NCBI GenBank assembly: GCA_963703315.1 | Contig: OY969811.1 | Span: 3,808,001-3,872,000 of the forward strand | DNA length: 64,000 nt | Source of the DNA: an uncultured cyanobacterium | GTDB taxonomy: Bacteria; Cyanobacteriota; Cyanobacteriia; Pseudanabaenales; Pseudanabaenaceae | Reading direction: 5' to 3' | In this document: piece after piece, positions 1 to 64,000 of the stretch | How the letters are laid out: the number at the start of each line of letters is the position of its first letter | Position numbering within the stretch: position 1 is the stretch's first letter | Made by a program: the position numbers and the translations under genes | Notes under the pieces: generated by a model | What the model saw: only the letters and a program-made list of their open reading frames with translations | Told to the model about the DNA's origin: nothing | Database searches by the model: none

Positions 1-2242
1 ATATGCCTCTGCTATTAGACATATTGATATTTCCGTTCGTACTCGTGATTGTAACATTACCCGAATCCCTACCATTATTAAATTCTAATGCTGTACTTAT
101 AAACCCAGTTTCTATATTTATGTCATCTCTAGCTGATAAGGTTATTGAGCCTGTGATGCCATCACTACCTGAAGCGGCATTAAGCGCCGCATTATTACGC
201 ATAAAGATAGAACCATTTTCGCTTTTTATGCTAATATTCCCAGAATTACCAAGACCTGATAAAGGAGCGGCAGCAGCTCCTGGAAAAGTTTCCACACCAC
301 AAGCTCCTGCGTACAGACTGGTACAATTAAATGAGATATTTCCATTTGCATTGACTAAAACATCGCCACCATTAGCAAAATCAGAAAAAGCACGCAATAG
401 AACACTAACTGTAAAATCTCTCTTAGAATCAATTGTGATATTGCCAGCATTCCCACCTCCTAGACCAAGAGAGACAACATCAATTCCTGCTATTGTAATG
501 TCACCTGCCGTAGTTTTAAGATTGATACTTCCTGCATTACCTTCTGCCCCAAAAGTACGAGCAAGAATAGTACCAGCAGTTATATTTGCTGCTTCTATTG
601 TAATATTTCTTCCTCTAGCTTGCAAATAGCTATTCGAGGGCATCGAAAAAGTTCCTCCTGCTGCTTTAAAATTTACTAAGCCAGTTCCAGTTTGAAAAGT
701 TAATACTGGAGAAAGACCTATATTTGACTCAACTAAAGATTCAGTAAGGGGTCCAATCGTAATATTATTGGTTGCTTCAAGAATAATATTTTGGTTTGAA
801 GCTAATGCTTCAAGTGTTGCTTGGCTAATAGTGATAGTTCCAGAAAGATCGGTTTCAAAAATATCAGGCAAGCCTCCATCTATAACTGGAACACCTGCTG
901 AATCAAGCACATTATTTGCAATAATAATATTGTCAGGATCGAGCAATAATGTACCTCCTTTTCCGATCGCTGCATTAAGATCGACTTTTCCATCAAAAAC
1001 AAGATTCTGTTTACCTGAAACCTCAACAAAACCACCATCACCAGAAATTGCTCCCCCACGCGCACTAATACTTCCAAAAAACCTCGCCGCATTATCCGCC
1101 CATACAATTACTCTCCCTCCATTACCAGACTGCAACGCATCCGCCTTAATCGTCGAATCTGCACTCACAAAAGTCATCAACGCATTCGGGATTACTCCCT
1201 TACCCTGAAAATCCCCACCAATAAATACCGAGCCACCACCATTCACACCCGAAGCATCGATATTTGCACTCACTAAACCAACGCGATCGCCTAATATCTG
1301 AATCTTAGGCGTAACTTGAGAAGGATTAACCACAGTCGAAGCAACCGACACATTCCCACTCACGATCGCAGTTCCCGCCGTATTCGGAATCACCGTCTGT
1401 GAATTGGTTAATTGCGCTTGCCCCTGACTATTCAGCGATATACCCGAACTACTATCCAGCTTGCCAGTAGTTAACAAACTGGGCAGATCCAAAGCTTTAA
1501 CTGGTAAGTCATTGCCTTGAGCATCCTTTGGTTGTGGAAACTCAAAACTTAACCCCTCCACCCCGACATTTAGCCGCAACCGACCATCAGGTATAGCGAC
1601 AATGCCAACCGAACCATTAGGCGCAGAGATGGTTCCCGTATTCACCACAGTTGACGCGGCAAGAGTTACCGACTTGCCCTCATCAACTGTCAGATTGCCA
1701 GAGTTAACGATCGCAGCAGGATTATTCGGATCAAACTCTAAACCAGTCAGGTTGCCTGTCAGATTGCTGTAATTAGGATTATAAATATCCAGATTGCGAT
1801 CGCCAAACCAAGCAGTTCTCGCTGTCGATGCTGTGAAACTCCCATTAACATTTAGTTGAGCATTATTACCAAAAATGAAACCCGCAGGATTTAACAGATA
1901 TAAATTCGCATTCGAGCCTGTCACCTGAATAGTGCCATTAATCACCGAAGGATCGCCCCCAGTCACCCCACCAAGTATATTCTGCACCTGTGGCAACACT
2001 ACAAAATTAGCCGTTTGACCAGTCTGGACATTAAACCCTTGGAAACTGTGAAAGACATTTGCGCCATTTCCTGACGTAGTTCCGCCCCTAATATCAATCC
2101 GATCTCCATTTGGCAAAACTACCGTTCCCGTTCCGTTATTTGCAGGCACGATCTGCACTTGCGCGATCGCAGGCAAAGCTTGAAAAATTTGTAAAGAAAA
2201 TGCAACAAATAAAACCCGAAGCCCATTCATAGCTAAGCGCAT
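1..2242 (-). CDS. Filamentous haemagglutinin-family (TpsA) exoprotein; 3' end runs off the window
   Basis: Absent from the ORF track, consistent with no stop in the window. Manual translation from ATG 2242: signal peptide MRLAMNGLRVLFVAFSLQIFQALPAIAQ, then TPS/Haemagg_act motifs NVFHSFQGFNV, NILGGVTGG, LYLLNPAGFIFG. The same frame reads as G/N-rich beta-helix-like sequence at the left edge. Confidence 0.92.
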   Translation of the reverse strand, partial: MRLAMNGLRVLFVAFSLQIFQALPAIAQVQIVPANNGTGTVVLPNGDRIDIRGGTTSGNGANVFHSFQGFNVQTGQTANFVVLPQVQNILGGVTGGDPSVINGTIQVTGSNANLYLLNPAGFIFGNNAQLNVNGSFTASTARTAWFGDRNLDIYNPNYSNLTGNLTGLEFDPNNPAAIVNSGNLTVDEGKSVTLAASTVVNTGTISAPNGSVGIVAIPDGRLRLNVGVEGLSFEFPQPKDAQGNDLPVKALDLPSLLTTGKLDSSSGISLNSQGQAQLTNSQTVIPNTAGTAIVSGNVSVASTVVNPSQVTPKIQILGDRVGLVSANIDASGVNGGGSVFIGGDFQGKGVIPNALMTFVSADSTIKADALQSGNGGRVIVWADNAARFFGSISARGGAISGDGGFVEVSGKQNLVFDGKVDLNAAIGKGGTLLLDPDNIIIANNVLDSAGVPVIDGGLPDIFETDLSGTITISQATLEALASNQNIILEATNNITIGPLTESLVESNIGLSPVLTFQTGTGLVNFKAAGGTFSMPSNSYLQARGRNITIEAANITAGTILARTFGAEGNAGSINLKTTAGDITIAGIDVVSLGLGGGNAGNITIDSKRDFTVSVLLRAFSDFANGGDVLVNANGNISFNCTSLYAGACGVETFPGAAAAPLSGLGNSGNISIKSENGSIFMRNNAALNAASGSDGITGSITLSARDDINIETGFISTALEFNNGRDSGNVTITSTNGNINMSNSRGI

Positions 2243-2447
2243 AGATCCTATCCCTGATTCACTTAAGCCCTAAATTACTCAAAAATCATATAAATCCAGC
2301 TTTTGAACTTAAATCTATATTTTTCTGATTAATTGGCTAGCAATATATAGCAAAAAGGTGTATAAATCACGCACTTACCGACAATTTTTTTGGGATTGTC
2401 AGTTTAAGTCAGTAAAAAGCATTTATCTTAGGGGCGAAAGTCAGTCT

Positions 2448-4154
2448 ATGTTGTTCACTAAGCTTATATCTAAAGCTATATTTAAGATTCATGTATTCGT
2501 GATCACGATTTTTTGTGGCGGGAGTTTGAGTGTTGGAATCACGTCAACGGCGATCGCGCAATCAAACTTAGATCATCCAAAAACAGATAATGAAGCTTTT
2601 ACCATTACTGATGTCATCTTCAGAACTGAAAAAGGCGAAAGTCAAATTTATACAGACTACGATTGGGAACCATATAGGAGAGCAATCCGATGGAAAGATG
2701 ACATGACCAAGGCAAAGATAGATATTATTCTGAATCAACTAATTACCGACCTTTATCTTAATAAAGGGTACATAACCTCTAGAGCCACAATTCAACTAAA
2801 GAACATTTACCTCCCTACAAGGACTGCCACCATAGAAATAATCGAAGGAGGCTTATGCAAAATTAAGTGGGATGAGTCACAACCAACAACACGGTTGAAC
2901 AGAAACTATATTCTTGATCGCATTCAAATTCCTAATACTATTCCCCTCAATATCAACCGACTTGAAGATCAACTCCGACTTTTAAAAAATGATCCCCAAA
3001 TTGAAAATGCTGAGTTCACCATTGAACCAGCCGCAAATGAGCCAAATTGTCAGAACCCACTAATTAAACCAGAAAGAAGTTCCAATATCTTGGTTCGAGT
3101 AAAAGAAGCAAATCCTTTAAGTATTAGTACTTCCATAAATAACTACTCACCACCCAGTGTCGGCGGAGAGCAGATAGGCGTAAATGCTAGTCATCAGAAT
3201 CTTACAGGAATTGGCGATCGCCTTAGTCTTAGCTACAATCGCTCCTTTACAGGTGGCTCTAATATCTATGACTTCAGCTATTCAACACCGATAAACCCCA
3301 TGAATGGCTCTCTCAATTTGCGAACAGCACTTACCCGTAGTACAATTACAGAAGTTCCATTTGATCGGTTTGGCATTGCCGCCAAATCCCAACTCTACGA
3401 AATTCAATATCGCCAACCCTTCATCCGTTCATTCGTTGAAGAATTTGCCCTTTCCTTTGGATTCACCGCCAAAGATGGACAGACATTTTTATTTAACAAT
3501 CTCGCCACTCCCTTTGGCTTTGGAGCGGATGTTAATGGCATCACCCGCACCAGCGTATTCACCTTTGGACAAGACTATCTCAAGCGTGACGAACAAGGAG
3601 CTTGGTTCTTTCAGTCAGCCTTTAAATTAGGAACAGGATTAGTAAATTCCACAATCAATGCTGCCCCTATCCCTGATAGCCGTTTTTTAAATTGGAACCT
3701 TCAAGGTCAGCGCTGGCAAAAAATAAATGACGATAATCTCTTGATCCTCCAAGCCGATCTGCAATTAACACCAGATAGCCTCTTACCATCAGAGCAATTT
3801 ATCGTTGGTGGTGGACAAACCCTCAGAGGCTACCGCCAAAGTGCCAGATCTGGCGACAATGGATTTCGTTTTTCTGCGGAAAATCGAGTCACGCTACAAC
3901 GCAACGGTGCAGGACAACCAACTTTTCAGATTGCACCATTCTTTAATATGGGTTCCGTTTGGAATCGGGACGATAATCCTAATTTTTTAATAGGTCAAAA
4001 CTTTTTAATGAGTCTTGGCACGGGGCTGATTTGGGAACCTTTCAAAAATCTAAATATGCGCTTTGACTATGCAATTCCTATCACAGCGATCGAAGATCGC
4101 AAAAATAATCTCCAAGATCAGGGGCTTAACTTTAGCTTTAACTATAAATTTTAG
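2448..4154 (+). CDS. ShlB/FhaC/HecB family (TpsB/Omp85) outer-membrane transporter
   Basis: POTRA-like YLNKGYITSRA, LRGY (VRGY-type) motif, C-terminal Phe; divergent from tpsA. Start ATG 2448 preferred over track start 2358. Confidence 0.9.
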   Translation: MLFTKLISKAIFKIHVFVITIFCGGSLSVGITSTAIAQSNLDHPKTDNEAFTITDVIFRTEKGESQIYTDYDWEPYRRAIRWKDDMTKAKIDIILNQLITDLYLNKGYITSRATIQLKNIYLPTRTATIEIIEGGLCKIKWDESQPTTRLNRNYILDRIQIPNTIPLNINRLEDQLRLLKNDPQIENAEFTIEPAANEPNCQNPLIKPERSSNILVRVKEANPLSISTSINNYSPPSVGGEQIGVNASHQNLTGIGDRLSLSYNRSFTGGSNIYDFSYSTPINPMNGSLNLRTALTRSTITEVPFDRFGIAAKSQLYEIQYRQPFIRSFVEEFALSFGFTAKDGQTFLFNNLATPFGFGADVNGITRTSVFTFGQDYLKRDEQGAWFFQSAFKLGTGLVNSTINAAPIPDSRFLNWNLQGQRWQKINDDNLLILQADLQLTPDSLLPSEQFIVGGGQTLRGYRQSARSGDNGFRFSAENRVTLQRNGAGQPTFQIAPFFNMGSVWNRDDNPNFLIGQNFLMSLGTGLIWEPFKNLNMRFDYAIPITAIEDRKNNLQDQGLNFSFNYKF

Positions 4155-4161
4155 AATGTGA

Positions 4162-5673
4162 CTACTTTTTCTTGCCTCCTTTGTCTTTTTTTGATGGAGG
4201 CTCACGATTAAGGGTTGGTAAAACTTGCTCATCAGGTCTTAGTTCAAGCGCCTTGGCAAAGGCAGCGATCGCCTCTTGCTCACGCCCAAGACTTCTTAGT
4301 AATAAGCCCTTTGCACCCCAAGCATCAGCACTTTTGGGATCTAATTTGATTGCTTCTTCTATTTTGGCTAAAGCTTCTTGAGGCTTATTATTACGATTGA
4401 GAATCAATGCTTGAGCAAGCAATTCTTCGATAGATAAAGGCGAAGATGCAGGGCTTGGCGATGCCGTAGCGCTTGGTGTTGGCACTGGCAATGGAGGCGT
4501 AGGCAAAACAACTGGAGGCGTAGGCAAAACAACTGGAGGCGTAGGCAAGACTGGTGGCGTGGGATTATTAGTAAGTTCGGGGGCATTTTTTGCCGACTTA
4601 CCAATGAGCATCATGAGCATTAATAGAAGTAATAGTGCGCCGCCACCAGCAATCCACATCCAAATTGGAAATGTACGAATTGGTGATGATGGGGTAAAGC
4701 CGACAGTGTGGAGTTGACTAGGATGCTCATCTTGAGAATAGGGAGATTGCGGTACAACCTGTGTAGCTGTGATGATCGTTGCGGCATTACTGTTGAGGTT
4801 GCGATTACTCGCATTCAGGACAGTTGGTAATTCATGTTCGGAAATACTGGGCAAAGCGACGATCGCCTCTAGCACCTCTGAAGCAGTTTGATAACGCTGA
4901 CGAAAATCGTAGCGGATCATTTTGTCGAGAATATCCAGAAATTGGGGTGAGTAATTACCCTGTACGCGATCGCGCCACATTAATTCAGCAGTGTCAGGAT
5001 TTTCGGTAAATAGGCGTGGCTCTGCGCCTGTAATTGCTTGGATGCCCATCATCCCCACCGCATAAATGTCGCTACTAAAGCGCGGTTTGCCATTAAGCTG
5101 CTCGATCGGCATATAACCGGGGGAACCGATCGCGATTGTTAGATTTGTATTGCCTTGTGGATCGACAGCAAGACTACCTATTTCCTTCACTGCCCCAAAA
5201 TCGATCAGGACAATCTTGTGATCAGAGTTCCGTCGAATCAAGTTAGCTGGTTTGATATCCCGATGCACCACCCCGCGCTCATGGACATACACTAATATTT
5301 CTAAAACTTCTTTGAGCAAGGCGATCGCTACCACTTCAGGCGATCGCTTACCATTACATACTTCTCCAGTGAGATCCTTGCCATCAGCAAATTCCTGCAC
5401 TAAATAAAATTCTTCGCCTTCTTGAAAGTGAGCGAGCAAACGCGGAATGCGATCGTGAGATCCTAATGAGTAGAGCATCTCTGCTTCTTGATCGAAGAGT
5501 CTCTTGGCAGTTTCCAACACAAAAGGCTCATTTGATATGGGCTTGAGTTGCTTCACCACACAGGTAGGATGTGTCGGCAAATCAATGTCTTCAGCCAGAT
5601 AGGTCTGTCCAAAACCACCACCACCAAGGTGGCTAATAATCTTGTAATGCCCTCTAAGTACTGTGTTTAACAC
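4162..5673 (-). CDS. Ser/Thr protein kinase with TM helix, Pro-rich linker and C-terminal TPR
   Basis: GGGGFG, VVKQL, HRDIKPAN, DFG motifs. Likely start GTG 5673; the track's longer N-terminus overlaps a palindrome. Confidence 0.92.
   Translation of the reverse strand: MLNTVLRGHYKIISHLGGGGFGQTYLAEDIDLPTHPTCVVKQLKPISNEPFVLETAKRLFDQEAEMLYSLGSHDRIPRLLAHFQEGEEFYLVQEFADGKDLTGEVCNGKRSPEVVAIALLKEVLEILVYVHERGVVHRDIKPANLIRRNSDHKIVLIDFGAVKEIGSLAVDPQGNTNLTIAIGSPGYMPIEQLNGKPRFSSDIYAVGMMGIQAITGAEPRLFTENPDTAELMWRDRVQGNYSPQFLDILDKMIRYDFRQRYQTASEVLEAIVALPSISEHELPTVLNASNRNLNSNAATIITATQVVPQSPYSQDEHPSQLHTVGFTPSSPIRTFPIWMWIAGGGALLLLLMLMMLIGKSAKNAPELTNNPTPPVLPTPPVVLPTPPVVLPTPPLPVPTPSATASPSPASSPLSIEELLAQALILNRNNKPQEALAKIEEAIKLDPKSADAWGAKGLLLRSLGREQEAIAAFAKALELRPDEQVLPTLNREPPSKKDKGGKKK
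4492..4560. repeat. 21-bp coding tandem repeat encoding (PTPPVVL)n linker
   Basis: TGGAGGCGTAGGCAAAACAAC x2 plus degenerate copies. Confidence 0.9.
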
Positions 5674-5761
5674 ATTTTTTGCCGTAAATAATCTATAGGT
5701 TATTATCGCAAAGACTAGCTGATTAAACCCCAGCAAAATAAATGATTGTATAGCAGTAAAT

Positions 5762-5814
5762 ATAAAACCCATGTGAGTTACGGTGCTTCGCACCGTAACT
5801 CACATGGGTTTTAT
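5762..5814. repeat. Perfect palindrome, 25-bp arms, GC-TTC-GC centre
   Basis: ATAAAACCCATGTGAGTTACGGTGC-TTC-GCACCGTAACTCACATGGGTTTTAT. Confidence 0.95.
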
Positions 5815-5830
5815 GTCTTAAATTAAGCGA

Positions 5831-6505
5831 TTACAAATATTTTGCCCAAATATCAACCACCTCTTGAGAGCCATACCACTTACCCGATCGCGGTGAATGA
5901 TAGACACCATCGATCGCCATATTCGTAGCTCCATCCAAATACGCAGCTTCAATGGGAATGATTCCATCACCCCATACATCGCCTTGACCAATAGTCAGTT
6001 CATAACTACTATAGGCAAGCCATTTTTTAGGCGTAGATTTTGCGCCTTGTACAGCATTTCCTGCGATACAGATATATTCAATATCATCATAAAAAGCATC
6101 AGGATAATGATCATTGACAAAGCCTAAATTTGGCAATGACCAAGGCTCAAGGCTGCGTTGGGGTGTGCCTAGACAAACTAGTTTGGCAACTTTAGAACGT
6201 GCATTCCACACTTTGTCGTAATAGGGGCGATCGCCTAGATAAATGCGGGAGAGCCATCCCCCTGCGGAATGGGCGATGATATTAACCTTTGATGCACCTG
6301 TTTTGGCTAATTCTTGATTTACGGTTTGGTCAAGTTTTTCTAAGATGGGGGCGATTGATCGCCCGCCAACAGTCGGAACCCAATCCCACCATTTCAAAGG
6401 AACCACCGTTGCTGATAAATTTTTATTTTCTAATTTCTTGGTGATCGGGATGTAGTCAGATGCCCCCGCGAGATAGCCAGCCAGAATAATATTTGGAGTA
6501 GTCAT
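5831..6505 (-). CDS. Alpha/beta hydrolase (lipase/esterase-like)
   Basis: AHSAGG nucleophile elbow, LGTP, GDGIIP, H motif. Confidence 0.85.
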   Translation of the reverse strand: MTTPNIILAGYLAGASDYIPITKKLENKNLSATVVPLKWWDWVPTVGGRSIAPILEKLDQTVNQELAKTGASKVNIIAHSAGGWLSRIYLGDRPYYDKVWNARSKVAKLVCLGTPQRSLEPWSLPNLGFVNDHYPDAFYDDIEYICIAGNAVQGAKSTPKKWLAYSSYELTIGQGDVWGDGIIPIEAAYLDGATNMAIDGVYHSPRSGKWYGSQEVVDIWAKYL

Positions 6506-6589
6506 ATAAAGCCCAGAATATATAAAGATACTTTACTTCGTGGCAATGTGGAAGCGCACACCTTCGGGGTAGGCTTCCACATTGCTAGA

Positions 6590-6793
6590 TTACTTTTCGT
6601 CAGGACGCTGACTCAGACAACTACCGCCCCGTGCTGCATTGCGAAAGGTTTGCACAACTTCAACGGTATTAATATGACCACAATAGGGACAGTAAACTTG
6701 TTCACCAATTTGTGGCTCAATGTCGGCGCGGCTCCACCATTTATTACAGCGATCGCAATGAAAGTGATACAGAAATTCGAGGGAAACTTTCAT
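6590..6793 (-). CDS. Small Zn-ribbon protein
   Basis: CxxC...CPxCG; start overlaps the stop of the upstream Uma2 gene. Confidence 0.7.
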   Translation of the reverse strand: MKVSLEFLYHFHCDRCNKWWSRADIEPQIGEQVYCPYCGHINTVEVVQTFRNAARGGSCLSQRPDEK

Positions 6794-7383
6794 AGGCTTG
6801 AGCGAAATGATTGCCGAAATGTCTTTAAGGCTTCAAGAGGTGATGCACTTAGAATACAGCGCTGTAATGTTGCCATGTCGAGATTGGGCAGAAATTTGCT
6901 AGTTGAGGATTTGCGGTACTGGCGATCGCTTTGAGTATCTAGATGATAAATATCAAGCACTCCATCCTCCCATAGCCAAACTTCAGGAACTCCAAGCAAA
7001 TAATATTTTTTTAATTTCTCTGTATTGCCACTGGTCAAAATTACTTCTATGGCTAGATCAGGAATCTTTTTCGGGCTACCAAAGCTATAGGACTCATCGG
7101 GTTGCAAAGAGACTTGTTCTACTTTTTCTTGAGTGGCTTGCCCCATCGGGAAAAACTCAATTTCCATTTCTAGAAAATATAGTTCCAGTAATGCGCCAAT
7201 GATCGTTTTAATTAGCTCATGATCAATTGAAGTGGACACAATCTCTAAAATACCTTCGTAATAGGCTAGACGAATCCCTCGTGAATCAGCAAAACCGCGT
7301 TGAATCAGCTTGAACTGTTCCCATGTAATTAGGGTTTGTTCAATTCGGACTTCGGGCTGTGGTTTAGATTTGGTTAGTAGCAT
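6790..7383 (-). CDS. Uma2 family endonuclease (DUF820)
   Basis: QPDESY, PDLAIEV, LGVPEVW. Confidence 0.9.
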   Translation of the reverse strand: MLLTKSKPQPEVRIEQTLITWEQFKLIQRGFADSRGIRLAYYEGILEIVSTSIDHELIKTIIGALLELYFLEMEIEFFPMGQATQEKVEQVSLQPDESYSFGSPKKIPDLAIEVILTSGNTEKLKKYYLLGVPEVWLWEDGVLDIYHLDTQSDRQYRKSSTSKFLPNLDMATLQRCILSASPLEALKTFRQSFRSSL

Positions 7384-7427
7384 TTTGATATCCCAACTAA
7401 TTAATTAAAAAGACACTTCGTGTCTTT

Positions 7428-8336
7428 TTAATTAATGGATTCGCGATAGGCGGCATATACGCCTTTGACGTTGTACCAATTTAAGAAAATTCTAGCGATT
7501 TCTAGGGCGAGTTGGGGCTTGCCTTGATTGATTAGCCATTGCAGTAATGGACGTAGCGATCGCTCATTGAGCAAACCACCGAGCGACAAAACGCCCCACA
7601 ACACCACATGAATCCATGTCATTTGGATCATCATCTTCACTTCCCATGTGGGATGTTTTTGATAGAAGACAACACCCATGCGTCCGCGTTGGGCTTCGAC
7701 ATCGACAAGGCGAGGTAATTGCTCAATCGTAAAGGCGGGATGCCAATGGTAACCGACAGCATCAGGACATTTAATTAGTTTTAATCCTAGATTTTTGAGA
7801 CGGACACCTAGTTCTAAATCTTCCCAGCCATATTGACGGAAACTGGTATCAAACTTGCCTGCCTCAATTAACCAATGCTTCGCGATCGCCACATTCCCCG
7901 TCGCAAAAAAAGCATTGGATAGATCGGTAATCTTGATTGGCTCCGAAGTGGGATCTTCAAAATTGCTGGTATTAATCACCCGTCCGTAGGTAAAGGCGCG
8001 ATCGATACCTGCCAGAGCTTTGGCATGGGATGACAAAAATACAGGCGTGACCACCAGATCACTATCAATAAATACAATTGTGTCGCCTTGGGCTACATCG
8101 ATACCTGTATTTCTAGCGATCGCTGCACCCTCATGGTTTTGCTGAAACAGGCGCACATGGGGAAACTCGCTCGTATGGCTTTGCAAAAATTCCACCGTGC
8201 CATCAGTGGAGCCATCATCAACGACCACAATTTCGTAAGGCTGTGTAAAATCTTGAGCTTCCATTGCTTGCAAACATTTTTGCAAGATCGGTAAGCGATT
8301 GTAAGTTGGGATAATAATTGACCACATACCTCCCAT
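7428..8336 (-). CDS. Glycosyltransferase family 2
   Basis: IIIPTYN, VDDGSTDG, FIDSD, GWEDLE. Confidence 0.92.
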   Translation of the reverse strand: MGGMWSIIIPTYNRLPILQKCLQAMEAQDFTQPYEIVVVDDGSTDGTVEFLQSHTSEFPHVRLFQQNHEGAAIARNTGIDVAQGDTIVFIDSDLVVTPVFLSSHAKALAGIDRAFTYGRVINTSNFEDPTSEPIKITDLSNAFFATGNVAIAKHWLIEAGKFDTSFRQYGWEDLELGVRLKNLGLKLIKCPDAVGYHWHPAFTIEQLPRLVDVEAQRGRMGVVFYQKHPTWEVKMMIQMTWIHVVLWGVLSLGGLLNERSLRPLLQWLINQGKPQLALEIARIFLNWYNVKGVYAAYRESIN

Positions 8337-8370
8337 TATAAAAAAATAGGACGCTTTGCGTCCTATTTTT

Positions 8371-9993
8371 TTAATTCCGTGATTGTTGCCAAGATTGCCA
8401 GAGAGTCAGTCCGCCAACATAGCCATAGCTCAAGGCATACAGCACCATAAAGGGCAAGGTGACATATAGTCCTTTGCTGAGTGCCAAGATTGCGGCGATC
8501 GCACTGTAAACACATAGGCAAAGCTCGATCGCGGCAGTGGCATCGAGGGGAATCTTATACGCCTTATTGTCCCAGCGATCGCTCTTGTGCTTAATGTCAA
8601 ACTTCGGTGTGCGGCGGAAATTTGCGCCTGTATTCGACAAACCTGCAAACACTGCCCGACTGTTACTCCAAGAAATGCCTGTACCAAGAACTGCTAATAG
8701 GAAAATCCGACCGAGGCGGCGATGCCAAGATTGAGGATATAAATCACGCTGAGCATGGAAGTATAAAAATGGAGGACCAAAGGTGGCAGGTAGCATAAAG
8801 ATCGACCAAATTCCTTCCAAGGAAACGCGCATGGCGATCGCATTGTCAGGGGTAAGCAACATCAGAGGCACTGATAACAGAACTAAGAGCAGCATCAAAG
8901 GATGTGCCGAATATCCTGTCAAATGCATCGTGGCTTGAAATTTCACAGCCAGACTCAGATCGGCTTGCCAAATTTGAGCAATTAATTTCTTTGCACATTG
9001 AATGCTGCCCTTTGCCCAGCGAAATTGCTGCAATTTAAAGGCGAGCATAGCAACAGGCAATTCCGCAGGCGCAACAATATCGTTGTCGTACACAACTTGC
9101 CAACCCTTGAGTTGAGCGCGATAGCTCAAGTCCATATCTTCCGCTAAGGTGTTGGCGTGCCAACCACCTGCATCAATAATTGCCTGACGATTCCAAATAC
9201 CCGCCGTACCGTTGAAGTTTAAAAAATAGCCATTATTGGAGCGAGCTTGCTGTTCGATCGCAAAATGTCCATCAATGCCCGTTGATTGCAATTTGGTAAG
9301 TAAGGAATATTCCGAATTAACATGTCCCCAACGGGTTTGCACCACTGCAACTTTGGCATCAGGATTATTCACATAATGACGGATCGTATCTTTGAGCCAG
9401 TTAGGAGAAGGAATAAAATCCGCATCAAAAATTGCAATGTAATTTCCCTGCACAAGCGGCATCGCATCTTGCAAAGCCCCTGCTTTAAAGCCAGTACGAT
9501 TGACACGATGAATATATTCAATCCAAAAGCCCTGATGTTGGTACTGTTGGACAGTCTCGCTAAGAATGGCTTGTGTGTCATCAATCGAGTCATCCAATAC
9601 CTGAATTTGCATCCGATCGCGAGGATAGTCGATCTGACAAACGGCATCAACCAAACGGCGCGACACATAGCGCTCATTAAAAATTGGTAGCTGCACGGTC
9701 ACAATCGGCAAATCTTCTAAAGCGATCGCATGATGCTCAGGGGGATCGACAGCCAAAACATAACTAGTAAAACTATTTAGAGGTTTGTCGAGGCGAAATT
9801 GATCGAAGTTATCAAAATTATTGACAGCGATCGCCCCTGAACCTGTTGATGCAGTGGCTTGAACTGTTTGGTATTCTCGCGCAGGACTAAGTTTAGGGAA
9901 AACAAGCTGTTTTCTCTGAGAACGTTGAGGCTTATGGATCATAGTGAGCCAATAAGCATTTAGCCCATACAGTAGTAGCCAAAGTGCTGCCAC
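8371..9993 (-). CDS. Processive GT2 (cellulose synthase-like) membrane glycosyltransferase
   Basis: D,D,D,QxxRW signature (LDDS, FDAD, AED, QQFRW), FKAGAL, C-terminal TM helices; true start may lie upstream (see findings). Confidence 0.9.
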   Translation of the reverse strand: MAALWLLLYGLNAYWLTMIHKPQRSQRKQLVFPKLSPAREYQTVQATASTGSGAIAVNNFDNFDQFRLDKPLNSFTSYVLAVDPPEHHAIALEDLPIVTVQLPIFNERYVSRRLVDAVCQIDYPRDRMQIQVLDDSIDDTQAILSETVQQYQHQGFWIEYIHRVNRTGFKAGALQDAMPLVQGNYIAIFDADFIPSPNWLKDTIRHYVNNPDAKVAVVQTRWGHVNSEYSLLTKLQSTGIDGHFAIEQQARSNNGYFLNFNGTAGIWNRQAIIDAGGWHANTLAEDMDLSYRAQLKGWQVVYDNDIVAPAELPVAMLAFKLQQFRWAKGSIQCAKKLIAQIWQADLSLAVKFQATMHLTGYSAHPLMLLLVLLSVPLMLLTPDNAIAMRVSLEGIWSIFMLPATFGPPFLYFHAQRDLYPQSWHRRLGRIFLLAVLGTGISWSNSRAVFAGLSNTGANFRRTPKFDIKHKSDRWDNKAYKIPLDATAAIELCLCVYSAIAAILALSKGLYVTLPFMVLYALSYGYVGGLTLWQSWQQSRN

Positions 9994-10242
9994 AGCATTG
10001 AGGGCGGCTAGGATCGATATTAGTATCAGAATGACTCTTGACTCCTTCTTACCACACGAAGCACTAATCTTAAAAATTGGTTAAGCAAGCAAAACTAACA
10101 TACTTAAAGAAAAGCACACTAAGAAATATTACGATGCTTATTCTGTATTTGTAGAAAAATTTACGATTTGCCGCTAAGTATTTATACACCTATCCATAAT
10201 CCCACATCTAAAAAAGAAGGGGCGCAAAGCACCCCTTCTTTT

Positions 10243-10989
10243 TTAGATGTGGGACATTTCCTGTAAGGCGATCGCTGCTGCCTCCTGCTGAGCCGCTTTA
10301 ATACTTTTGCCTTGACCTCTGCCCCAACAGCGATCGTCAAACCAGACTTCGACACAAAATAAGTTACTTCCTTCAGGATTTTCTTCAGAAGTGACATTGC
10401 GGTATTCAGGTAAACGCTTCCAACGTCCTTGCGTCAACTCTTGCAAAGCAACTTTATAATTACCCAAGGCAGGAATAGCCAGTAAAGACTCGGCAAAGCG
10501 ATGCATCTGTGGATCGAGCCATTGACGGATATAGGTTAAGTCACGAGTCGCGATATATAGCGCCGCCATCAGCGCCTCTAACGCATCCGCAAGGAGCGAT
10601 CGCAACGCCTGTGGATCATTTCGCGCTGCATTCGAGACCACTACATATTTTTGCAATTCATAGCTACTGGCGATTTCGGCGAGGGTTTTGTCACTAACTA
10701 AGTGCGATCGCAGCGCCGCTAAGTCCCCCACCGAGCGATCGCCATATCTTTCTTGCAAAAAAAGGCTGACCGATAGCCGTAATACACTGTCACCGACAAA
10801 CTCAAGCTGATCGTTGTTATAGGTAGTTGAAAAACTAGGATGTACCAAAGCCCGATCAATTAATAACCAGTCAAAACCGTGAGATTTAATAGATGGGTTG
10901 ACCCGTTCTAGTTTGGCTGGATCTAGTCCCATTTGTTCTAATAAACGGACTAATTCTCTTTGACGACGCGGATCGATGGTAGATGACAT
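10243..10989 (-). CDS. rnc: Ribonuclease III
   Basis: LEFVGDSVL and ADALEA signatures plus C-terminal dsRBD. Confidence 0.93.
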   Translation of the reverse strand: MSSTIDPRRQRELVRLLEQMGLDPAKLERVNPSIKSHGFDWLLIDRALVHPSFSTTYNNDQLEFVGDSVLRLSVSLFLQERYGDRSVGDLAALRSHLVSDKTLAEIASSYELQKYVVVSNAARNDPQALRSLLADALEALMAALYIATRDLTYIRQWLDPQMHRFAESLLAIPALGNYKVALQELTQGRWKRLPEYRNVTSEENPEGSNLFCVEVWFDDRCWGRGQGKSIKAAQQEAAAIALQEMSHI

Positions 10990-11072
10990 GGGACTTTGCA
11001 GATACTTTTACAGATACTTTTGCAGATACAATTACAGCAACTTCATAAACATGATCGTAGTTCATTGCAACC

Positions 11073-12398
11073 ATGACTAAAAGGTTTTTCTCTACACTTT
11101 GCTTAGCCTTGCTAACAACAGTGACAACGATTTGGATCGTCGCTTGTCAGCCTAACACTACAACCACAAGCACCAGTCCCACAAGTCCCTCTAAAGCCCC
11201 AACGACAACAGGCACAGGTGGTGGCGGAGTTAAGGACACCCTTCGACTAGGTGCATTGCTACCAATTACAGGAGACTTATCCTCAATTGGTGCGCCGATG
11301 ATCAAATCGATTGATTTTCTAGTAGATACTGTCAATAAATGCGGCGGTGTACTTGGTAAGCCCATCACCTATATTAAGGAAGACGATCGCACTGATCCTC
11401 CCGCAGGGGCAGAGGCAATGACGAAACTAGTCAAAATAGATAATGTGGGTGCAGTAGTTGGTTCCTTTGCTAGTAGCGTATCCACAGCAGCGCTAGCGAT
11501 TTCAGTACCGAACAAAGTTGTCCAAATTTCTCCTGGTAGCACCAGCCCCGTCTTTACCGAACGTGCTAAAAAAGGCGAATTTAACGGCTACTGGTATCGC
11601 ACCGCACCGCCTGACACCTATCAAGCACTAGCTCTTGCCAACCTTGCCTATAAAAAAGGCGCTCGCAAAGTTGCCACTCTCGTCATTAACAATGACTATG
11701 GCGTGGGTTTTGAGAAAGCCTTTGTGGATGCCTTTGAGAAACTTGGTGGCACAATTGTTAACAAAAACAAACCTACCCGCTACGATCCCAAAGCAACTAC
11801 CTTTGAAGCTGAGGCTAAAGGCGCATTTGGTAGCAAGCCCGATGCTGTAGCTGCTATTTTATATCCCGACTCTGGTGGTGCGGTGATCAAAGCAGCCTTT
11901 GAACAGGGCTTAACGAAGGACGTGAAAATCCTACTTACTGATGGTGTAAAAACCGAAGACTTCCCAAAATTAATTGGTAATACCCCTGAAGGTAAGTTAA
12001 TCCTCGCTGGGGCGATCGGTACTGTCCCCGGAGCCGATGGTAAATCCTTAGAAACATTTACCAAAGCCTTCAAGGAAAAAACAGGTCAAGAACTCGGTGC
12101 ATTTGTGCCTCATTCATACGATGCGGCGGCTCTAGTGGCGATCGCCGCCGAAGCAGCTAAAGACGCGACGGGTGATGGTATCAAGAGCAAGATCCGTGAA
12201 ATTGCTAATGCCCCCGGTCAAGAAGTCACCGATGTCTGTGAAGCACTCAAGCTAGTCAAAGCAGGTACTGACATTGACTATCAAGGTGCAAGCGGTAATG
12301 TTGATCTTGATGAATATGGCGATGTCAAAGGTAGTTATGACGTATGGGAAGTGCAGCCCGACGGCAAAATTAAAGTAATCGATCGCGTTTCTCCGTAA
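11073..12398 (+). CDS. natB: Neutral/branched-chain amino acid ABC substrate-binding lipoprotein (NatB-like)
   Basis: Lipobox IVAC, GALLPITG, ISPGSTSP, YQGASGNVD. Confidence 0.8.
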   Translation: MTKRFFSTLCLALLTTVTTIWIVACQPNTTTTSTSPTSPSKAPTTTGTGGGGVKDTLRLGALLPITGDLSSIGAPMIKSIDFLVDTVNKCGGVLGKPITYIKEDDRTDPPAGAEAMTKLVKIDNVGAVVGSFASSVSTAALAISVPNKVVQISPGSTSPVFTERAKKGEFNGYWYRTAPPDTYQALALANLAYKKGARKVATLVINNDYGVGFEKAFVDAFEKLGGTIVNKNKPTRYDPKATTFEAEAKGAFGSKPDAVAAILYPDSGGAVIKAAFEQGLTKDVKILLTDGVKTEDFPKLIGNTPEGKLILAGAIGTVPGADGKSLETFTKAFKEKTGQELGAFVPHSYDAAALVAIAAEAAKDATGDGIKSKIREIANAPGQEVTDVCEALKLVKAGTDIDYQGASGNVDLDEYGDVKGSYDVWEVQPDGKIKVIDRVSP

Positions 12399-12554
12399 AT
12401 AACAAAAATTACAACGCTTTGCACTTTCTTAAAAACCAAAGGAACTTTAAAAAAGCTTGCTTCACAAGCTTTTTTAAAGTTCCGATATTTAGACAAAAAA
12501 TCTGCTAATCTTGCTGTAAAAATCTAGGCATCTACCTAAATATAGAGACTATCT

Positions 12555-12944
12555 ATGGCGATCGAACTCAAAGCTGCTGCTCCGCAAGAAGTTTCCATCT
12601 ATATGCCCTACTATCGAGAGCCAAACAGACGGCAAGCTCTCCCCTATGCAATCTCTTTGTATAAGCAAGGCGAAATTACAGGTGAACGGCATATAGAAGG
12701 AAGCCCTGCTATTTCCTTTATGGCAGTGTGGCGCGTGGCAAACTTACCAGCAGATATCACACTATGTCGGGTCACTTTTGATGGAGACGCTGATATGAGC
12801 TATGAGATCACTCTAGAAAATACTGAATTTGTGGGTTATTTAATTGAAGTTGTTTCTAGTATTCGTGACAAAGGCTATGTTGATTTCCCCCAAATCTTTT
12901 ATAGCAAGTTGTTTCGCTTAAAACTTGCTAGCATGGACGGCTAA
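12555..12944 (+). CDS. ebsA: Type IV pilus biogenesis protein EbsA
   Basis: YMPYY...LPYAISLY..G...GER.IEG pattern of the cyanobacterial EbsA family. Confidence 0.8.
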   Translation: MAIELKAAAPQEVSIYMPYYREPNRRQALPYAISLYKQGEITGERHIEGSPAISFMAVWRVANLPADITLCRVTFDGDADMSYEITLENTEFVGYLIEVVSSIRDKGYVDFPQIFYSKLFRLKLASMDG

Positions 12945-13113
12945 ATTTTTGACATTAAATCTTTACGCTGATTTTTGCAGAATGGCAACCCAAAAAATAT
13001 CAACTAATGTATAATCCTAAGCTCAAATCTTGCTAAAACAAACAAAGTCAGCTAAAGTCCTGATGCAGCTTTTTATAAGGCAAAAGAATAGTCAATTTTA
13101 AGGGGTTTACATT

Positions 13114-13377
13114 GTGTCATATGCCGCCCAACGCCTCGAACATCCAGAGCGACAGTCAGAACCTGTAGCTAAAAAAGTCGATCCAATCATTGTCAGAGCC
13201 GCTAAGCAGATTTATCGCTATTATGCTGATTCCTATGCAGCCCAACTGCCCCGACCTATGGGAATTGCTATTAATCGTATAGATATGACTGGTAAGCTCA
13301 TTTACTCTCAGTTAATTTTGCTACCACAAGAAAGCTTTGTCCCAATGGAATTAATTGAGTTATCTGACTATCATTAA
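13114..13377 (+). CDS. Hypothetical protein
   Basis: GTG start after a purine-rich stretch; ends ILLPQESFVP; no family recognised with confidence. Confidence 0.65.
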   Translation: MSYAAQRLEHPERQSEPVAKKVDPIIVRAAKQIYRYYADSYAAQLPRPMGIAINRIDMTGKLIYSQLILLPQESFVPMELIELSDYH

Positions 13378-13601
13378 GGCTATTTCATGCGATCGCTTAA
13401 GAGCCTTTAGCCCAGATCGGTTAATGAAATTTATAAAATGTATAAATGATTTATACAAATTTATACAAAAATAATTGATAAAAAGTTTTTACTTTTAAAA
13501 AGGCTATTCTTAAAAATGATTAAGTAATGTTTTAGTTAGTTATTTGCATTGATTGAAAATTATCAAAACTCTTGTATTTAGATAGTATTTAGGTATCAGT
13601 T

Positions 13602-14039
13602 ATGACGTATACATCAAGCTCTTCAGTATCCGTAACAGCGTCAGTACGTTTCCAGAGCAAGCTCAAGGAGACCAAAAATTTTGGTGATGCTTTGGTAGAG
13701 GTGTTTTCTGACCTTGTGCAGTTAGAAATTGTGACTTGGGTAGCTCATGAAGGTGATACAACCCATAGAGGGGGTAATCGCTTAAAAACAACGATTAACC
13801 TGATCGATGGTGATATTGAAAATGAGTTAGGCGCAGATTTTTTACAAGGATCTCCCTATGCAGAGCTACGGGGCTTTCATGAGTCTCAAGTAGAAAAGGG
13901 AGCCGAGACGATCGCTAATAATCTCAAAACCTTAGTAGATATTGGTCAAAAGGTCACAGGCTTGCTCAAAGGTGAAAGTGAGCCAGAGCTTGAAGATTCC
14001 GTTGATTTCAGTAGCGCCCGCTTCCCTACTCGTGTCTAG
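13602..14039 (+). CDS. Hypothetical protein (LEIxT / INLIDGDI / FHxxQV motif set)
   Basis: First gene of a tightly spaced cluster after an AT-rich intergenic region. Confidence 0.8.
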   Translation: MTYTSSSSVSVTASVRFQSKLKETKNFGDALVEVFSDLVQLEIVTWVAHEGDTTHRGGNRLKTTINLIDGDIENELGADFLQGSPYAELRGFHESQVEKGAETIANNLKTLVDIGQKVTGLLKGESEPELEDSVDFSSARFPTRV

Positions 14040-14069
14040 TCCATTTCGTCCTGTCGCTGAGGAATCTGT

Positions 14070-14942
14070 ATGCGAGATCAGGCTACAAGCAATAAAAACA
14101 ATCCTGCAAATCAAAACAATACTAACAATCGGGTTGCCTCTAGCAGCGAAAAGTCCGTAAATAGACAAGGTTTACAGGTAGTACCCACTCCAAATAGCTC
14201 CACTCCAGTAGCGCCTAAAGAAACCTCTAGTGAAAGTGGTAGCCTTAATAAATTTCGAGAAACTCTTAAGGATATTTTAGAAGAAATAACCGCTTTAGAG
14301 GTAAATACGCTTATTGTTAGCCATATTCCGCTCGCCAGATTTGACGCAAGAGAGTTTTACGCTAATGTGATGCAAAACAATGAAGAGGGATTACAAAATA
14401 TCAAAAAAGCTCTCCTCGAACGCAGTAATAGGCTCAAGAAAAAAGGTGCAGCAGTCTCTCAGACTGAACTAGATCGTTATAATCGCGATTTAGAAATTTA
14501 CAAAAAGGCTGAGCGTAAATTTATTGAGAACAAAAACTCCCAAGATCCCGAAAAGAAGCATCAATTTGCGATCCAGAATGCTTGTTATGAGGAGCTAGCT
14601 CAGAAAATGCTGAAGCTAAATATCGCTAAGGACGAGAATGATCAAGTAATTCCCAATGCCGCAATGATTCGCTATTTCCGTAAGTTATGGGAGTTTGAAC
14701 AGTCAGTTTTAAATGGTGAACTCATTTATGCTCAGACTAAATTTCAACTTGACGGTGACTTGAGCAACCGATTTTTGGATGATTTGTTTGTCCCCAGCAA
14801 AAGTAGAATTGATCCCAAAATGGCAAAGCTGGTTTTTGATTTGCATAATCAAGCGGTCGAGAATGCGGAAAAGCAATGGATGGGATTGATTACGACTTGT
14901 GTCAATCTAGTTAAAGAGTTGATCCCATTCCGAGCCAAATAA
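14070..14942 (+). CDS. Hypothetical protein, apparent paralogue of the upstream gene with a helical insert
   Basis: LEVNT, TKFQLDGDL, LHNQAVE motifs. Confidence 0.8.
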   Translation: MRDQATSNKNNPANQNNTNNRVASSSEKSVNRQGLQVVPTPNSSTPVAPKETSSESGSLNKFRETLKDILEEITALEVNTLIVSHIPLARFDAREFYANVMQNNEEGLQNIKKALLERSNRLKKKGAAVSQTELDRYNRDLEIYKKAERKFIENKNSQDPEKKHQFAIQNACYEELAQKMLKLNIAKDENDQVIPNAAMIRYFRKLWEFEQSVLNGELIYAQTKFQLDGDLSNRFLDDLFVPSKSRIDPKMAKLVFDLHNQAVENAEKQWMGLITTCVNLVKELIPFRAK

Positions 14943-14977
14943 CTAATTCCAGATCTAGGAGCAATTCCTGAATTGCT

Positions 14978-15970
14978 TTGATTGGGGCATGGATCGTAGA
15001 AGAGTTACAAAATGGAGTTCTGGTGGCTACGCCTGATTGGTTGGCTATTGTCGATGATGAAATTAATTTGTGGCTTAACCCAAGAGTGTTATCTCAGATT
15101 GATCGAGATACTCAGGGGTTAGCGGTTGACAATGAGATTATTTATAAAATTAATAGTCAGGAATTATTGCAAGTCCTAGCCTCTAGTGTGGGTATGGCGG
15201 CGCATCGACAAGGGGCGATCGCGATATGGACTTATTACACTGACAAGAAGAAGATAAGTGGACTTGAGGAAAATTCATCATCGAAGCAGCCATCACCAAT
15301 ATTGCGGACATTAATGAATATTGATGGGGATCTTAGCCAGAAAGTTTGTGCTGATATTTTCCAACATCCTCAAGCCGATCGCCTTTTTAAAGTACATAGT
15401 TTTTTGGTCAGTCAAATTTCGCTGCAATTGATTACCGCGATCGAAGATTATATTGAAGAAAAATTACGCCCCTTTTCGATCGCGATCGCCTCTTTTCTAT
15501 TTACGATCACATGGCAAGAACCATTACAAAAAATAGCTAAGCAGTTTAAGGTTCCAGAAACTTTAATTGAGCCTCTCACTAATCAAAGTTTACAGATCGC
15601 AATCGCCGCTCCAATCGTCGTTTTACTGATTTGGTGGATTTCCGCAAAACTAAAGCTATCCTTACCTACAATACCCAGAGTTATTCAAAAATTTGGGGCA
15701 GATTTACTCAAGCTTTTAGAAAGCCAAAATTTTCAAATCGTGGCGATCGCGGTTTTGATCATTTTAGTTTTTTGTGCGATCGCTCTCAAATGGCTAATTC
15801 CACCCAACAGCCCAGTCAATGACTTTGTGATGACAATTCAATCATGGATAGAGCCATATTTACCAATAGCAATTATTAGTTTACGCAAATGGATTATTGG
15901 TACATTAGGCAAAATATTTTTACGTTATCCCATCTTTGTCAAATTGATTTTTGGGCGTTTCGTAAGATGA
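14978..15970 (+). CDS. Hypothetical membrane protein
   Basis: Soluble N-half, 3-4 hydrophobic segments in the C-half. Confidence 0.75.
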   Translation: MIGAWIVEELQNGVLVATPDWLAIVDDEINLWLNPRVLSQIDRDTQGLAVDNEIIYKINSQELLQVLASSVGMAAHRQGAIAIWTYYTDKKKISGLEENSSSKQPSPILRTLMNIDGDLSQKVCADIFQHPQADRLFKVHSFLVSQISLQLITAIEDYIEEKLRPFSIAIASFLFTITWQEPLQKIAKQFKVPETLIEPLTNQSLQIAIAAPIVVLLIWWISAKLKLSLPTIPRVIQKFGADLLKLLESQNFQIVAIAVLIILVFCAIALKWLIPPNSPVNDFVMTIQSWIEPYLPIAIISLRKWIIGTLGKIFLRYPIFVKLIFGRFVR

Positions 15971-16009
15971 TGGTAGAGAGTTCGCTATGCAAACTTTTAC
16001 GACAAGATC

Positions 16010-17278
16010 ATGAAACAAGTTGAGATTTGGCGATCGCAAGCTGCGGCAACCCTAGGATTTTTGGTTCCTAAGATTGATGGCAATGTCATCAATGACAAGG
16101 ATGGGCTAGTCGATGACCTGATTCGGGTGCTAAATAATTTACCCGCGCGTCTGGATATCCGCCAACCTTATGCAGGAATTTTCCCTGCTGCCGATTTACC
16201 AACTTGGCGCAATCGAGCAGCAGCAACCCTTAAATACATCGTGCCGAAGATTCCTGATGTGGAAGGTAGTGTTTTTGATGGCGCGATCGATGATTTGATT
16301 CGCTTTTTGCGTAATTTGCCCGCCCGTCCCACAGGGCGATCGCCTTATTCAGGACTATTTTCCCCTGCCTCTTTGACTACATGGCGAAAGCTAGCTGCAC
16401 AGACGGTAGTTGCCGAAATCGGTAAAATCATTGATCCCAAATACAATGATGCGGATGACCGAATTGATGACTTAATTCGAGTGATCAGTGGATTGCCCTT
16501 ACGCCCAGTTTTACGCAAGCCCTACGAAGGTCTTTACCAAGCCCCAAACCTGATTGAACATCGTAAATTAGCGGCTCGACGCTTAGATCAATTGATTACC
16601 GAGCTTAAAGATGATTTCAACGCTAAGGATGTCTTGGTAGATAGCACAATTCGGATTTTAAATAATTTGCCGCCGCGCCGCCTTGATCAAGAACCCTACG
16701 CGGGGCTATATCCCCCTGCTCCTGAAGTTAACAATCTCATGACAGCTTCGGGCTTGATTACCCAAGAACAACTCAGCGCGATCGCCCCCTATTCCAAACG
16801 CGATCGCCTTGAAAAGCTGCTACCCCACCTGAATAACACCATGCAGCGTTACGCCATCACCACTCCCTTACGCAAAGCCCATTTCATCGCTCAAGTGGGG
16901 CATGAAAGTGATGGCTTTAATACCAATGTAGAATATGCCTCTGGTGCAGCCTATGAAGGACGTAGAGATCTTGGCAATACTCAAGCAGGTGACGGCGTAA
17001 GATTTAAAGGACGTGGCTTAATCCAAGTCACAGGTAGGGCTAACTATGCTGATTGTGGCAGAGCCTTAGGCGTGGACTTAATTAGCAATCCTCAACGCTT
17101 GGGCGACTATGATCTCGCTTGTCTCAGTGCAGGTTGGTATTGGGACACACGCAAACTCAATGCTGATGCCGATTATGATGACATCCTCACCATTACCAAA
17201 GTTATCAACGGCGGCACAAATGGTTTAGCCGATCGCCAGTCCTATCTGGCTAGAGCTAAGAGAGTTTTTGGGATTTAA
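16010..17278 (+). CDS. Glycoside hydrolase family 19 (chitinase/lysozyme-like) with four N-terminal ~59-aa repeats
   Basis: AHFIAQVGHES, FKGRGLIQVTGRANY, INGGTNGLADR. Confidence 0.92.
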   Translation: MKQVEIWRSQAAATLGFLVPKIDGNVINDKDGLVDDLIRVLNNLPARLDIRQPYAGIFPAADLPTWRNRAAATLKYIVPKIPDVEGSVFDGAIDDLIRFLRNLPARPTGRSPYSGLFSPASLTTWRKLAAQTVVAEIGKIIDPKYNDADDRIDDLIRVISGLPLRPVLRKPYEGLYQAPNLIEHRKLAARRLDQLITELKDDFNAKDVLVDSTIRILNNLPPRRLDQEPYAGLYPPAPEVNNLMTASGLITQEQLSAIAPYSKRDRLEKLLPHLNNTMQRYAITTPLRKAHFIAQVGHESDGFNTNVEYASGAAYEGRRDLGNTQAGDGVRFKGRGLIQVTGRANYADCGRALGVDLISNPQRLGDYDLACLSAGWYWDTRKLNADADYDDILTITKVINGGTNGLADRQSYLARAKRVFGI

Positions 17279-17424
17279 CTCAAAACCTGTAGAGTCGCGC
17301 CCCTATGAAGCGTGAATCTACAGGTTTTGTTACACACATAAAGAAGCTAAAACCATGTCCTACAGTGACTTTACTACGCTTGACAAGGTACAAAATGCCT
17401 TCAATAACTAGAGATATTAAAACG

Positions 17425-17769
17425 ATGGATAAATTAAAAATATTGGAAGATTATCGACAAATTATTCGAGCTGTGTTACTTCCCTACACAAAAATCACTT
17501 ATGCCAATGTACCTGTAAGGAATATGGCAGCTTTTGACGATGAATTTGGTCAATACCTGATCATGTCTGAAGGATGGGATGGAAATCGTCATTTACATGG
17601 CTGTCTAATTCATGTGGAGATTATCGCTGATCGTGTATGGGTTCAAAGAGACGGCACTGAGGATGGAGTAACTGATGAGCTAGTAGCGGCTGGAATTGCC
17701 AAGCAAGATATTGTGTTGGGGTTTCAAGAACCATCGGTACGAAAGTATACGGAATTTGCAGTAGCATGA
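17425..17769 (+). CDS. xisI: XisI family protein
   Basis: GW.G..HLHGCLIHVEI..DRVWVQRDGTEDG...ELVAAGI.KQDIVLGF; start ATG 17425. Confidence 0.9.
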   Translation: MDKLKILEDYRQIIRAVLLPYTKITYANVPVRNMAAFDDEFGQYLIMSEGWDGNRHLHGCLIHVEIIADRVWVQRDGTEDGVTDELVAAGIAKQDIVLGFQEPSVRKYTEFAVA

Positions 17770-18347
17770 TCGCCAATCTGGGACTCTGTGGCGCACATCG
17801 CACGGGCAAAACCACACTGGCGATCGCCCTCTCTTCTAATTTAAATATTCCCTTTGTCCGCACCACGACGAGCCAAGTTTTTGCTCAGCTTGGATTAGAT
17901 CCCGCCGAGCCAATGGATTTTACAACAAGGCTATATGTCCAAAATCACGTCTTAGAAGCAGCCGAACAGGTTTGGCAAGATGCATCAACACCATTTATTA
18001 GCGATCGCACTCCTATCGATATGATCGCCTACACCCTCGGTGATATTCAGGGCAAAACTGATGTAGATTTCAACTTACTTAGTCAATATATGGAGCGCTG
18101 TTTTACAAGTACCAACCAATTTTTTCAAAATCTAGCGATTATTCAACCGGGTATCCCACTTGTCTATGAACAGGGTAAAGCCGCATTAAATGCCGCCTAC
18201 ATTGAGCATATTAATGTGTTAGTAGCTGGGCTTTGTAGGGATTCACGTCTCAAGGCTGATATATTCTGCAATCCCAGAGAGGCGATCGCGTTAGAAGTAA
18301 GAATCCTTAATATTTTAGAGCGATTCAAATACCTAAAAATTGGGTAA
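17766..18347 (+). CDS. AAA_28-type P-loop ATPase / nucleotide kinase-like
   Basis: GAHRTGKTT Walker A, SDRTPID; ATGA overlap with xisI. Confidence 0.8.
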   Translation: MIANLGLCGAHRTGKTTLAIALSSNLNIPFVRTTTSQVFAQLGLDPAEPMDFTTRLYVQNHVLEAAEQVWQDASTPFISDRTPIDMIAYTLGDIQGKTDVDFNLLSQYMERCFTSTNQFFQNLAIIQPGIPLVYEQGKAALNAAYIEHINVLVAGLCRDSRLKADIFCNPREAIALEVRILNILERFKYLKIG

Positions 18348-18370
18348 CTTGATCCAAGGACAAGGGGTAA
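18342..18370 (+). promoter_or_regulatory. Putative SigF-type promoter elements upstream of the minor pilin
   Basis: GGGTAAC (18342-48) and GGGTAA (18365-70), matching the motif reported for the Synechocystis pilA1 SigF promoter. Confidence 0.4.
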
Positions 18371-18393
18371 AAGTTAGTCATAGGTACGGGACA

Positions 18394-18957
18394 GTGAACT
18401 GCAAAAATCTAGAAATAATCATAAGTTTATGGCTGCGCGATCGCCGTTTTAGCAAAGCTCAAAGCTTAGATAAGCAAGGTTTTACCCTAATCGAGTTGCT
18501 AGTGGTGATCATTATTATTGGCATTTTGGCAGCGATCGCCCTACCCTCATTTCTTAATCAAGCTAATAAGGCAAGATTTGCGGAAGCAAAGTCATATATT
18601 GGCACAATGAGCCGCCTCCAACAAGTTTATTATCTGGAGAAAATGACCTTTGCTGATGCTATTACTAAGCTAAACTTGGGAGTAAATACGGCTTCAGCTA
18701 ATTTCACTTATTCTGTGGTTACAGGAGATGTTAATGGCAATACTACTCCAGTTCAATTGAACCAAATCGTGACTAATGTTGCAGTACCTTCAGCACCAAG
18801 CTTAAAATCTTTTGTCGGAGTTGTTGGCATACCTGGGGTAGTCAGAATAGATACAGTATTTTGTATTGCAAATTCTCCAAGTATTCCCATCACTCCTGGA
18901 CGATTGGATGCGGCTGCTCAAACGATGAGATGCCCTAATAGTTTTTCTCTCGAATAA
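18394..18957 (+). CDS. Type IV pilin-like protein (minor pilin)
   Basis: G/FTLIELLVVIIIIGILAAIALP prepilin cleavage motif; C-terminal Cys pair; likely start GTG 18394. Confidence 0.9.
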   Translation: MNCKNLEIIISLWLRDRRFSKAQSLDKQGFTLIELLVVIIIIGILAAIALPSFLNQANKARFAEAKSYIGTMSRLQQVYYLEKMTFADAITKLNLGVNTASANFTYSVVTGDVNGNTTPVQLNQIVTNVAVPSAPSLKSFVGVVGIPGVVRIDTVFCIANSPSIPITPGRLDAAAQTMRCPNSFSLE

Positions 18958-18969
18958 AACTAAATTTTA

Positions 18970-19026
18970 CTAAAAGCCAAAAAGTGAGGGTATCACAGTA
19001 TGATACCCTCACTTTTTGGCTTTTAG
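18970..19026. terminator. 26-bp-arm palindrome between the two pilin genes
   Basis: CTAAAAGCCAAAAAGTGAGGGTATCA-CAGTA-TGATACCCTCACTTTTTGGCTTTTAG. Confidence 0.7.
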
Positions 19027-19074
19027 CTATTCAAAAAATTTTTTGTTCTGAATGATATCATCCTGTTTTTTTGT

Positions 19075-19080
19075 GGGTAA
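19075..19080 (+). promoter_or_regulatory. Putative SigF-type promoter element of pilA
   Basis: GGGTAA about 55 nt upstream of the pilA ATG. Confidence 0.45.
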
Positions 19081-19135
19081 GTTACTTTCACAACCAAACG
19101 ATAAACGTTCTTGACATACACGGGATTAAAGAATT

Positions 19136-19723
19136 ATGAAATCTGAATTCAAGACTAAGCTCATTCAACACATTCTCAACAAGAAAAATGGTGAAAAAGG
19201 TTTCACCTTGATCGAACTTCTCGTTGTTATCATCATCATCGGTATTCTTGCAGCGATCGCTCTTCCTTCCTTCTTGAACCAAGCATCTAAAGCTCGCCAA
19301 TCTGAAGCCAAAACCTATACTGGTTCAGCAAACCGTTCTCAACAAGCCTACTACCTAGAGAAGCAACAATTTGCTCCTGACCTTCCTGCTTTGGCTCTAG
19401 GTATTGCTGGAACTACAGATAACTATGCATATGCTACTACTGGTTCTAGTAAAGGTGCAACATTGACTAACGCCAATGCCTTTAGCCTTGCTAGCCCAAG
19501 AGCTACAAACCTGAAAGGTTATGTTGGTGCTGTAAGTGTGTCTACTCCTGCTGGTAGTAATGAAGCTACAACTTTAGCCACTTTGGGAGAAGCTTCACTT
19601 GCTTCAGTTAACGGAGGCAACGCTGTTGCGACCAACCTTGCTATCACTGATGCATTTACCATTTCCACTACTCAAGCTCCAGCAGTTGTTACTGGTAACT
19701 CTGGATTTGTTGCGGTTAACTAA
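19136..19723 (+). CDS. pilA: Major type IV pilin PilA
   Basis: MKSEFK..LIQHIL.KK..EKG/FTLIELL leader typical of cyanobacterial major pilins; S/T/A-rich head. Confidence 0.88.
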   Translation: MKSEFKTKLIQHILNKKNGEKGFTLIELLVVIIIIGILAAIALPSFLNQASKARQSEAKTYTGSANRSQQAYYLEKQQFAPDLPALALGIAGTTDNYAYATTGSSKGATLTNANAFSLASPRATNLKGYVGAVSVSTPAGSNEATTLATLGEASLASVNGGNAVATNLAITDAFTISTTQAPAVVTGNSGFVAVN

Positions 19724-19863
19724 TAATTTAAAGCTCGATTGTGACTTTGCAGTGTCAAGCTTTAAATTAAAAGCAACTTAAACTAAATAAATAGTTAAGC
19801 TTTAGAAAGAGGGTGGGTAAATTACCTACCCTCTTTTAATATATCTATCTTAAATTTAATTTT

Positions 19864-22800
19864 ATGAGTAATTTCATGAGTGATAAAAATTCTTTGGTTA
19901 AAACAAATAATCTATTAGAATTACAAGAACAAGCCTATAGTCTACTCATAGAAAATAAATATCTTGAAGCTATCCATCTCTACGAGCAAATTATCCACTT
20001 AGAACCTACATCCAAAACTAATTATTGGTATCTAGGGATTTCGCAACTATTACAAGAACAAGAGGATGAAGCTCAGATGACATGGCTACTAGCAATAGAG
20101 GATGGTGAACTAGAGCAAGTTGAGCAGTGGACTGAAGAGCTATGTCAACTTCTAGATCAAGAAGCTCAAAGAAAAGAAAATTTAGAAGCTTTTCAAGAAG
20201 CTATTACCATTCGCTATAGTCTTATTGAGGTCAATCCTTATAGCTTAGCTAATCTTGTCACAATCATTTTACTGGAGACTAAACTCAAGATATTTACATC
20301 AGAGAAATTAGTCAATCTTGGTATTATTGATTTACTAGATTCAGACGAATTTATTCCCATTGAATCAGAACTTTTATTAGATTTACTAATACAAATACTC
20401 ACTTTTACACAACCTGATCCAACAACCCTCAAATTTGTTGAAGATATCTGTCTATGTCATATTCAGCATAAAGCCGAAATCATTGAGCAATTACTTCGTA
20501 TTAGTGGAAACTTTACTAATAACAAGGATTTTGCAATCAAAATATTGGAGATGGGGTTACGAATAGACCCACAGAATGCAGAAATATTTCTATATCTCAT
20601 TGACTTTCATTATCAAGACGATCCTGAAAGGTGTATAAAAATTGCTAGAGAATTCTATAATTTAGCAGTCAATGGTGGTAGAGCGATTGACAAAGTTCTT
20701 GCCAGTCAGTGGCTAATCAAGGCACTTATTTATAACTGTGACAATTGGGAAGAAACTACCAAAATTCATCAAGAATGTAATCAGTACTTCTGGGACTTAG
20801 TTAATAGTGATCCCAATGATTTATCTCTAAAGGAAGCAAATTATTATCTACAGGTTACAGGCTACTACGCACCATATTTTAGCGATCGCCCCCAAGAAGC
20901 TCATACAATTAGACAAGCAGTACGTCAGTTTGCTTATGCAAAAGTTTATGAACTCAAGCAAGAACATATTGAGAATTGTAAAAAGCGCTTAGCAATTAGA
21001 AAGAGAATTCATAATCCTAATCAACCACTCAAAATCGGTTATATGTCTAACTTCTTAAGGAGACATTCTATCGGTTTTTTAGCGCGATGGTTAATTCAGT
21101 ATCATGATCGCGATCGCTTTGAACTATATGGTTATTTAGGCAATTATCAAGAAAATGATGCTCTACAAGTGTGGTTTACTAAACAATTTCATAAGGTCTA
21201 TCATGAGAAATCCTATCATCCCATAGATCTTGCCACTCAAATTCATCAAGATGGCATTGATATCCTCATCGATTTAGATAGTATTACCACTGCTTTTACG
21301 TCTGGAGTTCTAGCTTTTAAGCCTGCCCCTATACAAGTTACATGGTTGGGTTGGGATGCTGTAGGGCAACCAACAGTTGACTATTTTATTGCTGATCCCT
21401 ACGTTTTAGCTGAATCAGCCCAGGAATATTACACTGAAAAAATTTGGCGCTTGCCTAATACCTATCTCGCTGTCGATGGATTTGAGACAATTGCACCAAC
21501 TATTCGTAGAGATTTGCTGAATATTCCTAATGATGCAGTGGTTTATCTCAGTTCTCAATCTGCTATGAAGCGGCATCCCGATACTATTCGTTTGCAAATA
21601 CGAATTATTAAATTAGTTCCTAATAGTTATTTATTACTTAAAGGTTTCGGCAATCTAACTTCCTTAAAGGAATTCTTCTATCAAATTGCTGAATCAGAAG
21701 GTGTAAGTACTGAGCGACTAGTCTTTTTACCCTATGCTAATGGTGAGGCTGAGCATCGTGCTAACTTAACAATTGCTGATGTGGTACTAGATACCTATCC
21801 CTATAATGGTGCTACTCACACAATGGAAACTCTCTGGATGGGAGTACCGATGGTAACTAGAGTTGGCGAACAGTTTGTGGCGCGGAATAGCTATGGCATG
21901 ATGATTAATGCGGGCATTACCGAAGGAATTGCATGGACAGATGAAGAATATGTGCAATGGGGAGTGAAATTAGGTACTGATGCCAATCTCCGTCAGCAAG
22001 TTGCGTGGAAACTCCGTCAAGGTCGCCAAACTGCACCACTTTGGAATTCTCGCAAATTCACTCAGGAAATGGAAAATGCCTATGAGCAAATGTGGGCAAA
22101 ATATTTAGAATCAAACGAAGATATAGAATTAGATCGTGAGAGCGATCGCGCCCTATTTATTGCTGAAGCAGAACTTCAAAATACTCAAGGTATTCAGTTT
22201 GCTCAACAAGATAAACTAGAAGCCTCAATTGCAGCTTTTCAAACTGCTATATCTTTGCATTCTGATTATGCCGATGCTTACTATAACTTGGGCATTGCTC
22301 TAAGTGAAACAGAAGAACTTGACCAAGCCGTAGCCAACTTCCAAACAACTATTGATTTAAATCCAAATAATGCAAATGCTCTATACAATCTCGGCTTAAC
22401 GTTAGTTAAGTTAGGAAAAATAGATGAAGCGATCGCCTTCTACGCTCAAGCCCTTGTTCTTACCCCAGATGATATAGAAATGCATCTTGCATTAGGAAAT
22501 GCCCTATTTGCCCAGAATAAATGGGAATCTGCAATGAAATCATATCAGTTAGCACTGACGATTGATCCTAACTGTGCATCTGTCCATTGCAGTATTGGGG
22601 CAGTTCTTTCTGAGCAAGGATATTTAGAACAGGCAATTTTATCTTTGCAATCAGCACTTGATTTAGATCCCAATGACGCTCAAGCTTATAGTAATCTGGG
22701 TCATGTCTTCAGCAAATCTAATCAAGTTAATGAAGCTGCTGATTGCTATATGAAAGCGTTACAACTTAACCCAGAACTTGGTAATGCTTATTGGAACTTT

Positions 22801-24369
22801 AACAACGATATACTGGCTAATATTGAAAATCCTCTCAACAAGAACTATAAATTGAGACGGCAGCTAGCTGATCAATTTGTTGATACCTGTGGCAAAACAG
22901 ATAAAATCCGATCTCTAGTCAATTTTATTATTAACTACACTTACGCAGGACTTAGCCATGATGTCATACCTCAACTTGAAGATTTAGAAAAATATATCTT
23001 TGATCATAGCGATCGCCTTTCTAATATAGAAGTTCAAGTTCTTTACAACAATTTCTCCTTTATCATTTCTAGCCTAAGAGATGAGCCAGTCCTAAATAGC
23101 CATCTCTTTAAGCTAATTGGTCAACTCTATGTTGAAAAAGTAATTAAGTCTAAACTGGCGATAGATGCTATCGACACGCAACCCCTTAATCCGCAAAAAA
23201 CTAGTTCATCTCTAGAGCCAAAACTGCTAAAAATTGGATTTCTATCACCGAATTTTGGTAGGCATCCTGTAGGTTGGTGTAGCCTTGATGTAATTCGTGA
23301 ATTAAGTAAACTCACACCACATATTTATCTCTATAGTACGGCTGAATTGAAACCCGATGATCGCACCAAATTATTTGAACAAGTAGCGGCAAAGTTTTAT
23401 TGGCATGAAAAAAGTACTCTCACTAAAAATGAGAATACCTTTGAATCTAGGCTCTCGCAGGTTGTTGCCGAAGTATCTCAAGATAATTTAGATGTCTTGA
23501 TAGATTTAGATTCTCTAACAATCCCGATGAATATTCATGTGCTATATCGTCAACTAGCACCCATTTGTATCTCTTGGTTAGGTTTTGACGCACCCTTTGT
23601 TTCTTCTGAAAACTATTGGTTCGGAGACTGGTATACACACCCATCTACATCTGATCAAAATTATATAGAAAAAATAGTCAGATTACCTGACTCTCACATG
23701 GCGATCACGGGCTTTGAATGTGTGCCAATAGATAGAAATAGTCAGCGAGAGCAGTTAGGAATCGCATCAGAACAAGTGGCTTATTTGTTTGCTGCACCAG
23801 GTCGTAAATTTAATCATGACACGGCTAAAGCTTGTATCCAAATTCTCAAAGATGTTCCTAATAGTGTTTTACTGCATAAAGGAACTGGAGATTTAGAAGT
23901 AATTCAATCTATCTATTACAGCGAATGTAATTCTCAAGGAGTTGATTGTAGTCGGGTTAAATTCTTGCCTAGTTATAAAACTGAAGAAGAACATAGATCT
24001 GCTTATTTGATAGCCGATATTTTTCTTGATTCCTATCCATACAATGGTGGCAGTCATAATCTAGAAGCATTATGGTTTGAATTGCCAGTTGTGACTAGAG
24101 TTGGCAATCAGTCCTTTGCAAGAATGGGCTACTCTTTTTTACAGGCTGTTGGCATTAACGAAGGTATTGCTAACAGTTGGGAAGAATATATTGAATGGGC
24201 AGTAAAGTTGGGTATAGATGCAATTTTGAGGAACTCTGTTAAAGAGAGGTTAGTCCGAGCTAAACAAGCTGACACATTATCCCCTCTATGGAATCCTCGT
24301 AAACTAGCAAATGATATGTATGATTTGCTGCAAAACCTATTATTGCAAAATTTATCAACCAAATTATAG
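19864..24369 (+). CDS. O-GlcNAc transferase (GT41/SPINDLY family) with two catalytic modules separated by TPRs
   Basis: Module 1: LKIGYMS..LRRHSIG, DILIDLD, LDTYPYNGATHTMETLWMGVP. TPR block. Module 2: LKIGFLS..FGRHPVG, DVLIDLD, LDSYPYNGGSHNLEALWFELP. Confidence 0.92.
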   Translation: MSNFMSDKNSLVKTNNLLELQEQAYSLLIENKYLEAIHLYEQIIHLEPTSKTNYWYLGISQLLQEQEDEAQMTWLLAIEDGELEQVEQWTEELCQLLDQEAQRKENLEAFQEAITIRYSLIEVNPYSLANLVTIILLETKLKIFTSEKLVNLGIIDLLDSDEFIPIESELLLDLLIQILTFTQPDPTTLKFVEDICLCHIQHKAEIIEQLLRISGNFTNNKDFAIKILEMGLRIDPQNAEIFLYLIDFHYQDDPERCIKIAREFYNLAVNGGRAIDKVLASQWLIKALIYNCDNWEETTKIHQECNQYFWDLVNSDPNDLSLKEANYYLQVTGYYAPYFSDRPQEAHTIRQAVRQFAYAKVYELKQEHIENCKKRLAIRKRIHNPNQPLKIGYMSNFLRRHSIGFLARWLIQYHDRDRFELYGYLGNYQENDALQVWFTKQFHKVYHEKSYHPIDLATQIHQDGIDILIDLDSITTAFTSGVLAFKPAPIQVTWLGWDAVGQPTVDYFIADPYVLAESAQEYYTEKIWRLPNTYLAVDGFETIAPTIRRDLLNIPNDAVVYLSSQSAMKRHPDTIRLQIRIIKLVPNSYLLLKGFGNLTSLKEFFYQIAESEGVSTERLVFLPYANGEAEHRANLTIADVVLDTYPYNGATHTMETLWMGVPMVTRVGEQFVARNSYGMMINAGITEGIAWTDEEYVQWGVKLGTDANLRQQVAWKLRQGRQTAPLWNSRKFTQEMENAYEQMWAKYLESNEDIELDRESDRALFIAEAELQNTQGIQFAQQDKLEASIAAFQTAISLHSDYADAYYNLGIALSETEELDQAVANFQTTIDLNPNNANALYNLGLTLVKLGKIDEAIAFYAQALVLTPDDIEMHLALGNALFAQNKWESAMKSYQLALTIDPNCASVHCSIGAVLSEQGYLEQAILSLQSALDLDPNDAQAYSNLGHVFSKSNQVNEAADCYMKALQLNPELGNAYWNFNNDILANIENPLNKNYKLRRQLADQFVDTCGKTDKIRSLVNFIINYTYAGLSHDVIPQLEDLEKYIFDHSDRLSNIEVQVLYNNFSFIISSLRDEPVLNSHLFKLIGQLYVEKVIKSKLAIDAIDTQPLNPQKTSSSLEPKLLKIGFLSPNFGRHPVGWCSLDVIRELSKLTPHIYLYSTAELKPDDRTKLFEQVAAKFYWHEKSTLTKNENTFESRLSQVVAEVSQDNLDVLIDLDSLTIPMNIHVLYRQLAPICISWLGFDAPFVSSENYWFGDWYTHPSTSDQNYIEKIVRLPDSHMAITGFECVPIDRNSQREQLGIASEQVAYLFAAPGRKFNHDTAKACIQILKDVPNSVLLHKGTGDLEVIQSIYYSECNSQGVDCSRVKFLPSYKTEEEHRSAYLIADIFLDSYPYNGGSHNLEALWFELPVVTRVGNQSFARMGYSFLQAVGINEGIANSWEEYIEWAVKLGIDAILRNSVKERLVRAKQADTLSPLWNPRKLANDMYDLLQNLLLQNLSTKL

Positions 24370-24428
24370 AGATTTCCATTTAGGAACAACAAGTGGCTTA
24401 AGCCACTTGTTCATTAGATTGCTAGTTA

Positions 24429-25013
24429 TCATGGATTTCTAATTAAGAAAACTACATCAAATTCATATTCCCAATTGAAGTGACGATAACAAGTGAATTT
24501 ATGAAAGATATTTAGAATATCCTGTAGCTTGAAATCATACAAATGGTATGGATTATAGTGTGTAGTCTTTTTAGAAGGATAAGTCAAGATAACATGATTG
24601 ATATTATTGCGATCGCAAAAATCAGGTAATATGTCTCGATCTTCTATATGCTCAATTGTTTCTACTGAAAATAGCATATCAATTTTTTGATTAGATACCC
24701 ATTCTCCAATATTGACATTAAAGAATTTTGTCTTGCTACTTTCATACTCTTTTTGAGCAAAAGAAATAATATCTGTATTAGTATCTAGACCGATTACAGA
24801 AGTGACATCAGGATTAGTAGACAATAAATAGCTTCCATATCCACAACCACAAGCCGCATCACAAACAACACCCTTAGCAAATTGTCTTAGCAAAGCATAC
24901 CGCTCAACATGTCGTTGTATCCGAATCCTCTGCTCTATTTCTAGCAGTTGATCGCGACCTAAATAAATATGCTGTTCAGCTTTTTTGTCATCATTAGATA
25001 AAGGAGAAGTCAT
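24429..25013 (-). CDS. Class I SAM-dependent methyltransferase
   Basis: HVERY, DAACGCGYG, ETIEH. Confidence 0.88.
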   Translation of the reverse strand: MTSPLSNDDKKAEQHIYLGRDQLLEIEQRIRIQRHVERYALLRQFAKGVVCDAACGCGYGSYLLSTNPDVTSVIGLDTNTDIISFAQKEYESSKTKFFNVNIGEWVSNQKIDMLFSVETIEHIEDRDILPDFCDRNNINHVILTYPSKKTTHYNPYHLYDFKLQDILNIFHKFTCYRHFNWEYEFDVVFLIRNP

Positions 25014-25029
25014 TTATTTTTTAGTATTT

Positions 25030-26115
25030 CTAAACTCTATTTTTCAGTTTACGGATTTCAATATCTTCTAATATACTATTCCAAATTTTATCAAATATAT
25101 GTTCCCAGTTATGATCTCTAAAGACTTGTTCCCTTAAAAGCTTACTACGACTCAAGAGTTCATCTTCTGATAAATTTAAAGCCCATTCAATAATCTTGTG
25201 ATTTTCAACAGGATCATGGGTTAAGTAAATAGCATGAGGACTAGAAAAGCCACTTTCAGGAGTAATCAGTGGAATCAATCCCCTAGCACAATTTTCTAAA
25301 ATGGTTGTAGCCTGTGCATCCATAGTCGCAGTATGAATATAAAAGTCACAGTTTTCGATTATCCAAGCATTAGTTTCAGGGTCATTATTATTAATATTTC
25401 CAAGAAAGTTAAAGAAGAATTTTTCACCTTCTACATCTGTATGTACCATTCCTACAGGTGCTTGAATAGCTGAAGTCGCGACATGCAGAATTGCCTCAAT
25501 ATTTATTAAGCTTTTGCATGTAATATCAAATCCCTTATACGATCCTAGGTGGCTAATATGGAGTATCTGGCGATCGCCAATGTTATTAAAACTCTTTTTA
25601 TAAGCAGAAAAATTTTGAGATGCAACGCCCATATTACAATGAACTAACTTATCTTTTACTGCAAATTGAATGGAATTATCATTTTTAATAAATGTACGCT
25701 CTATCCAAATCTTTCCACATAAGGCAAATATCTTTTTTGATTGTGTGAGTTGAGATTCAAGCCAAGGCATATTGGCTATCCACTCCCTAGGAAATTCAGG
25801 AACCCAAGGTGTTAGGATATATGTATTGGGATGAGATAAAGTATTTGTATATATTGCATTATCGTTAACCCAGTTTCTCAGCAACTTACCTCTGATTGGA
25901 TCTTGCAACCCGTTGCTGCCATCCCAAGTGAGATGCCCTAATAAAATATCATCAGGATTATCAGTTACTCTCCCAGCTAACCAACTCGATTGGTGGAAGG
26001 TAGTTTTTTTACCTAGATAATATTCCGCCCATTTCGCAATTTCTAAGTTACTCATCTCATAACTAGAGTAACTATTTTCATGTAATTGATAACCGCACCA
26101 CAAAAAATGTAGCAT
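25030..26115 (-). CDS. Probable GT-B glycosyltransferase
   Basis: YKGFD, DFYIH...DAQATTILENCARG, GT4-like C-terminal domain. Confidence 0.65.
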   Translation of the reverse strand: MLHFLWCGYQLHENSYSSYEMSNLEIAKWAEYYLGKKTTFHQSSWLAGRVTDNPDDILLGHLTWDGSNGLQDPIRGKLLRNWVNDNAIYTNTLSHPNTYILTPWVPEFPREWIANMPWLESQLTQSKKIFALCGKIWIERTFIKNDNSIQFAVKDKLVHCNMGVASQNFSAYKKSFNNIGDRQILHISHLGSYKGFDITCKSLINIEAILHVATSAIQAPVGMVHTDVEGEKFFFNFLGNINNNDPETNAWIIENCDFYIHTATMDAQATTILENCARGLIPLITPESGFSSPHAIYLTHDPVENHKIIEWALNLSEDELLSRSKLLREQVFRDHNWEHIFDKIWNSILEDIEIRKLKNRV

Positions 26116-26368
26116 TAGAATATAGTTTCTTTTTCTAGAGTGTTACTTGTTAGAGTATAGCCATGCTTATACTAAGACTTACGGAAAATAAGTAGATTAC
26201 ATTGCTAATATTATAGTTATGACTTAAGCAAAAGCAACTCACAACCTTTGTTTTAGCCTAGAGGTAGTTCATGAATTGCCAGTACATTTTGACATCTTGT
26301 GTAAGTCTTAATAGTATGACACATCTATAAACTATATTCAAAAAATTAAATTAAACCTAAATACAACT

Positions 26369-26887
26369 ATGAAACTACATATTGGTGGTCAAGAAGTTCA
26401 TCCTGATTGGAAAATTTTCGATGTTGAGAAGCGTCCTGAAGTTGATTATATTGGTAATGCTTCGGATTTAGGTCAATTTGAAGATGAGTCAATTGAGGCT
26501 ATTTATGCCAGTCATGTGCTTGAGCATTTTTATTATGGAATTGATAATGAGCTAGCTTTTACATTAGCTGAGTGGCATCGAGTTCTGAAACAGGACGGAC
26601 AGTTGATGATTAGTGTGCCTGATCTTAGAACTTTATGTTGGCTCTATGCTAAACCTGAAATAGGCATTCAAGAACGTTTTGGCATTATGAGAATGATGTT
26701 TGGTGGTCAGGTTAATCAATATGATGTTCATAAGGTGGGATTTGATTATGATCTTTTGTGTTACTACTTAGCAGAAGTTGGATTTACCGAATGCCAGAGA
26801 GTATCTGAGTTTAATTTATTCAAAGACTGTAGTACGTTACACGTATTTGGCAATCCAATTAGTCTTAATGTAGTTGCAACTAAATAA
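26369..26887 (+). CDS. Methyltransferase type 11-like
   Basis: KLHIGG, IYASHVLEH, EWHRVLK..G.L.ISVPD. Confidence 0.85.
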   Translation: MKLHIGGQEVHPDWKIFDVEKRPEVDYIGNASDLGQFEDESIEAIYASHVLEHFYYGIDNELAFTLAEWHRVLKQDGQLMISVPDLRTLCWLYAKPEIGIQERFGIMRMMFGGQVNQYDVHKVGFDYDLLCYYLAEVGFTECQRVSEFNLFKDCSTLHVFGNPISLNVVATK

Positions 26888-26962
26888 TCCGTACTCTGCT
26901 GAGTAAAGCATTTAGAACTCAGCCATAAAAAAGCATCGCGATGCGATGCTTTTTTATGGTTG

Positions 26963-29332
26963 TTATTTTTGTTTGAGAACTAGTAAGGTGATGTCGTCAT
27001 AAATTTTTTGTGTGCCAATATGCGATCGCAAATCTTCTATAACTGCTTGACGAATATTGATGGCTGAGGCATCAACATTTTGACGAATTACTTCACACAG
27101 ACGATCTACACCATATAGTTGTCGTAATTCATTCTCAGCCTCAGTAATACCGTCTGTATAAAGTACCATGACATCACCAGAGTCTAAATCAATTTGTTTT
27201 TGAGATAGAAACTCAGAAATTTCTTCCTCTAGACCAATCGGAAAACCAAGGTCAATTGTATCAAATCGCTCTAGAAATCCATTTTTACGCACCACGATTA
27301 GTTCTTCATGCTGACCACTCAAAGTCAGTTTGCCATGCTCATAATCAATTAGGGATAAAGTCAGGTTCTTGTCTGAAGCCATTCTCTGGACGTTACCATA
27401 AATTGTGCGATTCAATGTATCTAAGAAACGGACAGGATCATTTTCTTCATTTTGCAGCAATGTCCGTACAGCAGTTTGTACCATGATCATCAACATTCCA
27501 CTTTCTAGACCATGCCCTGTGACATCGCCAATCCCTATTTTGATCCGACCATTTTGTTGCAGCACATCGTAATAATCACCACCTACTTCTGCCGCAGGTT
27601 CCATAAATCCTGCAATATCCAATCCTACAATTTCTAAAAGTTCTTTATCCTTAGGCAAGATCATCTGCTGGAGTTTACGAGTTACCTCTAACTCACTACT
27701 CATTCGCAGATTTTCTTGTTTAAGTTGCTTGTTGAGTGCCAAGATCTTTTGATTAGCTTCTTCTAGGGCAAGTTCAGCAGCCTTGCGCTGACTAATATCT
27801 TCAACAGTTCCTTCGTAATAGATTATTCTGCCTTGGTGATCCCGAATGGCACGTACATTCTCACTAATCCAGATGATGGTGCGATCGCGTTTATAAACTT
27901 GCGACTCAAATCCAGTAATAGTGTCATTGTGTTCCATTAGTGCCAGAAACTGCTGACGGCGATCGCGCTCAACATAGATATCAGTCTGGATATCAAAGAC
28001 TTGCTCCAACATTTGCTCTACAGAATCATAGCCATAAATTTTTGCAAGGGCAGGATTAACACTAAGATACTTGCCATCAATGGTCGTTTGAAAGATGCCA
28101 TCTACCGAATTTTCAAAAATACCACGATATTTTTCTTCGGATTCCCTCAGGGCGATCGCAATGCTATTAAAAGATCCTACAACCATCGATAGCTCATCTT
28201 TACTATCCAGCTTGATCGATATTGCTCCGTTGGTAGTCATTTGTTTAGCGGCGATGTCTAATTGATGCACAGTTCGCATCACTGACAAATAGAATCCAAA
28301 AAACAAATAAACAATAGTGATAAAAATAATCGCGACAAATACCAAGATAAATTCTTTGCGATCCTTGAAACTTTGAATGCGATAAACTAACAAGTCATCA
28401 AGGCGATCGATAATTTGTTGCCAGAGGATAAAACTATCTTCTAGAGTACTTTCCATCTCTTGTTGATAAAAGCTGCTAGTAAAAGCCAATTTATTTTCTA
28501 ACTTTACTAGCTCACTAGTATAAGCACTAAACTCACTCACACTGACAAACAAGTTGCGGAGAGGAATACTCAAAGAATTACGCAAATTTTCACGAGGATT
28601 ATTGTTAAAAGCACGTTCTAGATTTGTTGATAGCTCTTGATTGTAAGCATTCAGTAAACTAACTAATGATATTAGTGAGACTTTATTTTGCTCACTAACT
28701 TCCTTTTTAAATACAACCTCTGCTTCTACTTGCATAACCTTATGCAATAACTTTTGCATTTCTGGTAACTTGAGAGCAACAGCATCCATCAGATAGTAAG
28801 TATCTAAATCTGGATCAAGAATTAAATTTGAGTCATCAATTATATGTAGTCGCAATTGATCAAGTTTTTCTAGTAACAAATCATGATTACGAAACTCTAA
28901 AAACTGTTTACTCTCTAACAAACCCTGCCATAAAGATTTAATATCGTTCAGCTTTTCTCCTGTTTGTAAAATTTCACCTAATCGTTGATCGACGTTGGCG
29001 AGCTTTGTAAAGCTTTGGTCGATCTTATTTTGTAAATCTAATAATTTTGCTTGTGGCGGAGGCGATTGACCTAAACTCTGAGCATTCTTATAAAATTGAC
29101 GCTGCAACAGCAACTGTCTACGGGGAATATCTTGCCATAGTTGATTGAGAGGGCGGAGATAGGTGCTGCCATAGAGTTCTTTTTGCGTAAAATTTATACG
29201 GCTATTAAGCTCTGATATCAGTAGATTCATCACTAGTGCTAGTGGCAAAATGAATAGCAAACTGATCAGAAAAAATTTCTGGGGATATTTCAGGCGATTC
29301 ATAAGGGCGATCGCTGGTTTAAATAGCGCCAT
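26963..29332 (-). CDS. Membrane SpoIIE/PP2C phosphatase with HAMP and PAS domains
   Basis: Two TM helices, DEL..V..SFN, PAS, EVGGDYYD, GDVTGHG, LYTDGITEA, DDITLLV. Confidence 0.92.
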   Translation of the reverse strand: MALFKPAIALMNRLKYPQKFFLISLLFILPLALVMNLLISELNSRINFTQKELYGSTYLRPLNQLWQDIPRRQLLLQRQFYKNAQSLGQSPPPQAKLLDLQNKIDQSFTKLANVDQRLGEILQTGEKLNDIKSLWQGLLESKQFLEFRNHDLLLEKLDQLRLHIIDDSNLILDPDLDTYYLMDAVALKLPEMQKLLHKVMQVEAEVVFKKEVSEQNKVSLISLVSLLNAYNQELSTNLERAFNNNPRENLRNSLSIPLRNLFVSVSEFSAYTSELVKLENKLAFTSSFYQQEMESTLEDSFILWQQIIDRLDDLLVYRIQSFKDRKEFILVFVAIIFITIVYLFFGFYLSVMRTVHQLDIAAKQMTTNGAISIKLDSKDELSMVVGSFNSIAIALRESEEKYRGIFENSVDGIFQTTIDGKYLSVNPALAKIYGYDSVEQMLEQVFDIQTDIYVERDRRQQFLALMEHNDTITGFESQVYKRDRTIIWISENVRAIRDHQGRIIYYEGTVEDISQRKAAELALEEANQKILALNKQLKQENLRMSSELEVTRKLQQMILPKDKELLEIVGLDIAGFMEPAAEVGGDYYDVLQQNGRIKIGIGDVTGHGLESGMLMIMVQTAVRTLLQNEENDPVRFLDTLNRTIYGNVQRMASDKNLTLSLIDYEHGKLTLSGQHEELIVVRKNGFLERFDTIDLGFPIGLEEEISEFLSQKQIDLDSGDVMVLYTDGITEAENELRQLYGVDRLCEVIRQNVDASAINIRQAVIEDLRSHIGTQKIYDDITLLVLKQK

Positions 29333-29943
29333 ATTTTATGTGCTTACGATAATTTCTTAGGCTATTTCTTGTCATATCGCAAATTCCTGTATTTTAGCGA
29401 TTTTTTTGCGATAACTGCGATAACTATGTTGCGCTAATTATGTATTAACTGTAATGAGCCATCTTCAATGAGCCATCTTCAAGTTAAAGCATCCAACCAA
29501 AAGAGAGCTGTGGTGCTTTAAATAAGTAGGCTTAAAACCCTAAAAGCTGTGGCGATCGCTGCACGCCATAGCTTTTAGGATTTTAGTTGTTTTGCCCTAG
29601 CATAAACTGTCTAAGCCTACAAAATATTTATGTTTGGTTATAAGAGTTTTTTGGGCATTCTAGTTACAGATTATTTGATAAAGGTCAGTGAAATAAAACC
29701 TATTTAGATCAAGCGATGTAGCAATCTCAATTATGTAGGGAACTTAATTAAAGCCTAGACCGTCATAATAAGTTAAATTTAGGTTAAGATTAGGTTAACT
29801 AAACTTGTCCATGCCTATCAAAATCAAAATAGCTGCCAAAAAAGGTCATGTAATTCGCACTAATGTGCCGTCTCGCCTTTCAGGATTTTAAGGCTACCTA
29901 AAATTTAGTCACCCTGAGTCTCTATCTTTAAGGAGGGAAAATC

Positions 29944-30165
29944 GTGTCCACTACCTCAAAAGTTATGTTTCCCCAGTCTCGTTACTACGGGAAATTCACG
30001 CCAGAGAACTTGATGTTTAACGCGAACTTACAGGAGTTCGCCCATCGGGTCAGTATCATCTGTGCTTTAGAAACTGGTGGTAAGCTTTCCTCCCAAGAAG
30101 CCCACTCTCAAATTGCTGAGTTATGGCAACAGCTAGATCAATCTAAACAGAAACTCGCAATATAA
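29944..30165 (+). CDS. Small conserved cyanobacterial protein
   Basis: RYYGKFTPENL.FNANLQEFA..V..IC.LETGGK; strong SD AAGGAGG. Confidence 0.85.
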   Translation: MSTTSKVMFPQSRYYGKFTPENLMFNANLQEFAHRVSIICALETGGKLSSQEAHSQIAELWQQLDQSKQKLAI

Positions 30166-30342
30166 AAGAAGGCGGCGCATTGTGCCGCCCGCCTTCTCTC
30201 ATTACATAAAACCAGAAGACGAGTGGCGGCGCTTCGCGCCGTCACTCGCTTTTTGGGTACTAGCTACAGCTATACAATGTATGGATTTGGCAACAATTAG
30301 CTAATTTTTAGTTTAAATTTCGCGCTTAGTGCTAATCTTGTT

Positions 30343-30442
30343 AGTGGCTCGGATCTATGCGATCTTAACGCCCGAATCGTGTCAGGGTCGGAAGACAGCA
30401 GCACTAAGGGATGCTTAGGATAGGCGTAGTACCCGGGCTACT
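30343..30442 (+). ncRNA. ffs: Signal recognition particle (4.5S) RNA
   Basis: Domain IV motif TCAGGGTCGGAAGACAGCAGC; closing stem AGTGGCTCGG/CCGGGCTACT followed by a T-tract. Confidence 0.9.
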
Positions 30443-30476
30443 TTTTTAGGTTTAGAAATCGGTTGAGGAGAGATCC

Positions 30477-31676
30477 ATGGGTCGGGCGAAAAAAGTCGTA
30501 CTTGCGTATTCGGGCGGCGTTGATACATCTGTTTGCATTCCTTATCTGAAGCAAGAATGGGGTGTTGAAGAAGTCATTACCCTTGCAGCAGACCTCGGAC
30601 AAGGCGATGAATTAGCACCGATTAAACAGAAGGCTCTAGATTCAGGAGCATCGGTTTCTCTAGTTAGAGATGTCACTAAAGAATTTGTTACAGACTATGC
30701 TTTCCCTGCGATTAAAGCAAATGCCCTGTATGAAAATCGCTATCCACTAACTACAGCTCTAGCACGTCCTCTGATTGCCAAAATCTTAGTAGAAGCTGCC
30801 GAAGAATATGGAGCGGATGCCGTAGCTCATGGATGTACAGGCAAGGGCAACGACCAAGTGAGATTTGATGTGTCGATCGCTGCACTTAACCCTGACATTA
30901 AAGTATTAGCTCCTGCCCGTGAATGGGGTATGAGTCGTGAAGAAACGATCGCCTACGGTGAAAAGTTTGGTATCCCTTCACCTGTCAAGAAATCTTCTCC
31001 CTTCAGCATTGACCGTAACTTGCTCGGACGCAGCATTGAAGCGGGTCCCCTTGAAGATGCTTGGAATGAGCCACCTGAAGAAATTTATGACTTCACTAAG
31101 GCAATTTCGGACACTCCTGATCAGCCTACCTATACGGAAATTGGCTTTGAGAAAGGTCTTCCTGTATCGCTAGATGGTCAAGCCCTTGAGCCAGTAGAAT
31201 TGATTACCCAACTCAATGCGATCGCTGGCGGTAATGGCTATGGACGCATCGATATGGTCGAAAATCGTCTTGTGGGGATCAAGTCCCGCGAGATCTATGA
31301 AGCACCTGCGATGTTGGTGTTGATCCATGCTCACCGAGATCTCGAAAGCCTTGCATTGCCTTCTGACCTCGCCCAGTACAAGCGCAGTGTCGAAGAAACC
31401 TACGGCAAGATCATTTACAACGGCTTGTGGTACAGCCCCCTTAAAACTGCCCTTGATGCTTTTATCGATAAGAGTCAAGAACGAGTCACAGGCGTAGTTC
31501 GTGTCAAGTTCCATAAGGGCAATGCTACTATTGTCGGTCGTAAATCGGTGAACTCCCTCTACGATGAAGAGCTAGCCACCTACACCAGCGCTGACCAGTT
31601 CGACCATAAAGCGGCTGAAGGCTTTATCTATGTCTGGGGTCTACCAATCCGTGTATGGGCGCAGAAAAACAGATAA
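30477..31676 (+). CDS. argG: Argininosuccinate synthase
   Basis: [34 protein letters not shown]. Confidence 0.98.
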
Positions 31677-31723
31677 ACTAAAAAGGAGCGCTAAGCGCTC
31701 CTTTTTAGTTTGTTGAGCAATAT

Positions 31724-32155
31724 ATGTCAAGAGTCCCTTTACCCGAAGAGCGCATTCTGTTTAAAGGTCATCCTGCTGTGATTGGTAGTGTGACTAGGTT
31801 GCTAATTTCCGTGTTTACTTTAGGGCTTGGGGCGGTTTGGTTTTGGCTAAAATCGATTAATACACAGTATTTAATTACTTCGCAACGGATTGTGATCGAA
31901 ACTGGCATCTTTTCCAGAGAGATCGAAACCCTAGAAATTTATCAAGTCGATGACATTCAGCTAGACAAACCATTAAATCAGCGTCTTATGGGAACTGGCA
32001 ATATATTCTTACTGACACGAGATATTTCGGCTCCTAAAATAATATTAGAAAGATTGCCCCTAGATGTCAGGGAGCTATACGAACAGATGCGTCCCTGTAT
32101 TCAGGAAGCAAGATTTCGTTTTCATGTCCGTGATGAAGATATTAATCGAGAGTAA
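31724..32155 (+). CDS. Bacterial PH-domain membrane protein
   Basis: TM helix then Y.ITSQRI..ETGIF...QRLMGTGNI. Confidence 0.8.
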   Translation: MSRVPLPEERILFKGHPAVIGSVTRLLISVFTLGLGAVWFWLKSINTQYLITSQRIVIETGIFSREIETLEIYQVDDIQLDKPLNQRLMGTGNIFLLTRDISAPKIILERLPLDVRELYEQMRPCIQEARFRFHVRDEDINRE

Positions 32156-32299
32156 ATGAGTCTGTTCTCGTTCCTACATCAACTTGGCAAATATAGCCAA
32201 AACGCTAAAGAGAGTGGCGTTTTGGGATTGAGATCAAATTTAGATAAAACTCAAGCTAAACTAGGGAGAACGTCTTAACTAGAGCCAAGTTTAGTAACA

Positions 32300-32941
32300 A
32301 TGACCTCATCATCGATATCAGTTAGAGAATTGCCTCTGTTCCCCTTACCTGAGTTGGTACTGTTTCCCGGACAGTCTTTGCCACTTCACATTTTTGAGTA
32401 TCGCTATCGCATGATGATCAATACAGTGTTGGAGAGCGATCGGATGTTTGGTGTGCTGATGTGGGACTCAGAGACGGGTAAACCTGCAAATATTGGTTGT
32501 GTCGCTCAAATTGTGCAATATCATCGCCTACCAGACGATCGCTTCAAGATTTTGACAATGGGACAGCAACGCTTTCGAGTTTTAGAGTATGTACGAGAAA
32601 CTCCCTATCGTGTGGGCTTAGTGGAATGGATTGAGGACGAACCTAGCAATGATGCACCATTTCTATTAGCCACAGAAGTTCGTGAATTGCTTAACGATGT
32701 AATTCGGCTATCACAGAAGCTCACTGATCAAGAAATAGAGTTACCTAAAATTCCCCGTAGCCCCATTGAGTTGTCCTACTGGGTAGCTAGCAATTTTCAA
32801 GGGGCAAGTCTAGAGCAGCAATCTTTACTAGAAACGCTTGACACTGCCGCAAGGTTACGCCGTGAAGCAGAGATATTATCTTCTACAAGAAGTCAATTGG
32901 CGGCTCGTACAGTTTTAAAGGATACTTTTAAGGAAATCTAG
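32300..32941 (+). CDS. LON peptidase substrate-binding domain protein
   Basis: LPLFPL..VLFPG..LPLHIFE.RYR.M; no AAA or protease domain. Confidence 0.9.
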   Translation: MTSSSISVRELPLFPLPELVLFPGQSLPLHIFEYRYRMMINTVLESDRMFGVLMWDSETGKPANIGCVAQIVQYHRLPDDRFKILTMGQQRFRVLEYVRETPYRVGLVEWIEDEPSNDAPFLLATEVRELLNDVIRLSQKLTDQEIELPKIPRSPIELSYWVASNFQGASLEQQSLLETLDTAARLRREAEILSSTRSQLAARTVLKDTFKEI

Positions 32942-33035
32942 AAATTCACGATTCTCTAAGAAATCTATCGGAATCTTAAGGATAAAGAAAAGTCGTATTT
33001 ACTTAGATTTTTTTACAATCTTCACTACAAGAGGC

Positions 33036-35384
33036 ATGGGCAGAATGTTTGTTCTTTTGAGGCAACAACTAAAGCCATTCCCAAGAATTGTAGCAATTGT
33101 TATGCTAGCTCTGGTTTACTATGCAACAGCAGAGCTTTCACGTCATGTCGCAGCTACACCCCAAGCCGTTACACCTGTATGGCCACCTGATGGATTTGCG
33201 GCTGCGGCAGTCCTCACTTTTGGGATTCAGATCTTACCTGGAGTTTTCATTGGTTCATTTCTGGCAAATATCTGGGCGTTTTTTAATGCTGATAGTTTGT
33301 ATATGGGCATTACCTCAACTTTACAGGTCATAGGAATCGCGATCGGTACAACAATTGGGGCTGGGGTAGGTAACTATTTATTACGTCGGTCAATTAAAGG
33401 AAGAGATCCTTTCCGTAAGTTGAATGATACCTATAAATTCCTCGGTTTTATCGGTCTTGTAATACCAATAATTAATGCCACTATAGGTGTGATTTGTCTA
33501 TGCTTAGGAGGTAATGTTTCTTGGTCAGCATTTGTTCAGACTTGGCTAACTTGGTGGATTTCCAATGTTGCAGGGATATGCATATTTACTCCAGCTATTC
33601 TAAGTTGGTATACACTTAGATTCAAGATAATCAGAAACCATGTAACTTCATCAAGTTCAAACCGAAGCAATACAAAAGAAACTAAGCAATGGAAAATTAG
33701 GATATGGCGAGTTTCTGAAGCAGTAATTTTAACCTTAATTGTTTTTTATATTAGCCTTATTTCTTTCTATGAAAATTATCATCTTGAATACATCTTACTG
33801 CCTTGTTTAGTATGGTCAGTACTACGATTTGGTCAGTTTGGAGCAACTAATTTAATTGTCATCATCACGATGATTGCTGTTTTAGGAACTGTTAGAGAAT
33901 TAGGTACATTTGCCTTTAACAATTCTCATTACTCACTGATTTTATTACAGTCTTTTATTATTGTGATTGTAGTTACGACATTAAGCTTAAATGCCATATT
34001 ATCTGAAAAGCAACAAGCGATCGCCAATCTCCAGCATTCAAAAACAAGATTAACAAATAAATCTAATCAGCTTGAAAGTAGTAAAGCTATTCTCAAAACA
34101 ACTGCATTAATGTTAGAACAAAAAAATGCTGCATTAACTGAAGCTAAGAAGTTTGCCGAGAAAGCAAGTCTCACGAAGACTGAATTTTTATCTAACATGA
34201 GTCATGAGTTAAGAACGCCACTCCATGCAATTTTAGGCTTTGTTCAATTATTACAAGAGTCTCCAAATTTAGATCAACAAGATAAGTCTGATCTGCAAAC
34301 TGTCTATAAATCTGGCATCCATTTATTAAACTTAATTAATGATATTCTCGACATTTCTAAAATTGAAGTTGGTAAATTAGAACTGCAATCACAGGATATA
34401 TTTTTTTACGTGTTTCTAAAGGATTTAGTAGAAATCAATCGAATTCAAGCTGTACAAAAAAAAATTAATTTTTTCTATGATTTTTCTGACAACCTACCTG
34501 AATTAGTACTTGCAGATGCCAAAAGATTAAAACAGGTAATCTTGAATTTATTGAGTAATGCAATTAAATTTACGGATCAGGGTTATGTAATATTTAGAGT
34601 TAGAGCGGATCAGGTGGAAGGAGTAGATGATGAGATAATCAAGCCGCGTATGTTAATTCATTTTGAAGTAGAAGATACTGGTATCGGTATTCCAGAAGAC
34701 AAATTAGAATCAATTTTTTTACCATTCGAGCAAACAGGAGATACAAAATTTAAGGTTCAAGGCACTGGTTTAGGACTAGCGATTAGCCAAAAGATTCTGG
34801 CAATGATGGATAGTAAAATTACTGTTAGTAGTCAAAAAGGAGTTGGTAGTATTTTTCGCTTTACAATCTGTCTCGAAACTCCTAAATCGACGCTTGTAGA
34901 TCAACTGCATGATTCTATCGATAGGTGTGCAATCAATCAGGAATTTCCTTTTGATCGAAATTTAGCTAAACAATTACCCTTGAAGATTTTACTAGCTGAA
35001 GACAATATTATTAATCAGAAAGTTGCCCTAAAAATTTTGAATCAATTAGGTTATGAAATTAGTATTGTTAATAATGGGGTGAAAGTTTTAGAGGCTCTCA
35101 ATGAGCATATCTATGATGTAATTTTGATGGATGTCCAAATGCCTGAGATGAATGGGATTGAAACTACGAAACAGATTTTACAAAATCAAAGCTTGAGCCA
35201 ACGACCTTATATCATTGCGATGACGGCAAATGCGATGGACGGCGATCGCCTGATTTGTTTAGAGGCTGGTATGGATGACTACATTAGTAAGCCCATTGAT
35301 GTGAACTTATTAGTAGAGGCTCTTTGGAAATCGCAATATCATAGACAGGGCAATGATACTTTTTCGGGTGTTGTCGATACCTGA
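33036..35384 (+). CDS. Hybrid histidine kinase (MASE1-HisKA-HATPase-REC)
   Basis: VWPPDG, SHELRTPL, NLLSNAIKFT, GTGLGL, LMDVQMP. Confidence 0.93.
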   Translation: MGRMFVLLRQQLKPFPRIVAIVMLALVYYATAELSRHVAATPQAVTPVWPPDGFAAAAVLTFGIQILPGVFIGSFLANIWAFFNADSLYMGITSTLQVIGIAIGTTIGAGVGNYLLRRSIKGRDPFRKLNDTYKFLGFIGLVIPIINATIGVICLCLGGNVSWSAFVQTWLTWWISNVAGICIFTPAILSWYTLRFKIIRNHVTSSSSNRSNTKETKQWKIRIWRVSEAVILTLIVFYISLISFYENYHLEYILLPCLVWSVLRFGQFGATNLIVIITMIAVLGTVRELGTFAFNNSHYSLILLQSFIIVIVVTTLSLNAILSEKQQAIANLQHSKTRLTNKSNQLESSKAILKTTALMLEQKNAALTEAKKFAEKASLTKTEFLSNMSHELRTPLHAILGFVQLLQESPNLDQQDKSDLQTVYKSGIHLLNLINDILDISKIEVGKLELQSQDIFFYVFLKDLVEINRIQAVQKKINFFYDFSDNLPELVLADAKRLKQVILNLLSNAIKFTDQGYVIFRVRADQVEGVDDEIIKPRMLIHFEVEDTGIGIPEDKLESIFLPFEQTGDTKFKVQGTGLGLAISQKILAMMDSKITVSSQKGVGSIFRFTICLETPKSTLVDQLHDSIDRCAINQEFPFDRNLAKQLPLKILLAEDNIINQKVALKILNQLGYEISIVNNGVKVLEALNEHIYDVILMDVQMPEMNGIETTKQILQNQSLSQRPYIIAMTANAMDGDRLICLEAGMDDYISKPIDVNLLVEALWKSQYHRQGNDTFSGVVDT

Positions 35385-35433
35385 AAAGTTGCAAAATCTA
35401 GAGATTTTTAATTTTTTGTGAGGAGAAATAGTA

Positions 35434-36516
35434 GTGAATATTGGCGTACCAAAAGAAATTAAAGATCAAGAGTTTCGGGTGGGATTGACACCTGCGGGTG
35501 TAGCCACTTTGACGGCGCGATCGCATCAAGTTTTTATCGAGACAAATGCGGGGCTTGGTTCTGGTTTTAGCGATCAAGAGTATATCCAAGCAGGGGCAAA
35601 AATTGTCGCCACATCTCAAGAAGTTTACGCTCAAGCGATGGTGGTGAAGGTAAAGGAACCTTTGCCCAGTGAATATGGCTTGTTGCATCCGCAGTTGATT
35701 TTATTTACCTATCTCCATCTTGCCGCCGATCGCCAACTCACCGAAGCTCTCATTAAATCAGGTGCAACCTGTATCGCCTATGAAACGGTGCAACTAGATA
35801 ATGGTCAGTTACCTCTGCTCGTACCGATGAGCATTATTGCAGGAAGGTTGTCAGTACAGTTTGGGGCGCATTACTTAACCAAGCAACAGGGCGGTAGTGG
35901 CGTTTTACTCGGTGGTATTCCGGGGGTGCGATCGGGTCATGTAGTCGTGCTGGGTGGCGGCGTAGTCGGTACTGAAGCGGCAAGAATGGCGATCGGTTTA
36001 GGGGCAAGAGTGACAATTCTTGATGTCAATATTAATCGCCTTGGAGAATTAGAGTCTCTGTTTGGTTCTAGAGTTCAGCTTTTATATAGTAATGCGAGTA
36101 ATATTACTGAGTCAGTGATGGCAGCAGATCTGGTTATCGGAGCCGTCTTGATTACTGGCAAACGCGCCCCGACTTTAGTAACCCGTGAATTAGTGGCAAA
36201 AATGCGATCGCACTCTGTCATCGTCGATGTAGCCGTTGATCAAGGCGGATGTATTGAGACAGTCAGACCAACTTCACATACAGAGCCTGTTTATGAAGAG
36301 GAAGGGGTTTTACATTATGGTGTGCCTAATATGCCGGGGGCAGTACCTTGGACAGCAACACAGGCATTAGTAAATGCAACGCTTCCCTATACCTGCGCGT
36401 TGGCAGATTTTGGTTTGGAAGCACTAAAACGCGATCGCGTTTTGGCAAAGGGCTTAAATATTCAAAATGGTCGGATTGTCTACGATGCTGTTGCCGAAGC
36501 ATTTCCTGATTTATAG
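35434..36516 (+). CDS. ald: Alanine dehydrogenase
   Basis: IGVPKEIK..E.RV, LFTYLHLA, DVAVDQGGC, NMPGAVP. Confidence 0.97.
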   Translation: MNIGVPKEIKDQEFRVGLTPAGVATLTARSHQVFIETNAGLGSGFSDQEYIQAGAKIVATSQEVYAQAMVVKVKEPLPSEYGLLHPQLILFTYLHLAADRQLTEALIKSGATCIAYETVQLDNGQLPLLVPMSIIAGRLSVQFGAHYLTKQQGGSGVLLGGIPGVRSGHVVVLGGGVVGTEAARMAIGLGARVTILDVNINRLGELESLFGSRVQLLYSNASNITESVMAADLVIGAVLITGKRAPTLVTRELVAKMRSHSVIVDVAVDQGGCIETVRPTSHTEPVYEEEGVLHYGVPNMPGAVPWTATQALVNATLPYTCALADFGLEALKRDRVLAKGLNIQNGRIVYDAVAEAFPDL

Positions 36517-37079
36517 CGATCGCCACTTGCTTTACTGCCTACAAAAAAAGAGAATTGCCGCGCTAAGCGCGGCAATTCTCTTTTTTTTGTATAACTGTCG
36601 CCAGTTTTGTTAGGACAAATCAAAACCCAAGAAGAGAAGAGTGGCGGCGCGAAGCGCCGCTACTCTCTTCTTGGGTTTATTGAGAGCTAATATTCAGCAA
36701 AAAGTATTACTTCTTTAGGAAGAGTTACACAAAAAATCTATATCAAGATATTTTGTAGGGAACCTTGTTTTAAAAACTCTGTCTTAACCCCTATAAGCGA
36801 TGATTAAACTGAAATTTAATATCAGCATAAGCGCTTTATATTCGTATTTGAGTCAAAAGATCTTCTAAATATCTAATTAACGTTATTTATCCATGATTTA
36901 TTAGATCTTGAGAAATTTAGATTGATGTACAGAGTGTCTACTCGACAGGATCTAAATCTTCAAAATAGAGGCGATTTGATCAGATAAAACGAAAATTTAA
37001 TTGATGTTCTGAAGTGCGGCTCATTGACCATCTAAATGCTCGCTCACATTTACTTATTAATCCTCAAGGAGAAACGTTA

Positions 37080-37637
37080 ATGGCTCTCGTCTCAACATTT
37101 GAACTTCTTTTCAAGCCCCAGCTTCCCAAGTCCATTACCGCAACAGTCCCTAAGCTAACCTCAATCACTAGAAATATCCTCCAAGGCTATTTTCTATCGA
37201 TCGCCAATGTAACGGATCAATTGGTCAACCTCACTGTAGTCTTTACGATTAAGACCTCGACTAAGTTGAAGAAGACCGACTTGATCACCTTTTTGGACAG
37301 CACTGGTGTTAATGGACCAGCTAGTCTTGTAAAGTTTGAAGAAAATGCAGATATCAAGAAATTCTATTTTGCATTTCCCCTCAACAAGCAAGATACAGGG
37401 CTATTTCTTCTCCAAGCCAATGTTCTTGATTCGGACATTTTTAAAGCCTTAAACTTTGAAGAGAGAGGATATGTAGAGATCTTCATTTCAGACAATTCTC
37501 CATCTAACACAACAAAGTTGCTGATTACTCCTGAGCATCGCGGTACATTCTTTGGAGAGAATAAAGCAGAAGCTGGAGAAGTAGCCTATGCCTTACCTCT
37601 TGCTAGCGGTAAAGCTCTCTTTGAGTTAAGCAAATAG
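37080..37637 (+). CDS. Hypothetical protein
   Basis: SD AAGGAG before ATG 37080; hairpin after the stop. Confidence 0.75.
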   Translation: MALVSTFELLFKPQLPKSITATVPKLTSITRNILQGYFLSIANVTDQLVNLTVVFTIKTSTKLKKTDLITFLDSTGVNGPASLVKFEENADIKKFYFAFPLNKQDTGLFLLQANVLDSDIFKALNFEERGYVEIFISDNSPSNTTKLLITPEHRGTFFGENKAEAGEVAYALPLASGKALFELSK

Positions 37638-37712
37638 AAACAAAATCAGGAGATGAAGCCCTTGCTTCGCTCCTGATTCTGCATCATATCAAATATTAAG
37701 TATTACCAGCTT

Positions 37713-38564
37713 ATGTCAGATTCTCATTACCCTAGCTACGAGAAGATATCGAATAGCCAAGTACTGCTACATCCTAGCCCTAAAGGGATAATTCAGTTTA
37801 TTGGTGGCTTCGTATTTGGTGCTTGTCCTGCTTGGTCATATAAATATTTGCACCAGTTTCTCTTTGATCAAGGTTATTCGATCATTCTGTACCCATTCCC
37901 TTTTAATCCATTTCAATTCAATCATTGGGAAGTATCTCTAGAGTTACTGAAAGAACAAAAACTATTGAAGACCCAAATCGTGGAGTTCTTGAAGCAACGT
38001 CATCAACCCATTGATGTTGTTGGACTTTACGCTAAGCAAGAGAGTTATCTATGGTTGGGTCATAGTCTTGGATGCAAATATATCATTCTGCTTGAAATTT
38101 TGAGTAATCCCCCAAAAAGACGAGAAGAAATTCTCAAAAAATCTTTGGATGAAGTAGATGCGAAGGACATCCTTGATAAAATCAAACAGGCAAACTTAGA
38201 GGAATCAATCAACCCAAATTTCATTCGTAATCAGCCTTCCGTCTTGCTTGCTCCTGAAATCAGTAACACTGTGAGATTTCTTAGGTCAGGTTGGCGAGTT
38301 TCCAATAACAGAGCTAAACCTAATCAGCAACAAACTGAAAGTTTAATTCGTGCTAGTAACGAACTTTTTAATCTCACTGGGATTATCTCTTTCAGTCAAG
38401 ATGCGATCGCTGAAGATGATGTTGTATTTTTAAGAGAGCAGTTTCAAGGCAAAAATAAGTCTTTATATCAAGAGATATGGGGATGGCATCTTGAACCTTT
38501 GAATATTCGTATTGAAGATATTGGTCGTGGGATTGTCAGTTTCTTTGACCAGTTAAAACTGTAG
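37713..38564 (+). CDS. DUF1350-like alpha/beta hydrolase
   Basis: FIGGFVFG, GHSLGCK. Confidence 0.8.
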   Translation: MSDSHYPSYEKISNSQVLLHPSPKGIIQFIGGFVFGACPAWSYKYLHQFLFDQGYSIILYPFPFNPFQFNHWEVSLELLKEQKLLKTQIVEFLKQRHQPIDVVGLYAKQESYLWLGHSLGCKYIILLEILSNPPKRREEILKKSLDEVDAKDILDKIKQANLEESINPNFIRNQPSVLLAPEISNTVRFLRSGWRVSNNRAKPNQQQTESLIRASNELFNLTGIISFSQDAIAEDDVVFLREQFQGKNKSLYQEIWGWHLEPLNIRIEDIGRGIVSFFDQLKL

Positions 38565-38819
38565 CTAGTTAGGACAAAACCCAAACCCAAAAGAAGGTTG
38601 CAGCAATGATTGCTGCAACTTTCTTTTGGGTTTGGGATATTTTTGTTTTTTGAAGATGTTAAAAAACTCTGTGGGTTTGGGTAACATCTTGCTTGTTACA
38701 AACAGAGTAACTTCTATACTTAAATATATTCTAAATTATATATTTTTTATATATTTTATATATTTCAAAAGAGTTGCTAAAGACGGAGACCAAGTTAGGG
38801 TCTAAGATGAGGACAAATC

Positions 38820-39866
38820 ATGAAAGCAGTGCGATTAAATCTTGAAGATAGACAGGCTTGGCAGAAACTACAACACGTTCTGACTAGTCTTGCTTCCGAT
38901 TATATGGATCTAGTGGCTGCTGAGCAAACAGAATTTAAGTTTGAGCAGCAAGTTCTATCCATTGCTTTTACGCTGATTACTTCTAACTCCGATCGCGATC
39001 GCCTAAATGAGTTTACACAAAGTATTGATCGATATTTCAATCGCCTACAGTTAGTTGGGGTACGGCGCATTGAATGGGAGTTTTACATCATTGGGGAAGA
39101 TGTACCAGTTTTAGCTCAAGGACGCGATATTGCCTATATTGCTGCACCTGCGCCATTACCGACTAGTGCCATCACTCGTAATGATGCTGCTACGCGATCA
39201 CCTGTTCGTAATTCACCACAGGGTTCCATCGCCAAAGGAAAATCTCAAGCTAAGAACCTCGTGCGTCGTTTGCGGGGGTGGTTAACTGATCCCAAAAACA
39301 TAGAAGCCGCAAGAACCGCTAGCCGCATTACCATTCGCGATCCTAGAGGAGCCTTAGAGGCAGTCCGCACCACGACGATCGCCAAGTTTAACGACACAAT
39401 TCAATGGGTTGACACTTTCCCTTGGGAAAATTGGACAAAGGAAAAAGCACAGCAAATCAAGCGTCGCCATCAACGTAATTTAGTGCGAGCAGTGATTGAA
39501 GATGTACTGTTTTTAGGAGTATTGCTGATCTGTCTATATTGGTTGACAGAAGCACTCTCAGGACCAACGCTCAATCTTGCACTTTTACCGAAGCAACACC
39601 ACGAAACAAGTATTGCTACTGTGAAGTACCGTTGTGGGAATCCTGCGGTATCGCTGAAAAACTATGTTTGTTTAGGTCGGGGGATGAACTATAACCAAGT
39701 AGCTAGCATCTTAGGGGGTGATGGTAAGCCTTTAGGAATTGATCATAAATTTGGCGATCGCGCCGTGATTGTGAGTTGGTCAAGCCCAGATTTAGTGATG
39801 AATGCCACTTTTGTGAATGACAAGCTAATTTCAAGATCATATCGACAACTGACTGCTAGCAGATAA
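38820..39866 (+). CDS. Hypothetical single-pass membrane protein with a BamE/BLIP-like C-terminal domain
   Basis: One TM helix, then GMNY.QV..ILG..G...W...ATF.NDKL. Confidence 0.65.
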   Translation: MKAVRLNLEDRQAWQKLQHVLTSLASDYMDLVAAEQTEFKFEQQVLSIAFTLITSNSDRDRLNEFTQSIDRYFNRLQLVGVRRIEWEFYIIGEDVPVLAQGRDIAYIAAPAPLPTSAITRNDAATRSPVRNSPQGSIAKGKSQAKNLVRRLRGWLTDPKNIEAARTASRITIRDPRGALEAVRTTTIAKFNDTIQWVDTFPWENWTKEKAQQIKRRHQRNLVRAVIEDVLFLGVLLICLYWLTEALSGPTLNLALLPKQHHETSIATVKYRCGNPAVSLKNYVCLGRGMNYNQVASILGGDGKPLGIDHKFGDRAVIVSWSSPDLVMNATFVNDKLISRSYRQLTASR

Positions 39867-39941
39867 ACATATAAAATACATATAAAATAATAGGAGGTTC
39901 GCTTTGCGAACCTCCTATTATTTTGAGTTTTAAGACTTACC

Positions 39942-40688
39942 TTGAAAAGATTGTTTAAAGTTACAAGTCTATTAACTTGGGTGATGCTTGCAAATATCGT
40001 CATCTCCACAGGGCAAGCGATCGCCGCAAATTTTCCAAACTCTAAACGGCTCCAGTCGCCCAAAACGACTCAAGCGGACAAACGTACCGCCGATGAATAT
40101 CGCCAGATGGGGCTTGCTTATCGTAGGGAGGAACGCTTTGATGAGGCGATCACCGCTTTGCAAAAGTCAGTTACCCTAGATCCACAAAATCTTGATGGTA
40201 GAATTATTCTCGGTTGGACACAGCATCTCTCGAAGAAACACGATGAGGCAGCACAGTCGCTCTGGAGTGCCATTTATCTATCTCCAACATCACTACAAGC
40301 ATTTAATGCGATCGGGATCGTTTATCTAGTACGTGGCGATTTATCACAATCGGTACTACTCCATAGTTGGGCAGCAATGCTCAAGTCTGACAACGAAATT
40401 GCCCATTACAATCTCAGTCTCGCTTATCAGCGCTTACAACAATATGATCTGGCGATCGCCTATGCTCAAAAAGCGATCGAACTAGAACCAAATAATCCAC
40501 ATCCTTTTGTGGCTAGTGCGATCGCCCAATGGACAGCAGGCGATCGCACTGGAGCAAAGAAAATATTTCGTGAGGCGATCGGTGTGGACGGAAGATATCG
40601 CAGTCCTGAGTTTTTAAACTTTCTCAACGAAGCGGGTTTTAGTAGCGATCAAGTTCAAACCGCTAAACAGGTATTGGCAAGCTTATAA
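39942..40688 (+). CDS. Tetratricopeptide repeat protein (secreted)
   Basis: Signal-like N-terminus; multiple TPRs. Confidence 0.85.
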   Translation: MKRLFKVTSLLTWVMLANIVISTGQAIAANFPNSKRLQSPKTTQADKRTADEYRQMGLAYRREERFDEAITALQKSVTLDPQNLDGRIILGWTQHLSKKHDEAAQSLWSAIYLSPTSLQAFNAIGIVYLVRGDLSQSVLLHSWAAMLKSDNEIAHYNLSLAYQRLQQYDLAIAYAQKAIELEPNNPHPFVASAIAQWTAGDRTGAKKIFREAIGVDGRYRSPEFLNFLNEAGFSSDQVQTAKQVLASL

Positions 40689-40735
40689 ATTCCCAACTTA
40701 GAAGAAGGATTGCAAAGCAATCCTTCTTCTAAAAT

Positions 40736-41872
40736 TTAGCGCTCGTTGATTGGTACATAAGTGACATCATGCAAGCCTGTATACATTTGCGTAGGACGGA
40801 ACAAACGATTGTCAGAAAGTTGCTCTTTCCAATGCGCTAGCCATCCAGGAACACGGGCGATCGCAAAAATAGTCGTAAATAAATTACTAGGAATACCTAG
40901 TTTCTTATAAACCAATCCCGAATAGAAATCCACATTTGGATGAATTCCCTTACTAGCAAGCTTATCATAGGCTTGCTTCTCTAGTTCTAGAGCAACGTCA
41001 TAGTAAGGATCATGACCAAATTTATCAAATAACTCATGGACTAAACCTTGCAGCACGATTGCACGAGGATCTTTGACTTTATAAATGCGATGTCCAAAGC
41101 CCATGATCTTCTCTTTGCGCTCAATTTTGCGCTCAAGATAGGCAGTAACATTTTCGACAGAACCAATTTCTTCGAGCATGATCATCACTTCTTCATTGGC
41201 TCCACCATGCAAAGGTCCTGCCAAAGTTCCAATCGCCGAAGTCATCACTGCGTATGGATCAGTAAGTGTAGAAGCTGTCACCAAAGCCGCAAAAGTAGAA
41301 GCATTGACAGTATGTTCTGCATGAAGAGTTAAACATACATCAAAAACATAAGCCGCTAAGGGATCAGGAACCTTCTCATTGAGCATATAGAGAAAATTAG
41401 AAGCATAGTCCAAATCATCACGAGGCATCACAGGATCATTTCCTTGACGCATCATGTTAAAAGCAGCGACCATCGTTGGTACTTTGGCAAGTAGCCGCAC
41501 CGTTGCTTGATAGATATAGTCAAAGTCATGAAAATTACCCAAAGGATAAAACATTCCTAAAGCCGCGACACTCGTTTGCAGCGCATCCATTGGATGAGCA
41601 TTATCAGGGAAGGACTTAATCATGTCGCGAATACGATATTTAATTCTTCTTCTATGGGTAATATCGTGTTCAAATTCCTTTAGTTGAATTGGTTTTGGCA
41701 ATTCACCGAAGATTAATAAGTAACTGGTTTCAAGGAAATTACTATGTTTGCAAAGATCCTCAATACGGATACCTCGATATTCGAGCAACCCTGATTTACC
41801 ATCAACATAACTTATGTTGGACTGGGTTGCAGGAACTCCTTCTAAACCAGGCTTATATTCTCCGATCGCCAT
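40736..41872 (-). CDS. gltA: Citrate synthase
   Basis: GLEGV, LHAEH, GPLHGGAN, MGFGHR, PNVDFYSG. Confidence 0.98.
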   Translation of the reverse strand: MAIGEYKPGLEGVPATQSNISYVDGKSGLLEYRGIRIEDLCKHSNFLETSYLLIFGELPKPIQLKEFEHDITHRRRIKYRIRDMIKSFPDNAHPMDALQTSVAALGMFYPLGNFHDFDYIYQATVRLLAKVPTMVAAFNMMRQGNDPVMPRDDLDYASNFLYMLNEKVPDPLAAYVFDVCLTLHAEHTVNASTFAALVTASTLTDPYAVMTSAIGTLAGPLHGGANEEVMIMLEEIGSVENVTAYLERKIERKEKIMGFGHRIYKVKDPRAIVLQGLVHELFDKFGHDPYYDVALELEKQAYDKLASKGIHPNVDFYSGLVYKKLGIPSNLFTTIFAIARVPGWLAHWKEQLSDNRLFRPTQMYTGLHDVTYVPINER

Positions 41873-42268
41873 AAATTAGCTACCTTACAAGGTTAATTTT
41901 GTTGTTTCTTAATTATTTTATCGTTATGTATGCTTGTGACTGTGCATTCAGAACAATCAATCTAAAAAGCCAGAGAGTAACCAAATGTCTCCCTGACTTT
42001 TGAGGTTTTATTGTAATTTCAAGCTGAAATTATTGGAATGGGTTATTGCCATATTTACCAAATAGAGTAGCTTCGCCCTTAATGACGGCTTTGCCGAGAT
42101 TAAAAGCTGCCCAAAAAACTACCAAAACGACAGGGCCCAATACTACTAGTACTCTCCAGTCCATATATTTATACCTAAATTAAATAAAATTACATAGAAA
42201 TTGCTTTTAGTATTTATTATGCCAGTAAACCCGATCAAAAAGTAAAAGGTAAGCCTGAGCTTGACTAC

Positions 42269-42371
42269 TAAGTAGCTGAGCATAATTAAAAACCAGAGTA
42301 AAACCTGTGGCGCACGCTGCGCGTGCGCCACAGGTTTTTGAGTTTTATATTTAATTGCGCCCAGCTACTTA
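42269..42371. mobile_element. MITE-like element family A, full copy
   Basis: Ends TAAGTAGCTG...CAGCTACTTA; central hairpin AAAACCTGTGGCGCACGC-TGC-GCGTGCGCCACAGGTTTT; second copy at 47258. Confidence 0.7.
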
Positions 42372-42420
42372 CCTTTTAGTCAGTTTGTGTTATATGTCAT
42401 CTGTCTAGATTGAAATTTTT

Positions 42421-43263
42421 ATGGAATACTGGCAAGCTTTCGTTTTGGGCATTGTTCAAGGGTTAACTGAGTTTTTGCCGATTAGTAGTTCAGCACATCT
42501 TAAGGTTATCCCCGCAATTTTTCGATGGAATGATGCTGGTGTGTCCTTTGATGCGGTAATTCAGCTTGGGAGTATTGTCGCGGTAGTTAGCTATTTTTGG
42601 AAAGATCTCAGTAATATCACGCTTGGGAGTATTGAAGCTGTACGCAAAAAACAATACAAAACACAGGAGTTTAAGCTCGCTGTCGCGATCGCCTTAGGCA
42701 CAATTCCAATTTTGTTTGGCGGCTTACTGATTAAAATTCTTGTCCCTGACTATGACAAGTCACCGTTGCGAAGTTTGACGGCGATCGCGATCGCCTCAAT
42801 AGTGATGTCAAGTTTATTAGCCTTAGCAGAAATATTTGGACAACGCGGTAAAACTGAAGAAAAGCGTCATTTTCAAAGAGTAAGAGTCATTGATGGAATT
42901 TTAATGGGCTTAGCGCAGGCTATGGCAATTATTCCAGGAGTTTCCCGATCTGGCTCGACTTTAACCGCAGGTTTATTTCTTGGTTTAGATCGGGTTGCCG
43001 CAACGCGATTTTCATTTTTATTAGGCATTCCTGCAATTACGATCGCAGGTTTAGTCGAATTCGTGAGCATTATCAAAAAAGGTTTTGATGTTGGTGCAGG
43101 ACAGTTAGCGATCGGGCTATTCTCATCGGTAATTTTTTCGTACTTAGCGATCGCATGGCTACTGAAATTCTTCCAAACCCATACAACTTGGGTATTCGTT
43201 GGCTATCGCCTTGTTTTTGGCGCTCTACTCCTAACGGGATTAAGTTTGGGCTGGCTAAAATAA
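42421..43263 (+). CDS. uppP: Undecaprenyl-diphosphate phosphatase
   Basis: GIVQGLTEFLPISSSAH, PGVSRSG. Confidence 0.96.
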   Translation: MEYWQAFVLGIVQGLTEFLPISSSAHLKVIPAIFRWNDAGVSFDAVIQLGSIVAVVSYFWKDLSNITLGSIEAVRKKQYKTQEFKLAVAIALGTIPILFGGLLIKILVPDYDKSPLRSLTAIAIASIVMSSLLALAEIFGQRGKTEEKRHFQRVRVIDGILMGLAQAMAIIPGVSRSGSTLTAGLFLGLDRVAATRFSFLLGIPAITIAGLVEFVSIIKKGFDVGAGQLAIGLFSSVIFSYLAIAWLLKFFQTHTTWVFVGYRLVFGALLLTGLSLGWLK

Positions 43264-43442
43264 GAGACTGCTTTCCAATCCCCTATTTCTCAAATAAATT
43301 TTTGCTCTAGCAAAAATTTATTTGTTTATTTCATGTATAGTTATAGATCGCACGATCTTTCATGCTCGGATCGGGTTGTTTGTAAAATTGGTAAGCTTCA
43401 CTTATCAATACCTGTACGGCATCTACTGAATATTTAAACACC

Positions 43443-43772
43443 ATGAGTTACGCAATCATTGAAACAGGCGGTAAGCAATACCGCGTCGAAGTCGGCAGAT
43501 TTTATGACGTTGAGTTACTAGAAGCCGAAGAAGACAGTAAGTTGACCATTGATAAAGTTTTGTTTGTCAATATGGATGGCGATATTTCCATTGGTCAGCC
43601 CATCGTTGATAGCGCTAGCGTAGAAGTTACCGTAATGCGCCATCACAAGGCGAAAAAAGTAATCGTTTACAAAATGCGTCCTAAGAAGAAAACTCGCAGA
43701 AAGAACGGTCACCGTCAGCCCTTGACTCGGATTATGGTTGAAGCAATCAACCTAAGTGGTAAGGCTGCTTAA
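43443..43772 (+). CDS. rplU: 50S ribosomal protein L21
   Basis: YAIIETGGKQY, GHRQ. Confidence 0.98.
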   Translation: MSYAIIETGGKQYRVEVGRFYDVELLEAEEDSKLTIDKVLFVNMDGDISIGQPIVDSASVEVTVMRHHKAKKVIVYKMRPKKKTRRKNGHRQPLTRIMVEAINLSGKAA

Positions 43773-43804
43773 TCACAAATAAACGGAGCTAAGCTCCATT
43801 TATT

Positions 43805-43891
43805 TATAGCTCTTTTCAAGGTACAGAGAATTATTTCCCCGCCGTTGGCGGGGAAATAATTCTCTACTTCACTAGACTGTGAAATGCTATA
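43805..43891. mobile_element. MITE-like element family B, between rplU and rpmA
   Basis: TATAGC...GCTATA ends, central TTTCCCCGCC-N3-GGCGGGGAAA hairpin; aligns to the reverse complement of 47347-47441. Confidence 0.7.
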
Positions 43892-43926
43892 TGCATCTTT
43901 ATAATTATTAAGAGGATACAAAACAA

Positions 43927-44214
43927 ATGGCACATAAGAAGGGTACAGGTAGTACAAGAAACGGTCGTGATTCTAATGCTAAACGCCTCGGTGTAAAGCG
44001 TTACGGTGGTCAAGTCGTTACGGCTGGCAGCATTCTTGTTCGTCAACGTGGGACTAAGTTTCACCCAGGCAATAATGTCGGTCGTGGTAGCGATGACACA
44101 TTATATGCAACCGTTGATGGCGTTGTTACCTTTGAGCGTTTTGGCAAAACCCGTAAGAAAATTAGCGTTTACGCTCCTGTAGATGCAGCAGCAGTAGCAG
44201 CAGTAGTTGCTTAA
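43927..44214 (+). CDS. rpmA: 50S ribosomal protein L27
   Basis: [16 protein letters not shown]. Confidence 0.99.
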
Positions 44215-44273
44215 AAAAAAGAAATCATTTATTTGAAATGGCATCGCCATTTCAAATAAATGATTTCTTTTTT
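44214..44273. terminator. Long palindrome between convergent genes; probable bidirectional terminator
   Basis: AAAAAAAGAAATCATTTATTTGAAATGGC-ATC-GCCATTTCAAATAAATGATTTCTTTTTT. Confidence 0.75.
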
Positions 44274-44299
44274 TGTGGAGGTTGTGCTGAGCATAGCCT

Positions 44300-44719
44300 C
44301 TATTTTTGTATCTTCAGTGATTTGTATTTCTGCAAAATAGTTCTGAGTTTATCGATTTGGATAGGCTTACTAATGTAATCACTCATGCCCGCATCGCTAC
44401 ACCTATGTTGATCATCAGCAGTAGCATTTGCTGTCATCGCCACGATCGCAAGCTGTGGTCGTTGTAATGCTAATTCCTGCTGACGAATATATTGGGTTGC
44501 CTCTAATCCATCCATCTCAGGCATTTGAATATCCATCAAGATCAAATCATAGGACTTATCCGCGATCGCCTGAATCACTTCTAAGCCATTGTTAACCACA
44601 TCGGCTTTGTAGCCCAAGTGACCAAGGACACGGATAGCGACCTTTTGATTGACAGGATTATCTTCAGCTAACAGTATCTGTAAGGATGAAGAAGGATCTG
44701 ATATGCCTGAAGTATCCAT
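44300..44719 (-). CDS. Stand-alone response regulator receiver protein
   Basis: LLAEDN, LMDIQMP, ISKP. Confidence 0.9.
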   Translation of the reverse strand: MDTSGISDPSSSLQILLAEDNPVNQKVAIRVLGHLGYKADVVNNGLEVIQAIADKSYDLILMDIQMPEMDGLEATQYIRQQELALQRPQLAIVAMTANATADDQHRCSDAGMSDYISKPIQIDKLRTILQKYKSLKIQK

Positions 44720-44791
44720 AACTGCATGGTATTAATAAATGCGATAGATACGATTGTTGCTCAGCTTTTGGCGGGGCAACAATCATGTTCT

Positions 44792-45082
44792 TTAGCTGAT
44801 AATTTGGGGTACACGGAAGAAATCTTCTTCACGATCAGGCGCACAGTTAAGCAAAACTTCGCGATCGCCAAAGGGTTGCAGAATATCAGGACGAGTAATA
44901 TTGACGGTGTTAACGGCTCTAGTTGTGGGTTCGACTCCCTCTAGTAAAGGATCGAGTTCATTTAGCTGTTGGAAATAGTCCAAAATACTATCTAGTTGCT
45001 TGGTAAAGGCAATTTCTTCAGCTTCGGTTAGTTGTAATCTACCAAGATGGGCAACGTGACGGACTTGTTCTCTATCAATCAT
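44792..45082 (-). CDS. gatC: Asp/Glu-tRNA amidotransferase subunit C
   Basis: VRHVAHLGRL...FFRVPQI. Confidence 0.95.
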   Translation of the reverse strand: MIDREQVRHVAHLGRLQLTEAEEIAFTKQLDSILDYFQQLNELDPLLEGVEPTTRAVNTVNITRPDILQPFGDREVLLNCAPDREEDFFRVPQIIS

Positions 45083-45122
45083 AATTATATAAATCGGGAT
45101 AAACTTAAGCTTTAACTAGCTT

Positions 45123-45635
45123 CTAGAAGAAGATGTTCAGATCGGCTCTGCCTGTGGTTTTTAACCAGTTTTGCGCTTCGATATAGTTGTTCGGTGCAAG
45201 ACGAATTGCTCTAACCCAATGCTCGGCGGCGGTATTGAAAAAGTCTTCAGCCTGCTCTTCATCTTGAGCATTTTCGCCTTTGTGGTGATAAATCACAGCA
45301 ACATTATTCAGGGCTTGGGGCATTCGGGGGTTGAGATCGATCGCCTGCTCATAAAGTTCTAATGCTTTGTCATGATCGCCATTGCTAGCATGAATCAAAC
45401 CCATGTTGTAATAAATGTAGCTGCGATCGTAGGAATTTTCCTCAAGTTTGAGGGCTTCTTCGTAGTTACTTAATGCTTCTGCATATTCGCCATCACCTTG
45501 GGCAGACATACCATCACGGTAGTAGGCAAATGCTTCTTTTTCTTTCTGACTCGCAGGGAAAAGTTTTAAAATCGTGTCAGCAATAACGGTAAAAGTTTGA
45601 TCAACGAAGTTGTCATTACGTTGCGATCTAGCCAT
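45123..45635 (-). CDS. ycf3: Photosystem I assembly protein Ycf3
   Basis: [30 protein letters not shown]. Confidence 0.98.
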
Positions 45636-45680
45636 AGTTCTTTGTAAATTTTGCAGTCAGTTGCTAACCAGCATACCAAA

Positions 45681-45774
45681 TAAAGATGTAGGGGGAATTC
45701 ATGAATTCCCCCTACATCTTTAAACTGAGGCTAAAAAAGAGTGGCGGCGCTTCGCGCCGCCACTCTTTTTTAGC
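45681..45774. repeat. Two adjacent palindromes (GTAGGGG type and GGCGGCGC-TTC type)
   Basis: TAAAGATGTAGGGGGAATTCATGAATTCCCCCTACATCTTTA and GCTAAAAAAGAGTGGCGGCGC-TTC-GCGCCGCCACTCTTTTTTAGC. Confidence 0.9.
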
Positions 45775-45789
45775 GCTATGGCGAGATGC

Positions 45790-46572
45790 TTAGCTAGAAG
45801 CACTTGTGTAAAATCTGAGGGCAAATTGCCAAAATTTATTTGAAGCATAAAGTAAGGCGATCGCTAGACAACCTGAACCCATGAGCCAGATCAGTTCGCC
45901 ACGCCCTAATAGCGCTTCCGCAGGAACCGTTGTTAAAAAGGCGATCGGCACAACAAAGGTAAAAAAGAAACGATAAGAAGTAGGATAAGCTGCCATCGGA
46001 TATCTGCCAGCTTCCATTAACCCTCTGAGTACTTCCGTAACGTTATAAATTTTTACAAACCAAATACTAGTTGCCCCTAGCATGAACCAAATACTGTAGA
46101 GACTGATGCAGCCAAAAGTTAGGGGAACTAAACTTGCTAGATAATTATTCAAACCTAACCCCAATTTACTACCTGCATATAGCAAGATGCCGCAACCAAA
46201 AATTAGGTTAGGAAACCCCCAAGGTGAAATTACCCTGACAGAGAGCCAAAACTGACTACTGATGGGTTTTAAAAGTACAAAATCTAATGTGCCATTCTGG
46301 ACGTGCTGCACAATTTTGCTGAGATTGGGAGAGAGAAATGTACTTGAAAATCCTTCTAGGATTGTAAATATACCGAGGACAATCATCGCCTCTTCCCAGC
46401 GCCATCCCGCAAAGGTATAACCAGTGCGGTAAAACAGAAACAAACCAAATAAACTCCCTAATAAGTTGCCAATGCTACTCAGGGCAGCGATCGCAAAATT
46501 AATTCGATATTCTAGTTCCGCAGCGATCGCCGTTGACCAGAAAAGCCTTAATACCTGTAGATATTTACTCAT
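45790..46572 (-). CDS. ABC-2 type transporter permease
   Basis: About 6 TM helices; G.LDFVLLKP, GRYP, VPA motifs. Confidence 0.85.
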   Translation of the reverse strand: MSKYLQVLRLFWSTAIAAELEYRINFAIAALSSIGNLLGSLFGLFLFYRTGYTFAGWRWEEAMIVLGIFTILEGFSSTFLSPNLSKIVQHVQNGTLDFVLLKPISSQFWLSVRVISPWGFPNLIFGCGILLYAGSKLGLGLNNYLASLVPLTFGCISLYSIWFMLGATSIWFVKIYNVTEVLRGLMEAGRYPMAAYPTSYRFFFTFVVPIAFLTTVPAEALLGRGELIWLMGSGCLAIALLYASNKFWQFALRFYTSASS

Positions 46573-46661
46573 ATTGGTTTTGCATCACAAACTTAAAGCA
46601 TGGCTAAGTCATGCTTTAAGTTTGGCAATTAATTGGCAATGAATTACCAATTAATTTGGAC

Positions 46662-46946
46662 TTAGGCGTAACCACGACCTCTGGGGCGATCGTTAGTACG
46701 TTCGCCACGAGGTTTAGCCTTATTAACGCGCAGGGTACGTCCCAGCCACTCAGCCTCGTTTAGCGCTGCGATCGCCGCTTCTTCTTGAGCATCATCCTCC
46801 ATATCAACGAAGGCGAAACCCCGAACCCGACCAGTTTCTTGGTCAGTGGGCAATTGCACACGTTTTACAGTGCCGTAGTCTGAAAAGACGCTTGTCAAAT
46901 CGTCCTTTGCAGCTTGATAAGACAAATTTCCAACGTAAATAGTCAC
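46662..46946 (-). CDS. RRM RNA-binding protein (Rbp family)
   Basis: IYVGNLSY (RNP2), RGFAFV (RNP1). Confidence 0.95.
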   Translation of the reverse strand: MTIYVGNLSYQAAKDDLTSVFSDYGTVKRVQLPTDQETGRVRGFAFVDMEDDAQEEAAIAALNEAEWLGRTLRVNKAKPRGERTNDRPRGRGYA

Positions 46947-47055
46947 AGTCAGTTCGCTCCAGAAAAGAGATCGATATAATAATTTAGCCAGTCTTCGGAA
47001 AAGACTCGCTCGATACGAGATCTCACAAATCCAACCTAAATTTCAGCTTTGGTAT

Positions 47056-47097
47056 AGTTTACCGTCTACCAGCAGCAATTTGCGTAGGCTGTATTAC
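47056..47097 (-). promoter_or_regulatory. Putative NtcA class II promoter of the rbp gene
   Basis: Minus strand GTA-ATACAGCC-TAC-N22-TAAACT fits GTA-N8-TAC-N22-TAN3T. Confidence 0.5.
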
Positions 47098-47257
47098 AAA
47101 GCTTTGTATAAATGGTAAATAGATTACAAATCCGTAAAAAAAACCGTAAACCCCTTGCCATAAGAGGTGTTTTGGGGTGTTAGCGATCGCCTATCAACGA
47201 AGCTATCAAAATTTAATTTAAAATTTCAGCCTAAAGATATAGGTTAAATTACTTAGA

Positions 47258-47346
47258 TAAGTAGCTGGGCGCAATTAAATATAAAACCCCAAAACCTGTG
47301 GCGCACGCTGCGCGTGCGCCACAGGTTTTGGATCTGGTTTTTTACT
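47258..47346. mobile_element. MITE-like family A, second copy (flanks inverted, one end truncated)
   Basis: TAAGTAGCTGGGCGCAATTAAATATAAAAC is the reverse complement of the right end of the 42269 copy. Confidence 0.7.
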
Positions 47347-47441
47347 TATAGCGCTTTTCAGTCTAGTGAAGTACGGGTTTGTTTCCCCGCCTTCGGCGGG
47401 GAAACAAACCTATGTACCTCGCTTGCTTGAAAAGCGCTATA
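47347..47441. mobile_element. MITE-like family B copy with perfect 14-bp terminal inverted repeats
   Basis: TATAGCGCTTTTCA...TGAAAAGCGCTATA. Confidence 0.75.
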
Positions 47442-47624
47442 TTCCAAACCTGAAAACAAGTAGCAGTGCTAAGCGATGCTACTCGTTTTCGGGTTTGCAT
47501 ATTATTGCTTCGGTGTCGTGGGTTATGATGACAGATGTTTCAAAATTTTCTCTATTGAATTGATATTTAGCTCAAAGTAACGCAGTCATCGCGATACAAA
47601 AAGCAATTAAAAAGCTATAAAAAT

Positions 47625-49124
47625 ATGGGTAAACAAAGCCGCCTGCTTGCCTTCGTATTGGCAATCTTATTAGGGGCTGTGTATCTCATCGTTAGTAATC
47701 CACCTAAACTAGGTTTGGATCTTCGAGGTGGTGCACAGCTTACACTCCAAGCAAAAATTAATCCCGAACAAGGGATTAATGAAATTACGCCGCGCATCAT
47801 GGAAACTGCTAAGTTTGTCGTGGAACAGCGTATTAACGGTTTGGGAGTTTCCGAAGCCACAATTTTGCTATCAGGTAACAATCAACTGATTGTGCAGTTA
47901 CCGGGGGTAAATGACCCTGCTCAAGCTGAACGAGTACTTGGTACAACGGCTCAGCTTGATTTTCGGAAGCAAAAGAAAGGGACGGAAAGTGAGCTAAGGG
48001 CAAGATTGCAAATTTTACAGGCGGCGACAGTTCAACGCGAGATTCTCAAAAGCTCTAGCGATCAAAAGGCGATCGCCGATAACGAAGCCGAGTATAAAAA
48101 GAGTGTCGAAGCTCTCAAAGGAATTTTTGAGCGCACAGGCTTAACAGGCAATATGCTCAAAGATGCCGTTGCCTCACCCACAGGCAATGGTCCTGATTCT
48201 TGGCAAGTGGCTCTCACCTTTGATGATAAAGGCGGTGATCTCTTTGCGAAAACCACTGGTGAAATCGGTGGTACTGGTCGTGTTTTAGGAATTTTCTTAG
48301 ATGACAAATTAATTAGCTCACCATCGGTTGGTCCTGAATTTCAAGGTAAAGGTATTTCAGGTGGTCGAGCCGTGATTACAGGCAACTTTACGCTAGATTC
48401 AGCAACTGAATTAGCATTGCAGTTACGAGCTGGTGCTTTGCCCGTCCCCGTCGAAATCGTGGAAAACCGTACTGTGGGCGCAACCCTTGGAGCGGATAGC
48501 ATCCTTAGCAGTATCTATGCTGGTGTAGCGGGACTGACACTAGTTTTGATTTTCATGGTGCTTTATTACCGTATTTTGGGCGTAGTTGCTGATGTGGCGC
48601 TAATTACCTATGCAGTAATTACCTATGCTCTGTTTAGCTTACTGGGCGTGGTGTTGACTTTACCGGGTATTGCAGGTTTTATCCTTAGTATTGGCATGGC
48701 AGTTGATGCAAACGTCTTAATTTTTGAACGTACTAGAGAAGAATTAAAAGCGGGACGAACCCTTTACAAATCCGTTGAGGCAGGTTTCTATCGGGCATGG
48801 TCAAGCATTCTGGATAGTAACGTCACCACCCTAATTGCTTGTTTGACTCTGTTCTGGCTAGGTTCAGGATTTGTGAAGGGCTTTGCCGTCACTCTGGGTG
48901 TGGGTGTAATCACCAGTATGTTTACTGCCATTACCTTAAGCCGATCGCTGATGCTTGCCATGATTAGCAATCCTAATTTCCGTAAGCCTGAATACTATGG
49001 CATGAAGGCTTTTGGCAAAATCTCGACAGTAACGGCTGATATTGAGGCTGAGGCGGAAGAAGTTAAGGACGATCAAGACAAGACAGACAATACAAAAGAC
49101 AATACAAGCGGTGCGGTTCTATGA
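47625..49124 (+). CDS. secD: Protein translocase subunit SecD
   Basis: LGLDLRGG, RINGLGVSE, GALP, GMAVDANVLIFER. Confidence 0.98.
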   Translation: MGKQSRLLAFVLAILLGAVYLIVSNPPKLGLDLRGGAQLTLQAKINPEQGINEITPRIMETAKFVVEQRINGLGVSEATILLSGNNQLIVQLPGVNDPAQAERVLGTTAQLDFRKQKKGTESELRARLQILQAATVQREILKSSSDQKAIADNEAEYKKSVEALKGIFERTGLTGNMLKDAVASPTGNGPDSWQVALTFDDKGGDLFAKTTGEIGGTGRVLGIFLDDKLISSPSVGPEFQGKGISGGRAVITGNFTLDSATELALQLRAGALPVPVEIVENRTVGATLGADSILSSIYAGVAGLTLVLIFMVLYYRILGVVADVALITYAVITYALFSLLGVVLTLPGIAGFILSIGMAVDANVLIFERTREELKAGRTLYKSVEAGFYRAWSSILDSNVTTLIACLTLFWLGSGFVKGFAVTLGVGVITSMFTAITLSRSLMLAMISNPNFRKPEYYGMKAFGKISTVTADIEAEAEEVKDDQDKTDNTKDNTSGAVL

Positions 49125-50083
49125 GATTAGATGTAATCAAAAATGCGCGTCTTTACCTCACGATTTCGGCAGCCGTGATTGTGGCGGGAATCGTGGCGAT
49201 GGTGTTGTCCTTTCAACAGTTAGGCTCACCGTTACGCTTAGGAATTGACTTTACAGGTGGCTCTAGTGTGACTTTGGGCTTGGCTTGTAACGGTGATACT
49301 TGTGGGAAACCGATTGATATTGCTGTAGTGCGTCAGGCTGTGGAGAGCAAAGGCTTTGCGAATAGTGTCATTCAATTAGTTGAAGGAAAAGATCTGAAAG
49401 GGGTATCAGTCAGAACGGCTCACCTTTCCACTGAGGAGCGTGAAAAATTGAAGGTAACGCTCACAGATTCTTTGAAGCAATATGGCGAAGTCGATCCTAA
49501 AAAATCACAACTTGATGAAGTTGGTGCAGCGATCGGTCAACAAGCGCTTCGCAATGGTTTATTGGCAATTCTGTTGTCCTTTGCAGGTATTGGCATTTAT
49601 TTAGCATTTCGCTTTCAGTTGGACTATGCATCCTTTGCGGTGTTGGCACTATTTCACGATATTTTTATAACTGTGGGAGCTTTCTCTATCTTGGGTTTAA
49701 CCTTGGGTGTAGAAATTGATAGTTTATTTATTGTGGCGATGTTGACTATCTGTGGCTTCTCTGTTAATGACACCGTAGTAATTTACGATCGCATTCGCGA
49801 GAATGTAAAACTTGACGGCGGTAATACTAGTTTTAATGAACTCGTCAATGCTTCGGTAAATCAGACCTTAGGGCGATCAATTAATACTTCGCTCACAGCG
49901 ACCTTGCCACTAGTAGCAATTTTCTTGTTTGGTGGTGCAACTCTCAGATTTTTCTCACTGGCTCTGATTATCGGTTTCTTATCTGGTGCTTATTCCAGTA
50001 TCTTTAATGCCAGTATCTTGCTAGCTTGGTGGCGTAGTCGGCAAACTTCATCACTAAGTCAACCACCCCTTGAGGCAAACTAA
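49121..50083 (+). CDS. secF: Protein translocase subunit SecF
   Basis: GIDFTGG, SVNDTVVIYDRIREN. Confidence 0.98.
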   Translation: MRLDVIKNARLYLTISAAVIVAGIVAMVLSFQQLGSPLRLGIDFTGGSSVTLGLACNGDTCGKPIDIAVVRQAVESKGFANSVIQLVEGKDLKGVSVRTAHLSTEEREKLKVTLTDSLKQYGEVDPKKSQLDEVGAAIGQQALRNGLLAILLSFAGIGIYLAFRFQLDYASFAVLALFHDIFITVGAFSILGLTLGVEIDSLFIVAMLTICGFSVNDTVVIYDRIRENVKLDGGNTSFNELVNASVNQTLGRSINTSLTATLPLVAIFLFGGATLRFFSLALIIGFLSGAYSSIFNASILLAWWRSRQTSSLSQPPLEAN

Positions 50084-50113
50084 TTTATCGCAAAACTCCC
50101 TCTTGGGAGTTTT

Positions 50114-50365
50114 TTGTGGTCGCTGTTTGAGGTAGTTAGTCCAGACTATCGCCATGTCGATCGCCAAGAAAAATGGAACGAGTATCAAGGTATTGGTGTA
50201 TTTGAGTATTGGATTGTGGATGCTGGGCTGGGAATAATTTCGGTTCTCTCTATGGTGCAGGGAACTTATCAAGAAGTTGTTTTTCATGGAGGAGAACAAA
50301 TTATTTCGCCTACATTTGTGGATATTCAGCTTACAGTTGATGATATTTTAAATGCTGATATATGA
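50114..50365 (+). pseudogene. C-terminal fragment of a Uma2 endonuclease
   Basis: EVVSP...D...K..EY..IGVFEYWIVD; N-terminal half absent. Confidence 0.7.
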
Positions 50366-50796
50366 ATTCTGATAATAGTGATTCTCTCCCAAATTCCCTT
50401 AGTGATAGCGATGAGTCATTGCCCGATCTTTTGCTTGATCGACAAGTTCAAAGATTAATCGAAGTGCAAACCTATTTGCGATGGATATTTGATGGATTTT
50501 TATGGCTAACGGTGGGAACGGCGAGTATCTGGGCTTTGCGCTCGGAGATTGAACTATGGATGGCATCATTTACATGGGCAGCAGTACGCATGACTTTGGC
50601 TTATAATCGTTTGCCAATGTTGGGAATAGGATTATGCGTTGCGATGACTTTAGCGACGTTAGTTTGGCAGAGTTCGCTAATTTTGTGGGGAGTTAATCAA
50701 AGAGAACGGCGATCGCTGATTGATCAAGTAAAAAAGATTAGGGAAAAGGGGAAAAATCATCCTCTATGGCGATGGGTATGTGAAGAGAAGTTGTAA
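50362..50796 (+). CDS. Hypothetical membrane protein
   Basis: Two TM helices, FTWAAVR, HPLWRWV. Confidence 0.75.
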   Translation: MNSDNSDSLPNSLSDSDESLPDLLLDRQVQRLIEVQTYLRWIFDGFLWLTVGTASIWALRSEIELWMASFTWAAVRMTLAYNRLPMLGIGLCVAMTLATLVWQSSLILWGVNQRERRSLIDQVKKIREKGKNHPLWRWVCEEKL

Positions 50797-50884
50797 TTTT
50801 GTAAGCTTGCCCTTATTTGTGTGAGTGCTGGGAGTTAATAATTCTATAATCTTTGCAGTTGATCTAAATCTACCGATTGTAATC

Positions 50885-51307
50885 ATGGCTTCATCTCGTT
50901 CAGCACTCCTATCATCCCTACTTTTAGAATTAATTGAAATTTTGCGCGATCGACAAGGGGATACATGGACAGCGATCGTCCGTGCGGCTTCGGGCAAATC
51001 GGCAACGATCGCCATTGATGATACGCGCTTATACCTACAAGCAGAGGGTGGTCAAGACTTACAGATTAAAATCACTGAGGCTGATCCTGATGCAAATAAT
51101 TCCTTTGAGAGTACAGGTACAACTTTGTGTGATGTCATGTTTGGCAGATCTTCTCTCGATAAGTCTGTCGCCTCTGGCAAAATATTCATCCGTGCGAGTT
51201 TTGGCGATCTACTAAAAATCCGTGCTGTCGTTGCTTCAGTTTTAGAAGAAACCCAAATTGAGCCAAGATTGTTATATCTTTGGACAAAGTTTGAACAAGA
51301 ATGGTAA
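50885..51307 (+). CDS. SCP2/sterol-carrier-like domain protein
   Basis: C-terminal G..SLDKSVASGKIFIRAS..DLL pattern resembles SCP2. Confidence 0.55.
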   Translation: MASSRSALLSSLLLELIEILRDRQGDTWTAIVRAASGKSATIAIDDTRLYLQAEGGQDLQIKITEADPDANNSFESTGTTLCDVMFGRSSLDKSVASGKIFIRASFGDLLKIRAVVASVLEETQIEPRLLYLWTKFEQEW

Positions 51308-51310
51308 ATT

Positions 51311-52045
51311 CTAAGAAATCTTACTCAAAATGGAAAGTGTGCCAAAAGCAATGAGAATCAGTCCACTTACCCAGTTGAGCCAGCTTGACCAACGACGTAA
51401 TGCTAAAAACTGCTTAATAATGCCAGTAAAAGTACCAGCGATCGCTAAAGGGAGTACTGAACCGATCGCATAGGCTAGCAAAAATTCTGTACCAACTAGC
51501 AGATTTCCTGAACCTGAAACCCAAGCTAAAAGTGTTACCAAGACTGGGGTACTGCAAGGCGAAGCCACAAATCCAAAGGATAAACCGATCAACAGTGATC
51601 GCCAGCCCTGTGGTAAATTTTGCGATACTTCCCAATTCCCAAAGCTAGGCAAACGTAAAGAAATTACTTCCAATAGTTGCAATCCCATTGCGATCGCGAT
51701 CACTCCCATCACTACTGACCAGCCCCAAGCCGTCTGTCCATAGATCTTGCCGAGTAGCGCTGCTGTTAGTCCAAAGCCTGTGAGGGCGATCGCAAAACCT
51801 AAACAAAACCAAGCTGATTGCAAAGCAGCTTTCCAAGTACTTTTGGACTCATAGCCGCCAATATAGCCAATGGTGAGCGGTAACATCGATAGTGTACAAG
51901 GGGTAAGGCTGGTGACTAGTCCCGCCAAAAACACCACGCCTACACTCATCCATGAGGCATGATCTAGTTGGCTATAGACCAAGGCATTTGCCCATTGTTC
52001 GAGATGGTAAAACCAGTTGGGCAGCGATCGCGCTAAAGATTCCAT
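51311..52045 (-). CDS. ccdA: Cytochrome c biogenesis protein CcdA
   Basis: SLTPCTLSMLP and ASPCSTPVL. Confidence 0.95.
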   Translation of the reverse strand: MESLARSLPNWFYHLEQWANALVYSQLDHASWMSVGVVFLAGLVTSLTPCTLSMLPLTIGYIGGYESKSTWKAALQSAWFCLGFAIALTGFGLTAALLGKIYGQTAWGWSVVMGVIAIAMGLQLLEVISLRLPSFGNWEVSQNLPQGWRSLLIGLSFGFVASPCSTPVLVTLLAWVSGSGNLLVGTEFLLAYAIGSVLPLAIAGTFTGIIKQFLALRRWSSWLNWVSGLILIAFGTLSILSKIS

Positions 52046-52109
52046 TTATTGAGGATGTACAGAATTAAATTTAGGAACTAAAAGAACTTAAGAGGATAAA
52101 AATGTGAAA

Positions 52110-52970
52110 CTATTTCTTCTTACTAAACCAAAGTTCCAAATCCGCAACACTCTCAAAATCCAAAATCGCTTCAGCAAGACTCTCTAAGCGAGGAATATGT
52201 AATCGCGTAATTCGATTATGAAGCTTTGGTGGTAAAGTTCCAAACTTGTGGGTGAGTAACCTCAAAACAACCGTAACTAAACCTTCCTTTCGACCTTCTT
52301 GACGACCTTCTTGACGACCTTCTTGACGACCTTCTTGACGACCTTCTTGCAAGATTTCCTGATATGTGACAGATTCACGCATGAGATCTCTCCTCAAAAT
52401 TTGCTTAATAACATTTTTCTCTAAAACTAAACCAGCCAATACATAAGTTGATGCTCCAATAGTTTGACGTATTTTTTGCTCAGGGATTTTATCAATTTTT
52501 TGAGCAATATCTTTTAATAACTGCTCTTTATTTCCCTCATTTGCCAGTATAGCAAAGGGCAACATACCCGTAAATTCTAAAAATTTAGCAGGAGTCTGCT
52601 CCCATAGTCTGATCACTTCAAATTGATGGTGAGTTGTACCTTCCTCAAATTTGTCTTGAAAAACTGAATCTGAGCTTGTCTCTTTCAGGTAAATTACAAA
52701 CTGCCGTATTTTTTTATCAGGAAAGCGTCTTTTACCACGTACCCAATAGTCCAACATTCTAAAAGGAATTTGGGGATCGGCTTTAGTTTGAAACTCTAAA
52801 TGCAGTAGCAAACCTTCTGATTCTAGTAAAATTAAGCTATCAGCACGAATTGGCTCAACCGCTAACTCTTGAGGTTGTACTTGCGTAAGCAAGATTGGCT
52901 CACCAAGTAGCCATGTGGCAATATCGGTAGAGTAGGTTTCGGCAAGAAATTTGCAGATATTATCAAACAT
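52110..52970 (-). CDS. Rpn family recombination-promoting nuclease / putative transposase (DUF4351 tail)
   Basis: FDNICKFL, RADSL, HLEFQT, FRMLDY; (EGRQ)x4 from a 12-bp tandem repeat at ~52285-52350. Confidence 0.88.
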   Translation of the reverse strand: MFDNICKFLAETYSTDIATWLLGEPILLTQVQPQELAVEPIRADSLILLESEGLLLHLEFQTKADPQIPFRMLDYWVRGKRRFPDKKIRQFVIYLKETSSDSVFQDKFEEGTTHHQFEVIRLWEQTPAKFLEFTGMLPFAILANEGNKEQLLKDIAQKIDKIPEQKIRQTIGASTYVLAGLVLEKNVIKQILRRDLMRESVTYQEILQEGRQEGRQEGRQEGRQEGRKEGLVTVVLRLLTHKFGTLPPKLHNRITRLHIPRLESLAEAILDFESVADLELWFSKKK

Positions 52971-53000
52971 TGCCAGATTTTACATCGCAATACAGTATAA

Positions 53001-53053
53001 AAACCCAAAAAATGAATGGCGGCGCGAAGCGCCGCCATTCATTTTTTGGGTTT
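53001..53053. repeat. Perfect palindrome, GGCGGCGC-GAA-GCGCCGCC family
   Basis: 25-bp arms; same core at ~30224, ~36640 and 45740. Confidence 0.92.
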
Positions 53054-53168
53054 AAGTTCCTATAAATAAAAATTCTTACGACAAATAGCTTAGATATTTA
53101 CTGGAACCGTGCGATCGCCTCCCCCGTCAAAATTGGCATACAGGAATTATGCAGACAGAGAGAAGATC

Positions 53169-54194
53169 ATGAAAGTTAGAGCGATCGCCTTGAGCCTAGT
53201 ATCAGCAATATTAGTAGGCATACCTAGCTTTAGTAAAGTCGCTGCCGTAGCCGCCGCACCTAGAGATTTTGAAGCCGAAGAAAAAATTACGATGGAAGTT
53301 TATCGTTCGGCAAATCCTGCGGTAGTAACCATTAAAACCACAACTAGCACTGGCTCAGGCAGCATCATTAACCCTGAAGGCTTAGTAATTACTAACGAAC
53401 ACGTAATTCGTGATGCCAAAAATGGCAGCGTTAGAGTGATCAATCATGAAGGTAAAACCTATAACGGACAGGTGCTGACGATTGATCGCAAAAATGATTT
53501 AGCTTTAGTCCGCATCCTCTCTAGCGATCGCTTCCCCTCACTACCATTTGCCGATCGCGAAAATATTCTGGTTGGACAAAAAGTATTTGCGATCGGTAGT
53601 CCCTTTGGGCTATCAGGCACACTTACCACAGGCATTCTCAGCCGCGTTGCCAATGATAGCGATCTCCAAACCGATGCCAGACTTAATCCTGGTAATTCTG
53701 GTGGACCTTTGCTCAACTCTCGTGGTGAAATCATTGGTGTAAACAAGGCGATTCTCAGTGCTGATGGTCGTTCCAATTCAGGTATTGGCTTTGCTACGAG
53801 CGCAATCAACGCTAAGGAATTTATCACTCGCAGTGCTGCCATCATTCAACCAAGTGCGGCTTCTCAAACTACCAGAGTTTCTAATTCCCAGAATTCTATT
53901 GTCTCATCAGCTACACGTCCCAAGACGGCGATCGCTCCATCTATCTCCACTTCATCAGAACGTCCACAATTGGGGGTAATCCTCAATCCTGCTAGTCTCA
54001 CCGTATATGAAGTACGTCCTAACTCCCTTGCGAGTCGGATGGGTTTACAAAGAGGCGATCGCCTTGTGGGTTTAAATGGAACTGCGATTAGTGATCCTAA
54101 GCAGATTGTCGATTATCTTGCTCAACGTCCAGCGACTGCTGTTTTGACCGTTGCTAGAAATAGAGGCATTACTAACTATCAAATCAAGTTTTAG
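53169..54194 (+). CDS. HtrA/DegP-type serine protease with PDZ domain
   Basis: TNEHV, DLAL, NPGNSGGPL; likely start ATG 53169. Confidence 0.92.
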   Translation: MKVRAIALSLVSAILVGIPSFSKVAAVAAAPRDFEAEEKITMEVYRSANPAVVTIKTTTSTGSGSIINPEGLVITNEHVIRDAKNGSVRVINHEGKTYNGQVLTIDRKNDLALVRILSSDRFPSLPFADRENILVGQKVFAIGSPFGLSGTLTTGILSRVANDSDLQTDARLNPGNSGGPLLNSRGEIIGVNKAILSADGRSNSGIGFATSAINAKEFITRSAAIIQPSAASQTTRVSNSQNSIVSSATRPKTAIAPSISTSSERPQLGVILNPASLTVYEVRPNSLASRMGLQRGDRLVGLNGTAISDPKQIVDYLAQRPATAVLTVARNRGITNYQIKF

Positions 54195-54238
54195 ATGCTA
54201 ATGAGTCACCTCGCTTTGTGAGGTGACTCATTATTACT

Positions 54239-55240
54239 TTAAGGAATTTCAATCTCTCGCAAAAACTTAGCACTATCTTCAGGAATTGCCGTATTAATAT
54301 ACATACCACTACCTAGCTCAAAACCTGCTGCTTTTGAGACTCTAGGCACGATCGCTAGATACCAATGGAAGTAATCAGATTGTCGCTCATCAGTTGGCAT
54401 AGAACGGATCGTATAGTTATAAGCAGGATTGTTTAAACCATAGAAAATCTTGGCGAGAACAGTTTTGAGATTGTAGGCAAGATCGGCGATCTCTAAGTCA
54501 TTGACATCGCCATAACAGGAACTATGACGACGGGGAAATACCCATATATGGAAGGGAGAAAGGGCGGCATAGGGCATAAAAGCTACAAAATGTTCTGTTT
54601 CTAGAACAATTCGTTCTTTGGCATTCACCTCATCTCTAAGAGTATGGCAAAATAAACATTCGCCAGTATCATCAAAATAATTGGTTGCTTCAATCAAACG
54701 ATAGCGAATTTGGGAAGGAACAACGGGAGTAGCTGTGATTTGTGAATGGGGATGTTCTAGGGATGTGCCTGCACTCTCACCATGATTTTTAAAGATAATA
54801 ATGCTTTCAATCCGTTTGTCTTGACTAATAATGTTATAACGCTGGCGATAGGCGGTGAGAATGTTGATTACGTCCTCCACATCCATCAAGGCGATCGTGG
54901 CATTATGATCGGGATGTTCAATCAGAACTTCGTGATATCCTACGCCTGTAATGGATCGGTGAATCCCTTCACTATGGCGAATGCGATCGCCAATAGGTTC
55001 AAGAGCAGGATATTTATTCGGAATGATTCTCACCCGCCAACCGCGATCATCTTCGATTCGCATATATTCAGGTTCGGCAGGATTTTCATTACCTTTACAA
55101 AATGGACAATTATGCTTATAAATCGGTAGTTTGGGTGGAGTTTCTTCTTGAGGTCGAATAAATTCGTGAGGACGTTTGGCTCTTTCAGTGGCAAAGATCA
55201 CCCAATCCTTAGTAATCATGTTTTGGCGTAAATGTGACAT
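54239..55240 (-). CDS. galT: Galactose-1-phosphate uridylyltransferase
   Basis: RAKRP, CPFC.GNE, GTSLEHPHSQ. Confidence 0.92.
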   Translation of the reverse strand: MSHLRQNMITKDWVIFATERAKRPHEFIRPQEETPPKLPIYKHNCPFCKGNENPAEPEYMRIEDDRGWRVRIIPNKYPALEPIGDRIRHSEGIHRSITGVGYHEVLIEHPDHNATIALMDVEDVINILTAYRQRYNIISQDKRIESIIIFKNHGESAGTSLEHPHSQITATPVVPSQIRYRLIEATNYFDDTGECLFCHTLRDEVNAKERIVLETEHFVAFMPYAALSPFHIWVFPRRHSSCYGDVNDLEIADLAYNLKTVLAKIFYGLNNPAYNYTIRSMPTDERQSDYFHWYLAIVPRVSKAAGFELGSGMYINTAIPEDSAKFLREIEIP

Positions 55241-55254
55241 AGTAATTCACCAAA

Positions 55255-56793
55255 TTATGCAGAAAAAACGATAAATCGATTACGCCCTTGCTGCTTGGCA
55301 CTATAAAGAGCCGTATCTGCTTGCCTAATTAGTATTGCGGGGTCTTGCATCGAATTGGGAATTAAACTAGTAACTCCGAGACTAATCGTAACTATATCGC
55401 TGATATCCGAATTTTGGTGAGCAATGTCTAAGTTGGCGATCGCAAAGCGGATCTTTTGGGCAACAGCGATCGCGCCTTCTAGATTGGTATTAGGCAAAAT
55501 CACGACAAATTCTTCGCCTCCATAGCGTGCAACTAGATCGGCTGGGCGAGATAAAGCTCGTTTAACAGATTGGGCAAGCCTAGTTAAGCAGTCATCTCCC
55601 ATTTGATGTCCATAGCAATCGTTATAGCGTTTGAAATAATCAATATCAAACAATATCAAAGAGATTGGTTGTGACTCTCGGCTCAGTCTTTCCCATTCCA
55701 TTTTCAGGCGATCGTCAAAACATCGACGGTTACCAACTTGAGTCAATCCATCAATATTCACCAACTTTTCTAATTCTAAATTTGCTTGTTTGAGAAGATT
55801 TTCACTGCGTTGTAATTCTGTAGTTCTCTCAATTACTTGCAATTCGAGGTTTTCCATTGCTTGTTTGAGAGATAACTGGGCTGCATTTTTCTCATCAATT
55901 ACTGCCGAAAGAATTAACGATGTTAAAGCTAGCACCGCCATAAAAGATTGCAATAGTAACAAAGATGCGTTAGGTTCATTGGGAATATAGAGTCCATGAT
56001 TTCTAGCTGTCGCTAAAATCGCAATTAGGGAAACGATACTCACTAATAAGCTCGCAAAAAAACTACCATATTGAAACACTGTCCAAATCAGAATTGGCAG
56101 AAATAGATAAGCTAAGGGATAGTTACTGACAAAAGCAATCCAGCTAACACCTAAAAATATACTCAGTCCTAATCCTATTTCCCAATACTTATCTTGGATG
56201 GTTTTGTGATTGTATGTGTTAGCGCAGTTTTGCCATAACAGTAATGTCGGGGTAAAAATTAAATGTGGCAGCGCACTACCTAGCCACCAAGTCATCCAAC
56301 TAATTCCATAACTCGTCCATGGGATGACTCTAGTTATACAGAGGCTCGTAATTCCAAACGATGCGGATACAGTCGGTGCAAAAACTGCTGCCAGAATATA
56401 CAAAACGACTGTATTCACATGACTAAAAATATCTTTATGGCGTGCGAATTTCTTAATTATATATGTGGCAATCAATGGCTGGAGAACATTTCCACAAGCA
56501 CAGGCTATCAAGATTATTAAGAGATTGAAAACCGATAATGATGGAAGTGATTTTAATAAACCGAGAGTAAGTGCATAGGTGGAGCCACAAATAATGCCTA
56601 AAATGACCCGATCGCCTAATAAATAGACTAGAGCTAGAGTCATTCCAGAAGGAAACCAGACTGAAGCAACTGTAGCAGGTAATGTGGCAAATTCATGGCT
56701 AAGCCTTACCCCATAAGCATAGGCAATGGCTACTAACAGATTCAGAATAAGAAATTGTACAATTCCCCTCTGCAATAGCCAATCGCCTTTCAT
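55255..56793 (-). CDS. MASE1-GGDEF diguanylate cyclase
   Basis: MASE1 TM region; RPAD I-site and GGEEF active site. Confidence 0.92.
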   Translation of the reverse strand: MKGDWLLQRGIVQFLILNLLVAIAYAYGVRLSHEFATLPATVASVWFPSGMTLALVYLLGDRVILGIICGSTYALTLGLLKSLPSLSVFNLLIILIACACGNVLQPLIATYIIKKFARHKDIFSHVNTVVLYILAAVFAPTVSASFGITSLCITRVIPWTSYGISWMTWWLGSALPHLIFTPTLLLWQNCANTYNHKTIQDKYWEIGLGLSIFLGVSWIAFVSNYPLAYLFLPILIWTVFQYGSFFASLLVSIVSLIAILATARNHGLYIPNEPNASLLLLQSFMAVLALTSLILSAVIDEKNAAQLSLKQAMENLELQVIERTTELQRSENLLKQANLELEKLVNIDGLTQVGNRRCFDDRLKMEWERLSRESQPISLILFDIDYFKRYNDCYGHQMGDDCLTRLAQSVKRALSRPADLVARYGGEEFVVILPNTNLEGAIAVAQKIRFAIANLDIAHQNSDISDIVTISLGVTSLIPNSMQDPAILIRQADTALYSAKQQGRNRFIVFSA

Positions 56794-56835
56794 GTAATAC
56801 CCAATGAAATTATCAGACTTTTCTTATTTTACTGT

Positions 56836-57690
56836 CTATACAACTTCTTTGAGCATCCAAAATCCTGAAAAATGTTCTACATCTGGGCTAGTCTGTACAG
56901 CTAAAAAATGGAAGCCTTTAGCTTTTATTTTGGCTTGCTCAAATTCATCTCCTTGAGCGATCGCCTGTTTGTCTTTGGGTGCTTGGAGATTAGCTAGTAC
57001 CCATCGCGCATCGGCACTGGCTTCTAACTGCATTTGGCAGCGATCGCCTAGTAAATTACGCTCAAATTTGATAAACACAGGATCAACTCCCGACATCCAA
57101 GCTGCTAACGCCGTTGCTCTTGCCGAAATAATAATGATCCCCGCGATGATCGTTTCAGGATCAAGATCACCAATATCTAGTAACTCACTAAAGTCCATTG
57201 ACCATTCATTCGCATCTGCAAAGTCTCTTACTTTTAAAGATACCGAAATCCAGCGCTCACCCATGAGGGCATCAGGAACAGGTTTAGGATCTTGGGCAGC
57301 TAATACTTTTAAGGGCAGAGGATTGGGATCAACTGCTTGAAAGCCTTCCCGATTGGGATAAATGCTTGCCATGCGTTCTGCGAGCCATGCTGATAGCGTA
57401 AATACACGCCGAGATGCTTGCCCTGTGATACCCGCCAAAGTACAACCCCGAATAATAATATTGGTCATACTAGGACGGAAAAAACGAATCTTGATGGGAG
57501 TTTGCCCTGTGGTTGCGACGCAATCAGCGAGTTGTTTGGCTAACCATTCGGAGTTGACTTCTGTGGATGGACATTCACGTACCCATTCAAACTGGCGATC
57601 TCGATCGCAGATCAGCAATTCCCAGATTTTTTTATTATTGGCATCCAGTAAGGGACGGGAATAAAAATCTAACTCCCAAATATTCGACAT
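56836..57690 (-). CDS. Tab2/Atab2 family RNA-binding protein
   Basis: WELDFYSRP....KKIWELLIC, VNSEWL, GFHFLAVQ..P....FSGFW. Confidence 0.92.
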   Translation of the reverse strand: MSNIWELDFYSRPLLDANNKKIWELLICDRDRQFEWVRECPSTEVNSEWLAKQLADCVATTGQTPIKIRFFRPSMTNIIIRGCTLAGITGQASRRVFTLSAWLAERMASIYPNREGFQAVDPNPLPLKVLAAQDPKPVPDALMGERWISVSLKVRDFADANEWSMDFSELLDIGDLDPETIIAGIIIISARATALAAWMSGVDPVFIKFERNLLGDRCQMQLEASADARWVLANLQAPKDKQAIAQGDEFEQAKIKAKGFHFLAVQTSPDVEHFSGFWMLKEVV

Positions 57691-57940
57691 AAACGGCTTT
57701 TAGTTAACTTATTTAAATTGGCTGTTTTCATGTTATCGCGATCGCTACCTCTACAGTTTTTTAGGTGTGGGATTTTGGCTAGGCGATCGCTATCCGCTAA
57801 AATATATCTGTGATCTCACCATCAGTCCCTTGTCGGGCAATTCCACCACAGTGAAGCTGAATGTCTTAATTTAAGGTAACGGCATCAAACATTTGAAACT
57901 TACTCATGTTTTTGCCTCCTGCTACGTTGTGGTACTGCTG

Positions 57941-58147
57941 TTACAAATCTTTTTCCGTTAACTCTGCATCTTTCATAATGCTTCTCAATGTTCCAGTTGG
58001 TAGATCGCGATTTCCATGAACTGGGATAGAGAGAATTACATCACTGCTTTGTTTAATGTATATGTGATGACTACCTGTAACTCTTTTCAATTCCCAGCCT
58101 TTACGCTCAACTATTTTGCAAAGAGTTTTACCCGAAACTGATTTCAT
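57941..58147 (-). CDS. hicA: HicA family toxin
   Basis: GW...RV.GSHH..., IPVHG..DL..GTL.SI. Confidence 0.92.
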   Translation of the reverse strand: MKSVSGKTLCKIVERKGWELKRVTGSHHIYIKQSSDVILSIPVHGNRDLPTGTLRSIMKDAELTEKDL

Positions 58148-58344
58148 AGGGATAGTTCAACCAGTTGTTTATCTGCTTCTATGTCTTGGATTTCATTGGC
58201 AACTTCTAGCCATGCTAAGGCGGCTTCTTGTAACATTTCTAGTAGATGTTCGTAGCTATCTCCCCAAGTATGGCAGCCTTTTAATGCTGGGATAGAACCA
58301 CACCAAGCGCCATCTTCTTGCCAAATAATTGCTTTAATTTGCAT
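58144..58344 (-). CDS. hicB: HicB family antitoxin (short form)
   Basis: PALKGCHTWGDS.E.L...L.EA; ATGA overlap with hicA. Confidence 0.9.
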   Translation of the reverse strand: MQIKAIIWQEDGAWCGSIPALKGCHTWGDSYEHLLEMLQEAALAWLEVANEIQDIEADKQLVELSL

Positions 58345-58452
58345 AAATATATTTTTACCAATTTATATTGATTTGATTGTTTGATTCATCTTATCTTAAA
58401 CCTATTCCCACTTAACTATTTGAGGAATGATGCAAGATCGTCGAGTGGATTT

Positions 58453-58701
58453 TTACTGTCGATTATTGACATTTAAGATAGTCAGACCAATAATTTCATC
58501 ATTTTGATAGCGGATTAAAATATCGTCATCTGTCAATTCGCTATCATCAGCAGCAAGTGCGGGTTGATGAAAATTGATGTATAACACATCGGCTTCGACA
58601 TCATAAAAAGTCCAAGTATTTTTCTTGGGTAGGTTTTTGATTGCATTAGCTAAGTTGAGATAGCTAGGAATTTTGAGAGGGTTTAAGGGGAGCGTGACCA
58701 T
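58453..58701 (-). CDS. DUF2283 domain protein (putative antitoxin)
   Basis: YD.EADVLYI.F...D.ILIRY....IIGLTIL. Confidence 0.85.
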   Translation of the reverse strand: MVTLPLNPLKIPSYLNLANAIKNLPKKNTWTFYDVEADVLYINFHQPALAADDSELTDDDILIRYQNDEIIGLTILNVNNRQ

Positions 58702-58865
58702 ACTTCTTTACGTTTGTTGAGAGAATTGATACGTCTAGTTAGTAGGCAGTGATGAAAAACCCATCTTCTTCTGCTTCTTTGTAAATTGTAACCAAATACT
58801 TATTATCACCTAGCAGCTTGACTGCTAAAAGATTGCCATTATTACCTTCCAAAATTACAGATAGT
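58683..58865 (-). pseudogene. Truncated, frameshifted partner (putative toxin) of the DUF2283 protein
   Basis: ...KYLVTIYKE.EEDGFFITAY, then a 1-nt loss near 58741; the shifted frame reads TRRINSLNKRKEVWSRSP* across the DUF2283 start; no plausible N-terminus. Confidence 0.6.
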
Positions 58866-58975
58866 TGGAGATCGCGTAGTCCAGTGATTTTGCCAATAAC
58901 TAGAAAAAATAGCCTAGTATTCAAAGTTTTTTTGTTATAGTGAGACAATTCAAGGCTTTAGCTAAACTTAAATAT

Positions 58976-59194
58976 ATGCTTACAACCTTTACTGCAAATT
59001 ATACAAAGATTGACTCAGGTTACATGGGGCAACTCATTGAATGGCAAGAGGTAATAACTGAGGGTGAAACTCTGGAACTTTGTCGTGAATCTTTGCAAGA
59101 TGCTTTACAGGAAATGATTGCTGCATATAAGCAACAAAACAAGGAGATTCCTTCTAATAAATCTTTAATCGAGCAGATTCCCGTGGAAGTTTAG
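58976..59194 (+). CDS. hicB: HicB family antitoxin
   Basis: GY......V.TEGETLE.CRE.L.DAL...EIP; ATG 58976. Confidence 0.85.
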   Translation: MLTTFTANYTKIDSGYMGQLIEWQEVITEGETLELCRESLQDALQEMIAAYKQQNKEIPSNKSLIEQIPVEV

Positions 59195-59196
59195 TT

Positions 59197-59385
59197 ATGT
59201 CAGTTAAACGTAGTGATCTGGTGAAATATTTTGAAGAAAATGGATTTTACCTGCTTAGAGAAGGTGGGAATCATTCAATTTACACTAACAATACCAAAAC
59301 AATTCCGATTAAAAGACATCGGACAATTGATCGGATTACAGCAAATGCGATATGTAAGCAAGCAGGGATAGCACCGAAGTTTTAG
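59197..59385 (+). CDS. hicA: HicA family toxin
   Basis: NGF.LLREG.NH.IY......PI.RH..I......ICKQAG. Confidence 0.9.
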   Translation: MSVKRSDLVKYFEENGFYLLREGGNHSIYTNNTKTIPIKRHRTIDRITANAICKQAGIAPKF

Positions 59386-59390
59386 TGAAT

Positions 59391-59575
59391 GCGTAGGGGC
59401 ATAGCATTCCCACAGAGATTTAGGCGTTTACAGATTGCCTTGATTTGGGAATGCTATGCCCTCAACCTGTAATCGTAGGGACAATTTATCGGTGAAAGTG
59501 GAGAGGGTTTAGCATTTGCGGATCGAGATTGTGGTTATGAGTTTAGAAATTGTGGCGCAAATGTTAAACCTCTTT
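59391..59575. repeat. Cluster of GTAGGGG-type REP-like inverted repeats
   Basis: GGGCATAGCATTCCC...GGGAATGCTATGCCC; GTAGGGACA; AGAGGGTTTAGCATTTGCG...CGCAAATGTTAAACCTCT. Confidence 0.7.
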
Positions 59576-59577
59576 CG

Positions 59578-60925
59578 CTAAAGTTTTGAATAGTAGTCTC
59601 GAATTTTGTATGACATCAATTTTCGACGCGCTTCCAAAAATTCTGCGTAGTCTTCGATGTTTTTAACCTCCATTCCATCGGGCAGACAATGATCTGCAAG
59701 GTTCTTATTTAACTCACTATAATTCACGATGCCCCCATAAAAGGCTTGCTGAGTCTTACATTGCTCTTGTAGAGTTTTAAAATATTGATCTGGCGAACGG
59801 TCTTTAATTGCAATGTTAATTTCACTCTGCATCATGACGTAATTGGCAATCTGGTTATATTGACCTTTTTCTAAGTTGTTCCGCTTGAGATAGTTTTTTG
59901 GAAATATATGGTGAATGTCTCCTCTATTCATTATCAAATCTCTCACAGTAATATCTTTAGAAAGAAATCCCTTGTTGTTGCCATGAATTTGAGAGGCAAG
60001 AAACACTTTAAAATATGGGCTGCTGGCGACAGAAGTATCCATTTGTTGAGGAAGCCCAGCATCCCAGAATGCTTGAGATAATTCAGCAGCTTCTATCTCA
60101 GATTGATAGCGACTCATTCCCAATTCATCAATTCGTCTAATATCAGTATCAAATGTTGATTCAGGTGAGCCAGAATATCTACCTGTGAGGACAGACATGA
60201 CTAGCCACTTACGCACATGGGATTCAATCTTAGCAGGAGGTGTACTTTTTGATTTGAGAACTAAGTAAATTACATAGGCAAAGTTGATGGCATTGCGAGA
60301 ACGAATCATTGAAGGTTCAACAAATCCAGCAGATTTCAAAATCATAATGAACTTCTTGAAATTAGTCTCATTCATGAATTTGAGAATACCTTCGTCTAAT
60401 TTTCTGAAAGACTCCTCAGCGATCTCATCTTCATAGGTTCGAGTTTCAAAATTTCTGCCTGAAAGCAAAGCAACAAGATCTTGCAATCGCCCACGTTTAA
60501 ACTCTGAAGTAAAAGCGACCCTAAGCATATCTGAGTAAGACGGATCGTATAAATCATCGTTCTCATCCTTTAGCCAAGACATCTTTTGAAAATATGCGGT
60601 TGCGCCAAATTCTTGATCAAGGTCAGCCAACTGTTGATAAAACTGAGGAGCTTTAGCCAAATGGCAAAAATAATCAATACATTTGCGAAGCTTATTGCCA
60701 CCATAAGTTTCGTTAGCGGCAATTTTTGACATAACGAAATCTGCTTGATTGAGAACAGCTCCCTGCGAATTGATGCGAATAAAAATTTCTGTAACTACCT
60801 CAATATCTAGATCTGAGTTAAGTTCAATAAGCCCAATATGGTTATTAACTACTCCTCGTAACAGTTCCAGACTATTGTAGATAGCGTCTTGGTCTGTATT
60901 TTCATTGCGATCGCAGTATTCCCCT
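59578..60925 (-). pseudogene. C-terminal part of a GmrSD-like (DUF262+DUF1524/HNH) nuclease, interrupted by IS110
   Basis: The frame stays open upstream of 60732 up to the IS junction: GEYCDRN...[11 protein letters not shown] (DUF262 end); DIHHIFPK...AN...IN HNH-like motif. Confidence 0.9.
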
Positions 60926-60932
60926 TGTATCT

Positions 60933-61140
60933 AGGAGGAAAAGTAAAGGATAAAATCTTTACTACAATCCGAAAAAGCAAAAGCAGAGATAAACTCGATC
61001 TGCCCCTAGGGACACCAAGCCCGTTTTGTAGATAGAGTCGTCTCTGCTTAAACAGTGGAAACAAGTAAAGACTGGACAGTATCAGAGGTCGCCCAACGGG
61101 TAAACCTGCATTCACAAGGATAGTTCAATACCACTGATTG
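60933..61140 (+). ncRNA. Bridge RNA of the IS110 element (ends approximate)
   Basis: 5' hairpin AGTAAAG/CTTTACT; target loop closed by AAGCAGAGA/TCTCTGCTT with guides TCTGCCCCT and TTTGTAG; donor loop closed by CAGTGG/CCACTG with guides GACAGTATC and ACAAG. Confidence 0.85.
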
Positions 61141-61175
61141 CTTGATGGACAAATCTAGCAAGAGGACTGCCCCCA

Positions 61176-62162
61176 ATGAACAATAACAATGAAGTATATG
61201 ATGTTTTAGGAATAGATATCAGCAAAGCCAAATTTGATGTTGCTCTAATCCAAGGCAACGCCAAAATCAAGAGCAAAGTATTTGCCAACAATCCTGAAGG
61301 ATTTGCTGAATTACAAGAATGGCTAAACCTTCAAAATGTGACAAACTTGCATAGTTGTATGGAAGCTACCAGCACTTACGGCAATGGGTTAGCTAGATTC
61401 TTAGTAGAGGCAGGATACAAAGTAAGTATTGTTAATCCATCCCGTCCCAAAGCCTTTGGCAAGAGTGAGTTAAGTCGTACAAAGACTGACCGTGCTGATG
61501 CTAAAGTCATTGCTAGATTTTGTGCAGCCTTAAAACCTGCTCTTTGGACACCACCAGCATTAGAAATTGAGCAACTACAAGCATTGGTGCATCGTTTAGA
61601 TAGCTTAACTGCTATGCAGCAGCAAGAGCAGAATCGTCTTGCTACGGCTGATCCAATTTTGGTTGAGGCAATTAATGCTCACATTGATTTTCTCAAAGAG
61701 CAAATTGAGATGACCAAAAAATTGATCCGTCAGCACTTTGATCAACACCCTCATTTGAAATCTCAACGGGATTTGTTGACTTCTATTCCTGGTATTGCTG
61801 AACTGACCGCAACTATATTACTGGCGGAAATTCGGGATATTTCTGCCTTTGATACTGCTGATCAACTGGCAGCTTTTGCGGGTTTAACTCCCCGTGAGTT
61901 CTCATCTGGTTCTTCGATTCATGGTAAGCCACGTTTATCTAAAATTGGTAATTCGCGTTTGCGTAAAGCTTTGTTTATGCCTGCGATTGTTGCCCGTCGT
62001 TATAATTTGCCGATTGCTGCTTTCTGCGCTCGCCTTACGGCTAAGGGTAAGTCCAAAATGTCTGTCATTGGGGCTGTCATGCACAAGCTGTTACGACAGG
62101 TCTTTGGCGTTCTCAAGTCTCAGCGTTCTTTCGACCCAAATTTTGTTCAAATTCCCTCTTGA
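61176..62162 (+). CDS. IS110 family DEDD recombinase/transposase
   Basis: GIDISK, MEATS, KTDRADA (RuvC-like DEDD); SIPGI, AFAGLTP...SSGSS (Tnp domain with catalytic Ser), GNSRLRKAL. Confidence 0.97.
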
Positions 62163-62187
62163 CTTTTTGGTACTCAAGACAGTATCT
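62159..62187 (+). promoter_or_regulatory. -35 box of the circle-junction promoter in the IS right end
   Basis: TTGACT-N18-TATCT; the -10 becomes TATCTT only when the right end joins the left end. Confidence 0.65.
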
Positions 62188-62636
62188 ACAAATTTAAGTA
62201 CTTTAAAATCAGGTGCAAAAATCTCTGAGATATCTGAAACCCAAGATTTATCTTTAACAATAGCTGGGTTGGAAACCTCAAATCGTTGTTCTTGTGGATT
62301 AAAGGCAATAGTAATTTTAATCCTCTGATAGTCTTTATTGATGACGTACATTCCCAGAATTGCTGCCATCAATGCTGTAACTCTCTGCTGTCCGTCAATT
62401 AAGATTCGTTTGCCTTGAGACGTTGTACCGTCTTTCAGTTTTACCGTTGGATTGCGCCACGCAATTAGATACCCAACTGGATAGCCTTGATATAACGAGT
62501 CGATTAAATCTCTAACTTTTGAACCATTCCAAACAAAAGGACGCTGTATTTCTGGGATTGCAATTTCCTCAGATCTAACCCAAGTTAGTAGAGTTTGAAT
62601 AGGATGCTGATTAACGGAATATTTTTGAATTGACAT
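62187..62636 (-). pseudogene. N-terminal part (150 aa) of the GmrSD-like DUF262 protein, interrupted by IS110
   Basis: [27 protein letters not shown]; the last 31 aa of the track ORF are IS-derived. Confidence 0.92.
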
Positions 62637-62677
62637 GGCTTATTATCTAGATTTAGTTAGCTTGAAATGACTGCAAA

Positions 62678-62872
62678 TTACCTAATTACACAACGGTGCT
62701 TCAATGGCTTCGACTCATCCTGAGCTAAGAAAGTTTTACCAAATCCCCCCTGTTCGATCGCCTTCAAAGCGCGATAACGCTCTTGAATTTGTAACTTAGC
62801 GCCGCATTGAGTGCAAAACTTGGTTGTTATTGAGTTTGAATGATCGCAAGCAAGACAAAGACAGTTACTCAT
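62678..62872 (-). pseudogene. N-terminal fragment of a 4-Cys-prefix Ser/Thr kinase
   Basis: C..C...N....FC..CG, then RY...K.I.QGGFGKTFLA.D......CVI, stopping at the catalytic-Lys position. Confidence 0.8.
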
Positions 62873-63034
62873 GCCGAATGAAATTTTTTGGAAAGCTATC
62901 TTTGATAATTATGACATTTAGATAGGATGATCATCCATCCTCATCAATTACATCAAAGCGATCGCCAATAAACTCAAACAAAAAAGAGGATCAAACATTG
63001 TTTGATCCTCTTTTTGCCGAAACTAGCTTTGTGA

Positions 63035-63409
63035 CTATTGAACGATCACTTTGCCTTGCATACCAGCTCCACGGTGAGGAGAGCAATAGTAAGCAAATTC
63101 ACCAGCTTCATTGAAGGTGGACTCTAGCTCAGCCTTAGGCTTTTGAGCCAACTTCTTGTGAGAAAGTTCTTCATGACCATCAAATACGACGTTGTGAGGG
63201 AAAGCTTTGTTATTCACCCATCTAACAGTGTCGCCAACTTTGATTGTGACTACTTTAGGCTCGAATACTAGCTGACCACCATCGGAACCCATCTTTACGG
63301 TGACAGTATCAGCCGATGCAGGAGATGCGGTGATGAACAAGCTACCAATAACAAACAAAAGGCTAGCGATCGCTAAGCCTAGCTTTTTCGCAAAAGAAGA
63401 AATATTCAT
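63035..63409 (-). CDS. petE: Plastocyanin
   Basis: Signal peptide, PHNVVF, YYCSPHRGAGM copper ligands. Confidence 0.98.
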   Translation of the reverse strand: MNISSFAKKLGLAIASLLFVIGSLFITASPASADTVTVKMGSDGGQLVFEPKVVTIKVGDTVRWVNNKAFPHNVVFDGHEELSHKKLAQKPKAELESTFNEAGEFAYYCSPHRGAGMQGKVIVQ

Positions 63410-63586
63410 AATTAACTACTGACTAAAATTCAACTGGACTTGCACTAATTCGACTCGACTCGAACTAAAGCAACTAAAACACGTAGAGAAAAGCTGTGGG
63501 AATTAGCTTTTGACAGATCTTTAGATATTTAAAGATCTTTTAGATAAACGATGACGCATGACTAGTGCGTGCATTATTTAATCCGT

Positions 63587-64000
63587 TTAATAGTATATCT
63601 TTCCGCCGCCCCAGCCGATACCTTTGACTTTAGGTTCGTAGAGGATATAACCTGCAATTAACTTGAGGTCATTGTCGGTGAGACCACGCATAGTGGGGAA
63701 AATATCGGTACTTTTGAGGCTGGGGTGAACGTCATAGATTTCAGTTACACCGTCATAGGTAGTAGGCTTCTTCATGAAATCCACTAAACCAAGCACATTG
63801 TTCCGCACTGGATATGCACCAGCCAAAGATTCAGGAGAAAGGTTAACGTTCGGATTGGTGAAGGTCGCGCCGCCGAGGTGGCAGGTGGCACAAGCATTAG
63901 AGAATAATTTCTTGCCCTTAGCGATGTCTTTTTGAGTTAAGACAATATTGGTCTTTTCGTTGAGGGGAACGGTACGCAACTCGATGGGGATATCGGCGGC
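63587..64000 (-). CDS. psbV: Cytochrome c550 (5' end beyond the window)
   Basis: CATCH heme motif, PTTYDG, HPS..S.DIFP.MR, WGGGKIYY. Confidence 0.93.
   Translation of the reverse strand, partial: AADIPIELRTVPLNEKTNIVLTQKDIAKGKKLFSNACATCHLGGATFTNPNVNLSPESLAGAYPVRNNVLGLVDFMKKPTTYDGVTEIYDVHPSLKSTDIFPTMRGLTDNDLKLIAGYILYEPKVKGIGWGGGKIYY

Follow-up and report, generated by a model that had tools for sequence, protein, structure and literature searches.

An IS110-group element in a cyanobacterial genome resembles the bridge-recombinase element IS621 and is predicted to be programmed for a different target

The 64,000-nucleotide stretch of cyanobacterial DNA analysed here (the window) contains, at positions 60926..62187, what is very probably an intact and recently active mobile element of the IS110 bridge-recombinase type that works like IS621 of E. 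coli. The mechanism class is a known one, the family having been described in 2024, and the element itself is a new member of this class that brings no new mechanism. An earlier, sequence-only reading had proposed an intact cyanobacterial IS621-type orthologue with a different target, and this proposal is upheld by a homologous recombinase with its catalytic residues, a three-part left end, and agreement between the predicted guides and the sites of insertion. The sequence details of that reading (the CT dinucleotides, flanks, ends, hairpin, stems and guides) match base for base.

The element, its ends and its recombinase

The element is 1262 bp long, the right-hand CT core included; it and all of its parts are given on the forward strand. 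CT dinucleotides at 60924-25 and 62186-87 bound it, and its termini read TGTAT... on the left and ...ACAGTAT-CT on the right. The left non-coding end (60926..61175, 250 nt), the putative template of a bridge RNA, has the right donor TGTAT as its first bases, and the right-end region (62159..62187) carries the left donor ACAGTAT-CT at 62179-87. Seven near-identical copies with the same end bases are present in the genome from which the window derives, differing in total by one substitution and one 1-nt indel, and a congener has an empty site; the boundaries can be regarded as fixed because the seven copies share exact ends and the empty site joins the flanks. The CT core stands on both sides of all seven copies, so that insertion is scarless and without further duplication.

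Membership of the IS110 group is recognized by a long left end, a short right end and the lack of long terminal or subterminal inverted repeats, according to the available text of PMC11208160. The window element has a 250-nt left end, a 25-nt right end and no long inverted repeats of either kind; assignment to the IS1111 group was rejected on the length of the right end.

The recombinase open reading frame (61176..62162) encodes a 328-aa protein of the DEDD/Ser type, with matches to PF01548 (E 8.5e-27, 94.3 bits, cut-off 29) and PF02371 (E 1.4e-26, 93.1 bits, cut-off 21.3). Across residues 9-321 it matches the solved structures of ISCro4 (E=3.5e-76) and IS621 (E=7e-73), in agreement with its earlier identification as an IS110 recombinase. 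Residues D14, E63, D105 and D108 align with D11, E60, D102 and D105 of IS621, and the catalytic S244, within the motif SSGSS, aligns with S241.

A predicted, conserved bridge RNA structure in the left end

The three-part bridge RNA architecture that had been read by eye from the left end is kept across orthologues with compensatory changes. A 5' stem-loop of 7 bp (60942..60963) is found in each orthologue's own fold. It is followed by a target-binding loop module (60981..61049) with an outer stem (60981-90/61040-49), an inner stem (60993-96/61035-38) and a terminal hairpin (61009-11/61020-22), in which 9/10, 4/4 and 3/3 pairs, respectively, are changed on both sides. The donor-binding loop module (61053..61136) consists of an outer stem (61053-58/61131-36), an inner stem (61070-74/61121-25) and a stem-loop (61086-89/61104-07 and 61091-94/61098-101), which correspond to covariation helices 4-7.

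In the consensus structure (17 sequences, 36 pairs) 92.6% of cells are paired and 30 of the 36 stem pairs show compensatory changes on both sides, counts that favour the structure because the alignment was fitted to our own structure model. The observed value was reached by none of 500 shuffles, a figure that overstates independence because of the kinship among the orthologues, and slid controls were 30-44% paired. When RNAalifold was applied to 14 left ends aligned by plain MAFFT, the donor loop was recovered only in part because divergent rows were misaligned, and a model-guided alignment was used instead. The model also retrieves elements from Salmonella, Pantoea, Leptolyngbya and a Deinococcus plasmid (4/4 of those fetched; 58 to 16.5 bits).

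Taken as a single sequence, the window RNA folds only modestly better than chance (z = -2.7); strong support for the fold comes from the covariation. Its own minimum-energy fold ties up six bases of the left target guide in pairs with the right guide and the handshake. This guide-guide pairing is absent in the orthologues, in whose consensus structure the guides occupy internal loops. A scan of 60700-62400 against Rfam 15, with E values up to 10, returned no bridge RNA match, though Rfam 15 may hold no such family; its two matches, PhrS (E 0.39) and a group II fragment (E 3), are at chance level.

Both donor guides can be placed in the donor-binding loop. The sequence GACAGTATC stands at 61075-83 as had been reported, and the left donor guide ACAGTATC(A) (61076..61084) runs in the sense of the left donor ACAGTAT-CT, which it matches at 8/9 positions, the exception being an A in place of the core T. 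The right donor guide AT-(TC)-ACAAG (61110..61120), which includes the ACAAG confirmed at 61114-18, would pair discontiguously with CT-TGTAT (7/7 with a 2-nt bulge) and is followed by the handshake bases GA. By definition, a handshake base of the donor loop pairs with target position 7, and those of the target loop pair with donor positions 6-7 (PMC11208158). The window element follows this arrangement, since its target-loop handshake AT after GTAG stands opposite donor AT; among the related elements the first handshake base of the donor loop and target position 7 form complementary combinations in three states, G/C in most, T/A in one (L018) and C/G in another (L036). The 14-mer donor had been given in the earlier reading as that of IS621, and it agrees with the donor oligonucleotide ACAGTATCTTGTAT in the available text of PMC13396178. 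This identity depends on that oligonucleotide because blastn of the element against 5,426 E. coli genomes gave no DNA match from which the IS621 DNA could be taken.

Guides and insertion sites within the genome

The left target guide with its core guide (60999..61007) reads TCTGCCC-CT, the sequence TCTGCCCCT being found at exactly these positions, and the right target guide GTAG (61028-31) is preceded by a possible TTT extension (61025-27; TTTGTAG is confirmed at 61025-31) and followed by the handshake AT (61032-33). The prediction that other copies should sit at sites fitting these guides is borne out: among the six other copies in the genome, five are inserted at TCTGCCC-CT and one at TCTACCC-CT. 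The right flank after CT is AC in all seven copies, and CT-AC also occurs at the 18 related loci where the right end was read. The usual target sites in this genome are the ends of a hairpin repeat of ~178 bp, a double-hairpin unit. Occupancy falls with mismatch to the 11-mer TCTGCCC-CT-AC, from 5/10 sites with no mismatch to 1/59 with one and 1/237 with two. The natural programmed target predicted from these sequences is this 11-mer. The target proposed earlier, ~TCTGCCC-CT-ACAAA, therefore stands in its first 11 positions but not in its last three, as AAA is fully matched only at the window copy.

The window copy itself is, to judge from its flanks, an off-target insertion. Its left target and core (60917..60925) read TATTCCC-CT, a 5/7 match to the left guide plus the core, and its right target (62188..62192) is ACAAA. 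On the reverse strand, the flanks hold the C-terminal part (59578..60925; a weak GmrSD_C match, E 0.0035, below the Pfam cut-off) and the N-terminal part (62188..62636; GmrSD_N, PF03235) of a gene that yields one 598-aa open reading frame when the flanks are joined in silico. In the congener (G401) the flanks are contiguous, at 96% and 89% identity, with a single core dinucleotide between them, which is CC there. The window copy has thus split a GmrSD/HEC-05-type, restriction-type defence gene.

One account of this site holds that it was entered by a one-armed half-match, in which pairing of CT-ACAAA with UUUGUAG offset the two mismatches in the left arm. The extended right guide does match the window site at 7/7 positions, and AAA follows only 8 of 236 unoccupied N7-CT-AC sites with two mismatches. 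In addition, IS621 uses extended right-guide pairing (PMC11208160, in its available text), and in vitro a single matching arm together with the core is enough for IS621 according to the available part of bioRxiv 10.64898/2026.08.31.748434. On the other hand, the event stands alone, a 3-nt A-rich match arises easily in an AT-rich genome, and the full extension match is missing elsewhere (1, 0, 1, 2, 0 and 1 of 3 at the six other copies; 2, 0, 0, 1 and 1 of 3 in orthologues). On these mismatches we rejected a general role for the extended right guide, and we regard the half-match as a plausible explanation of the window site that falls somewhat short of even chances.

Covariation of guides and flanks across orthologues

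The orthologues carry 11 distinct left guides that track their own flanks. The left guide matches its own flank at a mean of 6.0/7 positions vs 2.8/7 for foreign flanks, a level attained in 0/20000 permutations, with the relatedness of the orthologues again overstating independence. Other parts of the system change in step: one element (L036) has ACAGCAT in donor guide and right end alike, and another (L067) combines the right guide GAAG with the flank CT-TC. Two related elements are poorly matched (L023, 4/7; L010, 1/7).

These data bear on the proposal that the left end is no more than a 5' untranslated or regulatory region, that the protein alone reads the ends of the repeat, and that the flank matches are a by-product of repeat targeting. 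Because the six on-target sites in the window's genome all lie in one repeat family, they show by themselves a site preference and not RNA guidance, as this proposal would have it. Yet the 7-nt guide changes along with the flank in 11 orthologue states, covariation extends to the donor guide, the right guide and the handshake base, the guides lie in loops framed by stems with compensatory changes, and RNA guidance has been demonstrated experimentally for the homologue IS621 (PMC11208160, in its available text), so that targeting by protein alone is very improbable. Guidance of the window element by its left-end RNA is the reading followed below.

A further observation concerns genome G089, in which an element (L010) with the left guide GAAACCC is inserted at ACCGCGA-CT, the exact target of a second, co-resident element (L018) that is 69% identical and has the same donor. 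Together with the half-match of the window copy into a defence gene, this might mean that natural bridge elements apply their guides less strictly than one target per element would suggest, with the target loop in the RNA of one element also guiding the circle of another in trans, a speculation that we consider rather unlikely.

A predicted junction promoter and signs of recent activity

The right end contains promoter-like parts, a -35-like TTGACT (62159-64) that overlaps the stop codon and, after an 18-nt spacer, TATCT (62183-87), which becomes TATCTT only by addition of the first left-end base upon circularisation (in-silico junction ...ACAGTATCT|TGTAT...). A sigma-70-like consensus match was found at 11/12 in-silico circle junctions vs 0/12 junctions of flank and left end, and the forward strand of the integrated window has no sigma-70-like promoter for the bridge RNA. 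In one RNA run (X6), contigs span 60921-61227 as well as further stretches of the element; since they contain variant letters and a flank, no discrete transcript is apparent from them, and they speak neither for nor against expression. Loose contig ends at 60921 reveal other left flanks, ...GCTCTG and ...GAATTG before CCCCT; these flanks fit the guides and do not constitute independent evidence.

That the window copy is not a recent insertion but an inert remnant or a product of misassembly is highly unlikely: the left guide agrees with its site at no more than 5/7 positions and the contigs of four public runs contain no joints, circle junction or empty site, but the copy is identical to four others and one change from each of the remaining two, its recombinase frame is intact, the gene it splits is contiguous in the congener and restored by in-silico removal of the element, and run X1 yields contigs across both junctions at 100% identity (not independent support, because X1 may be the source sample).

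If the window element works like IS621, excision would join its right and left ends and so create a sigma-70-type promoter, with TTGACT as -35 and TATCT|T as -10 across the junction. This promoter would drive transcription of a ~200-nt bridge RNA encoded by the left end and, after it, of the recombinase. Pairing would engage both strands of the joined ends (ACAGTAT-CT-TGTAT) in the donor-binding loop and both strands of TCTGCCC-CT-AC in the target-binding loop, and a tetramer of the DEDD/Ser recombinase would exchange strands at the CT core. The window copy lies at a site that differs from the left guide at two positions and agrees with the right guide over a full 7 nt, and its insertion broke the GmrSD/HEC-05-type gene.

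Relation to known systems and significance

The closest comparison is with IS621, for which the available text of PMC11208160 and PMC11208158 describes a 177-nt bridge RNA and a bridge recombinase with the same domain order and catalytic residues. Shared features are long left and short right ends; the order of 5' stem-loop, target loop and donor loop; a 7+2-nt left guide, a 4-nt right guide GUAG for CT-AC and a CT core; a discontiguous right donor guide of 9 RNA bases for 7 DNA bases; the handshake AU after GUAG; the donor 14-mer (PMC13396178, in its available text); and a repetitive palindromic target. A junction promoter like that of IS621 is predicted in silico for the window element. The two recombinases are about 44% identical (136/312 aligned positions). 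The left guide is TCTGCCC in the window element and ATCAGGC in IS621, the host and target are a cyanobacterium and its ~178-bp double-hairpin repeat as opposed to E. coli and REP, and the predicted -10 crosses the junction by one base in the window subgroup whereas it lies inside the left end in IS621.

Other systems are less close. The ISCro4 transposase (PDB 9t56) is the best match among solved structures, a likeness of protein alone. ISPpu9 and ISPpu10 of Pseudomonas putida are, in the available text of PMC12288879 and bioRxiv 10.64898/2026.03.19.712850, multicopy IS110 elements in one repeated palindromic intergenic sequence with a stem-loop located 5' of the target, as in the window element, a likeness by description only. 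IS1111 elements and their seekRNA share the recombinase family and the RNA-guided principle, but they have long subterminal inverted repeats and encode their RNA in a right end that is long (PMC11208160, in its available text), whereas the predicted RNA of the window element lies in the left end. Among titles and abstract openings we found no such cyanobacterial element, and nothing on IS110 in Pseudanabaena; the supplements of Durrant et al., which cover thousands of IS110 elements, may list it or close relatives.

The window element and its relatives offer clean, naturally occurring data on a system that currently attracts engineers, beginning with a recently active orthologue from another phylum that has the donor of IS621 and another target. 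These data also comprise eleven natural guide/target pairs and natural covariation of the handshake base, the stepwise fall in occupancy from perfect to one-mismatch and then two-mismatch sites in one genome, and a case of off-target insertion in nature by which a restriction-type defence gene was inactivated. Bridge-recombinase engineering could make use of the element as a further orthologue, and its copies could also be used to mark genome plasticity in these cyanobacteria.

Organization of the element and its recombinase

The IS110-group element (window 60926-62187, 1262 bp with one CT core) lies between core dinucleotides that sequence inspection places at 60924-25 and 62186-87, with a left flank ending in TATTCCC-CT, a right flank starting with ACAAA, and element tips that read TGTAT at the start and ACAGTAT-CT at the end. 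Its left end of 250 nt and right end of 25 nt flank a lone recombinase ORF of 328 aa (61176-62162, + strand). A congener (G401) carries an element-free version of the gene in which the window copy lies, and the 500-nt flanks there (96% identical on the left, 89% on the right) adjoin with one dinucleotide between them, CC versus CT in the window; therefore, the insertion consists of 1260 bp plus one core copy, with no further duplication. The left flank also contains CAGTAT (60914-60919), which repeats part of the left donor ACAGTAT (six bases) 4 nt out of core register, probably by chance. The genome to which the window belongs (G000, a single 4.57-Mb contig) contains seven copies with ends at identical bases, and they differ by one substitution in a single copy (window coordinate 60997) and an extra C after 61169 in two.

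The 328-aa protein matches the Pfam families DEDD_Tnp_IS110 (8.5e-27) and Transposase_20 (1.4e-26), and among solved structures only the ISCro4 (3.5e-76) and IS621 (7e-73) transposases, with residues 9-321 aligned. Identity with IS621 is ~44% (136/312 positions, counted by hand on the identity line), and D14, E63, D105, D108 and S244 line up with IS621 D11, E60, D102, D105 and S241, the residues reported to form its composite active site (Hiraizumi et al., PMC11208158). Every sequence-testable defining feature of an IS110-group bridge-recombinase element was found, and the IS1111 layout was considered and rejected. The element and IS621 share a donor 14-mer but differ in target; this donor identity, which the sequence-only reading had already stated, agrees with the donor oligo printed in PMC13396178. 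Our literature search turned up no description of a cyanobacterial element of this type, and the supplementary tables of Durrant et al., which lay outside that search, may list it.

A conserved predicted bridge RNA

The 5' hairpin, two stems and four short guide strings that had been read by eye in the left end were all found in place, and orthologues folded one by one each show the proposed three parts: the 5' hairpin plus separate target and donor modules. A covariance model was built from 7 close sequences with an author-set structure of 36 pairs, to which 17 elements were then aligned; standard pairs occupy 92.6% of cells, both-sided changes occur in 30/36 pairs, none of 500 shuffles reaches any of five measures, and sliding the partners by 1-3 columns lowers pairing to 30-44%. 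These measures are favoured because the alignment was fitted to the model, but the independent single-sequence folds nonetheless agree. The model also detects the left ends of 4/4 elements from plasmids (58.3, 39.4, 32.8 and 16.5 bits), and an Rfam search of window 60700-62400 gave no relevant match. Folded alone, the window RNA reaches -66.7 kcal/mol (z = -2.7), and its left-guide AUCUGC pairs with GUAGAU, a pairing limited to this guide sequence and not present in relatives.

Target guides predict insertion sites

The left guide string TCTGCCC-CT lies at 60999-61007, and the reverse complement of CT-AC, GTAG, occupies 61028-31. IS621 has the same layout: its native target, the 11-mer ATCAGGC-CT-AC, is recognised through a left guide of 9 bases and a right guide of 4 (PMC11208160). 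The check proposed by the sequence-only reading, whether further copies lie at guide-matching sites, came out positive: in element orientation, the left flank ends in GCTCTGCCC-CT in five of the six additional G000 copies and in GCTCTACCC-CT in one (TCTGCCC-CT and TCTACCC-CT, respectively), and AC comes first on the right in 7/7 copies. The single G-to-A change in TCTACCC would pair with the guide as rG:dT, a kind of mismatch reported to be tolerated (PMC11208160). Among the unoccupied N7-CT-AC sites of G000, the left arm is perfect in 5, has one mismatch in 58 and has two in 236, so that occupancy is 5/10, 1/59 and 1/237, respectively. Since the right flanks are mutually unrelated, the copies arose by independent insertion and not by duplication of a single segment.

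The target sites in G000 lie within a dispersed repeat, in which ATGCTCTGCCCCT is found 12 times (expectation, 0.14). The repeat unit of ~178 bp contains two long hairpins (AGGGGCAGAGCATTCCC...GGGAATGCTCTGCCC and GGGCAGAGCATTTGCG...CGCAAATGCTCTGCCCCT), and this build presents the target outward at both unit ends. At two places outside the window both ends of one unit are occupied by head-to-head elements, whose left ends face each other across a 179-bp (C1:3075044-3077747) or a 176-bp (C1:2714875-2717575) repeat copy. Use of this repeat parallels the reported REP targeting by IS621 and ISPpu9/10. This dispersed double-hairpin family, with arms GGGCAGAGCATT / AATGCTCTGCCC, has many variant ends (AATGCT[C/T/A]T[G/A]CCC-CT-AC), and a minus-strand tandem array near plus-strand 3,985,000-3,985,700 contains six of its copies at 131-bp intervals.

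Guides and flanks covary among orthologues

A species-genome collection yielded 23 related loci, whose best matching segments are 53-99% identical and most of which come from named Pseudanabaena-, Phormidium- and Chamaesiphon-like cyanobacteria; of 401 genomes drawn from the phylum, 16, including G000, had a match at E <= 1e-40; and four plasmid elements were added from named records (Salmonella, Pantoea, Deinococcus, Leptolyngbya). The left tip is TGTAT in all elements with a readable left boundary except one TGGAT, and ACAGTAT-CT closes all 18 related loci read there, with L036 reading ACAGCAT-CT.

The 7 bases aligned to 60999-61005 vary by lineage and track each element's own flank, the test that the sequence-only reading had proposed. 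Guide and flank are identical for TAAACCC (L009 and L021), ATTATGC (L016), ACCGCGA (L018), CCCGCCC (3/3: L034, L035, L037) and CGTGTCC (L038); GCAGCCC is found beside GCAGCCA (L008) and ATAGCCT (L023), ATTGCCC beside ATTACCC (L012) and ATTGCCC (L013), AAGCAAG beside AAACAAG (L036), and ACGCATC beside ACCCATC (L039). The sole clear miss is L010, with guide GAAACCC and flank ACCGCGA. On average, guides match their own flank at 6.0/7 and foreign flanks at 2.8/7 (11 distinct guides, 22 sites); the observed value was reached by 0/20000 permutations, although this figure overstates independence because the lineages are related. Guide/flank pairs read by eye in the plasmid elements are CGACATC/CGACATC, CAACTTC/CAACTTC, TTCACGG/CTCACGG and TGTCTCG/TCTCACG.

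Other contacts covary as well: ACAGCAT appears in both the donor guide and the right end of L036, and L067 combines a right guide GAAG with flank CT-TC. In addition, the donor-loop base after ACAAG is complementary to target position 7 (G versus C in most, T versus A in L018, C versus G in L036), the same handshake relation as in IS621 (PMC11208158). Pairing of the right donor guide AT-TC-ACAAG to CT-TGTAT includes a 2-nt bulge, like the discontiguous pattern of IS621, in which nine RNA bases are reported to pair with seven donor bases (Durrant et al., PMC11208160).

Several relatives are unusual. L010:749 and L018:760 share one named metagenome-assembled genome (G089), their elements are 69% identical with identical donors, and L010 sits at ACCGCGA-CT, the exact target of its co-resident; guidance in trans, recombination between the elements, or misassembly are possible explanations. 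That genome contains ACCGCGACTAC 14 times versus 4 for the reversed control, and GAAACCCCTAC 4 times versus 24 for the control. In the 60%-identical orthologues L034 (978-1480), L035 and L037, the left end is ~250 nt longer, with short tandem repeats that separate the target loop from the TGTAT end, and their target (GGTGAACCCGCCCCTAC) also occurs close by in unoccupied copies. L035 (1280-1458) has GACTCTCG in the right donor guide region versus CACAAGG, and is probably a decayed copy.

An off-target insertion in a defence gene

The window copy itself matches its guide at 5/7 on the left arm (TATTCCC) and, with the core, at 7/7 to the extended right string TTTGTAG. The three extra right bases are matched at 1, 0, 1, 2, 0 and 1 of 3 in the other six copies, and at 2, 0, 0, 1 and 1 of 3 in L008, L009, L010, L012 and L013; therefore, the programmed target is TCTGCCC-CT-AC, and of the ~TCTGCCC-CT-ACAAA proposed earlier the terminal AAA does not hold. 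An extended right guide is reportedly in use at some IS621 sites (PMC11208160), and a 2026 preprint reports that a core plus one matching arm can be enough for insertion (bioRxiv 10.64898/2026.08.31.748434). A reasonable reading of this single case is a one-armed event.

The interrupted gene (- strand) comprises an N-terminal part of 149 codons with a GmrSD_N match (3.9e-22) and a C-terminal ORF with a weak GmrSD_C match (E 0.0035, below the cut-off); one PADLOC profile, HEC-05, matches both parts (9e-20 and 9.7e-11), and in silico removal of the element gives an open frame of 598 aa. The window copy is a natural off-target insertion in a defence gene. Neighbouring minus-strand ORFs encode a 64-aa zinc-ribbon protein (62678-62872), a plastocyanin-type copper protein (63035-63409, 2.8e-23) and cytochrome c-550 (63587-63979, 2.2e-52).

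A predicted circle-junction promoter

Our scan of the + strand in the integrated state found no σ70-like site close to the left or right end. Joining the right and left ends of the window element in silico creates TTGACT-18-TATCTT, the final T of which comes from the left end. By the same criteria a junction site is present in 11/12 elements, the -10 lying wholly within the left end in 6 of those, and such sites occur at 0/12 flank|left-end and 1/12 right-end|flank junctions. The exception is L013, with a mutated right donor. In L013 (748) the left tip is TGGAT versus TGTAT and the in silico promoter is lost; just upstream, the opposite, minus strand carries another bridge-RNA-like match of 58 bits (L013:264-431). 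The predicted site, a consensus match only, agrees with published accounts of a junction promoter in IS110 elements. Contigs of public runs searched at the element contained no joints and no circle junction.

Judged from its sequence, the element has been recently active and is well supported as a bridge-recombinase member. It adds to the already described IS110-group bridge-recombinase kind, for which the mechanism class is known.

What the first reader, a model, noticed from the sequence alone, without database searches (positions are those of the whole stretch)
60999..61031. The bridge RNA target guide spells a host REP-like repeat end (TGCCCCTAC); the GmrSD insertion looks like a near-match hit
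The guides specify TCTGCCC-CT-ACAAA, whose reverse complement contains GTAGGGGCA. That motif begins an intergenic repeat in this window: 59391-59404 reads TATGCCC-CT-ACGC on the minus strand (8/9 to the left guide, weaker on the right). A variant lies at 45705-45718 (ATTCCCC-CT-ACATC). IS621 is known to target REP sequences. Inference: this element is programmed for a cyanobacterial GTAGGGG repeat as a safe harbour, and landed in a coding look-alike with 2 left-guide mismatches.
Basis: inference. Interest (0 to 1): 0.7.

Follow-up and report, generated by a model that had tools for sequence, protein, structure and literature searches.

The report
RNA-guided transposon aimed at cyanobacterial repeats
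A small jumping gene uses a built-in RNA guide to land in the ends of a harmless repeat that flanks the host's own repeat-copying gene; this copy missed and broke an anti-phage gene, and relatives appear to swap guides to aim at other repeats.

Summary
Confirmed and sharpened. Window 60924-62187 is an IS621-like IS110 element; 60999-61031 encodes its target guides (TCTGCCC-CT / CT-ACAAA). The genome has 7 near-identical copies; 6 sit in the GTAG ends of a ~177-bp REPIN-like repeat that flanks the genome's only detected RAYT gene. Occupancy follows the guide: TCTGCCC ends 5/10, wobble TCTACCC 1/10, other ends 0/45, second GTAG family 0/30. The window copy scarlessly splits a GmrSD gene (intact 95% ortholog in a relative) at a site with 2 left-guide mismatches and a full 7-nt right-guide match. 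Across 62 junctions of this clade, 13 left-guide variants covary with six GTAG repeat families. In one genome a copy carries its neighbours' guide loop on a different backbone while sitting in the old guide's target, which points to guide exchange by gene conversion. REP targeting by IS110 is known (IS621, ISPpu10, Anabaena IS1594), so this is a new member of a known kind; the RAYT link and guide exchange were not found in my literature searches. The scan had not noted it before.

The parts
60924..62187 (+). IS110-family (IS621-group) insertion sequence, 1264 bp from CT core to CT core; 7 copies in the genome at 99.9-100% identity
60999..61007 (+). Left target guide of the bridge RNA (TCTGCCC + CT)
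   Evidence: covariation with targets in relatives
61025..61031 (+). Right target guide, 4-nt core GTAG plus 3-nt extension (reads CT-ACAAA)
   Evidence: 27 of 27 right flanks begin AC (one only 2 nt long)
61076..61083 (+). Left donor guide ACAGTATC, identical to the element's right end plus the first core base
   Evidence: 62179-62186; nearly invariant in 28 aligned left ends
61110..61118 (+). Right donor guide ATTCACAAG; nine RNA bases that can pair discontinuously with CTTGTAT at the element's left end
   Evidence: sequence; pattern described in PMC11208160 passage
61176..62162 (+). IS110 recombinase, 328 aa, with D14/E63/D105/D108 and S244 matching IS621 D11/E60/D102/D105/S241
   Evidence: Pfam PF01548 + PF02371, NF033542 244.7 bits over cut-off 140, PDB 8wt6 E 7e-73, motif positions
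62159..62187 (+). Right end: -35-like TTGACT and, 18 bp on, a -10-like TATCT(T) whose last base comes only from the left end in the excised circle (inferred junction promoter)
   Evidence: inference by analogy with IS621
60917..60923 (+). Left half of the target site, TATTCCC (mismatches at guide positions 2 and 4)
62188..62192 (+). Right half of the target site, ACAAA (full match to the extended right guide)
62190..62636 (-). 5' part of the interrupted GmrSD-type gene (GmrSD_N domain)
   Evidence: PF03235 E 5e-22; 96% to the intact ortholog in G001
59578..60923 (-). 3' part of the interrupted GmrSD-type gene
   Evidence: 95% to the 599-aa open frame in G001, same frame, no gaps
59393..59573 (.). 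Empty REPIN-like repeat (family B) with a TATGCCC end, a class not used by this guide; far end degenerate
45688..45715 (.). 28-nt GTAG palindrome (family A), not targeted in this genome but targeted by relatives with TTTGCCC/TATGCCC/ATTGCCC guides

Best explanation
An active IS621-like bridge-RNA element. Its excised circle joins the ends into the donor site and (inferred) completes a promoter for the bridge RNA; the left guide pairs with the 3' arm of a REP hairpin and the core plus right guide read the CTAC complement of the GTAG foot, so the element lands at the outer ends of the REPIN-like repeat associated with the host RAYT. A G at guide position 4 reads both ends of the RAYT-flanking form (TCTGCCC exactly, TCTACCC by rG:dT wobble), which lets one repeat take an element at each end. 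The GmrSD copy is an off-target event in which a perfect 7-nt right-guide match offset two left-guide mismatches. In the wider clade only guide positions 1-4 and the right-guide extension vary freely, moving the element among GTAG repeat families that share the CCC-CT-AC foot; changes arise by point mutation and by gene conversion between co-resident copies. Shown: element boundaries, copy number, sites, subclass occupancy, RAYT adjacency, scarless insertion, covariation, one mosaic. Inferred: RNA expression, pairing, wobble, role of the hairpin, compensation by the right guide, selection for safe sites.
For: 6 of 7 copies in repeat ends; all 10 TCTGCCCCTAC sites of the element-free genome are repeat ends, 5 occupied; wobble ends 1 of 10; other ends 0 of 45, Fisher p = 5e-4; ends with one non-wobble mismatch 0 of 24. 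The single Y1_Tnp hit of the genome passes the REP-associated tyrosine transposase cut-off (85.8 vs 80 bits) and is flanked by two of these repeats, one occupied. At this locus and at 4 RAYT-like loci of 3 relatives flanked by the same repeat, 20 of 20 nearby ends are TCTRCCC versus 17 of 62 elsewhere in G000. Reciprocal case: G044, majority guide TCAACCC, occupies 4 of 13 TMAACCC ends and 0 of 18 TCTRCCC ends (p = 0.023), while G000 occupies 6 of 19 TCTRCCC and 0 of 7 TMAACCC (p = 0.15). 62 junctions: mean mismatches at positions 1-4 are 1.0 versus 2.2 in 20,000 permutations (none as low); 25 perfect versus 5.1 expected. Contigs from two other studies show the same element in TCTG(CCC) repeat ends (X3, X4). 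Full right-extension match in 3 of 6 non-repeat sites versus 1 of 19 repeat sites (p = 0.03). L108 differs from L109 at 5 positions, all in the target loop and all equal to the co-resident majority type, and sides with L109 at the other 49 diagnostic sites.
Against: No expression, circle or binding was observed: laid contigs showed no joints. 18 of 62 junctions have 2 or more left mismatches, 14 of 62 were not assigned to a repeat family by my patterns, and an RNA-run contig shows a near-identical left end in a different repeat family (X5). The best-matching site of the genome (TCTACCC-CT-ACAAA) is empty. 24 repeat ends with a single real mismatch are empty while a two-mismatch coding site is filled, so mismatch counts alone do not predict use. 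Relatives are not independent and many junctions come from fragmented or metagenomic assemblies. The G000 half of the reciprocal test is not significant alone.
Confidence: 0.88

Rival explanations
1. Sequence plus structure: the REP hairpin itself is a needed second determinant (as reported for ISPpu10), and the guide match alone would not give this pattern.
For: Occupied repeats fold into two long hairpins with the left target in the 3' arm and the GTAG feet unpaired. Repeat sites are used with poor right-extension matches, non-repeat sites more often with full ones. bioRxiv 10.64898/2026.03.19.712850 (abstract, sections 7 and 11 read).
Against: All 20 wobble-perfect sites in G000 are repeat ends, so structure and sequence cannot be separated here; 11 of 12 non-repeat sites checked in relatives have no local hairpin partner yet are occupied.
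Confidence: 0.4
2. The enrichment is survival bias: the element inserts at many CCC-CT-AC look-alikes and only intergenic repeat insertions persist.
For: One coding insertion exists; selection against gene disruption is expected.
Against: Equally intergenic repeat ends with other left sequences are empty (0 of 45 and 0 of 30), and the used subclass changes with the guide between genomes.
Confidence: 0.05
3. The GmrSD insertion was favoured rather than accidental (loss of a restriction gene, or a relic of an earlier guide or a trans-acting bridge RNA).
For: 9 non-repeat CTAC sites have at most 2 left mismatches and a perfect ACAAA, and the one used lies in a defence gene. Elsewhere copies sit in sites that fit a co-resident's guide better than their own (L108; L034 beside L042).
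Against: The copy is 100% identical to three repeat-resident copies, all 7 carry the same guide, and no other IS110 relative was found in the genome by tblastn. One event cannot show selection.
Confidence: 0.12
4. Guide differences among near-identical copies arise only by point mutation; the L108 pattern is coincidence or mis-assembly.
For: 10 of 13 guide variants form one single-substitution network. Backbones are mosaic and the tree has weak deep nodes.
Against: L108 needs 3 parallel changes in 5 bases, each equal to the co-resident type, in a 6-contig genome; GCAGCCC recurs in 4 separately supported groups and TAAACCC in 3.
Confidence: 0.25

Closest known systems
IS621 (E. coli; Durrant et al. 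PMC11208160, Hiraizumi et al. PMC11208158; PDB 8wt6)
   Same: Two-domain recombinase with the same five catalytic residues, CT core, left-end bridge RNA with target and donor loops, target ending CC-CT-AC at a REP end, position-4 wobble tolerance, optional 7-nt right guide (passages and section 9 read).
   Different: Different guide and host repeat (a ~177-bp two-hairpin cyanobacterial repeat); the clade shows 13 left guides over six repeat families.
IS1594 (Anabaena PCC 7120)
   Same: IS110-family element reported to insert in REP-like sequences of a cyanobacterium (review PMC3184786, passage read, citing Choi 2003).
   Different: Sequence, guide and target of IS1594 were not available here, so identity or distance could not be tested; the report predates bridge RNAs.
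ISPpu10 / ISPpu9 / ISPa11 / ISRm19 (Tobes and Pareja PMC1525189; bioRxiv 10.64898/2026.03.19.712850)
   Same: IS110 copies almost all in REP sequences (7/7, 7/7, 6/6, 4/4 in the table passage); left target in a stem-loop; targets often in close convergent pairs.
   Different: Here the hairpin is about 70 nt with 16-18 bp arms, two repeats carry an element at both ends, and subclass choice is tied to the RAYT-flanking form.
REPIN-RAYT systems and GTAG-tagged REP families (bioRxiv 10.1101/2021.07.10.451892 section 4 and passages; PMC3733652 passages)
   Same: Single-copy RAYT flanked by GTAG-tagged inverted REP pairs that are dispersed in the genome; GTAG families are known in cyanobacteria.
   Different: Longer unit (154-238 bp, 24 complete pairs) and lower copy number; match to a named GTAG family not tested because the consensus figure is not held.

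Membership tests
IS110 family, IS621 group | DEDD RuvC domain plus Tnp domain with catalytic serine | tested here: met
   PF01548, PF02371; NF033542 over cut-off; D14, E63, D105, D108, S244
IS110 family, IS621 group | CT core at both junctions, scarless insertion without target duplication beyond the core | tested here: met
   7 of 7 copies bounded by CT; empty site restores a 598-aa frame collinear with the G001 ortholog
IS110 family, IS621 group | Long left end with target loop complementary to the target and donor loop complementary to the end junction | tested here: met
   6 of 34 predicted pairs show two-sided changes in 28 left ends
IS110 family, IS621 group | Bridge RNA is expressed, binds the recombinase and directs recombination through a circle | not testable with these tools
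   only contigs were available; no joints seen
REP-targeting IS110 elements | Most copies at one position of a REP family | tested here: met
   6 of 7, all at the CT of the CTAC foot
REPIN-RAYT system (the target repeat) | GTAG-tagged palindromes in inverted pairs, dispersed and extragenic | tested here: met
   65 ends, 24 pairs, folds; ORFs across the six empty sites are 20-170 aa against 598 for GmrSD
REPIN-RAYT system (the target repeat) | Single-copy RAYT flanked by the repeat | tested here: met
REPIN-RAYT system (the target repeat) | RAYT of Group 2 or 3, and RAYT cleavage or duplication of the repeat | not tested
   group not assigned; activity needs experiment
IS1594 | Sequence identity to the named element | not testable with these tools
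   no IS1594 sequence in the papers or supplements searched

The most novel reading that the evidence does not exclude
A clade of bridge-RNA elements is a specialised parasite of RAYT-maintained GTAG repeats: it keeps the universal CCC-CT-AC foot fixed and retunes four guide bases to move among the REP families of different RAYTs, and it does so partly by swapping the whole target loop between co-resident copies through gene conversion. This would be a natural record of how bridge RNAs are reprogrammed, with the guide-encoding DNA itself occasionally used as a recombination site (L110).
Probability: 0.55. Interest if true: 0.72.

Novelty: new member of a known kind. Interest (0 to 1): 0.52.

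Why it matters
How bridge RNAs change targets in nature, and why IS110 elements so often choose REPs, are open questions. This clade offers near-identical recombinases (92-99% for most Pseudanabaena-type hits) with 13 natural guides, known targets and off-targets, reciprocal use of one repeat family in two genomes, and a candidate conversion event, so the questions become directly testable. It is also a candidate native insertion tool for cyanobacteria with a few dozen intergenic landing sites, and shows an off-target event removing a defence gene.

Tried and rejected
Rfam found nothing in 55000-64000. Local hopping as the cause of the two doubly occupied repeats: partners are not each other's closest copies; double occupancy has P about 0.025 in a post hoc model, weak. 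The 28-nt palindrome family as target in this genome: 0 of 30. Laying contigs of 4 public runs showed no circle junction, and the RNA run cannot show transcription; runs with small shares were not used. Self-targeting of guide DNA: clean only in L110; L092, L008 and L128 are ambiguous or at contig ends. Rows dropped: 6 of 68 junction rows (no readable guide or false hits) before the count of 62; L037, L038, L075 were missed by that pattern, seen later and are not in the 62; L128 is in the 62 though it may be an assembly artefact; L115 was mis-scored as non-repeat. The tree used 23 of 37 elements; long branches of L012, L017 and L109 come from interruptions. Literature searches with no hit: 'bridge RNA' + 'RAYT', 'IS110' + 'Pseudanabaena'; two searches listed no primary paper on natural guide exchange (listings only). 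No earlier scan finding on this element.

Full report
Observation. The quoted 33 bases are the target loop of an IS110 left end: TCTGCCCCT at 60999-61007 and TTTGTAG at 61025-61031. The downstream ORF 61176-62162 is an IS110 recombinase whose only PDB relatives are ISCro4 (E 3.5e-76) and IS621 (E 7e-73); the five catalytic residues named for IS621 in PMC11208158 (passages read) are present at a constant +3 offset. The element spans 60924-62187 between two CT dinucleotides. Its right end and left end match the two donor guides at 61076-61083 and 61110-61118.

Copies and targets. The single-contig 4.57-Mb genome holds 7 copies at 99.9-100% identity and no other tblastn hit, all with the same guide. 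Removing them gives the sites: five AATGC-TCTGCCC-CT-AC, one AATGC-TCTACCC-CT-AC and the window's TATTCCC-CT-ACAAA. The first six are ends of a repeat of two long hairpins with GTAG outermost, 154-238 bp, mostly 176-179 (24 complete pairs, 65 ends). Occupancy is 5 of 10 perfect ends, 1 of 10 TCTACCC ends, 0 of 45 other ends (p = 5e-4) and 0 of 30 ends of the 28-nt palindrome family. The A at position 4 would be an rG:dT wobble, the tolerance described for IS621 (PMC11208160 section 9). Two repeats carry an element at each end, head to head.

What the repeat is. The genome has one Y1_Tnp hit, scoring above the REP-associated tyrosine transposase cut-off. It lies between two copies of this repeat, and one of them holds an IS copy. 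Among 17 RAYT-like loci examined from five relatives (17 of 21 returned), four are flanked by the same repeat, always with TCTGCCC or TCTACCC ends (16 of 16; with G000, 20 of 20, against 17 of 62 elsewhere in G000; kin are not independent). One is flanked by the GGAGAC-CAAGCCC family, six by GCACGGGGG-type repeats, and six show no such repeat in the scan, two of them with an IS end within 100 bp. So the guide reads both ends of the RAYT-flanking form, and at least some other target families flank other RAYT-like genes. It fits the REPIN-RAYT description (bioRxiv 10.1101/2021.07.10.451892 section 4), though TCTRCCC is not the commonest end here, so 'master sequence' is not claimed.

The GmrSD copy. 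G001 has an intact ortholog, 599-aa frame, 96% and 95% identical to the two halves with no gaps; the empty site restores a 598-aa frame. The ortholog reads TATTCCC-CC-ACGAA; two synonymous differences create the CT core and the ACAAA in this strain. The site has two true left mismatches and the only full 7-nt right match among the 7 copies. In 25 junctions with both flanks, a full extension match occurs in 3 of 6 non-repeat and 1 of 19 repeat sites (p = 0.03), consistent with compensation; 9 non-repeat sites of this quality exist and one is used. Partial-match insertion is reported for IS621 (bioRxiv 10.64898/2026.08.31.748434, first sixth read).

Relatives. The left end was found in 18 of 48 genomes of the genus and 16 of 401 of the class. 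62 distinct left junctions carry 13 left guides; guide and target covary (1.0 versus 2.2 mismatches at positions 1-4; 25 perfect versus 5.1; without G000 20 of 55 versus 3.9), and 48 of 62 fall in six GTAG repeat families. Positions 1-4 and the right-guide extension are among the most variable columns, while CCC-CT and GTAG are nearly fixed. G044 uses a different subset of the same repeat (4 of 13 versus 0 of 18; its copy list may be incomplete, 16 of 30 candidates were scored). The GCAGCCC family has 70 copies in G044 and none in G000. Contigs from other studies repeat the pairing: two with this element in TCTG ends, one run with a TTTGCCC guide variant and a palindrome-family flank; one RNA-run contig is discordant. 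18 of 62 junctions have two or more mismatches, so pairing is loose or guides change after insertion.

Guide change. Ten of 13 guides are linked by single substitutions. L108 in G044 is identical to L109 except at 5 target-loop positions, where it equals the majority type of that genome, and it sits in the repeat that L109's guide matches; the simplest reading is conversion after insertion (two of the five could be private changes of L109). L062 versus L005 shows a similar tract in a metagenome contig. The same guides recur on separate backbones. L110 is an 85-bp remnant whose guide DNA joins the original right flank exactly at the CT, suggesting recombination at the element's own guide copy.

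Comparison and verdict. REP targeting by IS110 elements is established, including a cyanobacterial case, IS1594, and guide-target covariation across orthologues is the founding result of the field. The element is therefore a new member of a known kind. The tie to RAYT-flanking repeat ends and guide exchange between copies were not found, a library that lacks most subscription papers. Nothing here shows expression or activity directly.

Noticed in passing
G000:C1:2714875-2717575 and 3075044-3077747: Two repeats each carry an element at both ends, making 1.26-kb inverted repeats around a ~175-bp spacer; possible inversion substrates.
   Followed up: partly
G000:C1:3985030-3985870: Tandem array of six half-repeats at 131-bp period ending in one complete repeat (BIME-like cluster); no insertion.
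   Followed up: partly
L110 (G044:C1:1266199-1266282): Left-end remnant ending exactly at the CT of its own left guide and joined to the original right flank; L092, L008 and L128 show similar but less clean breaks.
   Followed up: partly
L034 and L042: Two elements from one record set: the 92%-identical one (guide GAAACCC) sits in an ACCGCGA site that only the 69%-identical one's guide matches; possible guiding in trans through the shared donor.
   Followed up: partly
window 61008-61023: The inner hairpin of the target loop contains ACCAAGCCC, the same as the end of the GGAGAC-CAAGCCC repeat family targeted in relatives; chance or shared origin not tested.
   Followed up: no
L040, L094: Divergent guide ATTATGC with perfect non-repeat targets: a branch that seems to have left GTAGGGG repeats.
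   Followed up: no
window 57941-59385: Cluster of small toxin-antitoxin-like genes beside the GmrSD gene; 59197-59385 is HicA-like and 58979-59194 UPF0150-like.
   Followed up: no
L020 1-1361 (minus strand): Another transposase-like ORF directly beside the RAYT-adjacent IS110 copy; family not tested.
   Followed up: no
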